DNA of 63,086 bases, counting the filler, from Choristocarpus tenellus KU-1152 (taxonomy: Eukaryota > Protista > Phaeophyceae): assembly GCA_964200185.2 (NCBI GenBank). It is 12 parts of 12 records of this genome, joined end to end, with 100 filler letters (N's around TTAATTAATTAA, not from the genome) between each part and the next. Parts side by side here need not be neighbours in the genome. Positions count along the whole stretch, not along the records: positions 56,558 to 59,901 come from CAXNAD020020673.1; 11 more parts are not named here. One strand, 5' to 3'. Shown here one piece after another: positions 1-63,086 of this stretch (within the stretch, counting starts at the first letter, position 1; every line of letters begins with the position of its first letter). The notes beneath the pieces were generated by a model, which was not told the DNA's origin, ran no database searches, and was given only the letters and a program-made list of their open reading frames with translations. A program made the translations under genes and the position numbers.

Positions 1-54
1 GACCGAAACGGACGCCCCCTCACAAAACACCCCCCCCCCCAAATACTTTGACCC
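1..54. mobile_element. End of family-A MITE, truncated by window start
   Basis: Poly-C followed by AAATACTTTGACCC matches the family-A TIR (CCCCCAGATACTTTGAGCC). Confidence 0.7.
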
Positions 55-599
55 CTCACAGGTCCTCTCGGCTAATTCCTCCTGTTAAACACATCACCCA
101 CCAACTCTTGTCACACCGTTTTACCTATCACTGCCCCCAGCATGGGGAATCTCCATCTCCCTACACATTGGCAAGCCACCTTCACTGGGCTGTTGCAGCA
201 ACACTCATCGTCACCTGTCTCATTTTCTTCATCGTCCTGCTGGTACCTGGTTCAAGTCGTCATTTGTGTACTCCACCTGTGCTATGGTGACTACTGGCTG
301 GACTACAGTGACTACCCACACCCATATCTCCTGAATTACAATGGCCAGACACGGATTTTGGAGCTTGGACGCCTTGTACTCCATGGACTTCTCCCCGTGT
401 CCCCCCAACTCGCCACCTTCTCACCCTCATCCCCACACCTGCTCTCTCGGCTTTACCTACCCACTCCACCGACCAACTGACACCCTAAACCCCCCTGCCC
501 TCTCGGTATCACCTAATCCCACCACTGCCCCACTCACCTCTCCCATTGAGCCTCCGCCCCCGCCCATCACGCCTGTCCCTACACCATCCACCAAATTGT

Positions 600-1963
600 C
601 CTACTCATACTGTTTCTTAGTGACCTTCACCATCTCCTTGATGGACCCAAACCCGCTCCCCAATCACCCGGCATTCCAAAGACCGGAAGAAGCACAGGTT
701 CATGATGTTGAGGTCGGGGGAGGTAGATGGCTGCGTCCGTCTCAAGCCTAATCGACCACCCCTCAGTCTTCCCTGCCCTTGACAAGATTTCTGAGTCGCC
801 CTTGCCCAAGTGGGGGGTGGCACCGTCTTGCTGAACAATAACGTACTTCTTTTCCCCTGCAACCAAGGCATCTTGATCTTCATTGCAGGCAGCAACTCCT
901 CCGTGTACCACTTCCTGTCTCGCACATGGTCTAAGTACAGTCCTACTCATACACATCCCTCTTTAAATGGTTCTTGCTTGTCCTGTCTGCCGTTGTTGGC
1001 GCATACACACGCCAAACACCAAGCTTTCCATCAAAGCTGTGAGCCGAATCTGGGCGAGCACTCGCTGCAATGATCATGGTTTTGGGGATATGACTCTTGT
1101 GCTGCACAATAGGGGACCCTGGAAGGTCGATATCATTTTCATGCGGAAATACCCTAACCCTTTCCCCATCAGCCATCACGTAAAACCAGGTTTCAGGCAC
1201 ATGGATTGTGTTCGCCATGGAGGCGTACATAACATGTTTCTGGTCCGCTTGATCGCAAACAGTCCATTCTCCATTTGTTTTGCCGCGATTTTTGCTTGGG
1301 TTTGATCCAGTGGCGATTCGGCATGGCCCCCATATCATCCATCCACCTGTTTATGGTGCTTGTGTTATAATTCAACCCCTTGGCAGCCATCTTCATTGCC
1401 ACCTGACGCACTGTGGATCACCGATTATCGCAGTTGATACTATTTATTGCGGTCATCTTGGTCGGTGTGACCTCTGAAGGCCACCCACTACGTGCCGCCA
1501 CCTCTAGGTCAAGCATGTGGCCACGGGTGAGCTTATCGGCGACGTACTCCCAGAGCCCTCGCATGTAACACTTGGACACTCCAAACTCCGCTGTGAAGGC
1601 TGACCCAATGTGTCGCGGCAGTTTATGCTCACCAGGGATAATCGGGAGGGCATGCCGCACTGTAAGCGCAACCCTGGTATTATGAGACACTTGGGCACCC
1701 TTCCTACACGGGGGGTCGACAGGGGAGTTGCCATGCCGACGTTCTGACCCTCGATGTGCCCAGTCCTGACCTCGAAATCACCCTCAAAGATCCCTACTTG
1801 ACGGTTTGAAGCACCTCTAGTTTGTACCTGATGATCCTTGACCCTCACCTTTTCTGAAAGCTGTCAACCCGATTTCATTCCGTCGTGTTATCGTCGGATT
1901 CGGCACCATTCTCGCTCAGCGAGCCCAGATGTTTCGCGGCACAAACTTGTGGCACAAAGATAG
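600..1963 (-). mobile_element. Degenerate Tc1/mariner element, plant-mariner (DD39D-like) transposase pseudogene
   Basis: Across frames: IHVPETWFY (cf. IHIDEKWFY), KSHIPKTMIIAASARP..FDGKLGVW, IVQQDGATPH and QPSTSPDLNIMNLCFFRSLE. Multiple frameshifts. Terminus TA|CTATCTTTGTGCC at 1963. Confidence 0.9.
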
Positions 1964-2759
1964 TATGGTAATACTATCGATCATGGCACCACATTACCGT
2001 CAGGAATATCGTCATTGAAGTAATGATGATGGTCCGCAGCACTCTTCAGAAGGTCGTACATATTTCAATTCCACTCCTCAGAACAAAGTGAGCACTGATC
2101 TATGGGGGCAACCGTTTCCTTAACTATCTTGTCATCAAGTATTTTCCTTTTGGTCAATAACTCTCCATCATCTACTTCGAAGTATGTATTGTACCAACAA
2201 CTGTTTGTTTTACCGATCTTGATCCTATTTGTTACTCCTTGTATGTAGTACACCGTTCATTATCACACAGTGTCAAAAATACTAAACATAAATTACCATA
2301 TGACACACTCCCGTGCTCTTCATACACTGTGTTGCACCACTACAGCTATCACTATCACTGGTCATGAGCATTCGCCATCACACGAAGAATAAAGAGCAAA
2401 TCGCAAAATAAAAATTGACAGTTGTTTACACTACGTTAAAGGGAAACAATACCCCTCCCGAAATATCGCCACAATATATTGGATGCAATTCTATCTATCA
2501 AGGGGCGAACACAAAGCCTTGGGGGATCATCTATAATCTACTACTAAAGGAAACAAAACCCTTCTCTAAATAATGCCACTAGTACCTTCCCCTCTGACAT
2601 GACATCACATGATCAATCATTGAAATGTAGGGGATTATGGTAAACTCTCCCCTCCTTGTTGTAATCTAACCTAGGAGGATGCCATCGACTGTTCTCCCCC
2701 ATCGGATTCTTCTTCCTCTGGATGTTTGAAGATTCCAGACCGCTTGACTATTCCGATTT

Positions 2760-3344
2760 TCTTTGGGAACATGCGAAACTTTGATGTCCTTTTTCCTAGC
2801 ATACAAGCCAAGTAATGCCCCCTCCACTCGCCTTGTGTCTCTTTATTTGTGGGCACTTGGACTGGATGTGAGGTCCATAACATTCCCAACAACAGTGCGC
2901 CAGCTTTCACCCCAGCCGATTCCGTCCCTTTTTGGATGGTGCATAGTCGATATATTTAAAGGATTAATCTTTCCAATTAATCCGTCTATGTACCGACTCC
3001 TCTTCATCTATCTGGGACAAAATGTCCAGATACTCCTCACCGAGTGAATTTTGTAGACAACCTACTCTATCTTCCTCTGTTACGGAACCCCTTAAGATAT
3101 TCAACACCCATGTAAGAACCTCCTGCCAGTCGATGATGTCAGAAGGATTTCCACCAGGTTCCAGCACCATGTTCATCAATTGTCGCTTCACGATATTTCG
3201 GTCTTTTTGTCCAGAAAGGACATTGTTCCTGACCAGTGCAGCGAACGCATCACTGGGAGATTGGTATGTCAGCACGATATCCAGGGCAGGTCCCGTCCTA
3301 AAATTTTGCGGTCCATTGATAGGATAAATTGTTGCATTGTGCAA
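2760..3344 (-). mobile_element. Ty1/Copia gag remnant (UBN2-like helical region plus two zinc knuckles)
   Basis: GPALDIVLTYQSPSDAFAAL..PSDII..VTEEDRVGCLQNSLGEEY aligns with the gag at 61220. A downstream frame gives CWECYGPHIQSKC and (W)LVC*EKGHQSFAC. Confidence 0.75.
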
Positions 3345-4474
3345 ATAGGGGGGTCCTCCCGCGCCGGGAAATACTATAACGGCAGTACCCTAAGATGTTC
3401 CTTAGTTACTAGTGACTCCGTTCAACCCAATAAGAGAGCGTGTATTAGAACCGTTTTGCTCCACTTCCTTCACGTCCCTGGTTCCCTCTTACACGCAGGT
3501 TCTTTTAAGGAGTATTACTTAGTGTATAATGACATGTATACACCTACTCACTCACTTTGATTCTTTGATCAGATTGTCCTGCTGCTAGTACTAAAACACT
3601 AAACATATGTGTAACAAGACTGACAGCAGCAGATGATATCTCTCCTAACCATACCTCTGTAACGTATAATCATTTTGAAAGTGTGGTTAAGTTGTCAGGA
3701 ATAAGGTACGCTATAGATACTCTATGTATGTACTAGATTTGATTCTCTTATATTTTATTCTGCCTAGAAAAGTCAATTCATTCCTCTGATGCAATAGCAG
3801 CGTTCCTTAAGAATAGACCATTAGACATGTCCGTAATACTGTACTTGTGTAATATCGGCGACTAGATAGTCTCCGATATGATATCCTATGGTTGTGGTAT
3901 GATTTGTCACCCTCTTCCTATTCATTTTAGTGGCTAATTGGCTATATCATTCCAGGCATGGCCTTGCACAAAGGTGGTACTGAGTTGCTGACTGTAGAAA
4001 AACTAGATTTGTTGCTGACCCGGGCACCTCCCTCTTCTTTCACTGGAGTCTTCCTTTTTTGACATAGACTATTCCTTCTTTCTGCATCAGCTGTGATTAT
4101 TATTGGTAATGTAGATATAAGTATCTTCCAGAGAATAAATGCATTTTTGATATATTTGACATGCGCTAGAAAAGGTACTACTGAGGACCAAGTAAGGATT
4201 TTGTTGGTTTCTTAACATCACTTAATTTCTTTCCTCTTCACTCCCCCCATCCACCCTCTGTTGTGGAAATATAATTTTTTACCCCTCTGTGATCATCTGT
4301 CCCGATAGATTGGTTGGATGTATAGTGTTGTCTGATAATATTGGCATTACCTACTTCAGCTTACCTAACTGCAACCGTCAGCATAGGTCAAAATTCACAC
4401 CTTGGGTGTCTTATCCATTTTTTCCTACTGTAACAATTCCCTCAGTCCTCCACCATCTCGTTTTCTCTGTGTTG

Positions 4475-4641
4475 GGCTCAAAGTATCTTGTGGAGGGGGT
4501 GTGACGGTTGTCCATTTAGGATGAACATTTTTGTGTTGTAATATTTAGATGATTTGGTTCCATAGTTGGGATGAATAATGAAAGTCCACTTTCTAGGTTT
4601 TGGTTCAAATTGACACCCTGGTGTAGACCCTTCCCCCTCCC
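4475..4641. mobile_element. Family-A MITE, truncated at contig end
   Basis: Starts GGCTCAAAGTATCTTG and contains GACACCCTGGTGTAGACCC, shared with other copies. Confidence 0.85.
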
Positions 4642-4741
4642 NNNNNNNNNNNNNNNNNNNNNNNNNNNNNNNNNNNNNNNNNNNNTTAATTAATTAANNN
4701 NNNNNNNNNNNNNNNNNNNNNNNNNNNNNNNNNNNNNNNNN
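4642..4741. other. Artificial contig-joining spacer (44N + TTAATTAATTAA + 44N). Further copies at 7670-7769, 11641-11740, 16362-16461, 19679-19778, 26285-26384, 36604-36703, 43781-43880, 51558-51657, 56458-56557, 59902-60001
   Basis: Identical 100-nt pattern occurs 11 times; the 12-mer places stops in all six frames. Separate 10-N scaffold gaps lie at 9479, 9779 and 59173. Confidence 0.99.
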
Positions 4742-4764
4742 TACCCTCTAAGATACTTTGGCTC
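4742..4764. mobile_element. Family-B MITE terminus, inserted in a mariner element
   Basis: TACCCTCTAAGATACTTTGGCTC is identical to the family-B TIR at 15957-15979. Confidence 0.85.
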
Positions 4765-5214
4765 CACGGGTGAGCTGATTGGCGGCGTCCTCCCAGAGCC
4801 CTCGCATGTAACACTCGGACACTCCAAACTTGGCTGTGAGGAGTGGCCCAACGTGTCTTGGCAGTTTATGTTCACCAGGGATCATCGTGAGGGTGTGCTG
4901 CACTGCAAGCGCAACCCTGGTATTCAGGGACACTTGGGCACCCTTCCTATGCAAGAGGGTCGACGGGGGGTTGCCATGCTGACGTTCTGACCTTCAACGT
5001 GCCCAGTTCTGGCCTCAAAATCACCCCAAAAGGCCCCTACTTTGATGGCTTGAAGCACCTCGAGTTTTTACCTGATGATCCTCAACCCTCATTTTTTTCT
5101 GAAAGCCGAGATTGTCAACCTGATTTCATTCTGTGGGGTTATTGTTCGATTTGGTGCCATCCTCGCTCCGCAAACCCAGATGTTTCATGGCGCAAACATA
5201 TGGCACAGAGGTAG
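4765..5214 (-). mobile_element. 5' part of a second copy of the mariner at 600-1963
   Basis: Colinear high similarity to 1522-1963. Ends GGCACAGAGGTAG|TA, i.e. TA|CTACCTCTGT on the minus strand. Confidence 0.9.
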
Positions 5215-5273
5215 TATATTTTTTATGTTATGTTTGTCAGCTACCCTTTATTGCATGCACTCTCATGGAGGAG

Positions 5274-5592
5274 TGTGCAAAAGAAAATTGCAAGGTGTTC
5301 CCTATTTTTATGTGAGAATATGGCATTGGATTGAGTCCATGTAGTGTAACTAATGAGATAGTACATCGGGATTTTATGGGATTTGGTATTGCAATTAGTA
5401 TTCTCTGACATAACCGTTGACTTACATCTGAGGCACAAATAATAATGTAAAGGCAATAAGAAGACATCCCACAAGGTCACTCTTCTTTTCAACCATGTAT
5501 ATATATTCAGCAATGGGGAATTGTGTGAGGCTCCACACCTTCTTGTCTTCATTACTGATCAAATTGCAATACCTTCCAAGGTTAATTGCACA
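5274..5592 (+). mobile_element. LTR (about 320 bp, probably Copia) with upstream polypurine tract, i.e. a 3' LTR
   Basis: TGTGCAA...TTGCACA termini, preceded by ATGGAGGAG. Homologous to 47340-47595, 60025-60359 and 60613-60925. Confidence 0.8.
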
Positions 5593-5662
5593 GGACACGT
5601 TGGGCGATCTGACAGTGATGAACTGGCCTTGAGAGGCAACATGCAGCTGTGGCATGTGCAAG

Positions 5663-5844
5663 GACTCAAAGTATCTGGGGGGGGGAGTGGAGTCTACACC
5701 AGGGTGTCCATTTGGACAAAAATCAGGAAAAGTACACTTACATTTTCCATCCAGTGTATTGCAACCAAATCACCCAAAAATCGCGACATGAAAAAATTGG
5801 CATCAAATGGACAGCCGCCACTCCCCCCCCAGATACTTTGATTC
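5663..5844. mobile_element. Complete family-A MITE (182 bp)
   Basis: TIRs GACTCAAAGTATCTGGGGGGG / CCCCCCCAGATACTTTGATTC with 3-bp TSD AAG. Confidence 0.92.
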
Positions 5845-7642
5845 AAGCCGGGTGCAAGAGGTTAACAGCAATGGGCAGGCCCTATTGGAATATGTTGGTA
5901 CTATGGCGGTCTGTTGCTGTGTCATGTTGAAAGTTGACGACTGTCTACTAACCGTCACAACATGTTTGTACTTGGCCAGTCAGTGGTCTGACCATATTGA
6001 AATAGGTGACGACCATGGATACTTTTTTTTCAGAAATGTAGGTCTACATGTGTCCGACAAGTGTTGTGTGAGTTACATGCTTTGCTTCAACCGCACTCAA
6101 ATTCATAATTGCCGTATCTTATTTTGCAATCAGGCCAGGTCATCATTGTATCATCCATCGTTACCTTTTTTCTCATTGTCTTAAGGTGCCCTGGGGCACG
6201 ATCTAAATATTATATCAGATGGTTCAGGTCCAGAAATGTGTAATTCAAACTCTGATCAACACAGGCGGAAGGACCAGGGTGGGAGTATGTTCCGTGCTAT
6301 ATTTTTGTTGATATTATAATATCCATGCCTTAGGCAAACACGTGGCAAAGTTGCTTTTTCCTTTTCTCTTGATATCTCTAGCAACAATGTTGCCTTGTGA
6401 GCTTGGTCCCGGCACATCATGTTGCAACCAAGTCTTTGCACTTATAGTTTGAAAATTTTCCACTACCTCCACCCTCCCCTGTTTCCTTGACCCATGGTCT
6501 GTTGGCAGTGCACATTGCACCTTTTTCACCTTACAAACTATCTGTTATACTACAATTAATTATGCTGCCTTAATTTTTCTCGCGTGAAGAGTCTAACCAT
6601 CCCGCTGCTCGTTGTGTTCAAACATGAGTAAGCCCTTGAGGTACCAACGTTGTAGACTGTGCTGACTTCCTTCTCTGCAGCTCAGGGATATATTTTTTTC
6701 AATGTAAATGTAATTCTGGGGTCTACAAAGTTTGAGAGTGGTTACAGTTTTCCTGAGGTCTGCTATCCCTCTAATCAGGGATGACCTTTGTCAGTGGGGC
6801 AGTTTACCAAAGTGCGGTTATATGTATCCTAGTGGTGTGATAACCTTGACATATGTAGCCACGACGGGGATCGAGTCCATGGAGTGTTTTTTAAGACTTC
6901 AGTGTAAATAGCCTTAAGGGCTTACCAATGATTAAACGTATCGCTCAGTCTTTTCGAATTTAGTTCATACTTGTTATTCTCCAATGAGTCTTTGCCACCA
7001 TGGTCTACATCTTTCTGTGTCACTCTGTGTGGTGTGGCACAAGATAGTAAGGTACAGGTGCATCTCCCCAATGCACGTTCCACGTGGTCCATTGAAGTCA
7101 AAATATCCTACGAAGTAAATCTGGTCTCAACTGGAGTTTTGAACCTGTATATTCCTATCGTAGAATACAGGCAGAGAACCACTTGAGCTACATGAACAAG
7201 CTCATTGATTACTCATGTATCTCATTTGCAAGATCATAGTGGTCTATTTCCCTTATTATGATATACTGCAGGCCTCTAACATGTAAAGAGCCATGTATCA
7301 GTAACAGTGGTGGGGCTGTGTTGGGGGGAGAAGAGGAGGGGGGGCTTTGCCAATTTGGAGTCCTTGTTTTCCAGCAGTTCCAGGTGGAAAGGAACAGCAG
7401 GGGTATGCACCTGGTTGGCAGAGGTGCCTGTGCCAGCGGCTAACCTGCCTTTGCAATAGGAGATGACCAAGCTAAGTGTACCTGTGTAGTTGTGAGGTCC
7501 AATGTAGAAGTTAAACGTGGTTAGTCAGGAATTCCAAATTATTTGTAGTGAAAGAATCACAGGGCAGTGCCCTGCCAGACACCATAAAATAAAACAAATC
7601 TTCTAGACCAATGATCATCTGAGTACTCTTTCACAAAATGAT

Positions 7643-7669
7643 GGCTCAGAGTATCTGGGGGGGGGTGAG
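7643..7669. mobile_element. Family-A MITE terminus at contig end
   Basis: GGCTCAGAGTATCTGGGGGGGGG. Confidence 0.8.
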
Positions 7670-8286
7670 NNNNNNNNNNNNNNNNNNNNNNNNNNNNNNN
7701 NNNNNNNNNNNNNTTAATTAATTAANNNNNNNNNNNNNNNNNNNNNNNNNNNNNNNNNNNNNNNNNNNNGGCAAGTTGACCAAGACGGGAAAGGTCTTGC
7801 TTCTCAACTCAACCCCCAAGTGAAACTATTTGAGTTTATTCATTTATATACACCAACATCACATGGTGTGTGCAATGTGCTGACCCTGGAGCTTTTGCTA
7901 GAAAATTGGTTATTTTGCACCTGCCACTGTGGGAGAGCTCAAGCTTCACTGTGTATACTTCATATTGGACTATACAAAATGTTTTGTTTTGTTTTTTTGG
8001 GGGGGGGGATAGCGTGTACATGCTGGAATGTACACGTTTTGTCTGGAATGCATGCATAGTATAGTACCATACATACACTTCTTTCATAGTCTCATGGTTG
8101 AATGTTTGGCACGGTTGATGATGTATGCCTGTGTGCCCAGCTGACGTGTTCAGAGTGTTTAGAAACTGCACCTCGTTCAAAATCACTTCACTGCATAGCA
8201 ACTCCCGCCCCCCTTTCCTCCTTTCCCCATGATTCGTTACCTCTCCCCTATGTGTTTGCCGCTGCCATGATTTGTACCCCGCACAG

Positions 8287-8376
8287 ATTCGAGCAAAGAG
8301 TAAGACCTTCAACCTGTATGTGATCATTGCTGTCCTCAGCATCATACTGGTGATCCTCATCATCTCTGGAATTTGA
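8287..8376 (+). CDS. Putative terminal exon encoding a C-terminal transmembrane anchor (SNARE-like tail-anchored protein)
   Basis: Pyrimidine-rich tract and CACAG acceptor, then IRAKSKTFNLYVIIAVLSIILVILIISGI* (basic residues, about 19-aa hydrophobic helix, stop). Confidence 0.5.
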   Translation: MRAKSKTFNLYVIIAVLSIILVILIISGI

Positions 8377-9453
8377 AGCAGGGTTGAGAAACATTTGCTG
8401 CATGCAAGGAGGCTAATTTTATTGCCTCTTGTTTTTTTTGTTTTTAGAATCCCATCGTGTTGTTGTGCAATAACTTCACACACTTGCGAAATAGGTTTGG
8501 ACCCCCCCTTTTTTTTTTGTGGCTAGATGATGTCTCTGAAACTATCTTGTGCAGCTCCTACTTTGTGTGTGGTAGACTGGAGCGGGATCCGTGGATGGGG
8601 GTGTAGGACTTATCGATTGTACCCAATGCAAAAATAACAATAATAACAATAAAGAGGATCAAGAGTAGGGTGTTTTGAGTCCCTTTCAAAGGAAAGAGGG
8701 CCTTTTCACCCTTGTTCCGTTATTGTCCACTTGGAATTCATTTTTTTTAGTGCGAGACAAGCAACGTTGCTACTGTTATAACTTGTACTCCGTGAGGATA
8801 GTGCAGATGATCGAGTTGCAGAATTGCTTGTCACCTGGATGAAGAACCACACGCTTCTAGAACTTTCATCTCGATATCTCATGCTTAGTTCTTGTTTGTT
8901 TGTTGACTCTGGAAGTGCACTACCACTGTCCGTCTTCCCTCCCAACAACTATGCTGAAGAGGAAGTCACTGTGAGTAGCATGGCAGTGGCAACGCAATGT
9001 GCTTAATTAAGGTTTTGATAGTGAGCGTGTGTGCGTGTGCGTTTAACGTTTTTTATTCTTTTTTTTTGGCCGGGGTTCCTTCCGACCTCTAGGAACCTGC
9101 TACAGGTGGCAAAACGTTCAATATATGGGTGTTACAAGGCCTTGCACAACGGGCTCTTACTCACCCTTGTAGATGACTAGCTGCCTCTAATAACTGAAGT
9201 TACGATTTAGCCGGCACTGGGGATTAGCAAGGAAAGGATCCATACAATTAAAGTACCATACAGTACACATTTTTTTGTCAGGATTTATGTGTGTGTGTAC
9301 CTACATCCTTATCCGATGTGTGGCAGTCCAAGACCCTATTCTGTTTTGATGAATATGTTTACCAGTTCATATGGACTCTTACATAGAAGTCTTACAAGGT
9401 GTTAGCGACTATGCAAATCAATGCATGTATGTTGACGAGAAACAGAGAACTTG

Positions 9454-9849
9454 AGCGCAAAGTATCTGGGGGAGGGATNNNNNNNNNNGCCTCTTTTGTT
9501 ATCTTAAAGGAGTGTATGGGAAGGAAAAAAGGAGACGTGAGGCGAAAGGGGGGGGGGGGGGGGGGGGGGGGATGGCGGCTGTCCATTCAGAGCCCATTTT
9601 TCCATGTCACGATTTTGGGGGATTTGGTTGCATGCGTCGGATGGATGATATATGTGCATTTTTCATGGTCGGATCCAAAAGGACACCCTGGTGTAGACCC
9701 CCCCCCCCCCCCCCCCGAAACCTCTACCGATCGTGCCAAAGATTGTTGATAGGAAGATCGGACGTGAAGCGGTCCGGGNNNNNNNNNNTCGGATCCAAAA
9801 GGACACCCTGGTGTAGACCCCCCCCCTCCCCCCCCAGATACTTTGAGCA
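9454..9849. mobile_element. Family-A MITE with internal gaps and duplication (partly an assembly artefact)
   Basis: AGCGCAAAGTATCTGGGG ... CCCCAGATACTTTGAGCA with TSD TTG. Two 10-N gaps inside and a duplicated TCGGATCCAAAAGGACACCCTGGTGTAGACCC segment. Confidence 0.85.
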
Positions 9850-11975
9850 TTGATCCATACTATGTTGAAGAGTAATTCGACTTGAGACCCTGAGCAGCTC
9901 TACTTCCTCATGATGGTTTCTTGCAAACACTTCATACATGCTAAGCATCTACACCGACCGACTGATATTTGGTGTCCTAAGATTGAAGATGTCATAGGAA
10001 AGGTTCATCCACTTAGTCAACACAGTAGTGATCGTTAATAAGAAAATCGAACTGCTGTAGTAATGAGCAATGCACAGGATGTTTTTCTTGAAGTCATCTA
10101 CTTATCACCACACCCTGGACATCATAACGCACAATTTTAGATTGTCCTAGAATGTTGATAGTCAACCCGTAATTTGTGTTATCCATAATAATGTTAGGGT
10201 TCACTATGCTATCAATACCGGAGCCAATTTACTCTACACCGTTCCCTAGAACTAGGTTCGTGCCTAGTGTCTATTGTCATGACGATACTCAACACAATTT
10301 GCTCTGGTAACATACGTTATCCACAACAACAAATGCCTGGGGTCATTGGCTCAATTTGTATTTATTCCAAAAATTATAGCTTGATTTTCTAAGTTCATGG
10401 TCAGAAAAAAATAAGGCAACGTGGAAAAACATAAATCCGCAACTCTCACAAACCTCATTTTCCAGCTCAGCGCCGTTTGCCCTGTGATGCTCGTTGTCCA
10501 GAAAACCCTTCGGTAAATTTGCTCCTTTGGTTCCGTTATCTTGAATGGCGCTTGGGGCCTTCTACTCTCTGCTGTTCGTTGCACAGGACACAGCAGCCTT
10601 TCGTCTCAAACGTCTGTTGTCCCACAAACGGTTCAGCCCATTTTCTCTGTAGTGTCCGTTTTAAACGATAAACTCTCAGGTCCATTTGCTCCATTAATGA
10701 CTACTGTCCCATGAGAGGTGTTGTTGAGTGTGAGGGGTCCCTATGACTGCATTGTGCATTACACGGGTTTCCAGCACTGTGAAGGACGGGCAGTCTCTTC
10801 TACGACTACACCCTTCTAAAGGGGGTTAACTGCATTCCAGGCATGGATGGGTATGGCGTACATTGCACAAGATAAAAAACTTGAAAATCCAAAGGGTTCT
10901 TTCTAATCGATCCTCATTGATGATTTTACTCATTGAGGATGTGATACAGGCCCTTTACATTGTCCTGTGCGAATATCATGTTTTCATAGTTTAGTTTTTC
11001 ACAAGGTGATACGGTGCCAGTTCCTATAGAGACAGACATCATCAAGGCGATCGAACCATTCTTGTACAATAAATGATAGAGCTGGACATATCAATTCTAC
11101 TATGTTGTAATAGGTAAATATTTCGATGGAAAATGATTTCGAGACAGTATGGAAAATACTTAAGGGCGTAATTATATTCAAGAGAAATTTGTTTTAAGTG
11201 CCCGACAAGGACGGATCACCAATTACTCGAGAACTTTAAATCCTTGTATTGACACTAGAGTAGGGATGCGTTGCGGGAAAAAAATGTTGTCATCGATCAA
11301 CTCCTGTTCATACTGTGGACATGACACACGCAAATGCATATACTGGTACTACTGCAGCAAAATATGTATGTATGAAACACGCTGTATAGAGGCAGATAAT
11401 AGAAGAAAAAATGTGATCCTTCCAGTCCTAAGTAAAAAACATATCACTAAATAAGGGCGCTTCATAAATAATCATAATGTAGATACTATTGCCGTACTAT
11501 CCTTCCGTATGCATTTGTATCATTTGGTTAGGTTGTCTTTGGAGTGGGCTTCCTCCACCTGGGCTCCACCATTGCAGTCTAGAGTGTGGAACGTTTTAGA
11601 TATAACAGAGGATTTTCAAAATTGGGGATGGAGCGGGACTNNNNNNNNNNNNNNNNNNNNNNNNNNNNNNNNNNNNNNNNNNNNTTAATTAATTAANNNN
11701 NNNNNNNNNNNNNNNNNNNNNNNNNNNNNNNNNNNNNNNNATTGAATGACTCAGAATATCAAATGACTCAACAGTTCTCTAGTACACGTCAGAAACACTC
11801 CGACTCTAACAGTCTGCTGATTACTTCTGGTCATATACCCTGCCTAAATATCCCGAATGTCCCACATTATTGTCCATGCGTACATAAAATAATACTTCGA
11901 ATCATATCCTCACAAATGGTCAAGCATAATCTTGACATATCAAATGTCCTGGGCAATCAATACATGCAACAACAG

Positions 11976-12134
11976 GAGGACTTCATCAAGAAAAATTCAA
12001 CTTGGCACAATGAGCTGGAGCTGATGATCAAAATGAAGAAAAAAGCAGAGATCCAGGCCCTATCGGCTTTTGGTTTCCAGTACTTGACACACACGTACCT
12101 ACCCCAGAAACTGCAGAACGGAGACTGGTTGTGA
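11976..12134 (+). CDS. TOP6A: Last exon of DNA topoisomerase VI subunit A (SPO11-3 type)
   Basis: CAG acceptor, then [52 protein letters not shown]. Closely matches the plant SPO11-3/RHL2 C-terminus ([20 protein letters not shown]...DWL). Confidence 0.93.
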
Positions 12135-13629
12135 GTTGAATAATCATGACAGACCTTTCGGGCGTCATTTTAATATTTCTCTCGTTCTCTCTGAGCTATG
12201 GCAATGTTGGTTGTGACCTGCTATGTGTAGTTAGCAAAAGTTTTGCTGGCTAAGAAGTGTATGTAATTTTGCCTTCCCTAGATAAAGACAAAAGGTTGTC
12301 GCAAGTGGCAATCAATGTATGATATCTGTGGTTGAATCAATGGCAAGGGGGAACAGTGAAGAGGGTAGGAAAATATAGAGACCCCAACTCACAGCAGTTC
12401 GGTGGGAGGAACAGTGAGGTTGATGCCATGTTAAGAAAAGATCTGAAAAGTCTGAGATCAAGATTTTTGGGTAGTAAGGCAAAGGGCTGAGCTTTTGCCA
12501 TCAAGAAATGCAAGTTGTCCATTTGAGAAGTCATTAGGATCTAAAAGGAGATGATTTCCTCTTGGGGCACTTAAAGGCGGCTAGTATCAAGTGATGTGTC
12601 ACACATAATACTATCAATCGAGGTCCACTGTACTAATGCGATAGACTGTATGTGGACCATTAGTGTGCATCATTGTTGCTGATCATCATATTCTTGTCCC
12701 TGAATGAAACACTCTCAGCATGTATCACGTACTCCCAGTCCTTGCTGCCATCCCTTGGTAAATCTATACTGAAAAATCTGTGTGCATACCATTTCTTGCT
12801 ATACTTCTTTTCCAGGCAGATCGGTGTTACATTTTGGCAGTGCTTAATCTTGAAATAGTCGTAATTAGGGCAAACCTACTGCCAGCATCCTCGTTGACTG
12901 CACCTTTTCATGTTCGGATCTATTTTTATGTGTATTTCACGAGTTCATCAATGCAAGCAGTCCCTTACTGGAGTCCCTGATCCTGCCAGGCATCTCTTCC
13001 CAATCAGTGTATTGTGTACTACATGATGCGTACATGGAAACCCACCTGAAGGGCAGATTCCGTTCACCACACACAGAACACCCATTGTTATTGACTAGCC
13101 CCTTAGTATGATCGACATGCACACGCACACATTACCCTGGTTATCACATTCTTACCTGCCTAGCACAGTAGACTTTATACATGAAGTTTTGCGTTTCATC
13201 AAAACATTTTATTGTGGGGTATTTTGGCAACAATGTGCATTACTGGTACTCCAAAAAGCAAGGTGCGTAAAAAAGAACATTTATTGACTTCCTGCACAGC
13301 TTGCCTGCGATTGAGGTGAACCAAGATTTGGATTTTCTTCATGGTTATCTTGAACCTAATTGTATCTGTTACATATTTTTATTTTAGCCGACGGTCAACC
13401 CCAACCTGTCGTCAGATGCACTACATACTAGACTACTTATCATGCTAACTACTCCACGGTACTCAATGTGTATTTATTCCGAACTGTGTCCTGTTGTCTT
13501 GGGAGGACAAGAAACAGTATACAAGGCAATAGAGAAAAATAATCAAAACAACAGAGTCTGTCCATGTTGCATTTCTTAAGAAATGTCCTGAACAAGAACA
13601 GATGTAGTGGTATACTTCCTCCTTTCTTA

Positions 13630-14133
13630 ATAACACGTAACGCAACCTTTGCAGTTCCGATGAAGAACATTTTTTTTTTTTTAGTATGTTGGAATTTTTG
13701 GTTGTATTGTGCAGACACTAAAAGATTGCCCACCTATCTATTGTTCTGCCCCCAAAGCCCTCCAAAATCCATTCCAGCAAGGTATTTCGCTGCATCCATT
13801 GGGGTAATCGGGGGCACCTTGCCTGCCTTCTCAAAGAGACGCTGCCTGATGTGCTCTAGTTTCTTCTGGGGATACAAATTAGACACCTCCACTGTGCCCT
13901 CCACCAGCTCCTCAATATTGGTCAGCCACACATCTTCCTTCAGCTCCAAAATGGAATGAAAGAATCCCAGGTCGTATTGAGGTCAGGTGAGTCGGCTAGC
14001 TGGGTCTCTATGACAATATCGCCCTGCACCACCCCTTCCATTGCCTCCATGATCACCCCCTCGGTGTGTGACTTTGCCCCATCCTACTCCACGAAGATGG
14101 TGTGTCCTTCCAGCCTAGCCATGATGGCCTTCA
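13630..14133 (-). mobile_element. Second-family mariner transposase fragment (catalytic C-terminal half)
   Basis: MKAIMARLEGHTIFVE*DGAKSH..TQLADSPDLN/DLGFFHSILELKEDV..AGKVPPITPMDAAKYLAGMDFGGLWG. Homologous to 36040-36375. Confidence 0.82.
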
Positions 14134-14393
14134 TTGCCAAAGTATCTTAGATGGTAGATGTGCGTCCATTTCGGGACCAAAATGCAATGTTGCGATTTTG
14201 ATATAATTTTGGCTATCGTGTTTGCCAGGAAGTGTCAATATCTATGTTTTGGACACACCTTTTCATAACGTATACATTTTACCTACTCCTGAACATTTTG
14301 GAGTAGGAAAAAGCCATAAAAAAAAACCATGGGAAGCCAAGTCCCAAATGGACAAACGGGGCCAAACTCGTACCCTCTAAGATACTTTCACTC
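14134..14393. mobile_element. Family-B MITE (260 bp)
   Basis: TIRs TTGCCAAAGTATCTTAGATGGTAG / CTCGTACCCTCTAAGATACTTTCACTC; colinear with 14749-15006 and the reverse complement of 15401-15659. Confidence 0.9.
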
Positions 14394-14748
14394 TGATATG
14401 GACTCAAGCTTGTCTTCTTGTTTCTTCTTTGTTTTTACTTCATCTCCATCATGCAAGTTATCAGTTGCATAGCATGTGTTGATTTTTGTTTTTACTTGGC
14501 TAGCATTGCCTCATCGAAAGCCGTCCATCACTCTGCAACACGTACAAGACACACGCCAGGATGCAATACAAAAATAATTTAAAACTTCCTTCGAAACCTT
14601 TCTCTGCCAAGGTGACAACCCTCTTCACAGAGGATGAATTTCTTCATTTGAATGCCTCAATGAATGTTCACACAGTTTCTATCAATCACCGTCTGCTTGA
14701 GTAAAATATGCCAGACATAACAGTACCCATCTTATTCAACCAAAGTCT

Positions 14749-15006
14749 AAGTCAACGTATCTTAGAGGGCAGAGCTACGTCCATTTGGGGGCCAAATCCA
14801 ATGTTGCGATTTTGATGTAGTTTTGGCTATAGCGTTTGTTAGGAAGTGTTAATATCCTTGTTCCAGACACACCTTTTCATAACGTATACATTTTACCTAC
14901 TCCGAAACATATTGGAGTTGAAAAATGTCATAAAAGACCCCATGGGAAGGCAAGCCCCAAACGGACAAACAGGGCAAAACTCGTACCCTCTAAGATACTT
15001 CCACTC
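14749..15006. mobile_element. Family-B MITE (258 bp)
   Basis: Both TIRs present; TSD TCT. Confidence 0.9.
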
Positions 15007-15400
15007 TCTGATTAAGTAAGATATCCCTTCAGATACATCAAACCGAACCCGCAGGTGTCTTGTTACACTATGACACACACTTGCCTCTTAACGTGTTATC
15101 ACAGCGCAACCAATCATACCTTCACATCGAACACTGTCTGACTGAATACAACATGTCATCAGACCTACCAGAACAAATTCATCAGTGCGTTGTTGCGCCA
15201 TGATCTCCTTCGTTACAAACCAGACACATCACGACAACACATAACTCATACGAAATCATGTTTCAACAATGCTCACACAGTGTTTCATTCTTCCATTGAA
15301 CTGGAGTAGATATCCTGTGACACTCTGTCTAGATACAAGATCTTTGGCCCAGTCCGAGTCCCCGTACCCTATGAGCCCTTTGTTGTCTCTCTCTCCTTCA

Positions 15401-15659
15401 GAGTGAAAGTATCTTAGAGGGTACGAGTTTTGCCTTATTTGTCCGTTTGGGGCTTGGCTTCCCATGAGGTTTTTTATGACATTTTACCCATTCCGAAATG
15501 TTTCGGAGTAGGTAAAATACATACATTACGAAAAGGTATGTCTGGAACAAGGATATTGACACTAACTTACAAACGCGATAGCCAAGATTACATCAAAATC
15601 GCAACATTGGATTTTGTCCCGAAACGGACGTGGCTCTACCCTCAAAGGTACTTCGGCTC
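15401..15659. mobile_element. Family-B MITE in opposite orientation
   Basis: GAGTGAAAGTATCTTAGAGGGTACGAG ... GGTACTTCGGCTC, flanked by TTCA on both sides. Confidence 0.92.
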
Positions 15660-15796
15660 TTCAGTGGGATAGTGTATTCCCACATTGGTGGAGCCTGTAA
15701 CATAACGCAGTACATGCTGTAGTCCCTTCCAGTGCTGCCTGTGTGGTGGTGAAGCAGTGAGACCTAATCCTCTGTCAGACCTGCTGCTGTCACCAG

Positions 15797-16022
15797 CATT
15801 TTACCCATTCCGAAATGTTTCGGAGTAGGTAAAATACATACATTATGAAAAGGTGTGTCTAGAACAAGGATATTGACACTACCGAACAAACATGATATAG
15901 CCAAGATTGCATCAAAATCACAATATTGGATTTTGGTCCCCAAACGGACGTGGCTCTACCCTCTAAGATACTTTGGCTCTTCAGTGGGATAGTGTATTCC
16001 CACATTGGTGGAGCCAGTAACA
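15797..16022 (+). repeat. Local duplication of 15480-15702 (partial MITE-B plus its Copia flank)
   Basis: Same MITE half and the same flank TCAGTGGGATAGTGTATTCCCACATTGGTGGAGCC. Confidence 0.88.
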
Positions 16023-16857
16023 GACTCCTGTCACTCTGACCTCCCTCCCCACCATCAGGGGAACAGTCAACAACAGGCAGATCCTTGACAATCTGACCTA
16101 TGCTCCCTTCACCGGGGGGGGGATCATGAGTCAAATCGTCTCTTTTGTTACCAAAGGACGACCTCTCACCTAGAACAAACCTGTCCTCACTTCCGTTGCT
16201 ACAGGAAGAGTCGTCAGAGAGGGATGAAGTGGAGGAGCGAGATGAACAAACAGATTGTACATCTAATGGTGAGTCACCTGCTTTGGGATGGGGGAGACCC
16301 TCAGAACAAGGGTCTGCATCAAGCCCCCCCCCCCTTTCGCAAAGCAGGGGCAACCTCTCCTNNNNNNNNNNNNNNNNNNNNNNNNNNNNNNNNNNNNNNN
16401 NNNNNTTAATTAATTAANNNNNNNNNNNNNNNNNNNNNNNNNNNNNNNNNNNNNNNNNNNNACCCCCTAAGGTCTCTGAAAAGGGGCTGGGATAGCAGGT
16501 GTGTCCAGAGATGGTCCATATAGTGAGTAAATTTTTTATGTTTAAAAAAAAAAAAAATGCTGGAGGAGACCTCTCACCCTTCTGGTCCCTATTACCATGT
16601 GCAGTCCTTTGAACCAGTCCTATGATATGGGGTACCAACGTGGTACCTTCATGGGGACCGCTTCATTGACTGTCGAAGGGATGAAGACCTGTTACATTAG
16701 ATGAAGTTCTTAGTTCTGGTACAGCATGGTAGCCTTTCTTGCCCCTGCTGCACTCTGGTCAATAGTGTTAGCGACTTGAGTCAAGGAAGTAATGTATTTT
16801 TTTTTTTTCTCTCCCCCCTCCCCCGCCCTCGGCACTGACGTTGCTCCTTGCTGGCAG

Positions 16858-16993
16858 GGAGAAGATAGGTGATATATCCACAGAGATGCTGGAGCACGTG
16901 CTTGAGTCGTTTGCACAAGCAGCTCGAATTACCTTGCATGTGGATGTACTCAAGGGTACCAACAACCATCATAAGGCAGAGAGTGCCTTCAAG
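16858..16993 (+). CDS. HIS3: Internal exon of imidazoleglycerol-phosphate dehydratase
   Basis: AG|...|GT exon encoding [45 protein letters not shown], which contains the IGPD metal-binding motif N.HH..E..FK. Confidence 0.93.
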
Positions 16994-18447
16994 GTTGGTG
17001 CTGGTTGTCTTCTTAACCCTTTTTGGTGTAAGCAAGTACATCTGATGCTAGTTGGTGGGTTGATTGGGGGGGGGTTGAGGGACAAGACGCCTTCCTAGTT
17101 TTGTGCTGCACCTGTGTACCCTTTTTAAGGAATGCCTTCCTGGTTTGATCGGATAGTGTTACTGTGTTGTTTTTGTAGTGCTCTTTTAAAGTCCGCCATG
17201 AGCACACAGCAAGTAGCGTTGGTACTGGAGAGCTAAACCCTGATTCCTGATATAGGGTGTTTTACTTCATACTCTAGTGCTATTGGAATAGTGTCTGGCC
17301 CCTAGTCCGGATTCCAAATTTTGCTGAGAAAACCTCAAAATTGGCATTGGACCATGATGCTTAGCACTCAGGGATTTTCTTGTCTGTGTTGATAGAGTGA
17401 AAAAGTATTGGACCAGTTCCAATGTCTACTTCACAGTCAAAACATACAGTGGAATTGATTTGGGAAACCCGGTTATGTTGGTTTTCAAGGTTTTTGATAT
17501 TATATTATCGTGTTTCTAGACATCTGAAGGTCAATTGGATCTTTCTTGTTGTGGCAACATTGATTGGCTCAACACAGTTCTGGGCTGCCCGTGCTGCCTG
17601 AGAAGACTGGCCTGTCCTCCTGCTACCTCTGGGTGCTGCGGTGGCATTGTCTGGCCCTCCTTTGCCGTCATCTCTGTCCAACAAGTTACTCACTGTTGTT
17701 ACTATCAGAAGTGCTGCTTTTTGTCCAGGTTGCACATTTTGACGTGCTCCAACCTCCGGACTTGCTACTATCTACTCTTGACTACGTAGTGCGATGCTTA
17801 GCCATGTAGCATGCTACGTAGCGATCGAATGTGCAGGAGAAATGTCGTTCCACTGTCAAGTTTAATTGTTCGGTAAATTGGATTGGGAGAAATGAGTCCA
17901 TTTCTTAATTTTTTTTATGTCAGCGCCTTTTTCAAACGGGGTTGTTCTGTGAGGAGGAGTGAAACGCTCTGTAGTGGTCCTGTGATGAATTTGAAACGCT
18001 CTGTAGTGGAATTTTCCGAGAGTGGGAATGTATGTGCTGAAAGTGAGCATCAAAATAACTCCATGGTGTTAGTATCTACGCTCCTACCTTTGGGGTTTCT
18101 TTTTGAGGGTGTTGGACAGGAAGGTGCTATGCTGCACTTCTGATTTCCCTCCCTAACTACTATAATAGTGAACATTAATGTAAGATTAATGTAATACTAA
18201 TGTAGTAGTGTAGTTAACCAAATGGGACTGGACTCTGCAACTTTGTAATTGATTGTTTTCTGTGATTTATGGGTCTGAAAGTATAAAACTATGTATCTCA
18301 TCTACAAAATAATAACAGATTATAAAATAATAACAGATTGTAAAAGCAACGATAAGGAATCCAGGTCAAACCTACCTAGCCCCAGTGTGTCGTGTCCTCA
18401 GGTCCATTGGACTGTATAGAGGTTAGTAGTCGAAGGAGGGAGTTGGA

Positions 18448-18472
18448 GGGGTTAGGGTTAGGGTTAGGGTTA
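18448..18472 (+). repeat. Interstitial telomere-like (GGGTTA)x4
   Basis: Read directly; shorter runs occur elsewhere in the window. Confidence 0.8.
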
Positions 18473-19778
18473 ATTGAAATATCAGTGTGGGTTTACTTTC
18501 TACTATTTCATGTAGGGTATTCTTTGATTTGAAGCACTCCGTGGGAGATGCCAATCTCCCCACTGCCAAACATTTTATGCCCGGTCTTGTATGAATTATA
18601 ATAAGCAATGAATGAATGATAACAATAAATTATGAATGATAGTAAGCAATTGGTGAACTTTCCTGGATCTTCGGTGGAATCCTTTGACAAGATGCAGGGC
18701 TTATGAGATGTAGGGGAAACTTGTACAGGAGGATACTGATTAGGGTGTGGGGTTATGTTTTGGACCAAGCTGTGGGGTCGGCTCTTGGTTGATTGTGTAC
18801 TTCCTCCGTTTGGAATTAAATGAACTTTTATCTTTCGCAACCTCCGTTCTCGCCATGGAGCGGTCCACGTGATGAACCCTCTGGACAAGGCTTGGTTCTC
18901 ATATGTAGATTGGGAGGCATGTAAAGTTGGTGATGGTGGGCTGTCGAGTCAAGAATGTGGAGGATCACCAGGGCAAGTTGACCAAGTCGCATTTGACCGG
19001 GGTTCAAGAACCTTGTGAAACTGTCAAAGCGGGTATTTATTGGGTTAGGGTTAGGGCAACGACCCCCCGATGTTCAAGCGGTTTCCTCAATGTGTTGTCA
19101 CCCATCAGTCCTGATTCGTTGACCCAGAAGCCTTTGTGGGTTCAGGACTCAAAACACCCCGGTGAAGAACAGCATGATGGCGCAATACCTGGAGGTGAGA
19201 GGACGTGAGACTCAGGTAGGTGCCTTGAGGAATGGCAGCAACCACTGTGGATGACTTAGGCATTTCCCGAATCACCGTGTTCTGTCATCTGAAGGAGCGT
19301 GACAGTCAGATTGCATGGGTTGAATTCATGGACCTTTGTGTGATGTCACAAGGGGCGATGTGGGCACTGTACAAATCTCCTTGACATTTGGGATGTCCCA
19401 TTGTTACACCACTCATCCTTTTGAAAATGGGTGACCAAACCTGGGTCTACCTTACCTTGTTGTGGTATCTGTGCAAGCGCGAGGAGGTGAAGAAGGTCAA
19501 GCGGTGGATTAATCCAGTCCTCTCAGACCAGCGGAAAGTCAAGGGGGTGGGTTTCGTCACCAGCTACACACACAGGATGGGGGGTAAGTGGGATATTAGT
19601 GGACGATCTATGCTGAATGCATGTGGATGAGAAGTGGTTTTACATCCTCAAAGATGGGCAAGGAGTGTACCTGCACACNNNNNNNNNNNNNNNNNNNNNN
19701 NNNNNNNNNNNNNNNNNNNNNNTTAATTAATTAANNNNNNNNNNNNNNNNNNNNNNNNNNNNNNNNNNNNNNNNNNNN

Positions 19779-19846
19779 CCCATCGGAAGCCAAACCCCAA
19801 ATGGACAGACAGGGCAAAACTTTTACCCTCTAAGATACTTTCACTC
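19779..19846. mobile_element. Family-B MITE end at contig start
   Basis: ...CCCAAATGGACAGACAGGGCAAAACTTTTACCCTCTAAGATACTTTCACTC. Confidence 0.85.
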
Positions 19847-19972
19847 TTCCGTCTGGGATTAATCCCTAGACTAACGATGAAATGCTAATAGTAGTAGTGA
19901 TAAAAGTAATTCAATGAACAACAATAACAATACAGTAATTAGTACAAACTTTTGATACTATGCCTTGTTCAG

Positions 19973-20340
19973 GTGTGGAAAGAGGATGCCTATCCACTGC
20001 CCATTCATATCACACTACCTTTCCCATGTTGGATGTGTGAAATCTTCTCGGGCCACAAGAGAGGACATGGCATCAAGCTCCTGGGGGTTACTGTTCACAG
20101 CGGGATCACTGAGGGCTGCTATGAACCTGTGGGAGGAACACTAGGTGATGGCTACCTCTTCCAAGGATCTCAGCTAAATGGGAGGCTGAGTGATGCACAG
20201 TTGGGTCAAGTATCTCATTATATCATTTGTGGCGATGTAGTATATTTGTCGCACATTTACTGTGGCCAATAAGGGCATTTTGAGCACACTGGAGAAGGAG
20301 CAAAACACGACAATTATGTGGGAAAAGACTTGTTGTCATG
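19973..20340 (+). pseudogene. PIF/Harbinger-ISL2EU group (DDE_Tnp_4) transposase remnant
   Basis: FSGHKRGHGIKLLGVTVHSGITEGCYEPVGGTLGD..SQLNGRL..YIICGDVVY, matching YSGHKR.H.LKFQ.V..DG.I...GP..GR.HD...S.L...Y.IYGD.AY. Confidence 0.78.
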
Positions 20341-20982
20341 TCGGATGTTGATGCCTCAGTGTCAATAGTGCTGTGGAAGCAGGCAGGTGTCTTCAAGTAA
20401 ATCTCCTTTCACAATTTTTGAAGTGGATACTAGGCAAGGCTCTAGTGGGTAGCACGAGATCTCCTCCAGTGGTACAGGATGGGTCGGGACAAAATTGTCA
20501 ATATTTTTACCCTTCCAGCAATTTGTGTTTGTTGCCTACAATAACTTCAGCCCTTAGGCAAAGCTCTATACTTGGTGTGCGCAGCCCTCCTCCCCCCAGG
20601 CAGATAACAGAACTCTCTCAGGGTATTTTCCCCGTGTGTCGAGTTCCCCCTTTTCTGTGTTGTGTTATAGTGTGCAAAGAGCCTGCAGTCAAGTGTTTTA
20701 TTTCCCATCATCTACCACCGAGGGCAACATGAGGTGTGGTTCCTGCATCAGGGAATTGACCATGTTATTTGGTTTATAAGTAATATCATTCGTATAGGAA
20801 GGACTTTGCCACAAGCAATAATATCTTATTTGTTACGTCTGTGTTCTCTCCCTCCCCTGAAAGAGATGTTTGTGGGCATATCGATATTTTTCATTGCAAG
20901 CATGTGTGGGACTCTAAAATATGATACAAATACTGATATAAAGTCTAACATACAGTTCTTACAGAGTAACCATAAAAAAATG

Positions 20983-21165
20983 GTTGCTCTAAGTAACTGG
21001 GAGGAGGGTGGGGGCTGTCCATTCGGGGCCCATTTTTCCATGTCGCGATTTTGAGGCGAATTTGGTTGCATATGTCGCATGGATAATGTAAGTGCACTTC
21101 TCCTGGTCAGGGCCCGTATGGACACCCTAGTGTAGACCCTTCCCCCCCTGCAGATACTTTGAGCC
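20983..21165. mobile_element. Family-A MITE
   Basis: Degenerate left TIR (GCTCTAAGTAACTGGG), intact right TIR CAGATACTTTGAGCC and conserved interior. Confidence 0.88.
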
Positions 21166-24100
21166 ATGTTGTTGATGTTATCTCCATTGTCTAGCTGCCA
21201 GATATCTCTCTACTTCTGCTACAGTCAATCTCCTTCTCATCGTTCTCATCACTTGTGATACTCCCTCCAAGCCAGGAGTTACCGTCTCAATCACATCGCA
21301 GCTCATAGACTGGAGAGAGAGTTGCCGCTGGTGGAAAATCTCTACGTAACCCTTCCAGCTACCTCCCAGCTCCTGAAATTGCTTGTCGTTTATCAGCGCT
21401 CGGAGAAAACTTGAATTTCCCTGGTCACTGTTGCTGTCGATGAAGTGTTGTTCTCGAGTTCCAACCAACTCCACTGTCTAGATAGACGCGGCCATCACAT
21501 TCTAACACACGTTGGTCTGAGGTGGTCCTTCCTGCCACAATTACAACACGATCTGTTCAATGTAAAGCCTGCATAGTATTCGACTCGAATCCCCACCTAC
21601 CGCACATTTCACCATCTTGACCATTGTGGACGTCGCCTTCCTCACTCAGCTGATCGCGGTGTTGTTGCCTTGCTGCATGAGCACTCTCCCTGGTCCACTG
21701 GTGCCCTCTTCCTCCCTCTCGATGACTAAGTACCTGAACCGGGCAAATCCTTCAATGATTACTCTTCCTCCTCTAACCTGCGACTATTCTTCTCGCTTCC
21801 CATTTTTACAAAAGTCTTCGAGGATAACCATATCAATGTTCAATCCTTTCCAACCGCTATTTCTGCTATGTCGAGCACTGCAGCGAAGTGGACGTTGAGA
21901 GTATGGGGACAAAAACACAAGGGAGAAGTTCAGGGTGATGTACGACCTGTAGTGCCATGTGGAATTTGCAACATAAAAGAAATTTGTAGGAATAGGTTCA
22001 AATCTGGGTACAATGTATGCCATGAAAGCCTTTACATCACTAAACTATACACATGTGCAAGTATGCCCTACCTAGTTTTGGTTTGTTGTTTCTCGCTGTG
22101 TCGAATACTTCAACCACAAACCCAATAAACCAACATACATAAAACATAATATCGAACATGTGGCAAAAAACAGTTTTTCTCTGGCTCTTTTTCCGCAGTT
22201 TCCTGCCTTTATTCCACATCATCTACTTTCTACCATATGTGTGATGATGAGTAATATATTTTCCAAATTTCCCAACTTGAAGCACGAGAATAATAGTCAA
22301 TTTACGTTAGTTAGTAGTATTGGAGGATGTGCGGACTCATCTCTTTTTGATCATTACATCAATACACTTGATCAACAATATGTTGACCTTGTCCTTTTAA
22401 GTGTTTCCTTATCCTTCACCAAATATATGATATATATATATATATTACTATTTCTTACGAAGGTTAAAACAATAACAGTAGTATAATATCAATTTTGGAA
22501 ATACTCGAACAGGATCAACAATAAATGATGAAATTCCCACAATAATATACATATCATATATATGGGTTGAGGTCAGGTAGGGATGTATGTAGATGATCTT
22601 ATGAGGATATGGGTATTACAATATCTGTTTTGTCCTGTTTCAACAGATCGTTCAATCTTCTCGTTTTCCAATAAACTAAACAACTCTCTCGTTGGTGTAA
22701 GTTACGCTGAAGCCTTGTACTGCAAGCACTGCAGACTGTCATTTGTCATGGTTACTGAAGTCTTTGTGTTGGGGTTTATCGAAGTATGTTTATTTCTTAT
22801 TGCTCCCTTGACAAATATCTACAAAATTTCGGTGGTCATTAAATGTAGTTCCTGTATAGTCGATTTTGAGTTCAATTGGAATAGGCGAGTTAGTGGAGAT
22901 TATCATAGACATTCTTTTACAGGTATCTGGTTGCGATGGACGTCAACGTGAAGGCAATCTTACCAATATAGCATATATATTCCCATGCTTATTTGTCCTT
23001 CAAGCAACAAAAAAGGAATCAGAAAACTTGAATCGTTGTATGGCTAGCTAGGCTGTGTTGCAGGTATTGACGAGGCGTGCGTTCATCACAAGATCGTAGG
23101 GATGAAGAGACTAAAATACACAAACACATTGTAGTAAGAGGAAAGAGAAAGGCACACACTAGGCACGTAAATAGTGTTAACAATAGTTGAATAATTCATT
23201 AATCACTAATGTTGTATTGGTTTGACTTTTTCTGTGACCTTTGTGAAAAATGTCTGGGGATAGGAATCTTGAAAAAAAATCCATCCTCTATATATTTTTT
23301 TCCACAAAACAATCCTAGAACAATAATATATATGGTTGCTTGTCTGAATATAGGTGGGGGTGGAGCCCAGATCCCGCACCAAAGTGCGACCTCTGGAACC
23401 CCGAAAGTATCATGAGGAAGGTAAAATATCGGGAGATATATTTTCTCCAAAATTCGGTTTTGATTTTTCACCACCAACTGAATCGAGAAGTTTCAAATAT
23501 AGCAGTTCCATTTCAATATTCGTTATAAACCGCCAAGTATTCGACATTCTACAATACAGAATATCTTACCCTTGTCCACGTGCAATATTGGGAAGTATAA
23601 TTGGACACTATATAATTGTTACATCATCCAATTGTCGGGACAATGAATAATATATCTGGTGACATCATTAGGGATTCTTGTGTAGCAAGAAAATACAGGA
23701 AATAGAAGGGGAGAGGGGATAAAAGTTAAATTCATACAAAAACAAATACAGAGTAGAGAAGGGGATTGAACTAACCTTACAGAATATCATATTATTTACG
23801 TACAATACGACAATACAGAATACGGATCTAGGATTTGGGGTTTGGGGATGTAGTAGTGTGTATGTTCCTTCTTGAATTTCCTAGTGGAATAGGTGTCGTG
23901 TTTGATTGTTGAAGGATGGATAAGAATAACAGATAAGTATATTAAAGGTAGGATCGACCACTCACGAAAATACACGATGTTCCACTTTGATTGTATCAAC
24001 TTGTTTCCCTGAACCACGCGCCGACGCTGGCATTTGTTGAATTTCGAACCCAAGAGCTCCCCATGCTCCTGAACCCCTCGTCCTAAGCCTCCTCACGCCC

Positions 24101-24285
24101 AGGCGTTTGCTGCAGGGACGCAAGGGGACCTTGGGTAGAGAGAGAAGGCAGTGTTCAAAAGAAAACCTTTGCTGGGGCTTCCATAGAGACAAGTGATGCT
24201 CGAGAATCTCTGATGCGATCAGGATTGAGATCCTGACGAACTACACTGTCACTACCCTGGTACCTGGGCTGTGTAGGGACACTCC

Positions 24286-24728
24286 ATGGATTCCATGCAC
24301 GAAATTCCTCAGGGTGTTTCGGTGGGCAATGAGGTGGAACGGAAACCTTGTCCGTTGAACTTTGGGAATGGTCCTGACCGTGACAGCATTTCCCCAACCC
24401 AGGAGGAAAGAGTGGCAGCATCTCATTCTTCAATCGACCCGAGCCCCAGATTGACACCAGTGGTGGATCAAGAGTTGTTAGATGTGGGGAGATCAACTCC
24501 CCAGTTGTCTGTTTCCGGCGATGATCTGAGTGTTTTGGTTGCACCACCAGGCACAGATGGAGGCCAGATAGAGGCAGGAGGAAGGCCACGCATGGTGGGT
24601 GGCACTATGCCACGCAACTTTAGGTTGTCAATCGAAGGATACTGCATCCTGACAGATGCAGAAGGAACTTATGCTGCATACAATATCAATGTCACAGCTG
24701 GGCTTCATCAGTGGCGGGTCCTGCGCAG
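24286..24728 (+). CDS. Exon encoding a low-complexity N-terminus and the start of a PX (phox) domain
   Basis: NFRLSIEGYCILTDAEGTYAAYNINVTAGLHQWRVLRR followed by a CAG|GTATGT donor; matches the PX pattern Y.I.V.....W.V.RRY. Confidence 0.72.
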
Positions 24729-25907
24729 GTATGTTACGAACGTTGGGAAATATGCATTATGTTACGTTAGCAATTGATATTTCTATCTCCACCCGCAGGT
24801 AGTGAACCTTACACATATAATTACACGTTTTCGTGGTAAATACTCTAGTACACTAATCGACATGCATCATCTCCTGATCAGAATGGAGATTCTCATATGT
24901 TGTCTACGCCCAAGAGGAGTTGTGATTGCAGAGGGCAGCTGACGGCTAGACACTATTGCAAACCACTGTGGATGCACACACGTGCACAACTTTCTCTAAT
25001 CATCCTTTCACGGAAATTTTCTACCTTAGTGTTTTAGCATTGTAATGTAGATAGACTCTGCTGGGGTGACTGGTGGAGACATTCGAATAGCTTCTTAGCT
25101 TGCTTCTTAATATCCTCGGCAGTCTCTTCCCCACGCAACCCCACTCGTTTATTGTTTGCGTCCGGCTCAAACAAGTCACTGCGACAGTAATTACCTCACC
25201 GCCTCTACACGTTATACTCGCGCAATCAATGTTCACGAGCGAGATGCTGCCTCAAATCCAGAAAACGTTTCGCCAGAGAGCGACACTAGTAGGTAGATAA
25301 CATCAGAGCAGTCGTAGCACCTACCATTCTCAAAGTGCGCGCAGGAAACGGGGATCCCCGAATGTGCGTGTGCAGCTGAGAAGCGATTTTTACCAAACGA
25401 CTTGTGATAGTTAAAAGATGCGGTAGTGGAGCGATGGCACAAGTGAGGACCTTCCTCAAGTCACCTGGTTCGATTTGCAACCCCCTTGTACCAATTGGCC
25501 TCTCTCTCCCGGGTGCCTAAGAAACTTTCTGACCAGAACCCCAACCACCCTCTTCGCTTTCTTGCCCGACCTGCAGGTACCGACAGTTCCTGTCATTGCA
25601 ACAGGTCATTTCGCAGCATGTTCCCGCTGCTGACCTGCCACATCTTCCTGGTAAACGCATCCTTGGCAGCAGTGTTGACCCGGCATTCGCGGAAGCCAGA
25701 GGTCTTGCGCTTCAGGTGGGTTAGAAGGGGTACCCGGTGGAAAGCGTACGCTCGTGGGGTGTGTGTGACGGCACTTGTCCTCGGGTGTGTGAGTGAGGTC
25801 TTACACCTATACACCTGACTGGAGCCTTTTCCCCCAACGACGGGGAGCTACAACAGAGCGTTCATTTTATTTTTTATTTTTTGTTTATGTGCTTGCTCTC
25901 CACTATG

Positions 25908-25909
25908 GC

Positions 25910-25966
<57 letters not shown>

Positions 25967-25980
25967 GCCTGCCTGTCTGC
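25908..25980. repeat. (GTCT)n microsatellite
   Basis: Read directly. Confidence 0.97.
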
Positions 25981-28335
25981 ATTGCGTACTTGAGGGAAGT
26001 TACTATGTTGACCTGGGGGTGTGGAAGGTACAAACCGCTGCAGGCGGATGGCTCCTCGCGGCTAGCAGATACAAGCGCGCTTGTGTGTGTGTGTGTTTTT
26101 TTTTTTGTTTAAAAATAAAAATAAAAATAAAAATGTATCCAACTATGTCATATTGATGTATCTCGGGTTTGCGTCGAAGCACTAGCATCGATCGGTCGGT
26201 GCTGATTGACTCGAGTTGAGACCTGTCACACACACACAAGCACTCCCCCCCGGTGTGGGTGGTATCCAGCCCCTTTTTGTTGCGNNNNNNNNNNNNNNNN
26301 NNNNNNNNNNNNNNNNNNNNNNNNNNNNTTAATTAATTAANNNNNNNNNNNNNNNNNNNNNNNNNNNNNNNNNNNNNNNNNNNNCCTCCACAAAAAGTAC
26401 CGTAATATTTGAACAAAAATATATCCGGACCCTTAAAAAGTGCCGAAACATTTCCAAAAAAAGACATATCCCGGGACAAGTGCAAAAACATTTGCAAAAA
26501 AACTTTTCGGTACTTTTTCAAGACCGTTTTCGATCGTCAACCATCCTCACAGCCCCGCTCCTTCCTCAATTCTCCAAATCCACTATTATATGAAGAGATA
26601 TGGAAGTGAATGCAGTATGTATAGAATATGAATGTAGAAATATGTACAACATACAACAATAATGGAAGGTGGGGATGAACCAAAATGACCGAAATTCACC
26701 CCCCCCCTCACAACACTTCCATAAATGAAATCAATCAAGGAGACTAGGACAGTTACAACGCCGAGTTTTCAGTTGAAGTCGTACCCCCAAACGACAATTC
26801 TTAAGTTGTGTATTATGTTGACGTTGTAGAAGGTAAGATGACGGTTTTTTCACATGTCCACCAAATTGCCCTTCGATATAGTTGGGAGTACAACGTATTT
26901 TTGTAACATATAAATAAGGAAGACAGTCGTCACAAAGACCCTCTATCATCAGATGGTTCATTGATTAGCTACGTGCATGCACAATGAATAATGGATGCTT
27001 GGCGTGCACATCCCGAACACCTCAGAGAGCCAAAGTTAACGAGGGGTACCCGTTTTTTGTCCGTTTTGCATTACAACCAGTTTTTCAATCTTTTATAACC
27101 CATCCATATTCCATGAATGAAGTGCTTAGTTTGATTTGAGAGGGTTAACTTCCCTATTATTTGAAACTTTTCGAGACAATTCTGAAAAGGTCTTACACAC
27201 ATTTGTCAAAATAGCAACTCTGGTATCTCTGGTCTACATCGACTCAGAGCCAGAGTCATATCCAACCAGTACCATTGTAGTTCCTAACTTCTACAAACAC
27301 ACCTCTCTTCTCGTCTACAGGGTCAACAACTAACACCCTATATTCACACTTTCAAGTTGTAGGCACCTAAGTGACCCTCCAGACTTCAATTTCTTCCCCT
27401 CCCCATCCTCCAGTTAGATTATCACTGCAAGAGGGTGTAGGTCGTTGGTGGTGATATGAATCCGTCCCTTGACTACTTTTTCTATGCTCCTATATTCATA
27501 TATTATGATGAAGCATTCGATTTATCACTCTTTTTTGTTGTATTATTATGTGAAGTTGAAACATGATGTTTCACCTCACCTCGTTACCACGCTCTGACGT
27601 TATCAATGAACCAACACTCCCTTCATATTACTGCTCCCCTATTGTACTAAAGATCACTATGCATTTTACTCCTTCAATATTGGGTGTTGCAACAAGTTTT
27701 ACTTCTTCTCACCAGTTAGACTGCATTTGTTGTTATCAATGCTTTCCTTGGATCTGTTTTCAAGGACACAATGTTTCGACAAGACCAAAGGAGCAGAGGG
27801 CGCGTTTAAAGTTGTTGCAATCCAGATTATGTGTGTTGCCACAGAAGTATTATTAGCAGCCAGTTCTAGTTACTATTCATGGCGGTGCAGGTCTACCATG
27901 CCTCTCCAGCAATTTGAATCTGAAAAGTAGCATTCAGTGATGAAGTGAATAGGGTATTTATTGCCTAGCCTATGATAGAATTCACAAGGAGTTTGGATAG
28001 GGCATGGCATGTATCTACTTGTTTAAAATACTCCATATGAAACAGCAGACTCGATACTTCTTTAAAAGCATTAAAAATATACAACTCAATATATGGCATG
28101 CAAGTTCATATGCACTACCAAACGTCACTGGAGCTAGCTTGGACCCCAATGTCTCTATTAAGGTATACAACGAACAATGCATTCCCAGTCTCCATTATGG
28201 AGACAGTGCGGCAAAAGGGTATGCTAACATGCTGCAGGGCATCCTAACTTGTTGCCATCCTTGCTGCAGTAAAGAAACAAATGAAGGGACTTCACATAAA
28301 TCCTGTTTGAGGGCCAAGACACTTGGAATACAACG

Positions 28336-28366
<31 letters not shown>

Positions 28367-28458
28367 GAGAGAGAGAAGCAACAACACAAAACAGAAAATT
28401 CTTGCACTCAACCATTTCACAAAACATCTGTATGAAGTCCCAATTGCGACACCTCTTG

Positions 28459-30862
28459 TCAGGTAGGGGTTCTAGCCTTCCCCGTAATGAGCTCTCCATC
28501 TACTCCCTCCACATACTCCTTTGGTTGCCTGCTTAAGGCAGTTATCCCCTCTGGCGTAACCCGGAGCTCTGGTGGTGAAAACACCAAAGCAAGGTCACTA
28601 AATGCCCTCTCTGCGTGGGGTAGCAACTCCGTGTCCCGTAACCGACGAGCTTCACCCGGCGTCGGCACAACAGTCTCTTCCTCAAGCAGGGAGGAGGCTC
28701 TCAAAACACAATTGGACTCATCAGCAAGAGCTTCAGCTAATATAATACGTTCCCCATAGGCAGCAAGGCTATTGCCCAGGATCAAGAAGGAGCTAAAGCC
28801 TGAATGAATGAGTTTGTACAGGGAGAGTCATACGGGAGGAGTCAAGGGAGAAAAATAAAATCATAATAAAATCGATGAGGATATACTATCAAGACCAACG
28901 TACCCCTATCATACGAAAATAATGCCGGTATTACAGCTCTCTTGTGCCCGCACTGTCGCCTTTGGTTCTCAGAAGCATGAGCATTGACATCACAACAGGT
29001 CAGACGTTGTGGAATATAGGAATGTGCACAGGCTGAGCTCATTCAGAGATGAGAGCACAACCAAGGGTACAAAGCTGCAGGAACTAACACTTAGGTACAT
29101 GTAAACCAAGAGGATACATTGATGTGGATGCGAAACTGGATCCATCAATTGCCCTCATGCCTACCATACATCATGAGGGCAAGGACAAGGTGAGACTTGA
29201 AATTTCTTGCTCCATTCTGTTGCTTGGAGTACGGATTCAGGTGCTTCTATTTCATGCTCCCCCACCAATGAATGCATCGCATGAATGACATTACATAGAT
29301 GTCGCAAGAGAGACAACACCAGCGACTCCTCTCCTCTTCCTACAAAACGACTCTCTGTACCCTTATCACCAATCTAGGTGCCAGAACATATCGTAACATT
29401 GCGATTCGCAGTAGAATCGTACGACCTCACCTTCTGACGACCAATTTGCCCAGAGTAGGTTGCTGTACAGTCGCATTGGACAGTGGGGCATAAAGAAGAG
29501 TGTGGGGCAGGGTCCTGCCTTGTCACGTCCAAAGCAGCAACGCTTCCCCTCCTCATTTTGTGGAATGACTCCACACCCCAGCCTGGACAAGACAGCGAGC
29601 TCTCCTTTACCCATTGCCGGATCAAACACCAACATGTTTGGTACCTCCACTAGGGGTTGCAACGGTTGTGGGGGCTGCGATGGGGGATTTGATACATCCA
29701 ATTTCAGGCGGGTGTGTTGTTGCAGCTGACTGCTTGCAAGGACGAGGGGACAATGTTGGTTGCTCCCGATGCTGCTGACATCACTATTTCCATTGACCTC
29801 CTCCTTGCAAGGCTTAGCAGTCCTGGTCTGGTAGTTGTCGCTGGAGGTAGAGACGGCAAAGGTATCCTTGAACTCACTGATACCTATGTCGGGCTTTTGA
29901 GAGAGCAATGCCACCTCCTTGTCCCGTCCCTTCGAACATAGAGTATCACCTACAGCACGACTCTGTCCTTTGACTGTAGGCTGGAGGAAGAGAAGATTAC
30001 GGAGACACAGAGCTACAGCCAATTGATATCTACTGGCAGCATTTTCTGTGAAATTCCCAATACCATAGCATACCAACTCCACAATAGCTAGCTGTCTGGT
30101 ACGATCTCCTATCCCACTGGCACTGCTGTCCACCTGTGTCTCCCTCATCACACCCTTACAGGAGCTATCTAGACCACAGTGCGGTTGCAATTCCTCCCGC
30201 GCACAATCTGGAGGTAACACACTGAATCTCCCTTCCTCTACCTCTTCAATGCACTTTGCATATGTCCCACTAACTTCTGTCCCATCAAATCCATTTTGTA
30301 GGGTTGCATTTGTCTGTACGTCGCTACAATTGCATGTGCACATTTCCACAGCCAAGGGGGTAAGGAGCTCGTCTCTTCGGGAAACCAACCCTATTCCCTC
30401 GGTCAGTTTGCTAGATTGTAGTTCTCCCTGCTGCCAATCGCTTGTCCCATCCGCGACAGAGTGGCAGAACTGGGGTGTTTGTGGGTCCTCTTGACCTGGC
30501 GGAAGACGCAGCCCGAGCCGCGGCAGGACTGTTGAGAGGCGGTTGGTAATTTTCTCCCACAGCGCGCTATTCTCGATGAGTCGCCTCAACTGTTTGATCT
30601 TCTCCAGCTCCTCAATCAGGTAATTCTCGGAGGAAGGGCATACATCGTCACTCCGTGCTGCCCGTCGTTGGTCATACTTGTAACTACCAGCTGCCTCCTT
30701 ACCTCTCCTGCCAACGTGGGAGCTGGGATTACCTCTCCCCCCACCGTGCCGAGGGGGCTGCTTATGTTTTATACTTTTCTTTGTTCCTTTTGAGCCCGAT
30801 CCAAGGGATGCTTTAGCCTTGGAATGCCCTCTCTTGCCAACAGTGTGCCACTCCTCAGCCAT
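28459..30862 (-). CDS. SRR1: SRR1-domain protein, two exons (30862-29431, 28799-28459)
   Basis: ELVCYGIGNF..SRYQLA, FDP, NEEGKR, PTLFFMPHCPMRLYSNLLWANWS. A GTGAGG...TTCAG intron joins in frame to GFSSFLILGNSL..AFSDLAL. Confidence 0.9.
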
Positions 30863-32376
30863 CACTTGATACTCAACTAGAAAAATGGGCAAGTTATGCT
30901 ACAAGTCGGACCACCTGTGGACAAGGTAAGAAAAAATTATAACAATTAGACTCGATCAATAGGATAGGGTATCAAGGAATGGAGTAAGTGCAAGATGCAA
31001 ATATCTTGGAAAAGACTGACGCAGGTGCAAAGTTGCGCAGTTGTAAGAGCCTTGATAAGACGAGGCTAAAAATGCGCCATCAGCAAAGACCTCCTGTTTG
31101 ATTCTAAATGGACAGAAAAAGTCATCGATGGTCCTTGGAAACGTGTTGAGCAAGGTGAGCGAGCTGATGGAAGGTGGGGTGGAGATCAGAACAGACCTGT
31201 GAGAGAGTTCATGCCCGTGAAGCCACGATCGCCTTGTTCAATATCATAGAGCGAGAGTCACTACCCGCAGGTAGTGGGAAGAGACGACCCCCACTCGTGA
31301 ACATCAATGCTTCGGAACCATCAGTTACTGAGGTCATAAGTAGAGGTTAGGTAAAAGTAGGAGGTGGATGGGCAGATATCACAGTACAAGGCACAAACCG
31401 TGTTTAGGAACTCCCTGAGATATTGTACATACAGGTATTAGTAAGATTCAGTACTATGTACCCAGGGTCCAATGACTACCGATAGTTTATCGTCCTATTT
31501 AACAAAGGAAGAAGCTCGTCCTCATGTCTACCGTAGGAAGCTTAGCCTCATACTTCAGAAGGAAGACACCTGGTCCGGAGAAGGCTCCAGTGGAGGGAGA
31601 CCACGGACAAGTGAGAGATATACGTCCTGCCCTAGACCTTCGATGTAGCTCTAAACATCCTCTCTGATATTTTTGTGTCATACAATCGAGCGTGTGGATT
31701 TTTCTTTAGGTCGCACAGCTCTTTTCCCATTGCTGGTTGGTATATCACTTATTTCTTTTGTTGTGATTGTCGTCTACGATTCTTCTAACATTTTTTGCTC
31801 AGATGGTCCGTTTACAGTGCTAGATACTGATTTCATCTTTGGCTCAGTAAATCCAATGACTATAGCCTCGGATGGGATGTTTTGGCTTGCCGTTATTAAC
31901 TGAATCAATTCGCAAGCGGAGATGACCTCGGTGTTTTCCGTGATGGGCACACCAGTGAAGGCACTACTGCACACTTGGTAGTTACCAAGCCTTGGACGTG
32001 TGCTGGTGACGGGTTGCCCATCATTTTGAGTGCTACGTATGGTACAGTAGTTGATGTAGTTCATACTTCACCTCCCTCTTGTTCCAGATGTGGGTGTAAT
32101 TTGAGTACTGCTCCTGGTGACTAGAAAACACTTCGTCGAAATGGAACCGTCAACTTTGCTAGGGAACAGCATTCACCACAACTACTACTACTCAACTACT
32201 ACTACTCCTTAGAGTCTATAATGGGCTCTTGCTAGTCTTAGCTTACTCTTTCTCAACGAAGACTGATAGGTTATGAGTGTATGTGTAGTCATGCCCCGTT
32301 TACCAAGACCGCTGGTACACATTAACATAGTACCCCTGGTCTGTCGTCTCTTCATGGAATTCGTGACATACTGAAG

Positions 32377-33369
32377 GTGCGCGCACGTCTCGGCAAGAAA
32401 CTTGATGAACAAAAGAGAGGCTTCACGTTCGGGTTTTATCTAGATGAGCAGACAGAACAATGCTTCGCACCTGATGCCAGTAAGGAGCCCCAAGGTTTCG
32501 AATTCAGATTCGACCTGGAAGGCACTGAGACACCGGACACATTTTGTGGTGGTGGAAGCAACAGCACCAGAGGGCTATCAGCATATTCTCAGGAGATCAT
32601 GGGCACAAGTGATAGGGGGAATGGGAACAACAACCAGGGCAGTTCTGGAGCTAACAGCAAGAAAGGGATCAAGAAGAAAAAGAAGAAAAAGAAAAAGAAA
32701 AAGATCCAAACCGAGATTAAGGAAACTGGGAGGGTAGAGGGTGAGGGATATGGGGGAGAGAGCAATGATGGAAAGTCAGGAAAGTCCAATGTTGCACCTG
32801 ACAATGGGACAGTGGTGGGCACAAAGGCAAGTGGTACAGATCGAACTAGTTGTGTTATTGGGCAGGAACCTTCTGCCACAACCTCCAGTGGTCTCTCCTC
32901 TTTTCTCCATGAAAAACTTATTGTTTCCAATGACCCTGAGCAGGGATTGGAACATGCTGATGCTGCCCAGTTTCCCAGTGAAACTGGCTGTAACCAAAGT
33001 GTGGCCCCACACGAGTTGCATGCTTCGAACACAACCCACTCACCCACAGCCTCATGGGCAATGCCCAGGCCACAGCCCCCACCTGGCTTGACTCTTGACA
33101 GTTGGAAAGACCCAACCCTGACAGACGAGGAGCGACATCGGCGCCGGTTTGGGAGGGGAGTGCGCAATATGGTGGCTATCCAACGTAGCGGGGAGACCCG
33201 ACGCAGTATTGGACTAGGAGGAGCTATTGGCCCTGAAGTAGGGTCAGGAATTTGCGAACTGCCGGTTGGTGCTGGGGTCGCATCATCTGAGATGGCACAG
33301 GCAGCAACTGAAAGCTCATCTGTTTTTGCATTTGGCTTTGACATTGGTATTACGTTTGGCAGGAGTTGA
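32377..33369 (+). CDS. Probable terminal exon of a hypothetical disordered protein with a poly-Lys NLS
   Basis: 330-codon open frame starting after AG; repeated F.F.F motifs, a K-rich tract and RHRRRFGRG. No family recognised. Confidence 0.6.
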   Translation: MRARLGKKLDEQKRGFTFGFYLDEQTEQCFAPDASKEPQGFEFRFDLEGTETPDTFCGGGSNSTRGLSAYSQEIMGTSDRGNGNNNQGSSGANSKKGIKKKKKKKKKKKIQTEIKETGRVEGEGYGGESNDGKSGKSNVAPDNGTVVGTKASGTDRTSCVIGQEPSATTSSGLSSFLHEKLIVSNDPEQGLEHADAAQFPSETGCNQSVAPHELHASNTTHSPTASWAMPRPQPPPGLTLDSWKDPTLTDEERHRRRFGRGVRNMVAIQRSGETRRSIGLGGAIGPEVGSGICELPVGAGVASSEMAQAATESSSVFAFGFDIGITFGRS

Positions 33370-34353
33370 GCCAGGTTGCCATGTTTGTGTGCACCAAAGC
33401 TGCAGACTACAATCAATGAGCAGATATTGTTCTTTCAAGTTCCTGGACAGCTGTTGAAGATTTTTCTTTGCTTGGGAGTACTCCTACGATAACAGTTGTG
33501 TGTAATAGTCAACAACTTCCCGTACTTGTAGCATATAGTGCATTGATATTATCGTTCTACGTAAAACTTTTTACAGCTCACATTTAAGCAAAAGTTACCT
33601 TAGCAGACCACATAAGAAGGTTGGGACATGCTCAATAGAATATAACCTTGTTGGGGCCATAAAATACTGGTCTCTGTGTTTCAATCCAAGGCCGCTAAAG
33701 GTAAAGCTGGTCTGAACAAAGTACCTATTGCCCACTCTTGTACATGATAGAATATTCCGCCCTTGGTTATCCCTTGGACTCCAACTATTGTGTTGATAGC
33801 ACAAGGAATCTGTAGTTCAAGACACAAGTTGAGTAAGATTTGAGATGATCAGAGAAGGTTTGTGACTTAGTTCATCCTTGTATGTGGTGCCAGCATGTCA
33901 TAAGTTGTGATGCCGTTATTTCGAAATCTTGATTGTAGAGTGCTGCCCAGGCTTCAGGGTATTGTTAGATGGGGCATGTTCAACTAAACCTTCTTGATTT
34001 GCCAACCTTTGAATAATTCATCACTTTACCAATTCATGGTCTATGGTCCACAAGGGTGAATGAAGTGGATATGGTGAAGAGCAAAAGAGTTGCCTGTCTA
34101 TGCAAGAAGACGATACTTAATTCATTGCACCAACTGAGCAAACACCATGAGCTGGTGGCAAAGAGGAGGAATTAATGTCAAAATGGCAATTCTCCAACTT
34201 GACTGTCAGGATCAGCATTGATCCACCACATGCGTCCAATGTCAGAAGGAGTAGGCTGCAACACACGTCTGACCGACCAAAAGGGTGTATGTGAGGATGG
34301 AAATGTAAGAAGCAAACTGTTATCACCATGACACCGCGAAAAGTAAGCAGGTC

Positions 34354-35790
34354 TCAGGCAGTGGAGGGCACTTCAGAATTGTTGAGAAAGGATTCACTAG
34401 TTGTCATATCATTGAACTCATGGAAGTGAACTATAGGCTGTGGTGTTGCTTGTAGTTTTCTTGAAATACTGTTCCCCACAGTTTCCAGCACACCTCCAGG
34501 TTGATGTTCCTTTATATTGTGATCAAAACCCCCACTGGAATCATGGGCCTCCAGTTTGCAATGAAACAGTGCTCTCAAAGAAACCTGGTGTGTTGACACA
34601 AGACTGGCCCCCCAAGTGTGGAGTCTACGCTCGACTATCCATGCTGACTCATCAATTGATTGCAATTACCACCAATATTTCCTAGGTCTTTAAAAAACAT
34701 GGAGGCATATCCTAATATTTTCTCCCCTCCGTCTTGCTTCCATCTTCCTGCTGGAAGCTCCCCAAACATCAATACCTGTGCAAGTAACTCACCCAACATA
34801 TGTGCAATTAGCCAAGCATATATTAAGCCCCCGCTTGCAGACTGTTGCCTTGATACTCTCACTCCCTGTCTTCAGAAGAACATCTTTCTATGACAGGATA
34901 TTACCATTACGTTCCTGTCCACGAAATCCAATGCAACGAAGGAGGGATCCATGCTGATGTCAACAAAGCTTCAGGGAATGGACCTGGTGGAATGTCCATA
35001 TCATAAACCATGTAACCAAACTTCAAGCACCTCAGCCTCGGAATCATGAGCTCAAGTGATACGCCTGAGGTCCTGCCATAAAACACTTGGGTGAATTTAC
35101 GTAAACAATTCCAAGCTTTCTGGAACCTCCCACTTGTTTCAACAGCGATATTGACTTCGTCATTGATGATTTCCCCAAGAAAAATGAACTTATGTCTGCC
35201 CGTAGGTCTGGTCCCGCACCTGGATCTGCATGGTATCTGTAGCCTGATTATGAGGACGAAGACATGTGGTCTCTATCTTCAGTGCTGACACGGTTGGACT
35301 GAATGATCTGACCATCTTCACCATCATCGTCATCATCCCGGTCAAATCTCCTTGGGTCTTGGAGATAATACTCCCATTATCAGCATAAAGCATAACCCAC
35401 AAGAGCCGCTCAAGTGTTGTCCAACTTCCTAGTGCTCCTCCTCCTCTGGTCTGGTTGTTTGTGGCCGTCCTCTTCATAACAACAAGATCCTTGGAAATAG
35501 CTGGATCAGAGGTAAACTCCTTAATAAATTGGTGCTAGGTAACACTCAGCAAAGCTGAGAAGAAGTTGAAAAGAGGCTGAGAGCAAGAACACACCACTTC
35601 CGAAGGCCCTGCCCAACCTCAAACCAGTCAGTTCACTTGCCATCATCATCTATGCTAACACATGCCCTCATTCCATAATGAAATTGGCGGGTGACAAGAC
35701 TTATCTTATCGGATATTCCGAATTTGGGCAGTACAACCCACAGGAGATCGCAATCAACAGAGTTCTACACTTTCTGTAGATTACTAGAAC
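34354..35790 (-). mobile_element. Degenerate non-LTR retrotransposon (RTE-like) reverse transcriptase
   Basis: NSVDCDLLWVVLPKFGI, WFEVGQGLRKWCVLAQPLFN, LWVMLYADN (YADD), KIETTCL and FIFLG, with multiple stops. Confidence 0.85.
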
Positions 35791-36039
35791 ACATGAATAG
35801 GGGCACATGGTTTCCTAGTCAAGCTCATGGATGGGATGTACAGTGTGTATCATGTCCACTGTGGAGTGTCAGCGACGGAATCCACACTGTTCCTCATGGA
35901 AATGTGTTCTTCCGTTTTAGGTAATCTCTCAGTCATAATGCAAAAACCTAACTTAAGAAGTATTTTACCACCATAATGAAAATGCACTTTTTTTTCCTGA
36001 TTTTGGTTCAAAAGGGACACCCAGAAGAAGACACTAGAT

Positions 36040-36375
36040 TGCGTCTAGCAGAGTCATTCGCAGTCTACTACTGTAAATTGCTGGGGTCCAAGGGTGATAA
36101 TGTCTTCAAAATTCCCCATCTTAGCAAGGAAAAGGTTGAGGAAGCGGGCAAGCTCCCCTAAATGCCCCGATGGATGTGGCGAAATACCGTGCTGGAATCG
36201 ACTTTTTTTGGGGGACTTTGGGGGTAGAACCATAGGCGTAGGCTGCCCCATTTTGGTTAAGATTTTGGTGGGCAATCTTTTTCAGTATCTCTACAATACA
36301 CCCAATAAATATGAAGATGCGGAGAATAATGTTTCTTGATTGGGGCTGCAAGAATTGTGTTACATTTAATTGCGA
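36040..36375 (+). mobile_element. Mariner transposase C-terminal fragment (family of 13630-14133)
   Basis: KGDNVFKIPHLSKEKVEEAGKLP (cf. plant-mariner GGN.YKIPH..K..LER.G.LP), then MDVAKYRAGID..; 3' flank matches the reverse complement of 13630-13735. Confidence 0.8.
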
Positions 36376-37119
36376 ACGGATGATGAGGTACTTATTCATT
36401 TATCTTTTAATTTCTAAAAGTCCTACCCACATCTAAAATTTACAATATCAGATTAACCAACTATTTAACAATATATAGTGAGAATATATAAAATAAAAAA
36501 TGATATATTCTCAACAGTAAACATGTAATGTGTGTCTATGTGAATCGTGTGATTCTGTGGCGGCGTGGTTCACTCAGGTAAGGGTGGTGAAGAGAATCAC
36601 CGGNNNNNNNNNNNNNNNNNNNNNNNNNNNNNNNNNNNNNNNNNNNNTTAATTAATTAANNNNNNNNNNNNNNNNNNNNNNNNNNNNNNNNNNNNNNNNN
36701 NNNTTTTTATAATTACTAGGAGAGCACCTTGACATGCTCTGATGGAGAAAGGTGAAAACAAAACAAGCAACTGCATACCTGCCCCCCCCCCCCCCACACA
36801 CACACAAAGACAAGGATCTCGCCATGGCTCTCCTTACATACTATACTTTCACCCTCAAACGTATCGAAATTCAACAGTCTCAGGCATCCTCCTCACATGT
36901 TCCCCCACATCAACACACTAAACAGACAATCGTTCCACGTGCAATGCCAATGAGCTCTTCTCAAGGCACAAGAGGGCACTCCTCGCAAAGTATCAATCCC
37001 ACAAGCGCCAACCTTGAGACTGAAACCGGTGAACCTCCCAGCCCTGCGGCCCTTTCCCAATACAGCACTCAAGGCTGCAATCCCACGACAAATGCGTCAG
37101 CAATGCCCTTCATGCCCAC

Positions 37120-39516
37120 CTGCATGACCCTGTTTGTCATCCACTCTCTCCACGCCAATGCCAGCTTTTCCCGCTGGTAGCGATAGAAGACAGTTACGGG
37201 AACGCCAGCTGCAAGTGCTCCTAGGAACCTGGCAGGAGGATATTTGGATGGGGAGGAGGAAGCATCAAGGAAACCATTAACGCTGCTCTGTTTGCTCTGA
37301 ACATTACTTGGATACCGAATATAACATGTCAATTAAGGCAGTGGACTTTGCTCCACATTCAGGGCTCGTGTGTTACCAAGGCTATGAGGCACAGGTCACG
37401 ACCACTGGGTGCATTGGGCTCTTGAGGATGTTAGTCCTGTTGTTGGGTTGTGGTCCAAAGTGAGGTGGTATAACCCTAACCCTAACACTGAAACAACGAT
37501 TACAACAGGCATTTTTTTTTAATTTCTACCAGCAAGGTTCACTCTCTTGAGCATTTTGGAGAGTCCGACAAGTGGACGTACCTCAAGTATGTGTTAATGA
37601 CCTCAGGGAATAAATATTCTCAGATGCTTGACAGCCCAACCCTAACCCTATGTACATTGTAGACGCATGGCACCGTATTTGATAGCACAGATTTTTCTTG
37701 CAGGGGAATTGACTTTGATGGGAGGTTTCGGTGCTAAACCACAAGGCATGCAACAAGAGATCTAGATTGTAGTGGCCAAGGTTCAGTGTGGAGTAAGCAA
37801 CGGATTAAAGGGATTCAAGGGAGGAGGGGGGGGGGGAGGGGGAGCGACGAGTGGTGGGACGGATTAACCCGGCAAGGAAGATAAATTAATACATGCACGG
37901 ACAGGGTGGTTAAAAATTAATAGATGTTCAGAAGGTTAGGGTTAGGGTAGAAGGAGCTGTGCTGTGTGCGTTGCCATCTGACCACGGGTCAAGGAGGGTA
38001 ATGTGGGTAGGTTGGAGATAGTGCAGGAGTTCCAGACTAAAACGAGCAACTAATAACAAGAAGAAATAAGATTTTTTTTTGTGGTGCTACGAATTACGGG
38101 TTGTTTTCTCCATGTGTAGCCTGCCTGCAGCTATTGACTCGTCTGCTCCCATGCCTCACCTTTGTCTGGAACAGCAATCCAACATTTTATGCTGCAAGTA
38201 CACAAGGCAGCCGTTTAGTTGATTTCAATATGCCCGATTAAGGTTCACTCGACACCCATCTACTATATCATACGCAAGAGGTTCCTGGCTGAACTTTAAC
38301 TTAGGACTTTGGGCATCACCAAACATATGCCATGCACAATTGTCAAAAATCAAATCTTGTGCTTACTGTGAATAGTCAATAGGCTGGCAGTGAGCAAGGC
38401 GACAACATAGGCAATCAAAGTAGCCACACATATTACCAACTCGACTGCTTTTTCAAGAGGAATTGGACACTCGTTACGTAACATCGAATCACATGGAATC
38501 AGCAATGTCATCTAAGGCAAAAATGTGGACGGAAAATCATTGTCTCTTTAAGCCGACAAGAAGACTCCATTGATATCCCGAGGACTATACTAGCTTTCAA
38601 CCTCACTTCCCTCCATCATTCTATAACCCCCACCGGAAAGTTCTCCATTGTGCATGTCACCCCCAGCTACCTTTGCAGCATGATGTTGAATTGCTCTGGG
38701 TCTTTATTAGAGAGGGCAGTCCAGAAGTCCCTCCCGATATAAGAGAATGCCACGGAAACCCCACTGTTTAGCAATGTAAGGGCGACCACTCCCCCAAGCA
38801 GCCACTTTGAAGAGTCGTCTTCCTACAGGAGAGGACCGAGTTGAACATCATCCAAGAAAACGGAGCCACCCGGTCGACAGCAATGAAAGAAGCAAGGTTG
38901 GCGATCGTGCGTCGTATGAGATGGGACATGGAAACCTCCAATCATCTGTAAAAGCAAAGGCTATGATATCCTCGAGTCTTGAGAGTTTGGCATGTGCATC
39001 TAATCTAAGTGGTCTTACGCCACAACACAGGTATCAACCAGTCTGGAAACGGAACGTTCTCACTGCTACTTGGTCTTAGGAAACTTCAGGAAATGAAAGA
39101 TAAGGCCTCGCCTTAAAGAAGGGGACAGACATGTCCCAGAACAGGCGGAGTTGTTTCTCAAGTCCAAAGTACTTCCCACTTAGCGAGACAGGTTCGTTGT
39201 CAATGTCTTCAACCAAGACGGGACCGACAGCGCTATCCATTATCCCACTCTCGTCTCCTCCATCCACCAGTGATGAATGGAAGGATCGAGATCTACACCG
39301 ACAATGCAAGGAGGGTTCGAAACAGAGAATTTCGCTGCGATTTGGCAGGGGATTCGACTCGCGAGCTAGCCGAGAACCTGGTGCAAGGAAGAGATGGTTG
39401 GGAAAGGTCGATCGAACCAAGGCTTTCGGCATGACCCAGGCCTCACAGCCAGGAGGATAACCTACTAAACCTAATACAAAGAGCATGCCCGCTAGAGAAG
39501 TACGCCCAATCTCCAT
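37120..39516 (-). CDS. 5' exons of a plastid-targeted ABC transporter, subfamily D (exons 39516-39112, 38822-38671, 37228-37120; gene continues beyond the contig)
   Basis: Signal peptide plus EA-W transit leader, then LFWDMSVPFFK|EDDSSKWLLGGVVALTLLNSGVSVAFSYIGRDFWTALSNKDPEQF..R|FLGALAAGVPVTVFYRYQREKLALAWREWMT. Exon phases are consistent; resembles plant chloroplast ABCD2. Confidence 0.88.
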
Positions 39517-39886
39517 TATCGAGTGCTTTACCAACACAGAGATAGTTCAAATCCTGAGTAAGGAAGGTTGATAGTGTTGGTTGTCAAGAATAAAAATAAT
39601 TTATTGTTGTACAAATAAATATCACAATCACAACACAGTTCTAGTTAGTGGTCAATCTACGCGAGCACAGCAGTCTCTCTACCAGCACATCCCGTCAAGG
39701 CGCTGCACCAATCAACATTGGGACTAATACTGTGATTGGAATCTCTTGAAAAGGTAAGTTTTATCCCCAAAGCTGAAGTGCTTGTTCATGTGTTTTTTCC
39801 TAAAATCCGTGTTCGATTCGGTGTGGGTCATCCTGATGGGATCCCTTCTACTACTAGTATAACAGTCATTCTCGTCTCCATATCTC

Positions 39887-42800
39887 ATGCAACCTAGGAC
39901 CCGATACAGAAGGTTAGGTACGAGAGGAATGAAACCCCCTCTCCCGTTAAAGCGTCCTAGTACCCGCAGTCTTCTCCGGCCGTTGTCTGAAGGAATCGGC
40001 AGTGGAGTGGAGCATCTGGCTAGGCAAGCATCGGCAGGGAGGAATGATTTAGGGGGACGGGGCTGGTCTGTGAGGTTCCAAGATGGAATCGTTGATAGAA
40101 CGTCCTCTTGTACATCGAGGGGAGTGGTGGAATCGATGCCTCCATCTTCCCTCGAGACGAAAGCCAACGAGACCCTTCGCGCATTGTGTGTTGATAAGGT
40201 GACCAGGGAGCAGCCTCACCTAGTTGACGAGGGAAGCGGAAATAGAACGGGGAAGGAGAAGTTGACGATTTCCCAGCACAATGCGAATCATCTCACAGAA
40301 ACAGAAGCCCGAGCTGCAGAGTGCGTTGGACAATTTTGGTCTGAAGACAACGGGCCTAAAGGAAGATCTCCGAGTGCGACTTGGAAGAAAGATATGCGAC
40401 TTCCTTCTATTGGGTGAGACCGTGCAAGGTAATATTATCCGGATGCAAAACCCACAAACAAGCGACATGGCGAATGATGACATCGACAACGAAACACAAG
40501 GATTCCAAGACAGGGAACCCACCTGCGGGGTGGAAGCTTCCAGCTTTGTAGTGCATACAACTAGTAGTAAAGGATCGAAGTCCACGGTTCCTGCAACAAG
40601 GATACGGAAACGCGTAGTGCCGGACAATGAGAAAGGTGATGCCGTCAGTTGCAGAGAAGATCAGTTGATGGGAGGGACTGATCCTGATGTGACCTTCGAT
40701 GGTATACCCATCGAAAGCATGACCATAGTAGCATTGACCAAGCATGTCAGAGCACTGGGGATAAAGGCAGCGGGGAAGAGGAAGGCTGATCTCCTACTCA
40801 GCCTGAGGCGGTCATTAGCAGTGACAGGACAAGCAAGAATGTGAACAAGGAGCCAGAGGCAACTGGGGGAAACACTGGTGGTGGGGGGGTGGGTGGTTGT
40901 GCTGGTAATGGCATCAGAACAAAAACAAATCGCAAAGATATTCCCAGTGAGGCAACGCCACCTGAAAAGAGGGTACATATTACTCAAAGAATGGGAGCCC
41001 AAGGCGGAGGACATGGCACCACCAGCATGGGTGGGGAAAGAGCTAAGATTCAGAAAGATTCAGAGGATGGGACAAGATAGTGGCTCAAACCCCTGTAAGG
41101 GTGACGTTGCCTGTCAAGGATATGCAGAGTGTGGTCGCAGTAGCTCACAGCCAAGGCGAGGGCGGTTGAAGAATCGGGGATACAGCCCTTCACTTGAGCT
41201 TGTGAATGGTCTCAGTGGGCTGGACAGGCGTGATGATTTGAGTCATGAGCATATCATCCATACCTCTAGAGTTGTGAGGAGGCTGGATTTGCTGATTCCT
41301 TAGTTGAAGAAGGCCAAGGGGGAGGCTCTGTTGACCAGATTAGGGGCAGGCTAAATTCTCTAGAGACTCCCACAGAGATGGAGGGTGAGGGGGGAAAAGG
41401 TGATGGCAGTGAACCTGGGTAGAACGGGTTTGACTGTGTTGGAGGCAGTAGTGACAATGAGGGGGACACTTGTGACAATGAGGGGGAAAAGGGCGACGGA
41501 AGTGGTGGGGATGGGAAGGACACTGATGAAGAAGGAGAGCAGGAGGATGAGGTGATGGCTGATGGGACCAATAGAGAAGATGTGGTCATGGGTAAGGAGG
41601 AGGAAAGTACATCTGAACTGACTCTGATGAAGGTATCGTGGGGTTGGGGGAGGTGTCACAAGATGGCTTCAACAATGAGGAGAATGGGGACAAGAATACC
41701 ACAATGGAGGTCAAGGAGGACGAAGAGGAGTTCATTGAGGTTAGGAAGGCGAGTGAGGAGGTGGATATGGCTGAAGATTTGACTGTGGAGGAAGAAGAGG
41801 AAGGTAGTGTTGGGCATGGAACTGCATTATCAGAGCAGGAGGTATCAGATGTCAATGGTGGCAGCCCTGAAGGAGACTACAACTACAACAAGTCGCAGCA
41901 TGGTTGTTGGAGGAGGACAACGAGGAAATCTCTATCCAAGAGAATGAAGTGGGTGAAGTTCGGGTGGTGGAGAGGGGTTAGGGTTAGGGTTTGGGCGTTT
42001 CATTGGGGGAGGAGGGAGTTGACCAGACTCTAGCGATGGAGGAAGATGAAGGGAGCTGGTTGGTGCAGGATGTCAAGGAGGAGGAGGAGGAAGGGGCTGA
42101 AAGTATGGTGGACAATGAGAGCTGGTCTGCACAAGAGGTAGGGTACCAGACTTTGACAAGTGGGGTTGGGGGTGATAAGGGTGCAGTGTTGAAGGAGGTG
42201 GTGGAGTACCAAGTCGAGGCAAGGGAGGAGGGCAGTGAGTGCAACAAGTCTGTAGAAGAGGATGAGGAGGAAATGGAGGAAGAAGACCAAACTATTTTGA
42301 TGGAGGAAGAGGAAGAGGGCAGTCAATCTGACTTGGGAATTGCTATTCTTGATGAGATAGAGGAGAATGGTGGTGCAAAAATGGAGAACTACTGGAGGCA
42401 AGCAGAGTTACTCTTTGCTGCTGATGCTGAGGATGATCGAGAGCTGAAGGCCACTTTCACAACAGCTGATAGCACTATCCCAGTGACTCCCCTAGAGGGC
42501 ACCACTGCACTTGATGCTGATGACGTTGATGGGGAGGAGATCCCGGCTGTGCAAGCAGAGGAAATTTCAGAGGGTGGGGTGGAGGAGGAGAGTTCCTGTT
42601 ATGGTGGGACGAGAGATGGGGTAAAGAAGTGTGTTGAAGAGTCATTTATCTCCACTGTTGAAATATGAATGTGGTTGGTGAAGTGGGGAACCCCAGTGAT
42701 GTTAAGATTGAGTCAATTGAGGGTGTTTCGGAAAACCTATCATGCGGTAATCATGTGGGATTGAACACTGAGTGAGTGTAAGGGAGCGGGTGATGATAAG

Positions 42801-43469
42801 GGAAATCTACTCTAAAGTTACTGAGAGATATAGGTACTTGATGGAGGGGCGAGGGGGGGGGGCAGAGGAAAACAGGATGAATGTGAGGAGGAAGATGCCG
42901 CAGAGGATGGGAGCTAGAGATTAAGACTTGATGATGGGGAGATGCAGCTTTCCGGTGAATATGCCCTTGAAGAGGACTATGGAGAGGACAGGATTTGGGA
43001 TTCGCAACTCAGTGAAGGCTTCAGAGAAAGCCTGAGAGACTCAGAGGAGGATGAAGATCCAGAACTGGATGTTCATGACAAAGAATCAAATGAGAGGGAA
43101 GACTTGGAGGGGATTGATCACAAGCGCAGCCTATCAATTCACTCTGAAGAGGAGGACGAGGAATATAATAGGGGAGAGTCCAGCAGTCACATTGGGAGGA
43201 AACAGGAGGGTGTGAATGTGAGCAGTGATGATGAATACATCAAAGATGGGCCTGTGGAAGATGGGTGCTGGAAGGGAGAGGGTGGAGGGTTGGGGCATGG
43301 AGACTTGGATGTGCACAATAGCAACCGGGGAGATGCATCAGAAGCTAATCAGAGGTCAGAAGAGGATGAAACTGTCACAGTTGCTGCTTCTCAGGGGGAA
43401 CGGGGAATGGAAGGCAGTGCTCCTACAGATGCCATTGATGTGACGGACTCTGACAACCAGTTGACGTAG
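39887..43469 (+). pseudogene. Decayed gene for a large SAP-domain protein with a long acidic tail
   Basis: SAP-like KPELQSALDNFGLKTTGLKEDLRVRL and MTIVALTKHVRALGIKAAGKRKADLLLSL, then about 2.5 kb of E/D/G-rich frames broken by many frameshifts and stops. Confidence 0.65.
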
Positions 43470-43759
43470 ATAAACCTGTAAGATTACAAGCAATGGTTGC
43501 TTTTCCAAGGCGCTGTTGGTGCTTTGGCATTACTTCCACCTTCATGGTGCAGATCAAACGGTACACAAATCAAATGCGATGGTATTGGCTACCTTTGCCG
43601 TGTTTAATGCAAAGTTGCATGGATACAGATCTGCATCTCTTTTTCACACTCTCGGTTGTAGGATGGATGATGGATGATGGATGTACTTTTTAAACACATG
43701 ACATCAGTACTAGTTCTGCCACCGGGATTTTTTGGGGAGGGCTTCTTTGCAGCAATGGA

Positions 43760-43780
43760 GAGTTAAAGTATCTGGGGGGG
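43760..43780. mobile_element. Family-A MITE terminus at contig end
   Basis: GAGTTAAAGTATCTGGGGGGG. Confidence 0.7.
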
Positions 43781-43880
43781 NNNNNNNNNNNNNNNNNNNN
43801 NNNNNNNNNNNNNNNNNNNNNNNNTTAATTAATTAANNNNNNNNNNNNNNNNNNNNNNNNNNNNNNNNNNNNNNNNNNNN

Positions 43881-43902
43881 CCCCCCCAAGATACTTTGAG
43901 CC
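43881..43902. mobile_element. Family-A MITE terminus at contig start
   Basis: CCCCCCCAAGATACTTTGAGCC. Confidence 0.75.
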
Positions 43903-45089
43903 AGTAATGTAATGGAACATTCTATTTCAGGTGACGAAAAAAAGCATATATACTCTATTAGTGGGGGAAGCGAGACTTAATCCTAACGAAACACACACGC
44001 AGATGTCTGTTTTCTTTCCCTTCTTTCTTTGTGGACAGGATATACTCACAGCAAAGGCACAGTTATCGAGAGGTACACAGGCTCTTGCTGTTTTTCATTT
44101 TAAGCCAATTTTTCGCTCTTCTGCAATTCGCCAAATATTTTTCTTTGCATGAAATGCTAAGTTTGACGTGAAGAGTGATTTCTCTAATGTTTGAGACTTC
44201 TTGAGAGAATTCAGTAAAATATCCTATATACGCATTTGTAAAAAGAGCAGAGTTTTTACATATTTGCAGGCATCCTTAAAATGCAACTCTGGGTGCCTCT
44301 CGTTTACATTAATTCAACAAAACTACACTTAACAGTCCAATGGCCACAGCAGCAATAATAGGTCACATGTGCCACCGTCCCCTAATCCTGACACATTCGA
44401 CCCCTAGCCATAAAACTTTCACTACTCCTCCTGCGCTACCTTGGTACACACTTGGTCACTCATTGTTGCCTTGGAATTCAGCAAGACTTTAAGTGGCGCA
44501 GGGCACACTTGAGGACAGGACCTTGACCGTGTATACCCTCAACCCTAACCCTAGATCATGACTGAGGGGTACGGATTGAAGGGAGCTTACAATGTTTCTG
44601 TCCCTGCTATTTTCTTCTTTGCAGAGTCGAACTTATTTTTCTCCCTGCATTTCAACACACAGCAATGATTGAGTAGCCTGGTGTCGAAAAGTTCAGATGT
44701 AGGCAGGGAGAGTAGGCAGGCAGGCTCCTTATAGGAAAGGAGGTCCTGAACTGTCTGTCCAGGGGCTTTTCTGGAGAGGACAACCTCACTGCCTGCTGTG
44801 CACAAAATACCTACCACCTTGACCTTAACTATCACCATCAAGAAGCTGAGGGTTAGCAACAAAAAGGACAAAGGTAGGGACAGAGAGTGAATAGTGCAGC
44901 GATACTAAAGAAGCTGATGTTCCCAAGACTTGTGTATGTAAATGACTTAATCCCTTGATGTGTTGAACAGGTTGTAGATGAAGTAAGGAAGGATGAAGGA
45001 GGAGTGACCTTTCAAGACCATAGGAGGGGAGCCCTTGTCACCAAATCAATCCTGTTCTATAGTGTTGGCAGTCACCTCTAGGATGAGAC

Positions 45090-45395
45090 CAGTCTTGATT
45101 TTTTTGAAAGGGTTGCCCAACGAGCTAAACGATGATGAGCTTATCAAATGAATGCTCTGGATCTAAGGTATTACTGGTGCAAAGGAATTTTTTTAGAAGC
45201 TTTTTGGTAAGGCTAAATTTCAACCGAATGTTTTTGGTACAACCTTGAAAATATTCCGGAATGAATCATCACGACCAAATATATTTTTCCCAAAGAATGC
45301 CTTTGCACCAGTAATACCTTAGATCCAGAGCTTTCAATTGATATGCTCATCGTCGATTAACTCATTGGGTAACCTTTTCAAGAAAATTAAGATTG
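45090..45395. mobile_element. Foldback element / MITE with about 100-bp inverted arms
   Basis: 45154-45185 is the exact reverse complement of 45300-45331 (32 bp); imperfect pairing extends to 45090/45395. Confidence 0.85.
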
Positions 45396-46729
45396 ATAAC
45401 CGCCAAAACGGTATGTGGGCTAGCCTCGGCTTGATACTCTTTAAGCCACACACAGGACACTATTCTCGTTGAGCGTCTTGGAGGACACTGGTTGATGCTT
45501 CCAAAGTACCACTGTGAAATGAGCCTGATAGAGATGGTCTGGGGGTGGGCGAGGCACTATGTATGAAGCCACTGTGACTACACATTGCCTGGAATGAGAG
45601 CCAACATTCCTGTCAGTCGTAAGGTGGAAGGGAGGCTGTCCAGGGTAATTGTAGCGACGTTCTTCAGCTTGAGCATTGCTTACCACCTGATATATTCAAA
45701 CGAGAAAGGCAAGGAGTGCACCAAATTGGACAGGGTATACAAGACATTTAAGTCTCGCAGGAGGCCTGCACCTTCAGAATGCCTCATTTGACTTGGAATG
45801 TATTGTCTGGTTCAGAGGCCTGGGTCCCCATAGATGAGCCTTACCCAGCAGGTGACAACATCGCATAAACGGGAAATAATGGAAAGACATTGGAGAGACA
45901 ACAACGCCCATATTCTCGGGGTGAAGATGACCTCTTCAGGTGTCAAAATCATCCCTTAAACGAGCGTTTCGCTCGCGCCGCGTGGCACCCCCGTGTGAAC
46001 AGTGCACGCGGATTACTTTATTTAAGTATGGTCCTGTATTTCTCACAATTACCGCAGGTTGGCCAAACGAGACCCATCAAATAAGGTCAAAGCATGCTGA
46101 TGTTGTGATAAAAACAAATGAATTTTCATGAAAAAAATCGTTGTTGATCAAAAGTTATTGCACGACAAAGTTGATGCAGGAGGCGACTGCCAACAGTGTA
46201 TGGTGGAAGTATCCCACACAAGTACTCCCTCCTATGGACTATTTGTCATGTCCCGAACAATCACTGTCAAGAAACCAACGTTCTTCGAATTTCACAAGAC
46301 TCCCATCGTCGTTTGCCGAGGAGAATCCTCCAAGCTACATTAGTGTACGATCCTCTTGGTATTCTCCGTCGCCAGCTTCATCAGTGATGCTATTATCACT
46401 TCTATGCTTTCCTATAACATTGAGAGAAAAAAAAATCCGTACAGAGGATGTTGGACTACGGATAGAAGTTTGGGGTTAGGGGTAAGAAAAGAAGGGGGGG
46501 GGATCTGACGATGGTTGTCGAGGTACAAATATCCACCGCTTCACGTCTCTAGCCCGCTCGATAGCTACAATTTTATCCGTTTAATTAGAACAAGTGGAGT
46601 TCCCCGTTCTCATACGATCCATTGCCGTACCGTCTTGTCCAATTTGTTCGAGAATATAATTGGAAGTAGGCCATATCTTACCTGGAATAGGAGAACAGAC
46701 TCAGTGAGAAACAGAAGTGTGATTGCCGT

Positions 46730-46900
46730 GTCGAGTTGAAGACGCAAACCACGTGCCTTGGGCATTATCGTATAATTATTCAGACATTCCAGGCTTTGGG
46801 TCAGAGCTATGAGCAGACTCACAACTGTGTTTACCTTGGGGGCACATTCAGTGATGAAGTCGATATCACCACCAATATGAGCCGACGGGTAATAAATGGG
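46730..46900 (+). mobile_element. RTE-like LINE RT fragment
   Basis: KTQTTCL..GQSYEQTHNCVYLGGTFSDEVDI aligns with KIETTCL..DQTYGQT..FIFLGEIINDEVNI of the LINE at 34354-35790. Confidence 0.7.
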
Positions 46901-47339
46901 CTCTCTGGGGCTTGTTCTGTTAGATACCTCCCCACGAGACCTGTGCTCAACACAACGCGCTGGTATGGGACAGTTTGACTTGGTGTGAATATATGCATAT
47001 TGGGTTACAAGCGGCTTGTGGTCTCATTTTAAGGCTGGCTGACTAAAACAGGGGGCGGCGAGACACATGGCCTTGTCCTATAATGGGGGGTTTGTGATAA
47101 TCCACACTATTTGCTTTGTACATACTACATAGGTATTGCACTGTTATTCAGTTCTCTATGCACTAAGCTTTGTACGGTCAGCGTACTGGGAAGGAACAAA
47201 ACGCTGACCACAGAACATCCAATGAAGGAACACACCTCTCATCTATCTATCTGGTATACGATGGGACACATCAGATACACAAATAGATTGTCCAGCAGCA
47301 CGGCATTCCGTCTGCAAATCCCTCACTCGCTGAATCCGC

Positions 47340-47595
47340 CTCCCCTTCCTGAATGCGATCACATGGTTGAAAAGAAGGGCGACCTTGTGGGGTGTCTTCT
47401 TATTGCTTGTTTTATTATTATTTGTGGCTCAGACGTAAGTCAACGGTTGTGTCTGAGAAGTTTAATAGCAATACCAAACCCCATACGTAATCCGGGTGTA
47501 CTATCTCATTAGTTACATCACATGGACTCAACCCAATGCCATAATCTCACATGCACAAAACGGGGTACACCCTACGATTGTCCTATTTTTGCACA
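47340..47595 (-). mobile_element. Partial LTR (family of 5274-5592)
   Basis: Reverse-complement match to about 5274-5520; homology stops at TTTTGCACA. Confidence 0.8.
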
Positions 47596-50500
47596 TAATC
47601 CTCCACCAGCGGCATCTATAGCATGTAAGGGGCATGAACAACGGACAAGTTTCCACATGTACAGCCAAGTGCTTCACGACAGAACCACACATGTGGGGTC
47701 GTCATCACTCTTGAGCTCGATGAAGTTCGCATGCTCAAGGTGCAAGTGCTTGAGGTCCTCCTATGTGGGTGTGAGACACACGATGGACACTCCACCAGGT
47801 CCACTATGTGAACCTATAATCTCATCATCACATATTTGTCCTATGGCTGCATCGGATTTTGGAAACAGGAACGCACTGATCGCACACAGTTGTCCTAGAA
47901 AGATGTCCTTGTGAAGACTGGGTGTTATAAGGTATGGAACCGACTGTGCGAGAACGAAGGGTCTTGTGTTTGCAGGTTTAGTTGCGCGCACGGGGGAATG
48001 AGCAACCACCAAAGCCGTTGATGTTAGGGGAACTTGCACCGATGGAAAGCGGAAGCAAGGCGGACAAACGAGAAGAACTATCTGGTGGGAGTGTGTGCCT
48101 GCGAGGCGACCTCAAAAAACTTGGATCACGGATGAGGGATGGAATACCACTGTGGCAACCCGAGCAATACAGGTGGTACAAGTATGCGGTTGGTGGAACA
48201 AGGAGCATTGCAGACGAGAGGTATGCCAGAGATGCTTTGATAGCTGAAGTACTTCGTTCTACTGGAGCATTAGCCAAGGCAGCCCGAGCAGATCAGGTCA
48301 GGGCACGTGCACACTCACCACTGCGTGCTGTGCGTGGTTTTTCTCCTTGTCTCTTTCGTGGTGGGTTGATTATTTTTTCCCATTTTTCCTCCTTGTCCCT
48401 GTAGGACCTGGTCGTGTTGACGACGTTGATGACGTCCCATCCCAGCTAGCAAGTTCTAGTACGCTCTGTCTGGGATATTTCTCTTGGCCGCCCTTCCTGC
48501 CCAATAGCGTATTTAGCTTTTCCACTTATTTTTCTTCTTCTGTACACATTTGTACTGTATTTGATGCATTTGATTATGCAATATTTTGCGTTGCATTTTC
48601 TCCAGTAATGTGCTACTGTCATTCTTCTCGCTTGTAAAAGTTAACTGCTCCTTGACCACGGGCTTGGGATCCCTCAAACTTATGCACACACGTGAAAGAT
48701 AATACATTCTAGTAATAATGATCCGCAGAATTAAACGAGAGGTACCCAGGACGATGTCGACATACGTGCAGAATTATTATTTTTGTACAGATACGTATAA
48801 AAACCTTGTCTGATTCTGTTGAAAAATTTCTAACCGCAGAGAAATTGACGTTCTCAAGTCGATGTTAGCACTCCAACATTAGAAATAAGGGTGAATTGAA
48901 ACAGATGAAATATATGTGGCTTAAAATGCAAGACGACAAAACATGAGAACCTCTTATTTACTTTGGCTCGAAATAGTAACATTAAACAAGAATTGGTGTA
49001 TTGGAAGGGCTTAGTTCTAAAAGATACACGTTCGATTTTTGTGTTTCATATTGTATTGTATGCCTTGTGTGTTGCTTCTTGTCCTTCCCCTTGACAACAT
49101 CTGCTAAAATGGTAACGGGAGTACTAGCATATACAAGCCACAGAGTCACACCCTTCGGGCTGGCCCATTCCAGTGAGTTCCCTGGATCGGCGTATTGAAA
49201 CGTGCATTGCCTGGGAACCTACTGACCATCCGACCTAGACTGCAATTGCATTGGCCATACCCACTGTTGAACTATCCCACACTGGACCCACGGCTGTTAT
49301 GGTGCTTTAATGAAGGACAAAGAACAGCTTGATGTAGATGAACAAAGTTAGTATTACAAGGGTCTTTATGGTCTCGATTCCGCTGACTGAGCATGTGGAT
49401 GAGACTAGCCTAAACTACCATATTATTATTCTACAGTGTGGGGTTTGTAATCGTCCACACTAATTTACTATGAATAACATATTTACTTGTCTTAAGTATA
49501 GGAAGTGTATCTTGAATATGATATAAAAACCAATCAACACTATGAGTCAGTACATATAATATATATGTCACTGGCTCTCCATCCTATTATCTAATCCACC
49601 GGTGGTGTCTATGTGTATCAGCAGCACTATCTACGAACACCCACCTCTGACACAGATATCTTGAACCACCCTGTCCATGTTGTACAGTTTGTGACTAATC
49701 GGACACAGTGTAGTACCGCAATACTTAGGGAGTCCCTTACGATGTGCACATGCATATGCCTGTATTCGTATATGTCATTCCCTCGTTCCCAAGAAAATTG
49801 AAAGCAAAGATTCCAAGTTGTTTTAACCTAGCAAGCTACTCATTTCTACTACGATATTGTTGATTTGCGAAATGGGTAGTTCCCATTTGGTGATAACCCT
49901 TCTTCATAAAAGAACAAAACTACAAATTATTGGTCTACCAAATATATACCACTGCTACTGCTGCTACTACTACTATCACTACTACTACACAACTACTCAT
50001 AATACTCCTACTACAACTACTACCTCTACTTCAACTACGAATACCACTACTACCACTACAGTTAATGAATTCGGGTCATAAATCAGACTGAACGCTGCAA
50101 AGAGAGTGGTAAACCCTCCTACAGTCAAAAGGCGGCATAACTTTGTCTTAACGTTAACAAAGCACAAATACTTGGATATCGATGTCTACTTGTAGTCTAT
50201 AGTAGTGGGTGTTCCGCATGATGGAAACCCATCTCCACAAAAACATGTACAGCATATATTATCCATACCAAAAATGAGCGAAAATTGTCGTAGTGCAAGG
50301 AAATAAAGTCTTCTCCCCAACTCGGTAAAATCTTTTTCTCTCAGGATGGCGAGGTGTTGTGGTGTAAATATAATGTCCGACTGGATCTCATGTTATCCTG
50401 AGTTAAACGTAAACCAACTATGGAACCACGCAATGAATGGCAGGGAGGGTGCTGCCTGTGGGCAAGGATCAGGAACCTCCACACTGTGGATATTATATTG

Positions 50501-50977
50501 GGCTGGTTTCATGATCGATTCCTTTAATATTTTTCTCTCAAACTACTGGTCTTCTATTGTGATGACCACAGTACGGCCTGGTTGCCTTGATGTAGCTTCG
50601 AATAGAGCTCAAAATGGAGCTACTTCCTATCCAAAATGTAGGCAATGCCCGCATCGAGGTGAGTCTAATACCCCCCATCAATGCATCAGCCTGTCCGGTG
50701 CTCTCCCAGTCACCACACACCTCCTTGCCGCAATGGTCTGTCCATTACAAGTGAAACAGACCGCGGTAATAATCAAGTGACTATATATATACACAGATGT
50801 AGCAATACAGTGATCAGGAGTCCAGGCAAGCAGCGACACACATAGGAGCACAAATTGTAGCGGCAAGAAACACTACTACAGGAACAAGGTGAGCTACTAA
50901 GGCACTCTGGAGTGTGCAGGAGCAGGGAGCAGTAGTTTCTTGACCCTCTAACACAGGCAGGCCATATTCACACCTTT

Positions 50978-51012
<35 letters not shown>

Positions 51013-51161
51013 GAAAAATATCTTACTCAAACTTACATCGCAAAAAGCACTAATATTGTAATATTGTCATTTCTTCACGCAATGTGCCACTTTAATAAAC
51101 AAGAGTGGAAACATCGATTTATACATTGGAGGTGAGGAGGCCGGTGCATGCCGTTGCTGGT

Positions 51162-51196
<35 letters not shown>

Positions 51197-51350
51197 TTTA
51201 CACTGGAGTACAATATATGCCGTATCAAGATGTTTATCACTACCTACAAGGGGATCATCATACACGATGCTCAAGAGACATTGCTTGTTGTATCATGCCT
51301 CCCTCAATAACACCTGCCCGAAAGATGTACAACAAGTAAGAACGTGATTA

Positions 51351-51526
51351 GGTTCAAAGTATCTGCGGGGGTGGTGGTGGCTATCCATTTGGGGCCAATA
51401 TTTCAATGTCACGATTTTTGGATGATTTGGTTGCATACATCGGATGGATAATTTAAGTGCACTTTTCCTTGTTATGGCCCAAATCGACACCCTGGTGTAG
51501 ACCCCCCCCCCCAGATACTTTGGGCC
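51351..51526. mobile_element. Complete family-A MITE
   Basis: TTA|GGTTCAAAGTATCTG ... CAGATACTTTGGGCC|TTA. Confidence 0.93.
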
Positions 51527-51769
51527 TTAGAAGTCAAAACACATTCATTTTAGGCGGNNNNNNNNNNNNNNNNNNNNNNNNNNNNNNNNNNNNNNNNNNN
51601 NTTAATTAATTAANNNNNNNNNNNNNNNNNNNNNNNNNNNNNNNNNNNNNNNNNNNNTATGTATGTATACCCTTGTTGGCCGTATCTGATTAGGAGAGGA
51701 TATCTACTTGGAAGCATCACACCATCAGCACACACTTGAGCTTTTCCAACAATTGTATCCTACACAAAA

Positions 51770-52180
51770 TTATAATATATTGTAGTATAGTATAATATAA
51801 TATATTATAATACAGTATGGTATAGTATTGTACAAAAAAGTACAGTAAAGTAAACATAGTATAGTACAATATAGTATAGTAAACACAGTATAGTAAATAT
51901 AATATAATATAGTATAGTATAGTATAGTATAGTGCATCTAGAGACATATAGTTAGAACAGTATAATATAGTCAGTACAGCATAGTATAGTACAATATAGT
52001 ACAGTTTAGAACAATATAGTATAGTGTAGTATAGTAAAATATAGTAAAGTATAATACAACATAGTATAGTACAGCATAGTATAGTACAATATAGTAGAGT
52101 ATAATACAATATAGTGTAGTATAGTGTAGTATAGTATAGTATTATACAATATATTATAGTATAGTATAGTATTATTTAGT
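51770..52180. repeat. Degenerate (TATAG)n satellite
   Basis: Pentamer periodicity of ATAGT variants. Confidence 0.9.
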
Positions 52181-52592
52181 CTATTCACCCATCACTACTG
52201 TGGCTCTATGACTGCCTTGCTTAAAGTGTCTTCTCCATCTGACATAATAATATCTACTATGTATATATATATATACATAGTATTTTGGTAATATCACTCT
52301 TGAAGGTATATCTTTTGTGTCGTTGCCTGACCTAATAATACCTATGTATAATATCACTTGGTAATAACACTCTTGAAGGTATACCTTTTTTGTCCTCACC
52401 TGACCTACTAGTACTGACTATGTAGTTCTTGGTACTAGCACTCTTAAAAGGTGTACCTCTGTTTTTCCCTTTTAATTAGTTTGATTCAACGGTGTACTGT
52501 TAATTAGTTTGTTCAAGAGGTTCACATTCATCTCAAGAGATTTGGTGTTTGTGTGGTACATCAAAACCATCACAAATGTGTGCATTGCTTCC

Positions 52593-52635
<43 letters not shown>

Positions 52636-52660
52636 GTTATTATTATTATTATTATTATTA

Positions 52661-52695
<35 letters not shown>

Positions 52696-52716
52696 GTTAT
52701 TATTATATTATTATTA

Positions 52717-52750
<34 letters not shown>
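52593..52750. repeat. (TAT)n microsatellite
   Basis: Read directly. Confidence 0.97.
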
Positions 52751-53252
52751 AATGTGCGTAACATACAGCAAACAGATCAGCACGACCACAATTTGACTAT
52801 GAAACCGAAAACCAATTATGGTATGATGCATCAGGTTATACCATCATCGGTACAAAGGCGGGGTTCTCTCTAACTCAGACCAATCAAAACTGCCAAGAAC
52901 CCAATATGTAGTGAGCGGCGATCTCCTATTGGTCAGTGTAGAAGCGTCTGCCCATGCTAATTAACTCGACCTGCCCAGTCTCTTCTTTTTTTGACTAAGA
53001 ATTCGCTAAGTATTGATATTTTTTGGACACTTGTTACGATAACAATACATACTTTTTGCGCTATTTATTTATGGGTAAATTAGTTATTCCGGCGGCGTGC
53101 TTATCGAAATTGTTGTGGATGGTGATCTATGGGATGTACCACCCCTTGGTGGACTGCAAAGGGTTAAGGGCAGTAGTAGCCCCATTGAGGAAATGAACAA
53201 TATAGCCAGTTTCTTTTTTGGTTGTGATTGCTTTGTGTCCGGTAACCGGAGG

Positions 53253-53436
53253 ACTGCCCTTGTGGTATATGGATTTTGATTATGTGTAGTTTATTTTTTA
53301 TTTTTTATGTATATTTGGAGACATGCACATTTTTGGATTTATTTACTGCCCTTGTGGTATATGGATTTTGATTATGTGTAGTTTATTTTTTATTTTTTAT
53401 GTATATTTGAAGACATGCACATTTTTGGATTTATTT
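53253..53436. repeat. Tandem duplication, 2 x about 92 bp
   Basis: ACTGCCCTTGTGGTATATGG... begins at both 53253 and 53345. Confidence 0.92.
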
Positions 53437-53804
53437 ATTTATTTTTGTTTCCTTACGGATTAGTGTCGGCAATAATGCCTCCCAAGTATATACATACATA
53501 TGTATTTATATATATATGTATTGATGAGTGAAATGGTCATCAGATCGTTTTTTCTGTTTGGTGAATGTTGGATTCGTAGAAGCACTTAACCTTGAACCCT
53601 AACCCTAACCCTAACTTGTTTTTTGGTTGTTGGATGCTCTCTAATGCACAAGGGGCTTTTCTATTGAGAACAGTGAATTGGTTGATGAGAGACAGTTACA
53701 GTTACAGTTACAGTTACAATGTTCTGAATCGTATTTCATTTTTTTTTTGAAAGGTTACCTTTCATTTTATTCTTAAAAACAAAACAAAAACATTCATACA
53801 TACA

Positions 53805-53840
<36 letters not shown>

Positions 53841-53967
53841 TTCCTTTTTTGATGTTGACTTGCGAAGCTATGTGTCCTACCCCATCAACCTCGATACAAC
53901 ATATATGACTCCACACGCACCTCCCTCCCCCCTCTCCACATGCACCTTTCTAATCGGGAACATACAG

Positions 53968-56358
53968 ATATGCTGTGGACACAAAAACGCTCCCAGAGAG
54001 GTGGAAAACCTTTTTCAGCAACGCCAACGATAACACCAATGAAGGCGTTATTCACCAGACCAGACCATGGTGTTCTGTGCAGTTTCATCCAGAGGCTGCT
54101 GGGGGTCCCATGGACACTGCCTTCCTTTTTGAGTCTTTTATCGATGTGAGTGGGAAAGAGGGAAAAATAAATAAATAAATATATATATATATATATACAT
54201 TAAAAAAAGGGTTTAAATATTTTTATTTATTTATGTTTTGTTGTGGTTTGTATTGTTTGAAATAGAGAGAAGGTAGAATAAAATAAATAGAATAAAATAA
54301 ATAGAATAGAATAAAATAAAATAAAATAAGTAGGATTGCTTGGTGGGGTGATATTTTTGAGAAGTAGAGACGGACAGGTGGATAAAATTTTTGTTTTTGG
54401 AAGATGATATAATTTTTATGATAATGTATTGAATTATTTTTTTGTTTAAATTAAATTTTTATGATTTTTTTTTCGATATTATTTTTTTTGAGATAATTGT
54501 TTCTTCTTGTGTGTGTGTGTGTGTTTTTTTTTCAAAAGAGTTGACATTTGTAAAATACTAAAATATTTTATAAAGTTGAAATATTGTTCATTTTATAAAA
54601 TAAATTAAAATACTTGCAGAAGTAAATAGTTGGTGCATGTTGGACACTGCTATTGGTTGTTCTAGTTGTACGCAGTAAGATAGTACTGAGTGTGTTATTG
54701 TGTTACTATCTATAGTACTTACTGAGTGTGTTATTGTGTTGCTATCTATTGTACTTACTGAGTGTGTTATTGGGTTACTATCTATTGTACTTGCTGAGTA
54801 TGTTATTGTGTTGCTATCTATAGTATTGAGTGTGTTACTGTTGTACTATCTATGGTCTCCTGGATAATATATTTTACTTTTGATTGAGGTGCTGCAACGG
54901 TAGGGTTTGTAGTTTGATTGTGGGTATCGCATGATTGGTTGATATTGTAGTCAGTTAATTTTGTAGTTAATTTTGTAGTTAGTTTATTTTTTAGTCAGTT
55001 AATTTTTTAGTTAGTTAAATTTGTAGTTAGTTAATTTTGTAGTTAGGCCTTTGCCGTAGAGGCAGTGTGTGTATGATAGATACAGTTGCAATCTCCTACA
55101 TTCTGCTCATTCCTGTTTGGTGTTTTTGTTTATTATGCTAGTGTTTTTTTTTATTGGATAGGCGTGTTTGCTGGATAGTAATATATACTAATACAGTGAA
55201 GCATTCCTTTTTATATTTTTGCTGTAGATGACAATTAGTTGATGTGCACTTATTATATTAATTCTTACACTTATTATAATTCCTATACTTTCTATACTTA
55301 ATTGTATTAATGATTATTCTTATTATAATTCCTATACTTCCTATACTTATTGTATTAATGATTATTCTTATTATAATTCCTATACTTCCTATACTTATTG
55401 TATTAATGATTATTCTTATTATAATTCCTATTCTTATTGTACTACTTATTATGCTAATTATAATTCCTTTTCTTCCTATTCTTATTGTACTACTTATTAT
55501 GCTAATTATAATTCCTTTTCTTCCTATTCTTATTGTACTACTTATTATGCGTATTATAATTCCTATACTTCCTATACTTCCTGTACTTCTTTTACTTACT
55601 ATACACCTTTCACATGTTTTGTGTTCTCTCTTTTTAAAAATAAATCCTTGTGTGGTACATACACTCTACAGCCTATTGTCATGTTTTGTGTGCAAAATAA
55701 GAACCCACCACCAAGACTAAGGTGTCATTGTTTACAGAAGAGAGGTCAATGAGAGTTAATTTGGTTCACACCTGTTGATCAAAGGACCTTTTTTGGTGAT
55801 GCTATAACTTCCAATCTGATTTTTATATCATTTTATTTTATTTTATTTATCATTAACATGAGCGCGTGCACTTCAAATTAAAAAAAAAATGTGAATAGAA
55901 TATTGTTAGGGTTTAACTTCTATGTGATTGCTACTGCTGTCGATGTGCACGCATTACTTTAATTTTTTTATTAATTTTTTTATTGCCTTTGATATCGGAA
56001 TTAATGATTTGTTTTTTTTGTTTTTTGTTTTATTTGTTTTATTTTTTGTTTATAATTTATTTTGGACTCTTGATTGGTCAATTTCTCTTCTTCACGGTAG
56101 CGGTATGAGAAGCATCTGCTGGTTAAATTAAAAATTTAAATTACAAAAATGTTCGCATTTAAAAAAAATTATTATTATTATTTTATTTTATTTTATTTTA
56201 TTTTTGGGTATTGGCAGGTGGTTTGCGGAATGCCACCGAAGCTAACTTTGCTGGAGCCACATCTGTTTGAACAAAGAAATATCAAGAAAGTTTTACTACT
56301 TGGCTCTGGAGGCCTTAGCATTGGACAGGCTGGGGAGTTTGACTATAGTGGATCGCAG
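53968..56358 (+). CDS. Two internal exons (53968-54145, 56218-56358) of a fused glutaminase + synthetase carbamoyl-phosphate synthetase
   Basis: [31 protein letters not shown] (end of GATase) splices in phase 0 to ..[25 protein letters not shown] (start of the CPS large domain). Canonical AG/GT sites. Confidence 0.93.
54685..54850. repeat. 36-bp minisatellite (about 4.5 copies) in the CPS intron
   Basis: ACTGAGTGTGTTATTGTGTTACTATCTATAGTACTT at 54685, 54721, 54757 and onward. Confidence 0.9.
55250..55600. repeat. About 48-bp AT-rich minisatellite in the CPS intron
   Basis: Repeats of TTATTATAATTCCTATACTTCCTATACTTATTGTATTAATGATTATTC and variants. Confidence 0.9.
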
Positions 56359-56780
56359 GTATGACAGGATTACATACCTGGGGGGGGGGGGGGGGTTGTT
56401 TTGGTTTTTTTGGGGGGGAAAGGGGGTGGGGTTCATTTGTTTTTTTTTTGTTGGGTGNNNNNNNNNNNNNNNNNNNNNNNNNNNNNNNNNNNNNNNNNNN
56501 NTTAATTAATTAANNNNNNNNNNNNNNNNNNNNNNNNNNNNNNNNNNNNNNNNNNNNCCTTTTACGTCCCCCCTCACGCAGCGAAACGGTGGACATGGAG
56601 AAGTGCACGTGGGTCTCGGCGTGGTTGCACATTATACAGACACACAAGTCGTCTCTGCGTGTTTGTTTTCGCGTTGGTTTGCACATAGGTCTTGGCTGCT
56701 TGTACATCATGTGGATTGCTCGTCCCTTGTGCGTCATTCTATGTCGTTTTTTGGAGGTTTCCATGGGCCATGGAACTTAG

Positions 56781-59089
56781 TGTTTTGACGTCTACCCTCC
56801 TTCCACGAGATGCATCTGATGAGTCTGGCGTTGTGGAGGGTACGGCTGGTACCCTTTGATCGCCTGGACGAGTTCGCCTTCCGCAATGCGCCAAAGCTCG
56901 CCATAGTGTCCATTGCCGCCGAGCCAAGACTCCTCAACGGCGAAGAGGCGACCAACACGCACTTGCGCCAGGTGCTTAAGTGCTTGCGGGTGAAGATACA
57001 TCCTCAGGGCACCATCGCGCTCATTGTGCCCCACCCGTGGATGGCGCAAATACACCGCCTAGGCAGTGAGTTGCAGAGTTCGCAAGTGCTGGAATACAGG
57101 GTATATTGTGGGAGACTGTTGCGATCCGCCATGGCCGTTATCATTCCGTCCGTGTGCCCATCGAATATTGTGCGGCCGTTCAGGAGATGTGCATTAGGTT
57201 ATGTGTCTTTCTTTTTCACTTTCCTCATGTTGTTTCAGTCCTTCGTACCTTCTACTTCCTTTGGTGTCTCTTGCTCTTTCCCCCGGGTCCTTCGTAGTTC
57301 TTTGTTTCATTGTACGCGAATCGCATGCTGGTGTTACTCGTCTTCACTACATTGTTTTTGCCATATATACTTCTATTATTACTTAATTTCCTATTGTTTG
57401 CATTTTTTGCATTTGTTATTTGCCTTGCGTTCCACACTCATTGTACTATTATAATGTTAGTGGTATGAGATTTCATGAATCCCTACGATAACCACTTGTG
57501 TGATGTCTCTGTCGAGTTTGACGCATGCCGGACCCACGCGCTCGCTCCCGCCTTCTATTCATTCAGAGGCTCCTATGGCGTCGAAGGTGGACTTGATTGT
57601 CAAGGACCATCCCCTAACCATCTCAGATGTTGTCAGGACATTATTATTTTTGTGCACAACGATGGGACAATGTTCACATGCAACAAGCGAGTAACCGTCG
57701 ACGACATCTTTGGCCACGGGCGTGATGCATCTCCTTCGGTACTCCAAACCATGTTGGACGTCAAGTACGAAAGTGCTGCAACGGACATCCCCATGAGGGC
57801 CCTCCACTTCCACGTTAACAGGTTCATTAATAACGTAACACACACCCTTCTTAACAGAAGCAACGACTTTTTTTGCGTAGGTGTAGGAGATCGTTAAACA
57901 GTAACAGAACGAGCTGGGTGACGGTTCAGGGGCGTCAAACCATCCCACGAATGTGTTGTCCTGTATCGGAACGTTACTCATACATTGCGATATGATGAAT
58001 CCGTGCGCAATACAATGTACTCCTCGAGATAATTGACGAACTGCCCTCCTATGATAGGTACACAAATGCTGGGGACACCGTGGTCTCCTTCAGCGCAGAG
58101 AGGCACAACGTGGTGGAGGCGGCCCTTGAATGGAGCAGGAGGGTGGAGGTGTTCGTGTCCAACGCGGCGTCAAAGGACAAGGTGAAAGAGAAGATGGACA
58201 CGTCCTGCGGCCAGGCCTACAAGGACGGCAAGTGGAAGGTAAGAAGGGTGTGCTGGCTTTTTTTTCCATTGCTTTCCAACTTGTTGTCTGTCTTCGTTCC
58301 CTATGGATAGGTCTCAGGCGTGCGATTGTACCAGTGATGTTTCCTTGTCGATGCTTACACGTTGCTAACACGGTGCACGCAGTTACCCACACCACCGCTT
58401 GAAATCGCGAGTCCCCAAGACTTTGGTGTGAGCGTTGGTACGTAGTAATGTCCTCCTGCCCCACACGAACAAAAAACAAATGTGCTGCAGTACGCCACAA
58501 CATCTTTGACCAACGCCGGAATAACCCCTACATACGTGACGAATCCTTATCGCATAGCTAACCCACTTCACTGCCACATTGTTGGGCTGTCACATGTACG
58601 CACATGATGTTCCAGGTATCCACGTCTCTTGTTCAAGAACGCGTGATAGGCCCTTCCTGCCTTCCGGAAGCCTTGGGGCAGACCCTCGTCCCAACAGAGC
58701 CGCAGCAATGTTTTGCTGAGGCCGTCAATCCTTAGGGAAAGGCAATGGGACGCGATGAGGCGACCATTTTCGTTTCGAAGACGGTGGCGACGGACTTCGG
58801 CTACCAGATCGAGGTGAATGTGGTATAGAATGCACTAAGTTACATATTTTGTGAAGAACGAACGGCAGAGTTTAGTTACCGGCACGCAGAATAAACTTTT
58901 TTTTAATTCCCAAGTCCTAACCTATCTAATGCAGCACCCAAATACATCGCGTAGAAAACTATGGGCCTTGCAGGTGTAAGTATTGCATCGGTAGTGTGTT
59001 GAACCTTTTGCACCAATAAGGTTGCCGTTTTTGCACCACCTTCGGACGATATTACCTCCAAATCACGAACATTCATGAATCACCGAACT

Positions 59090-59125
<36 letters not shown>

Positions 59126-59901
59126 ACCCCCCCCCCCCCCTTTTTTTCCCCCAAATTTAACCCCCGGTAACCNNNNNNNNNNCCCCCCCAACACCCCTCG
59201 ACCCCACCCAACCCCACCGCCGTCTTTGTCTTCCGCAATATTCAGCCGCGTGTAAGCTCGTCCTCGAATTCCGCGGAAATGGCCTTATTCCCGCTTGAAG
59301 GGAAATACTACAAAGTCGGCGGAAATGACCTCCCTGCGTGGGGTGATCTCCAAGTGTGCAACTCTCGATCAAAGGCCTTCCGTTCGATCTCTCTTGAAGA
59401 CCAAGAAGAACAGTACATTCGTCTGCTTCATGTGGCCAACAACAGACAGCTCAAGCGCATGCTTTCGCCTGGAATGGAGGTGTGTGGGCCGGTCGCAGAG
59501 CTCTACTTGCACGTGGCAGCCACTTGCCCTCTCTACTACATGTGTTGGACTGAGAAGGCAGACAACACCAACATTGAATTCACGTCAAAAGTGCCACAGA
59601 GCGGAAGCCGTCACCAGGTCCTCCTCCCCTTCTCCCAGGTTGGCCCCGGACAGATGTTCGTCATGCCCTTGGTCGGGAGGGTGTGCAAACCCCGGGCAAA
59701 GAATGACACCAGATCACCATTCAACGCACTCCCGGATCTTAGGGTAGTGGGTTCGAAGTGCTGGATTCGGACTCGGACTTGACGCCAATGACCACTAGAA
59801 AGCGCAAGTGTCCCTCTTCCCCCACGGGTGGAAAGGGTAAAGGTCGCAAGGTATGGAGGGGTGTCGGTGATTCTGCCATGGAAGACGACCCGGAGTATGT
59901 C
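56781..59901 (+). pseudogene. Spliced gene (exons about 56781-57197, 57567-57821, 58058-58238, 58616-58813, 59246-59901+) for a degenerate beta-class N4/N6 DNA methyltransferase-like + SET-like protein; frameshifts and one stop
   Basis: Four GT-AG introns join in phase (2,2,0,0); GC-rich exons; in-frame TAG at 58733. Domain identity rests on manual motif alignment only. Confidence 0.55.
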
Positions 59902-60024
59902 NNNNNNNNNNNNNNNNNNNNNNNNNNNNNNNNNNNNNNNNNNNNTTAATTAATTAANNNNNNNNNNNNNNNNNNNNNNNNNNNNNNNNNNNNNNNNNNN
60001 NGGTTTCAACAGGCCGTTCCTCAT

Positions 60025-60359
60025 TGTGCAATTTACCTTGGAAGGTAATCCAATTTATCAGTAGTGAACTCAAGAAGGTGTGAAGCCTCACACGGTTCCC
60101 CATTGCTGAGCGTGATTACATGGTAGAAATTAGCAGAGTGAACTTTGTGAGCTGTCTTCTAATTGCTTGCTTTATTATTATTTTGTGCTTCCTACATAAG
60201 TCAACGGTTATGTCAAAGCAATTGAATGCAGAATAAAAACCCGTGCATAATCCCATTCATAATCTGGATGTACTATCTGATTAGTTATATCACATGGACA
60301 CGTGGATAATCTTTCATACACAAAATAAGGTACACCTCACTATTGTCCTATTTTGCACA
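60025..60359 (-). mobile_element. 3' LTR with polypurine tract (family of 5274-5592)
   Basis: Minus strand reads ATGGGGGAG|TGTGCAAAA...AATTGCACA; homology with the 5240-5273 flank continues beyond the LTR. Confidence 0.8.
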
Positions 60360-60612
60360 CTCCCCCATGAAAGTGCAGGCAGTGAAGGGTTGCTGGAACT
60401 CTCAAACCTGAAACATCTTATTCCGCACACTCAGAGTGCCGTGTGTTAAGATTGTGCTTTAAATTAATGTGGGAAAATACTTACTAAGGAAACAATCAGT
60501 TACACAATAAGAGTGTCGTTGGATAACTGTTGAATAACTGTAGGATAACTGGGTATTTGATAATAATATTTCTGTTGAGTGATTGAGAGAACAATATCCA
60601 GGTTGTTGTGGT

Positions 60613-60925
60613 TGTGCAATTAACCTTGGAAGGTATTGCTATTTATCAGTAGTGTAGACAAGAAGGTGTGGAAGAGCCTTACACAACCCCCTTTGCTGAA
60701 CATGAAAAGAATCGATGGATGAAATTAGAAGAGTGACCTTGTGGGGCATCTTCTATTGCTTGTTTCTTTACTACTATTTGTGTCACAACAGTTTAACTGC
60801 GATACCGTACTCCGTACATAATTCAGATGTACTATCTCATTAGTGACATCACTTGGACTCAATTCAACGCAATAGTCTCACATGCACAAAGTAAGGTACA
60901 CCTCACTATTGTCCTATTTTGCACA
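60613..60925 (-). mobile_element. Solo LTR
   Basis: TGTGCAA...TTGCACA termini flanked by GTGGT / GTAGT (5-bp TSD, one mismatch). Confidence 0.8.
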
Positions 60926-61219
60926 GTAGTATCATAAGAAGAATCCTGGAAAAGGAATATTGTAGCCAGTAACATAGATTGAGTGATGAGTTATTGGTGA
61001 TCTCGGATGAGTGAAAGGTTTATCACTTCCCCTCCTTCTTGAATGGTGCTTCTCACTCCAAGTATCTACCTACAACAACATAACTGAGAAGGAAATAATC
61101 TACATATATTAACATCAAGACTTGGGATTCTACACACTATTAAATATGCTAGGTACTATACTTTAACATGTGCTGATATTTCAAGAAAGCTAATAGTAGA
61201 GGGGTCAGACGTAGTCCCA

Positions 61220-62518
61220 ATGGTGTCTGCTATCGGTAACGTGAACATGGAGGATGAAGATGTTGGGGTGAAAATACAGGCCTTCTATGATGAGGAGGAT
61301 CTAGCAACGAGGGGTATCGTGAGTTCAAGATGGACTGCAGGAGTGGACCTGCAGCGCCTCATCCCACTTCCTTCAAAAATTGTGGTGTATACTGGTGACG
61401 ATGATGGGGAGAGGTTTCACACGTACAAGAAACGATTCTTAACTTGTGCTGCAATGGGTGGTTGGATGGATGCATTGTTCACTCAAGACCACATCGGGGT
61501 GGGCCTTGAAGGACACAACATGTCAAGGTGGACACGGCAGGAAGTACGAAAAGCCACCATGGCGTTGGCTGGGTTGGTTATGAGTGTAGGTGGACTTGCA
61601 CTCGACATTGTCGATAACCACAACAGCCCGTGTGAAGCTTTGCAAGCACTGAGAGACAGTTTTGAAAGAGACGGTATCACGGAATGAACGATCTGGAGGA
61701 CATAGTTACATGAACTGCATATAGCTATTGGGGTGGATCCTGCTGATATTATTCAAGAGATGAAAAAGCTGGTGAAGAAGTTGCAGCGCCTTGGCACTGA
61801 ACCAGACGAAGAAGAGCAGCTGACAGTCTGTTTTGCTGCAGAGTATATGATCGCGATACGTCAGATTTCCGATGCGGGTCGAACGGCTAGGTTGCAACTT
61901 CAGAAGAAGTTTTGCGAAACCGACAGGATGAACAAGAGATTGGTGGACAGTGGTATTGGGAACCACAGTGGAGCGCTGATGTCTAGTGGAAGCTCGACTT
62001 TCAATCAAGGATTGCGATCTATATTGGGTGGTCAACATGGTGTAAAATGTTTCAAGTGTGGTGGACTCCATTACATGTCAGTTTGTCGGTCTGTTTCTTC
62101 CCCACCTGTAACAGGCAAATTTTCTGGTACCTGCTACATTTATAATTGTAGCGGAACGGGACACAGAGCTAAAAATTGTCCTGGATATGTAGTAGCTATG
62201 GCGGCAGCCAAACAAGTTGTAGATGGTGGTGCACCAGCTACTCAGAGGATGAGGCGTAGTCGAGGGAAGGCGAATGGTGGAAATAATGGACTGCCGAAGA
62301 TGCTCGGAGGTTTCTCAATGGTGAGGGATGAGAACGTTGAACAGTGGGGTGATGTATGGTATTTTAATACTGGTTGTTCTGTCCATATGACCAACAACCC
62401 CATTGTTTTGATAGGTCAAGGACCTGTTAGTGGAAAGTCTGTGATGGTTGGGACAGGACAGAAACTTCGTGCCATCATAATTGGAAACTTACCATTATGT
62501 TTGTTGTATTCAGAATAA
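61220..62518 (+). mobile_element. Ty1/Copia gag-protease pseudogene
   Basis: Gag helical region, zinc knuckles CFKCGGLHYMSVC and CYIYNCSGTGHRAKNC, and protease-like WYFNTGCSVHMT (cf. WxxDSGASxHMT). Stop at 61685. Confidence 0.87.
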
Positions 62519-62740
62519 GAGGGTGATTTTGTGCTGTGTGATGTGCCAAAACATAGGCTAATCAGCATCGTCAGTCCATACTGAACGTTGATTTGTCCAT
62601 TGCAATGGTCGCTATTCCCAATTTCATCATTAGCCCATTATTTGATCATCACAACTCACTCAGAAGATCACAGTATACAGGAAGTATAGGAACAGTCTTA
62701 TCACTCATACAGGCATACTATGTGTGACAGTAGTTGTGTT

Positions 62741-62858
62741 AGATATGGATTCAAGTTTGGCTTCTTCTTTCTTCCTCGTGTTTCTTCTTTTTCACACAAG
62801 TTATCAGTTGCATAGCATGTCTTGATTCTTTTTTTTTACTTGACTGGCATTGCCCACC
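62741..62858 (+). repeat. Dispersed repeat, homologous to 14394-14512
   Basis: Shared GATATGGA.TCAAG and CAAGTTATCAGTTGCATAGCATGT.TTGATT...TTTTACTTG.CT.GCATTGCC; both copies lie beside Copia remnants. Confidence 0.75.
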
Positions 62859-63086
62859 ATACGACATCCTGCTCATTTACGTGTTTATTTTGTTTTAATG
62901 TTTATGGAACAGGTGGAAACAAGCCGACAGGTTCTTCGTAATGAAGGGGAGCGGGAAGACCCATAGGAGGCAAGATCAAAGAGAGACAAGTAAAAGAGGG
63001 GGAGCAATCCCTCAGAAGATCACTCAGGAAAAGAGTGTTCAAGTGGTAATTCGAAGAGGGCGGGGTTGGAAGGTCACTCCAAACCA

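What the first reader, a model, noticed from the sequence alone, without database searches (positions are those of the whole stretch)
58616..59901. The MTase-like gene continues into a divergent SET-like domain and an NLS: a DNA-MTase + SET fusion architecture
SEEN: exons 58616-58813 and 59246 onward join in phase 0. They give GYQIE|PRVSSSSNSAEMALFPLEGKYYKVGGNDLPAWGDL, CPLYYMCWTEKADNTNIEF, VLLPFSQVGPGQMFVMPL and then RKRKCPSSPTGGKGKGRK. KNOWN: SET domains run V..S.I..AG.GLFA...I..G..I..Y.G, ARYINH...N..F, and A.RDI..GEEL..DY. INFERENCE: a catalytically eroded SET domain fused behind the MTase-like fold, forming a candidate nuclear chromatin factor linking DNA and histone marks. I do not know a described protein with this architecture. 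It is the best candidate here for an undescribed system.
Basis: partly seen in the sequence, partly recalled or inferred. Interest (0 to 1): 0.78.

Follow-up and report, generated by a model that had tools for sequence, protein, structure and literature searches.

The report
Brown algal methylase-SET fusion, broken copy
This is a broken copy of a many-copy brown-algal gene, likely carried by a DNA transposon, whose intact relatives join a predicted DNA-methyltransferase fold to a predicted SET (histone-methyltransferase) fold with the usual catalytic motifs of both missing, so the protein likely binds chromatin rather than methylating it; the same pairing is already described from red-algal transposons.

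Summary
The fusion is real at family level, but this copy is dead. The 58813/59246 splice is seen in one run, and intact brown-algal gene models read through it (one 83% identical). Predicted structures of intact relatives give a beta-class N6A/N4C DNA methyltransferase fold (Z 17) followed by a SET/PR fold (Z 9.3; the top 49 of 50 hits are SET/PR). Pfam and profile searches miss the SET fold. The catalytic and SAM-binding motifs of both domains are absent in all 12 long homologs checked. The gene is a many-copy repeat whose subfamilies cut across the algal tree. It likely belongs with the ParB-methyltransferase accessory gene of the Ectocarpus Sola1-1 transposon. The DNA-methylase + SET pairing is already in print (Bostrychia PAG2). 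What is new is the hidden, eroded SET domain and a PHD-like finger in the brown-algal form. No transposase or element end could be examined.

The parts
56558..59901 (+). The whole contig between two scaffold gaps; one decayed copy of a many-copy repeat gene, cut at both ends
   Evidence: N/TTAATTAATTAA spacers at 56458-56557 and 59902-60001; 84 to 2314 contigs per run laid at 85% on 56558-59070; no second copy in the window
56559..56608 (+). Probable upstream exon fragment (linker before the methyltransferase fold); boundaries uncertain
   Evidence: weak tblastn match to P0047 58-81, E 0.069; X3 joint 56607->56850 without canonical ends
56858..57065 (+). Exon with the start of the beta-class methyltransferase fold; the motif IV position reads SIAA instead of DPPY
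   Evidence: 47 of 68 identical to P0047; X3 joint across 57066-57566; motif mapping
57567..57821 (+). Exon, middle of the methyltransferase fold, with about 52 bases lost and a frameshift at 57614
   Evidence: P0068 residues 46-63 absent, two bases between the frames; X3 joint 57821->58058 GT..AG, 2 contigs
58058..58238 (+). Exon with the degenerate SAM-binding motifs I and II (YTNAGDTVVSFSAER ... RRVEVFVS)
   Evidence: 52 of 60 identical to P0068; X3 joint 58238->58616 GT..AG, 4 contigs; mapping to phage methyltransferases
58616..58813 (+). Exon: linker, two predicted helices and the first SET strand (FGYQIE); premature TAG at 58733-58735
58814..59245 (+). Phase-0 GT..AG intron with a C run and 10 N
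   Evidence: X3 joint, 1 contig, 21 letters on the short side
59246..59749 (+). Exon part with the body of the SET/PR-like fold
   Evidence: 143 of 168 identical to P0068; model of the P0068 part matches SET/PR domains
59749..59901 (+). Basic (RKRK, putative NLS) and acidic tail, out of frame in this copy after loss of about 10 bases; cut by the gap
   Evidence: 43 of 51 identical to P0068 430-480; loose ends at 59754

Best explanation
This is a broken copy of a many-copy brown-algal gene, likely an accessory gene of a giant DNA transposon, whose intact product is predicted to join a beta-class DNA amino-methyltransferase fold to a SET fold, both likely unable to methylate, so that it would act as a DNA- and histone-binding shield for its own element. 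Shown: the exons, the splice, the lesions, the many copies, and the absence of the catalytic motifs. Predicted: both folds. Inferred: that the host element is a Sola-type or similar DNA transposon; that the full-length protein also has an N-terminal ParB-like domain and a PHD-like finger, as Ectocarpus P0063 appears to; that the ParB-like and dead methyltransferase parts hold the element's DNA while the PHD-like and dead SET parts engage nucleosomes and hinder host silencing (as the VANDAL anti-silencing protein does by another route).
For: Fusion: X3 joints and full-length gene models. Folds: methyltransferase Z 17.0, rmsd 3.6, 188 aligned to 2zie, with CcrM, MboIIA, RsrI and rotifer N4CMT next. 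SET part alone: pLDDT 78.7; 60 of 48,161 chains reach Z 2; best Z 9.3, rmsd 2.9, 123 aligned (PRDM11); ranks 1-49 of 50 shown are SET/PR proteins or complexes holding one, by title and in a few cases by recall; Foldseek PRDM9 E 7.7e-4. Erosion: none of 12 long homologs (some partial) has [DSN]PP[YFW], DPF, NH[SC] or E[LI]xx[DN]Y. Against 35 phage methyltransferases, D(L/P)PY maps to SIGA and LDxxMGSGTT to VSLSAERHNV. Folds kept under constraint: 26 invariant residues in 8 sequences that are mostly 24-30% identical. Repeat: 7 different Choristocarpus tenellus gene models on contigs of 7 different lengths, 76-96% alike where they overlap in frame, one frameshifted; several 91-95% copies in one Ectocarpus strain; thousands of variant contigs. 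Subfamilies cut across taxa. A 1104-aa ParB + N4/N6 methyltransferase gene is reported inside Ectocarpus Sola1-1 (PMC12477816); P0063 is 1116 aa with a DGNHR motif, a C4HC3 pattern and this methyltransferase + SET core.
Against: No transposase, terminal repeat or target duplication was seen: the contig is 3.3 kb, no genome is held and no scan returned DNA around a family member. Identity with the Sola1-1 protein is unconfirmed: its FASTA files cannot be read, and the lengths differ (1104 against 1079-1116). The ParB-like and PHD-like labels rest on recalled motifs; Pfam, PHROGs, NCBIfam and PDB sequence searches gave no significant match (best a PHD-containing chain at E 6.3). The SET call has no sequence-level support (profile against viral SET proteins E 0.64, reversed control 0.84), and Z 9.3 is only moderately above the tool's 7-8 background. 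Loss of motifs is not a measured loss of activity. Nothing here tests binding or anti-silencing. Summed read depth is not a copy number and no single-copy control was laid.
Confidence: 0.55

Rival explanations
1. Transposon accessory protein with a structural role in transposition (end binding or pairing through ParB-like and dimerising methyltransferase folds), with no effect on host silencing.
For: Same repeat and fold evidence. Beta-class methyltransferases are often dimers (established knowledge). ParB binding to inverted repeats is proposed for PAG3.
Against: Two histone-associated folds (SET, PHD-like) are kept across deep subfamilies, which a purely structural role does not need. No palindrome array lies in this contig, though the 5' part is missing.
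Confidence: 0.18
2. A domesticated or ordinary expanded host gene family of chromatin readers, not mobile; this copy is one pseudogene among paralogs.
For: Spliced, intron-rich and expressed at family level. An Ectocarpus member is annotated 'expressed unknown protein' on a 4.5 Mb record. No transposase seen in the window near the gene.
Against: Many decayed copies and thousands of variant contigs, introns included. The tree rejects taxon-wise grouping (AU p 0.002 and 4e-93; groups follow taxonomy but were tested after a first tree was seen). A like gene is reported inside Sola1-1.
Confidence: 0.12
3. An active self-methylating enzyme with non-canonical motifs, marking its own element with N4-methylcytosine or N6-methyladenine, as proposed for the Sola1-1 protein and PAG2.
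For: The fold is complete over residues 77-319. The published predictions. An S or D is kept at the first motif IV position in most subfamilies.
Against: PPY, the glycine-rich loop and the motif II acid are replaced differently in each subfamily, the pattern of relaxed constraint. Brown algae are reported to lack or nearly lack DNA methylation.
Confidence: 0.1
4. The C-terminal domain is not SET-derived; the likeness comes from a shallow alignment and a prediction artefact.
For: No sequence or profile match to SET. The five models range from pLDDT 56 to 79. TM-scores are 0.35-0.5.
Against: Two separate models (P0047 whole, P0068 part) and two aligners give SET/PR and almost nothing else.
Confidence: 0.05

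Closest known systems
PAG2 of Bostrychia moritziana Plavaka transposons (bioRxiv 10.1101/2025.02.11.637652; passages and section 8 read; supplements not seen)
   Same: A transposon accessory gene joining a DNA amino-methylase (PF01555 family fold) and a SET domain in one protein; mobile among transposon families in seaweeds.
   Different: PAG2 domains are detected by InterPro; here neither is and the catalytic motifs are gone. ParB is on a separate gene (PAG3) there but appears fused here (P0063). No red-algal protein was among the named hits, so common ancestry of the fusion is untested.
1104-aa ParB + N4/N6 methyltransferase accessory gene of Ectocarpus Sola1-1_Ec32 (PMC12477816; passages, supplement 1 part 2 and supplement rows read; FASTA supplements unreadable)
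   Same: Brown alga, spliced accessory gene, similar size and N-terminal/methyltransferase layout to P0063, P0064 and P0066, which are relatives of the window gene (27-31% identity to P0047 or the window exon). Likely the same family.
   Different: The passages read mention no SET or PHD domain and predict an active methyltransferase. The window gene is in a different deep subfamily, and its host element is unknown.
Phage and bacterial beta-class amino-methyltransferases (CcrM, M.MboIIA, M.RsrI, YhdJ, TTHA0409)
   Same: Fold and permuted motif order; 55 of 74 viral ORFs carrying the family's (Y/F)TNAGDT(V/I) segment are such enzymes.
   Different: They keep D(L/P)PY (51 of 55) and the GSG loop; the algal family keeps neither.
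SET/PR domains (PRDM11, PRDM5, PRDM9, SET8) and phaeovirus SET proteins
   Same: Predicted fold; phaeovirus proteins take 4 of the top 9 ranks among viral models.
   Different: 7-15% identity, no NH(S/C) motif, no C-terminal DY, and an inserted helix before the last strands.
Bdelloid N4CMT (N4 methyltransferase + chromodomain) and the inactive methyltransferase domains of DIRS1 elements (PMC4738411, passages)
   Same: Prokaryote-derived amino-methyltransferases joined to chromatin domains, or carried dead by transposons.
   Different: N4CMT is an active host enzyme (abstract start seen). The DIRS1 domain is of another structural group and has no SET.

Membership tests
SET domain | SET beta fold | tested here: met
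   Predicted model; Z 9.3, rmsd 2.9, 123 aligned; 60 of 48,161 chains at Z>=2, nearly all SET/PR
SET domain | C-terminal pseudoknot | tested here: inconclusive
   Aligned ranges reach model residues 205-213, but the tools give no residue-level topology
SET domain | Sequence match to PF00856 or a SET profile | tested here: not met
   No Pfam hit; no PDB sequence hit; hhalign E 0.64
SET domain | NH(S/C) SAM-binding motif (recalled; present in the viral SET proteins by selection) | tested here: not met
   0 of 12 long homologs
SET domain | C-terminal ELxxDY with the catalytic tyrosine (recalled) | tested here: not met
   0 of 12 long homologs, two of which end or diverge before this place
Beta-class N6A/N4C DNA methyltransferase | Permuted Rossmann-like fold, motif IV before motif I | tested here: met
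   Z 17.0, rmsd 3.6, 188 aligned; profile match probability 95%, E 1.7e-8, inflated by motif-based selection, reversed control E 0.58; unselected YhdJ E 2.3e-4
Beta-class N6A/N4C DNA methyltransferase | Catalytic motif IV, (D/S/N)PP(Y/F/W) | tested here: not met
   SIGA, SIAA, SPGK, DLTR, PLGL at the mapped place; 0 of 12 by pattern, three or four of which do not span it; the one NLPY (P0033) lies in the SET part
Beta-class N6A/N4C DNA methyltransferase | SAM-binding motif I (DxFxGSG) and motif II acid | tested here: not met
   12 of 12 lack it after GDT(V/I); the one FxGxG (P0018) lies in the linker
PAG2-type transposon methylase-SET gene | DNA methylase and SET in one reading frame | tested here: met
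PAG2-type transposon methylase-SET gene | Sequence homology to PAG2 | not tested
   No PAG2 sequence was available from the tools; 14 of 30 hits looked up carried an organism, all brown algae
PAG2-type transposon methylase-SET gene | Located within a DNA transposon next to a transposase | not testable with these tools
   No genome held; scans returned no flanks
Sola1-1_Ec32 accessory protein | About 1100 aa with N-terminal ParB-like domain and N4/N6 methyltransferase | tested here: inconclusive
   P0063 is 1116 aa with DGNHR at 151, but no profile confirms ParB; the window lacks the 5' part
Sola1-1_Ec32 accessory protein | Opposite strand to a Sola transposase inside 282-bp terminal repeats | not testable with these tools
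   Element sequence files unreadable; contig too short

The most novel reading that the evidence does not exclude
Giant brown-algal DNA transposons have kept, across the whole class, a four-part protein (ParB-like, PHD-like, phage-type DNA methyltransferase, SET, the last possibly taken from phaeoviruses) in which both enzymes are dead: a double pseudo-enzyme that finds its own element and blocks host chromatin silencing in a lineage that has largely lost DNA methylation and PRC2.
Probability: 0.3. Interest if true: 0.75.

Novelty: new variant of a known kind. Interest (0 to 1): 0.45.

Why it matters
Methylase + SET accessory genes of seaweed transposons have been read as active writers of DNA and histone marks. 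In the brown-algal family both catalytic sites look lost while the folds persist, which points to binding rather than writing and changes the experiment to do. It adds a hidden SET domain and a PHD-like finger to what is likely the published Sola1-1 protein. It also gives a testable candidate for transposon anti-silencing in Ectocarpus, where how transposons are silenced is still open. The window copy itself is a pseudogene and of no separate interest.

Tried and rejected
No whole genome held. Pfam on 8 pieces of the gene: no family at E 10. Pfam, PHROGs and NCBIfam on homologs: nothing significant (a PHROG methyltransferase at E 0.15-0.2). PDB sequence searches with family queries were blank or chance. 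Atlas: no usable hit for the exon; for P0044 only leads under 0.9, several of them N6_N4_Mtase. No RNA holder was listed by the run search; X3 is read as RNA only from its GT..AG joints, which X1, X2 and X4 lack. Locus scans of viral, metagenome and prokaryote collections found no relative. The one metagenome pattern match, L001, shares only the motif. Phage tblastn was chance or blank. The EsV-1 record is not in the collections, so the phaeovirus lead is untested by sequence. An intron at 59680-59742 to bring RKRK into frame was rejected: no joint, and relatives show a small deletion instead. An acceptor at 58735 that would skip the stop was rejected: the joint lands at 58616 and relatives read through. 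P0023, one of the 42 hits, was dropped as a repeat-driven bacterial match. Any link to the flanking carbamoyl-phosphate synthase or copia pieces was rejected: they lie on other contigs. No complex prediction was run. Paper searches for a described brown-algal SET version turned up, as bearing on this, only the papers cited; Iyer 2011 and subscription journals were not seen.

Full report
Setting. The window is a scaffold of short contigs joined by N/TTAATTAATTAA spacers. The finding lies in a 3.3 kb contig, 56558-59901, so the carbamoyl-phosphate synthase pieces to the left and the copia-like relic to the right are not shown neighbours. No genome is held. The closest named relatives are gene models of the brown alga Choristocarpus tenellus.

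Observation. The quoted peptides are present and intron 58814-59245 is GT..AG in phase 0. Run X3, of unrecorded kind, shows GT..AG joints 57821->58058 (2 contigs), 58238->58616 (4 contigs) and 58813->59246 (1 contig, 21 letters on the short side); X1, X2 and X4 show none of them where laid. I read X3 as RNA on that basis. These reads come from the family, not necessarily from this copy. The intact model P0068 (512 aa) reads through all these junctions and matches the window pieces at 376 of 455 residues. The window copy has three lesions. There is a TAG at 58733-58735, where the family has C at 58733. About 52 bases are lost at 57614. About 10 bases are lost near 59750, which puts the RKRK tail out of frame (loose read ends at 59754). 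It is a pseudogene.

A repeat family. At 85% likeness, 2314, 1963, 394 and 84 contigs of the four runs lay on 2.5 kb, introns included; summed depth is no copy number and I had no single-copy control. Seven C. tenellus gene models on contigs of seven lengths overlap at 76-96% identity, one with a frameshift. One Ectocarpus strain has several copies at 91-95%. A search of 1.84 billion representatives gave 42 hits (P0023 dropped as spurious). Of 30 proteins looked up, 14 carried an organism and all 14 were brown algae: Choristocarpus, Discosporangium, Ectocarpus, Scytosiphon, Undaria, Cladosiphon. The tree has four deep lineages. Choristocarpus groups with Scytosiphon (63% identity; support 100/100), not with Discosporangium, and Ectocarpus has two distant subfamilies. 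AU tests reject both taxon-wise groupings (p 0.002 and 4e-93; long branches, and tested after the first tree). Old subfamilies or horizontal transfer, both typical of transposons, would give this; so would ancient paralogy.

Folds. AlphaFold2 of P0047 (590 aa, 25 rows, mean pLDDT 68.5) gives two domains. Residues 77-319 match beta-class amino-methyltransferases: TTHA0409 Z 17.0 (rmsd 3.6, 188 aligned), MboIIA and CcrM 16.7, RsrI 15.1, rotifer N4CMT 14.7 (Foldseek E 1.5e-8). Residues 353-563 match SET/PR domains. The P0068 C-terminal part folded alone (pLDDT 78.7, pTM 0.78) aligned at Z>=2 to only 60 of 48,161 chains. The best is PRDM11 (Z 9.3, rmsd 2.9, 123 aligned), then PRDM5, PRDM9 and SET8, and ranks 1-49 of the 50 shown are SET/PR proteins or complexes holding one, by title or in a few cases by recall. 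Foldseek agrees (PRDM9 E 7.7e-4), and viral SET proteins lead the viral library, four of the top nine from phaeoviruses (a lead only). Against this, no sequence method sees SET, and a profile comparison with SET proteins from 7 viral loci gave E 0.64 against 0.84 for a reversed control. The SET call rests on predicted structure.

Catalytic state. The family's best-kept segment, (Y/F)TNAGDT(V/I), pulled 75 viral loci. Of 74 ORFs with it, 55 continue LDxxxGS and 51 of those have a D(L/P)PY-type motif. Aligned to 35 distinct ones, the algal family has SIGA at D(L/P)PY and VSLSAERHNV at LDxxMGSGTT (probability 95%; the E-value is inflated by that selection; unselected E. coli YhdJ gives E 2.3e-4). 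None of 12 long homologs, some partial, has the motif IV, DPF, NH(S/C) or ELxxDY patterns (motif names recalled), and the replacements differ among subfamilies. Yet 26 positions are invariant across 8 diverse members. I infer two pseudo-enzyme domains kept for binding. The third is probably about 20 residues early, since VLLPFSQ sits in a predicted helix.

Full-length form. Ectocarpus P0063 (1116 aa) adds an N-terminal region with DGNHR at 151 (ParB-like, recalled motif) and a C4HC3 pattern (PHD-like) before the same core. No library confirms either label. P0047, P0044 and P0033 begin with parts of the same cysteine pattern. The window contig ends before this region.

What is known. PMC12477816 (passages; supplement 1 part 2 and rows) reports a 1104-aa ParB + N4/N6 methyltransferase gene opposite the transposase of the 21.5 kb Sola1-1_Ec32 element and proposes self-methylation. 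'PHD' occurs 0 times and no SET domain is named in the passages shown. Its FASTA supplements could not be read, so identity with P0063/P0064 is likely but unconfirmed. The Bostrychia preprint (passages, section 8 whole; supplements not seen) describes PAG2, a Plavaka accessory gene with PF01555 + PF00856, and names VANDAL as the only transposon known to bind and modify its own sequence. So the architecture is in print. PMC13076208 and the Phaeoexplorer preprint (passages) report loss of DNA methyltransferases in brown algae, and differ on DNMT1 in Discosporangium. PMC4738411 (passages) gives the precedent of dead methyltransferases in DIRS1 elements. The listed paper searches found no account of an eroded SET domain in this family; Iyer 2011 and closed journals were not seen.

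Verdict. The claims of an undescribed architecture and a working gene at this locus do not. Best reading (0.55): transposon cargo encoding a non-catalytic DNA and histone binder that shields its element; transposon residence, the N-terminal domains and the shielding role are inferred. New variant of a known kind; interest 0.45.

Noticed in passing
window 1-63086: Eleven N44-TTAATTAATTAA-N44 spacers split the window into short contigs, so neighbourhood across them is not shown.
   Followed up: yes
window 54002-54175 and 56140-56361: Exons of a carbamoyl-phosphate synthase gene (GATase E 6.6e-12, CPSase_L_D1 E 6.5e-8), cut by the gap at 56458; the intron between holds 36-, 16- and 48-base tandem arrays.
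   Followed up: partly
window 61088-62515: Decayed copia-like gag/pol piece (zf-CCHC and Pol_BBD, both under their cut-offs).
   Followed up: partly
window 11742-12131, 16793-17095, 29369-30898 (-), 40266-43466: Host gene pieces: Spo11/TOP6A Toprim, imidazoleglycerol-phosphate dehydratase, SRR1, and a SAP-domain protein with a long acidic region.
   Followed up: partly
window 19943-20269 and 620-1350 (-): Transposase relics: weak DDE_Tnp_4 match (E 0.002); the second looks mariner-like by eye only, with no Pfam hit.
   Followed up: no
P0068 against P0047: 63% identity between the Choristocarpus and Scytosiphon members, against 24-30% between subfamilies; possible horizontal transfer between distant brown algae.
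   Followed up: partly
model of the P0068 SET part: Phaeovirus proteins (FirrV-1-G2, Feldmannia species virus SET, FirrV-1-J1, EsV-1-28) take 4 of the top 9 viral fold ranks; a possible source of the SET domain.
   Followed up: partly
P0077 (Cladosiphon): A gene model joins a partial family member to ankyrin repeats; probably a merged prediction.
   Followed up: no
window 56558-59901: CpG observed/expected is 0.88 in this contig against 0.55 for the whole window; not explained.
   Followed up: no
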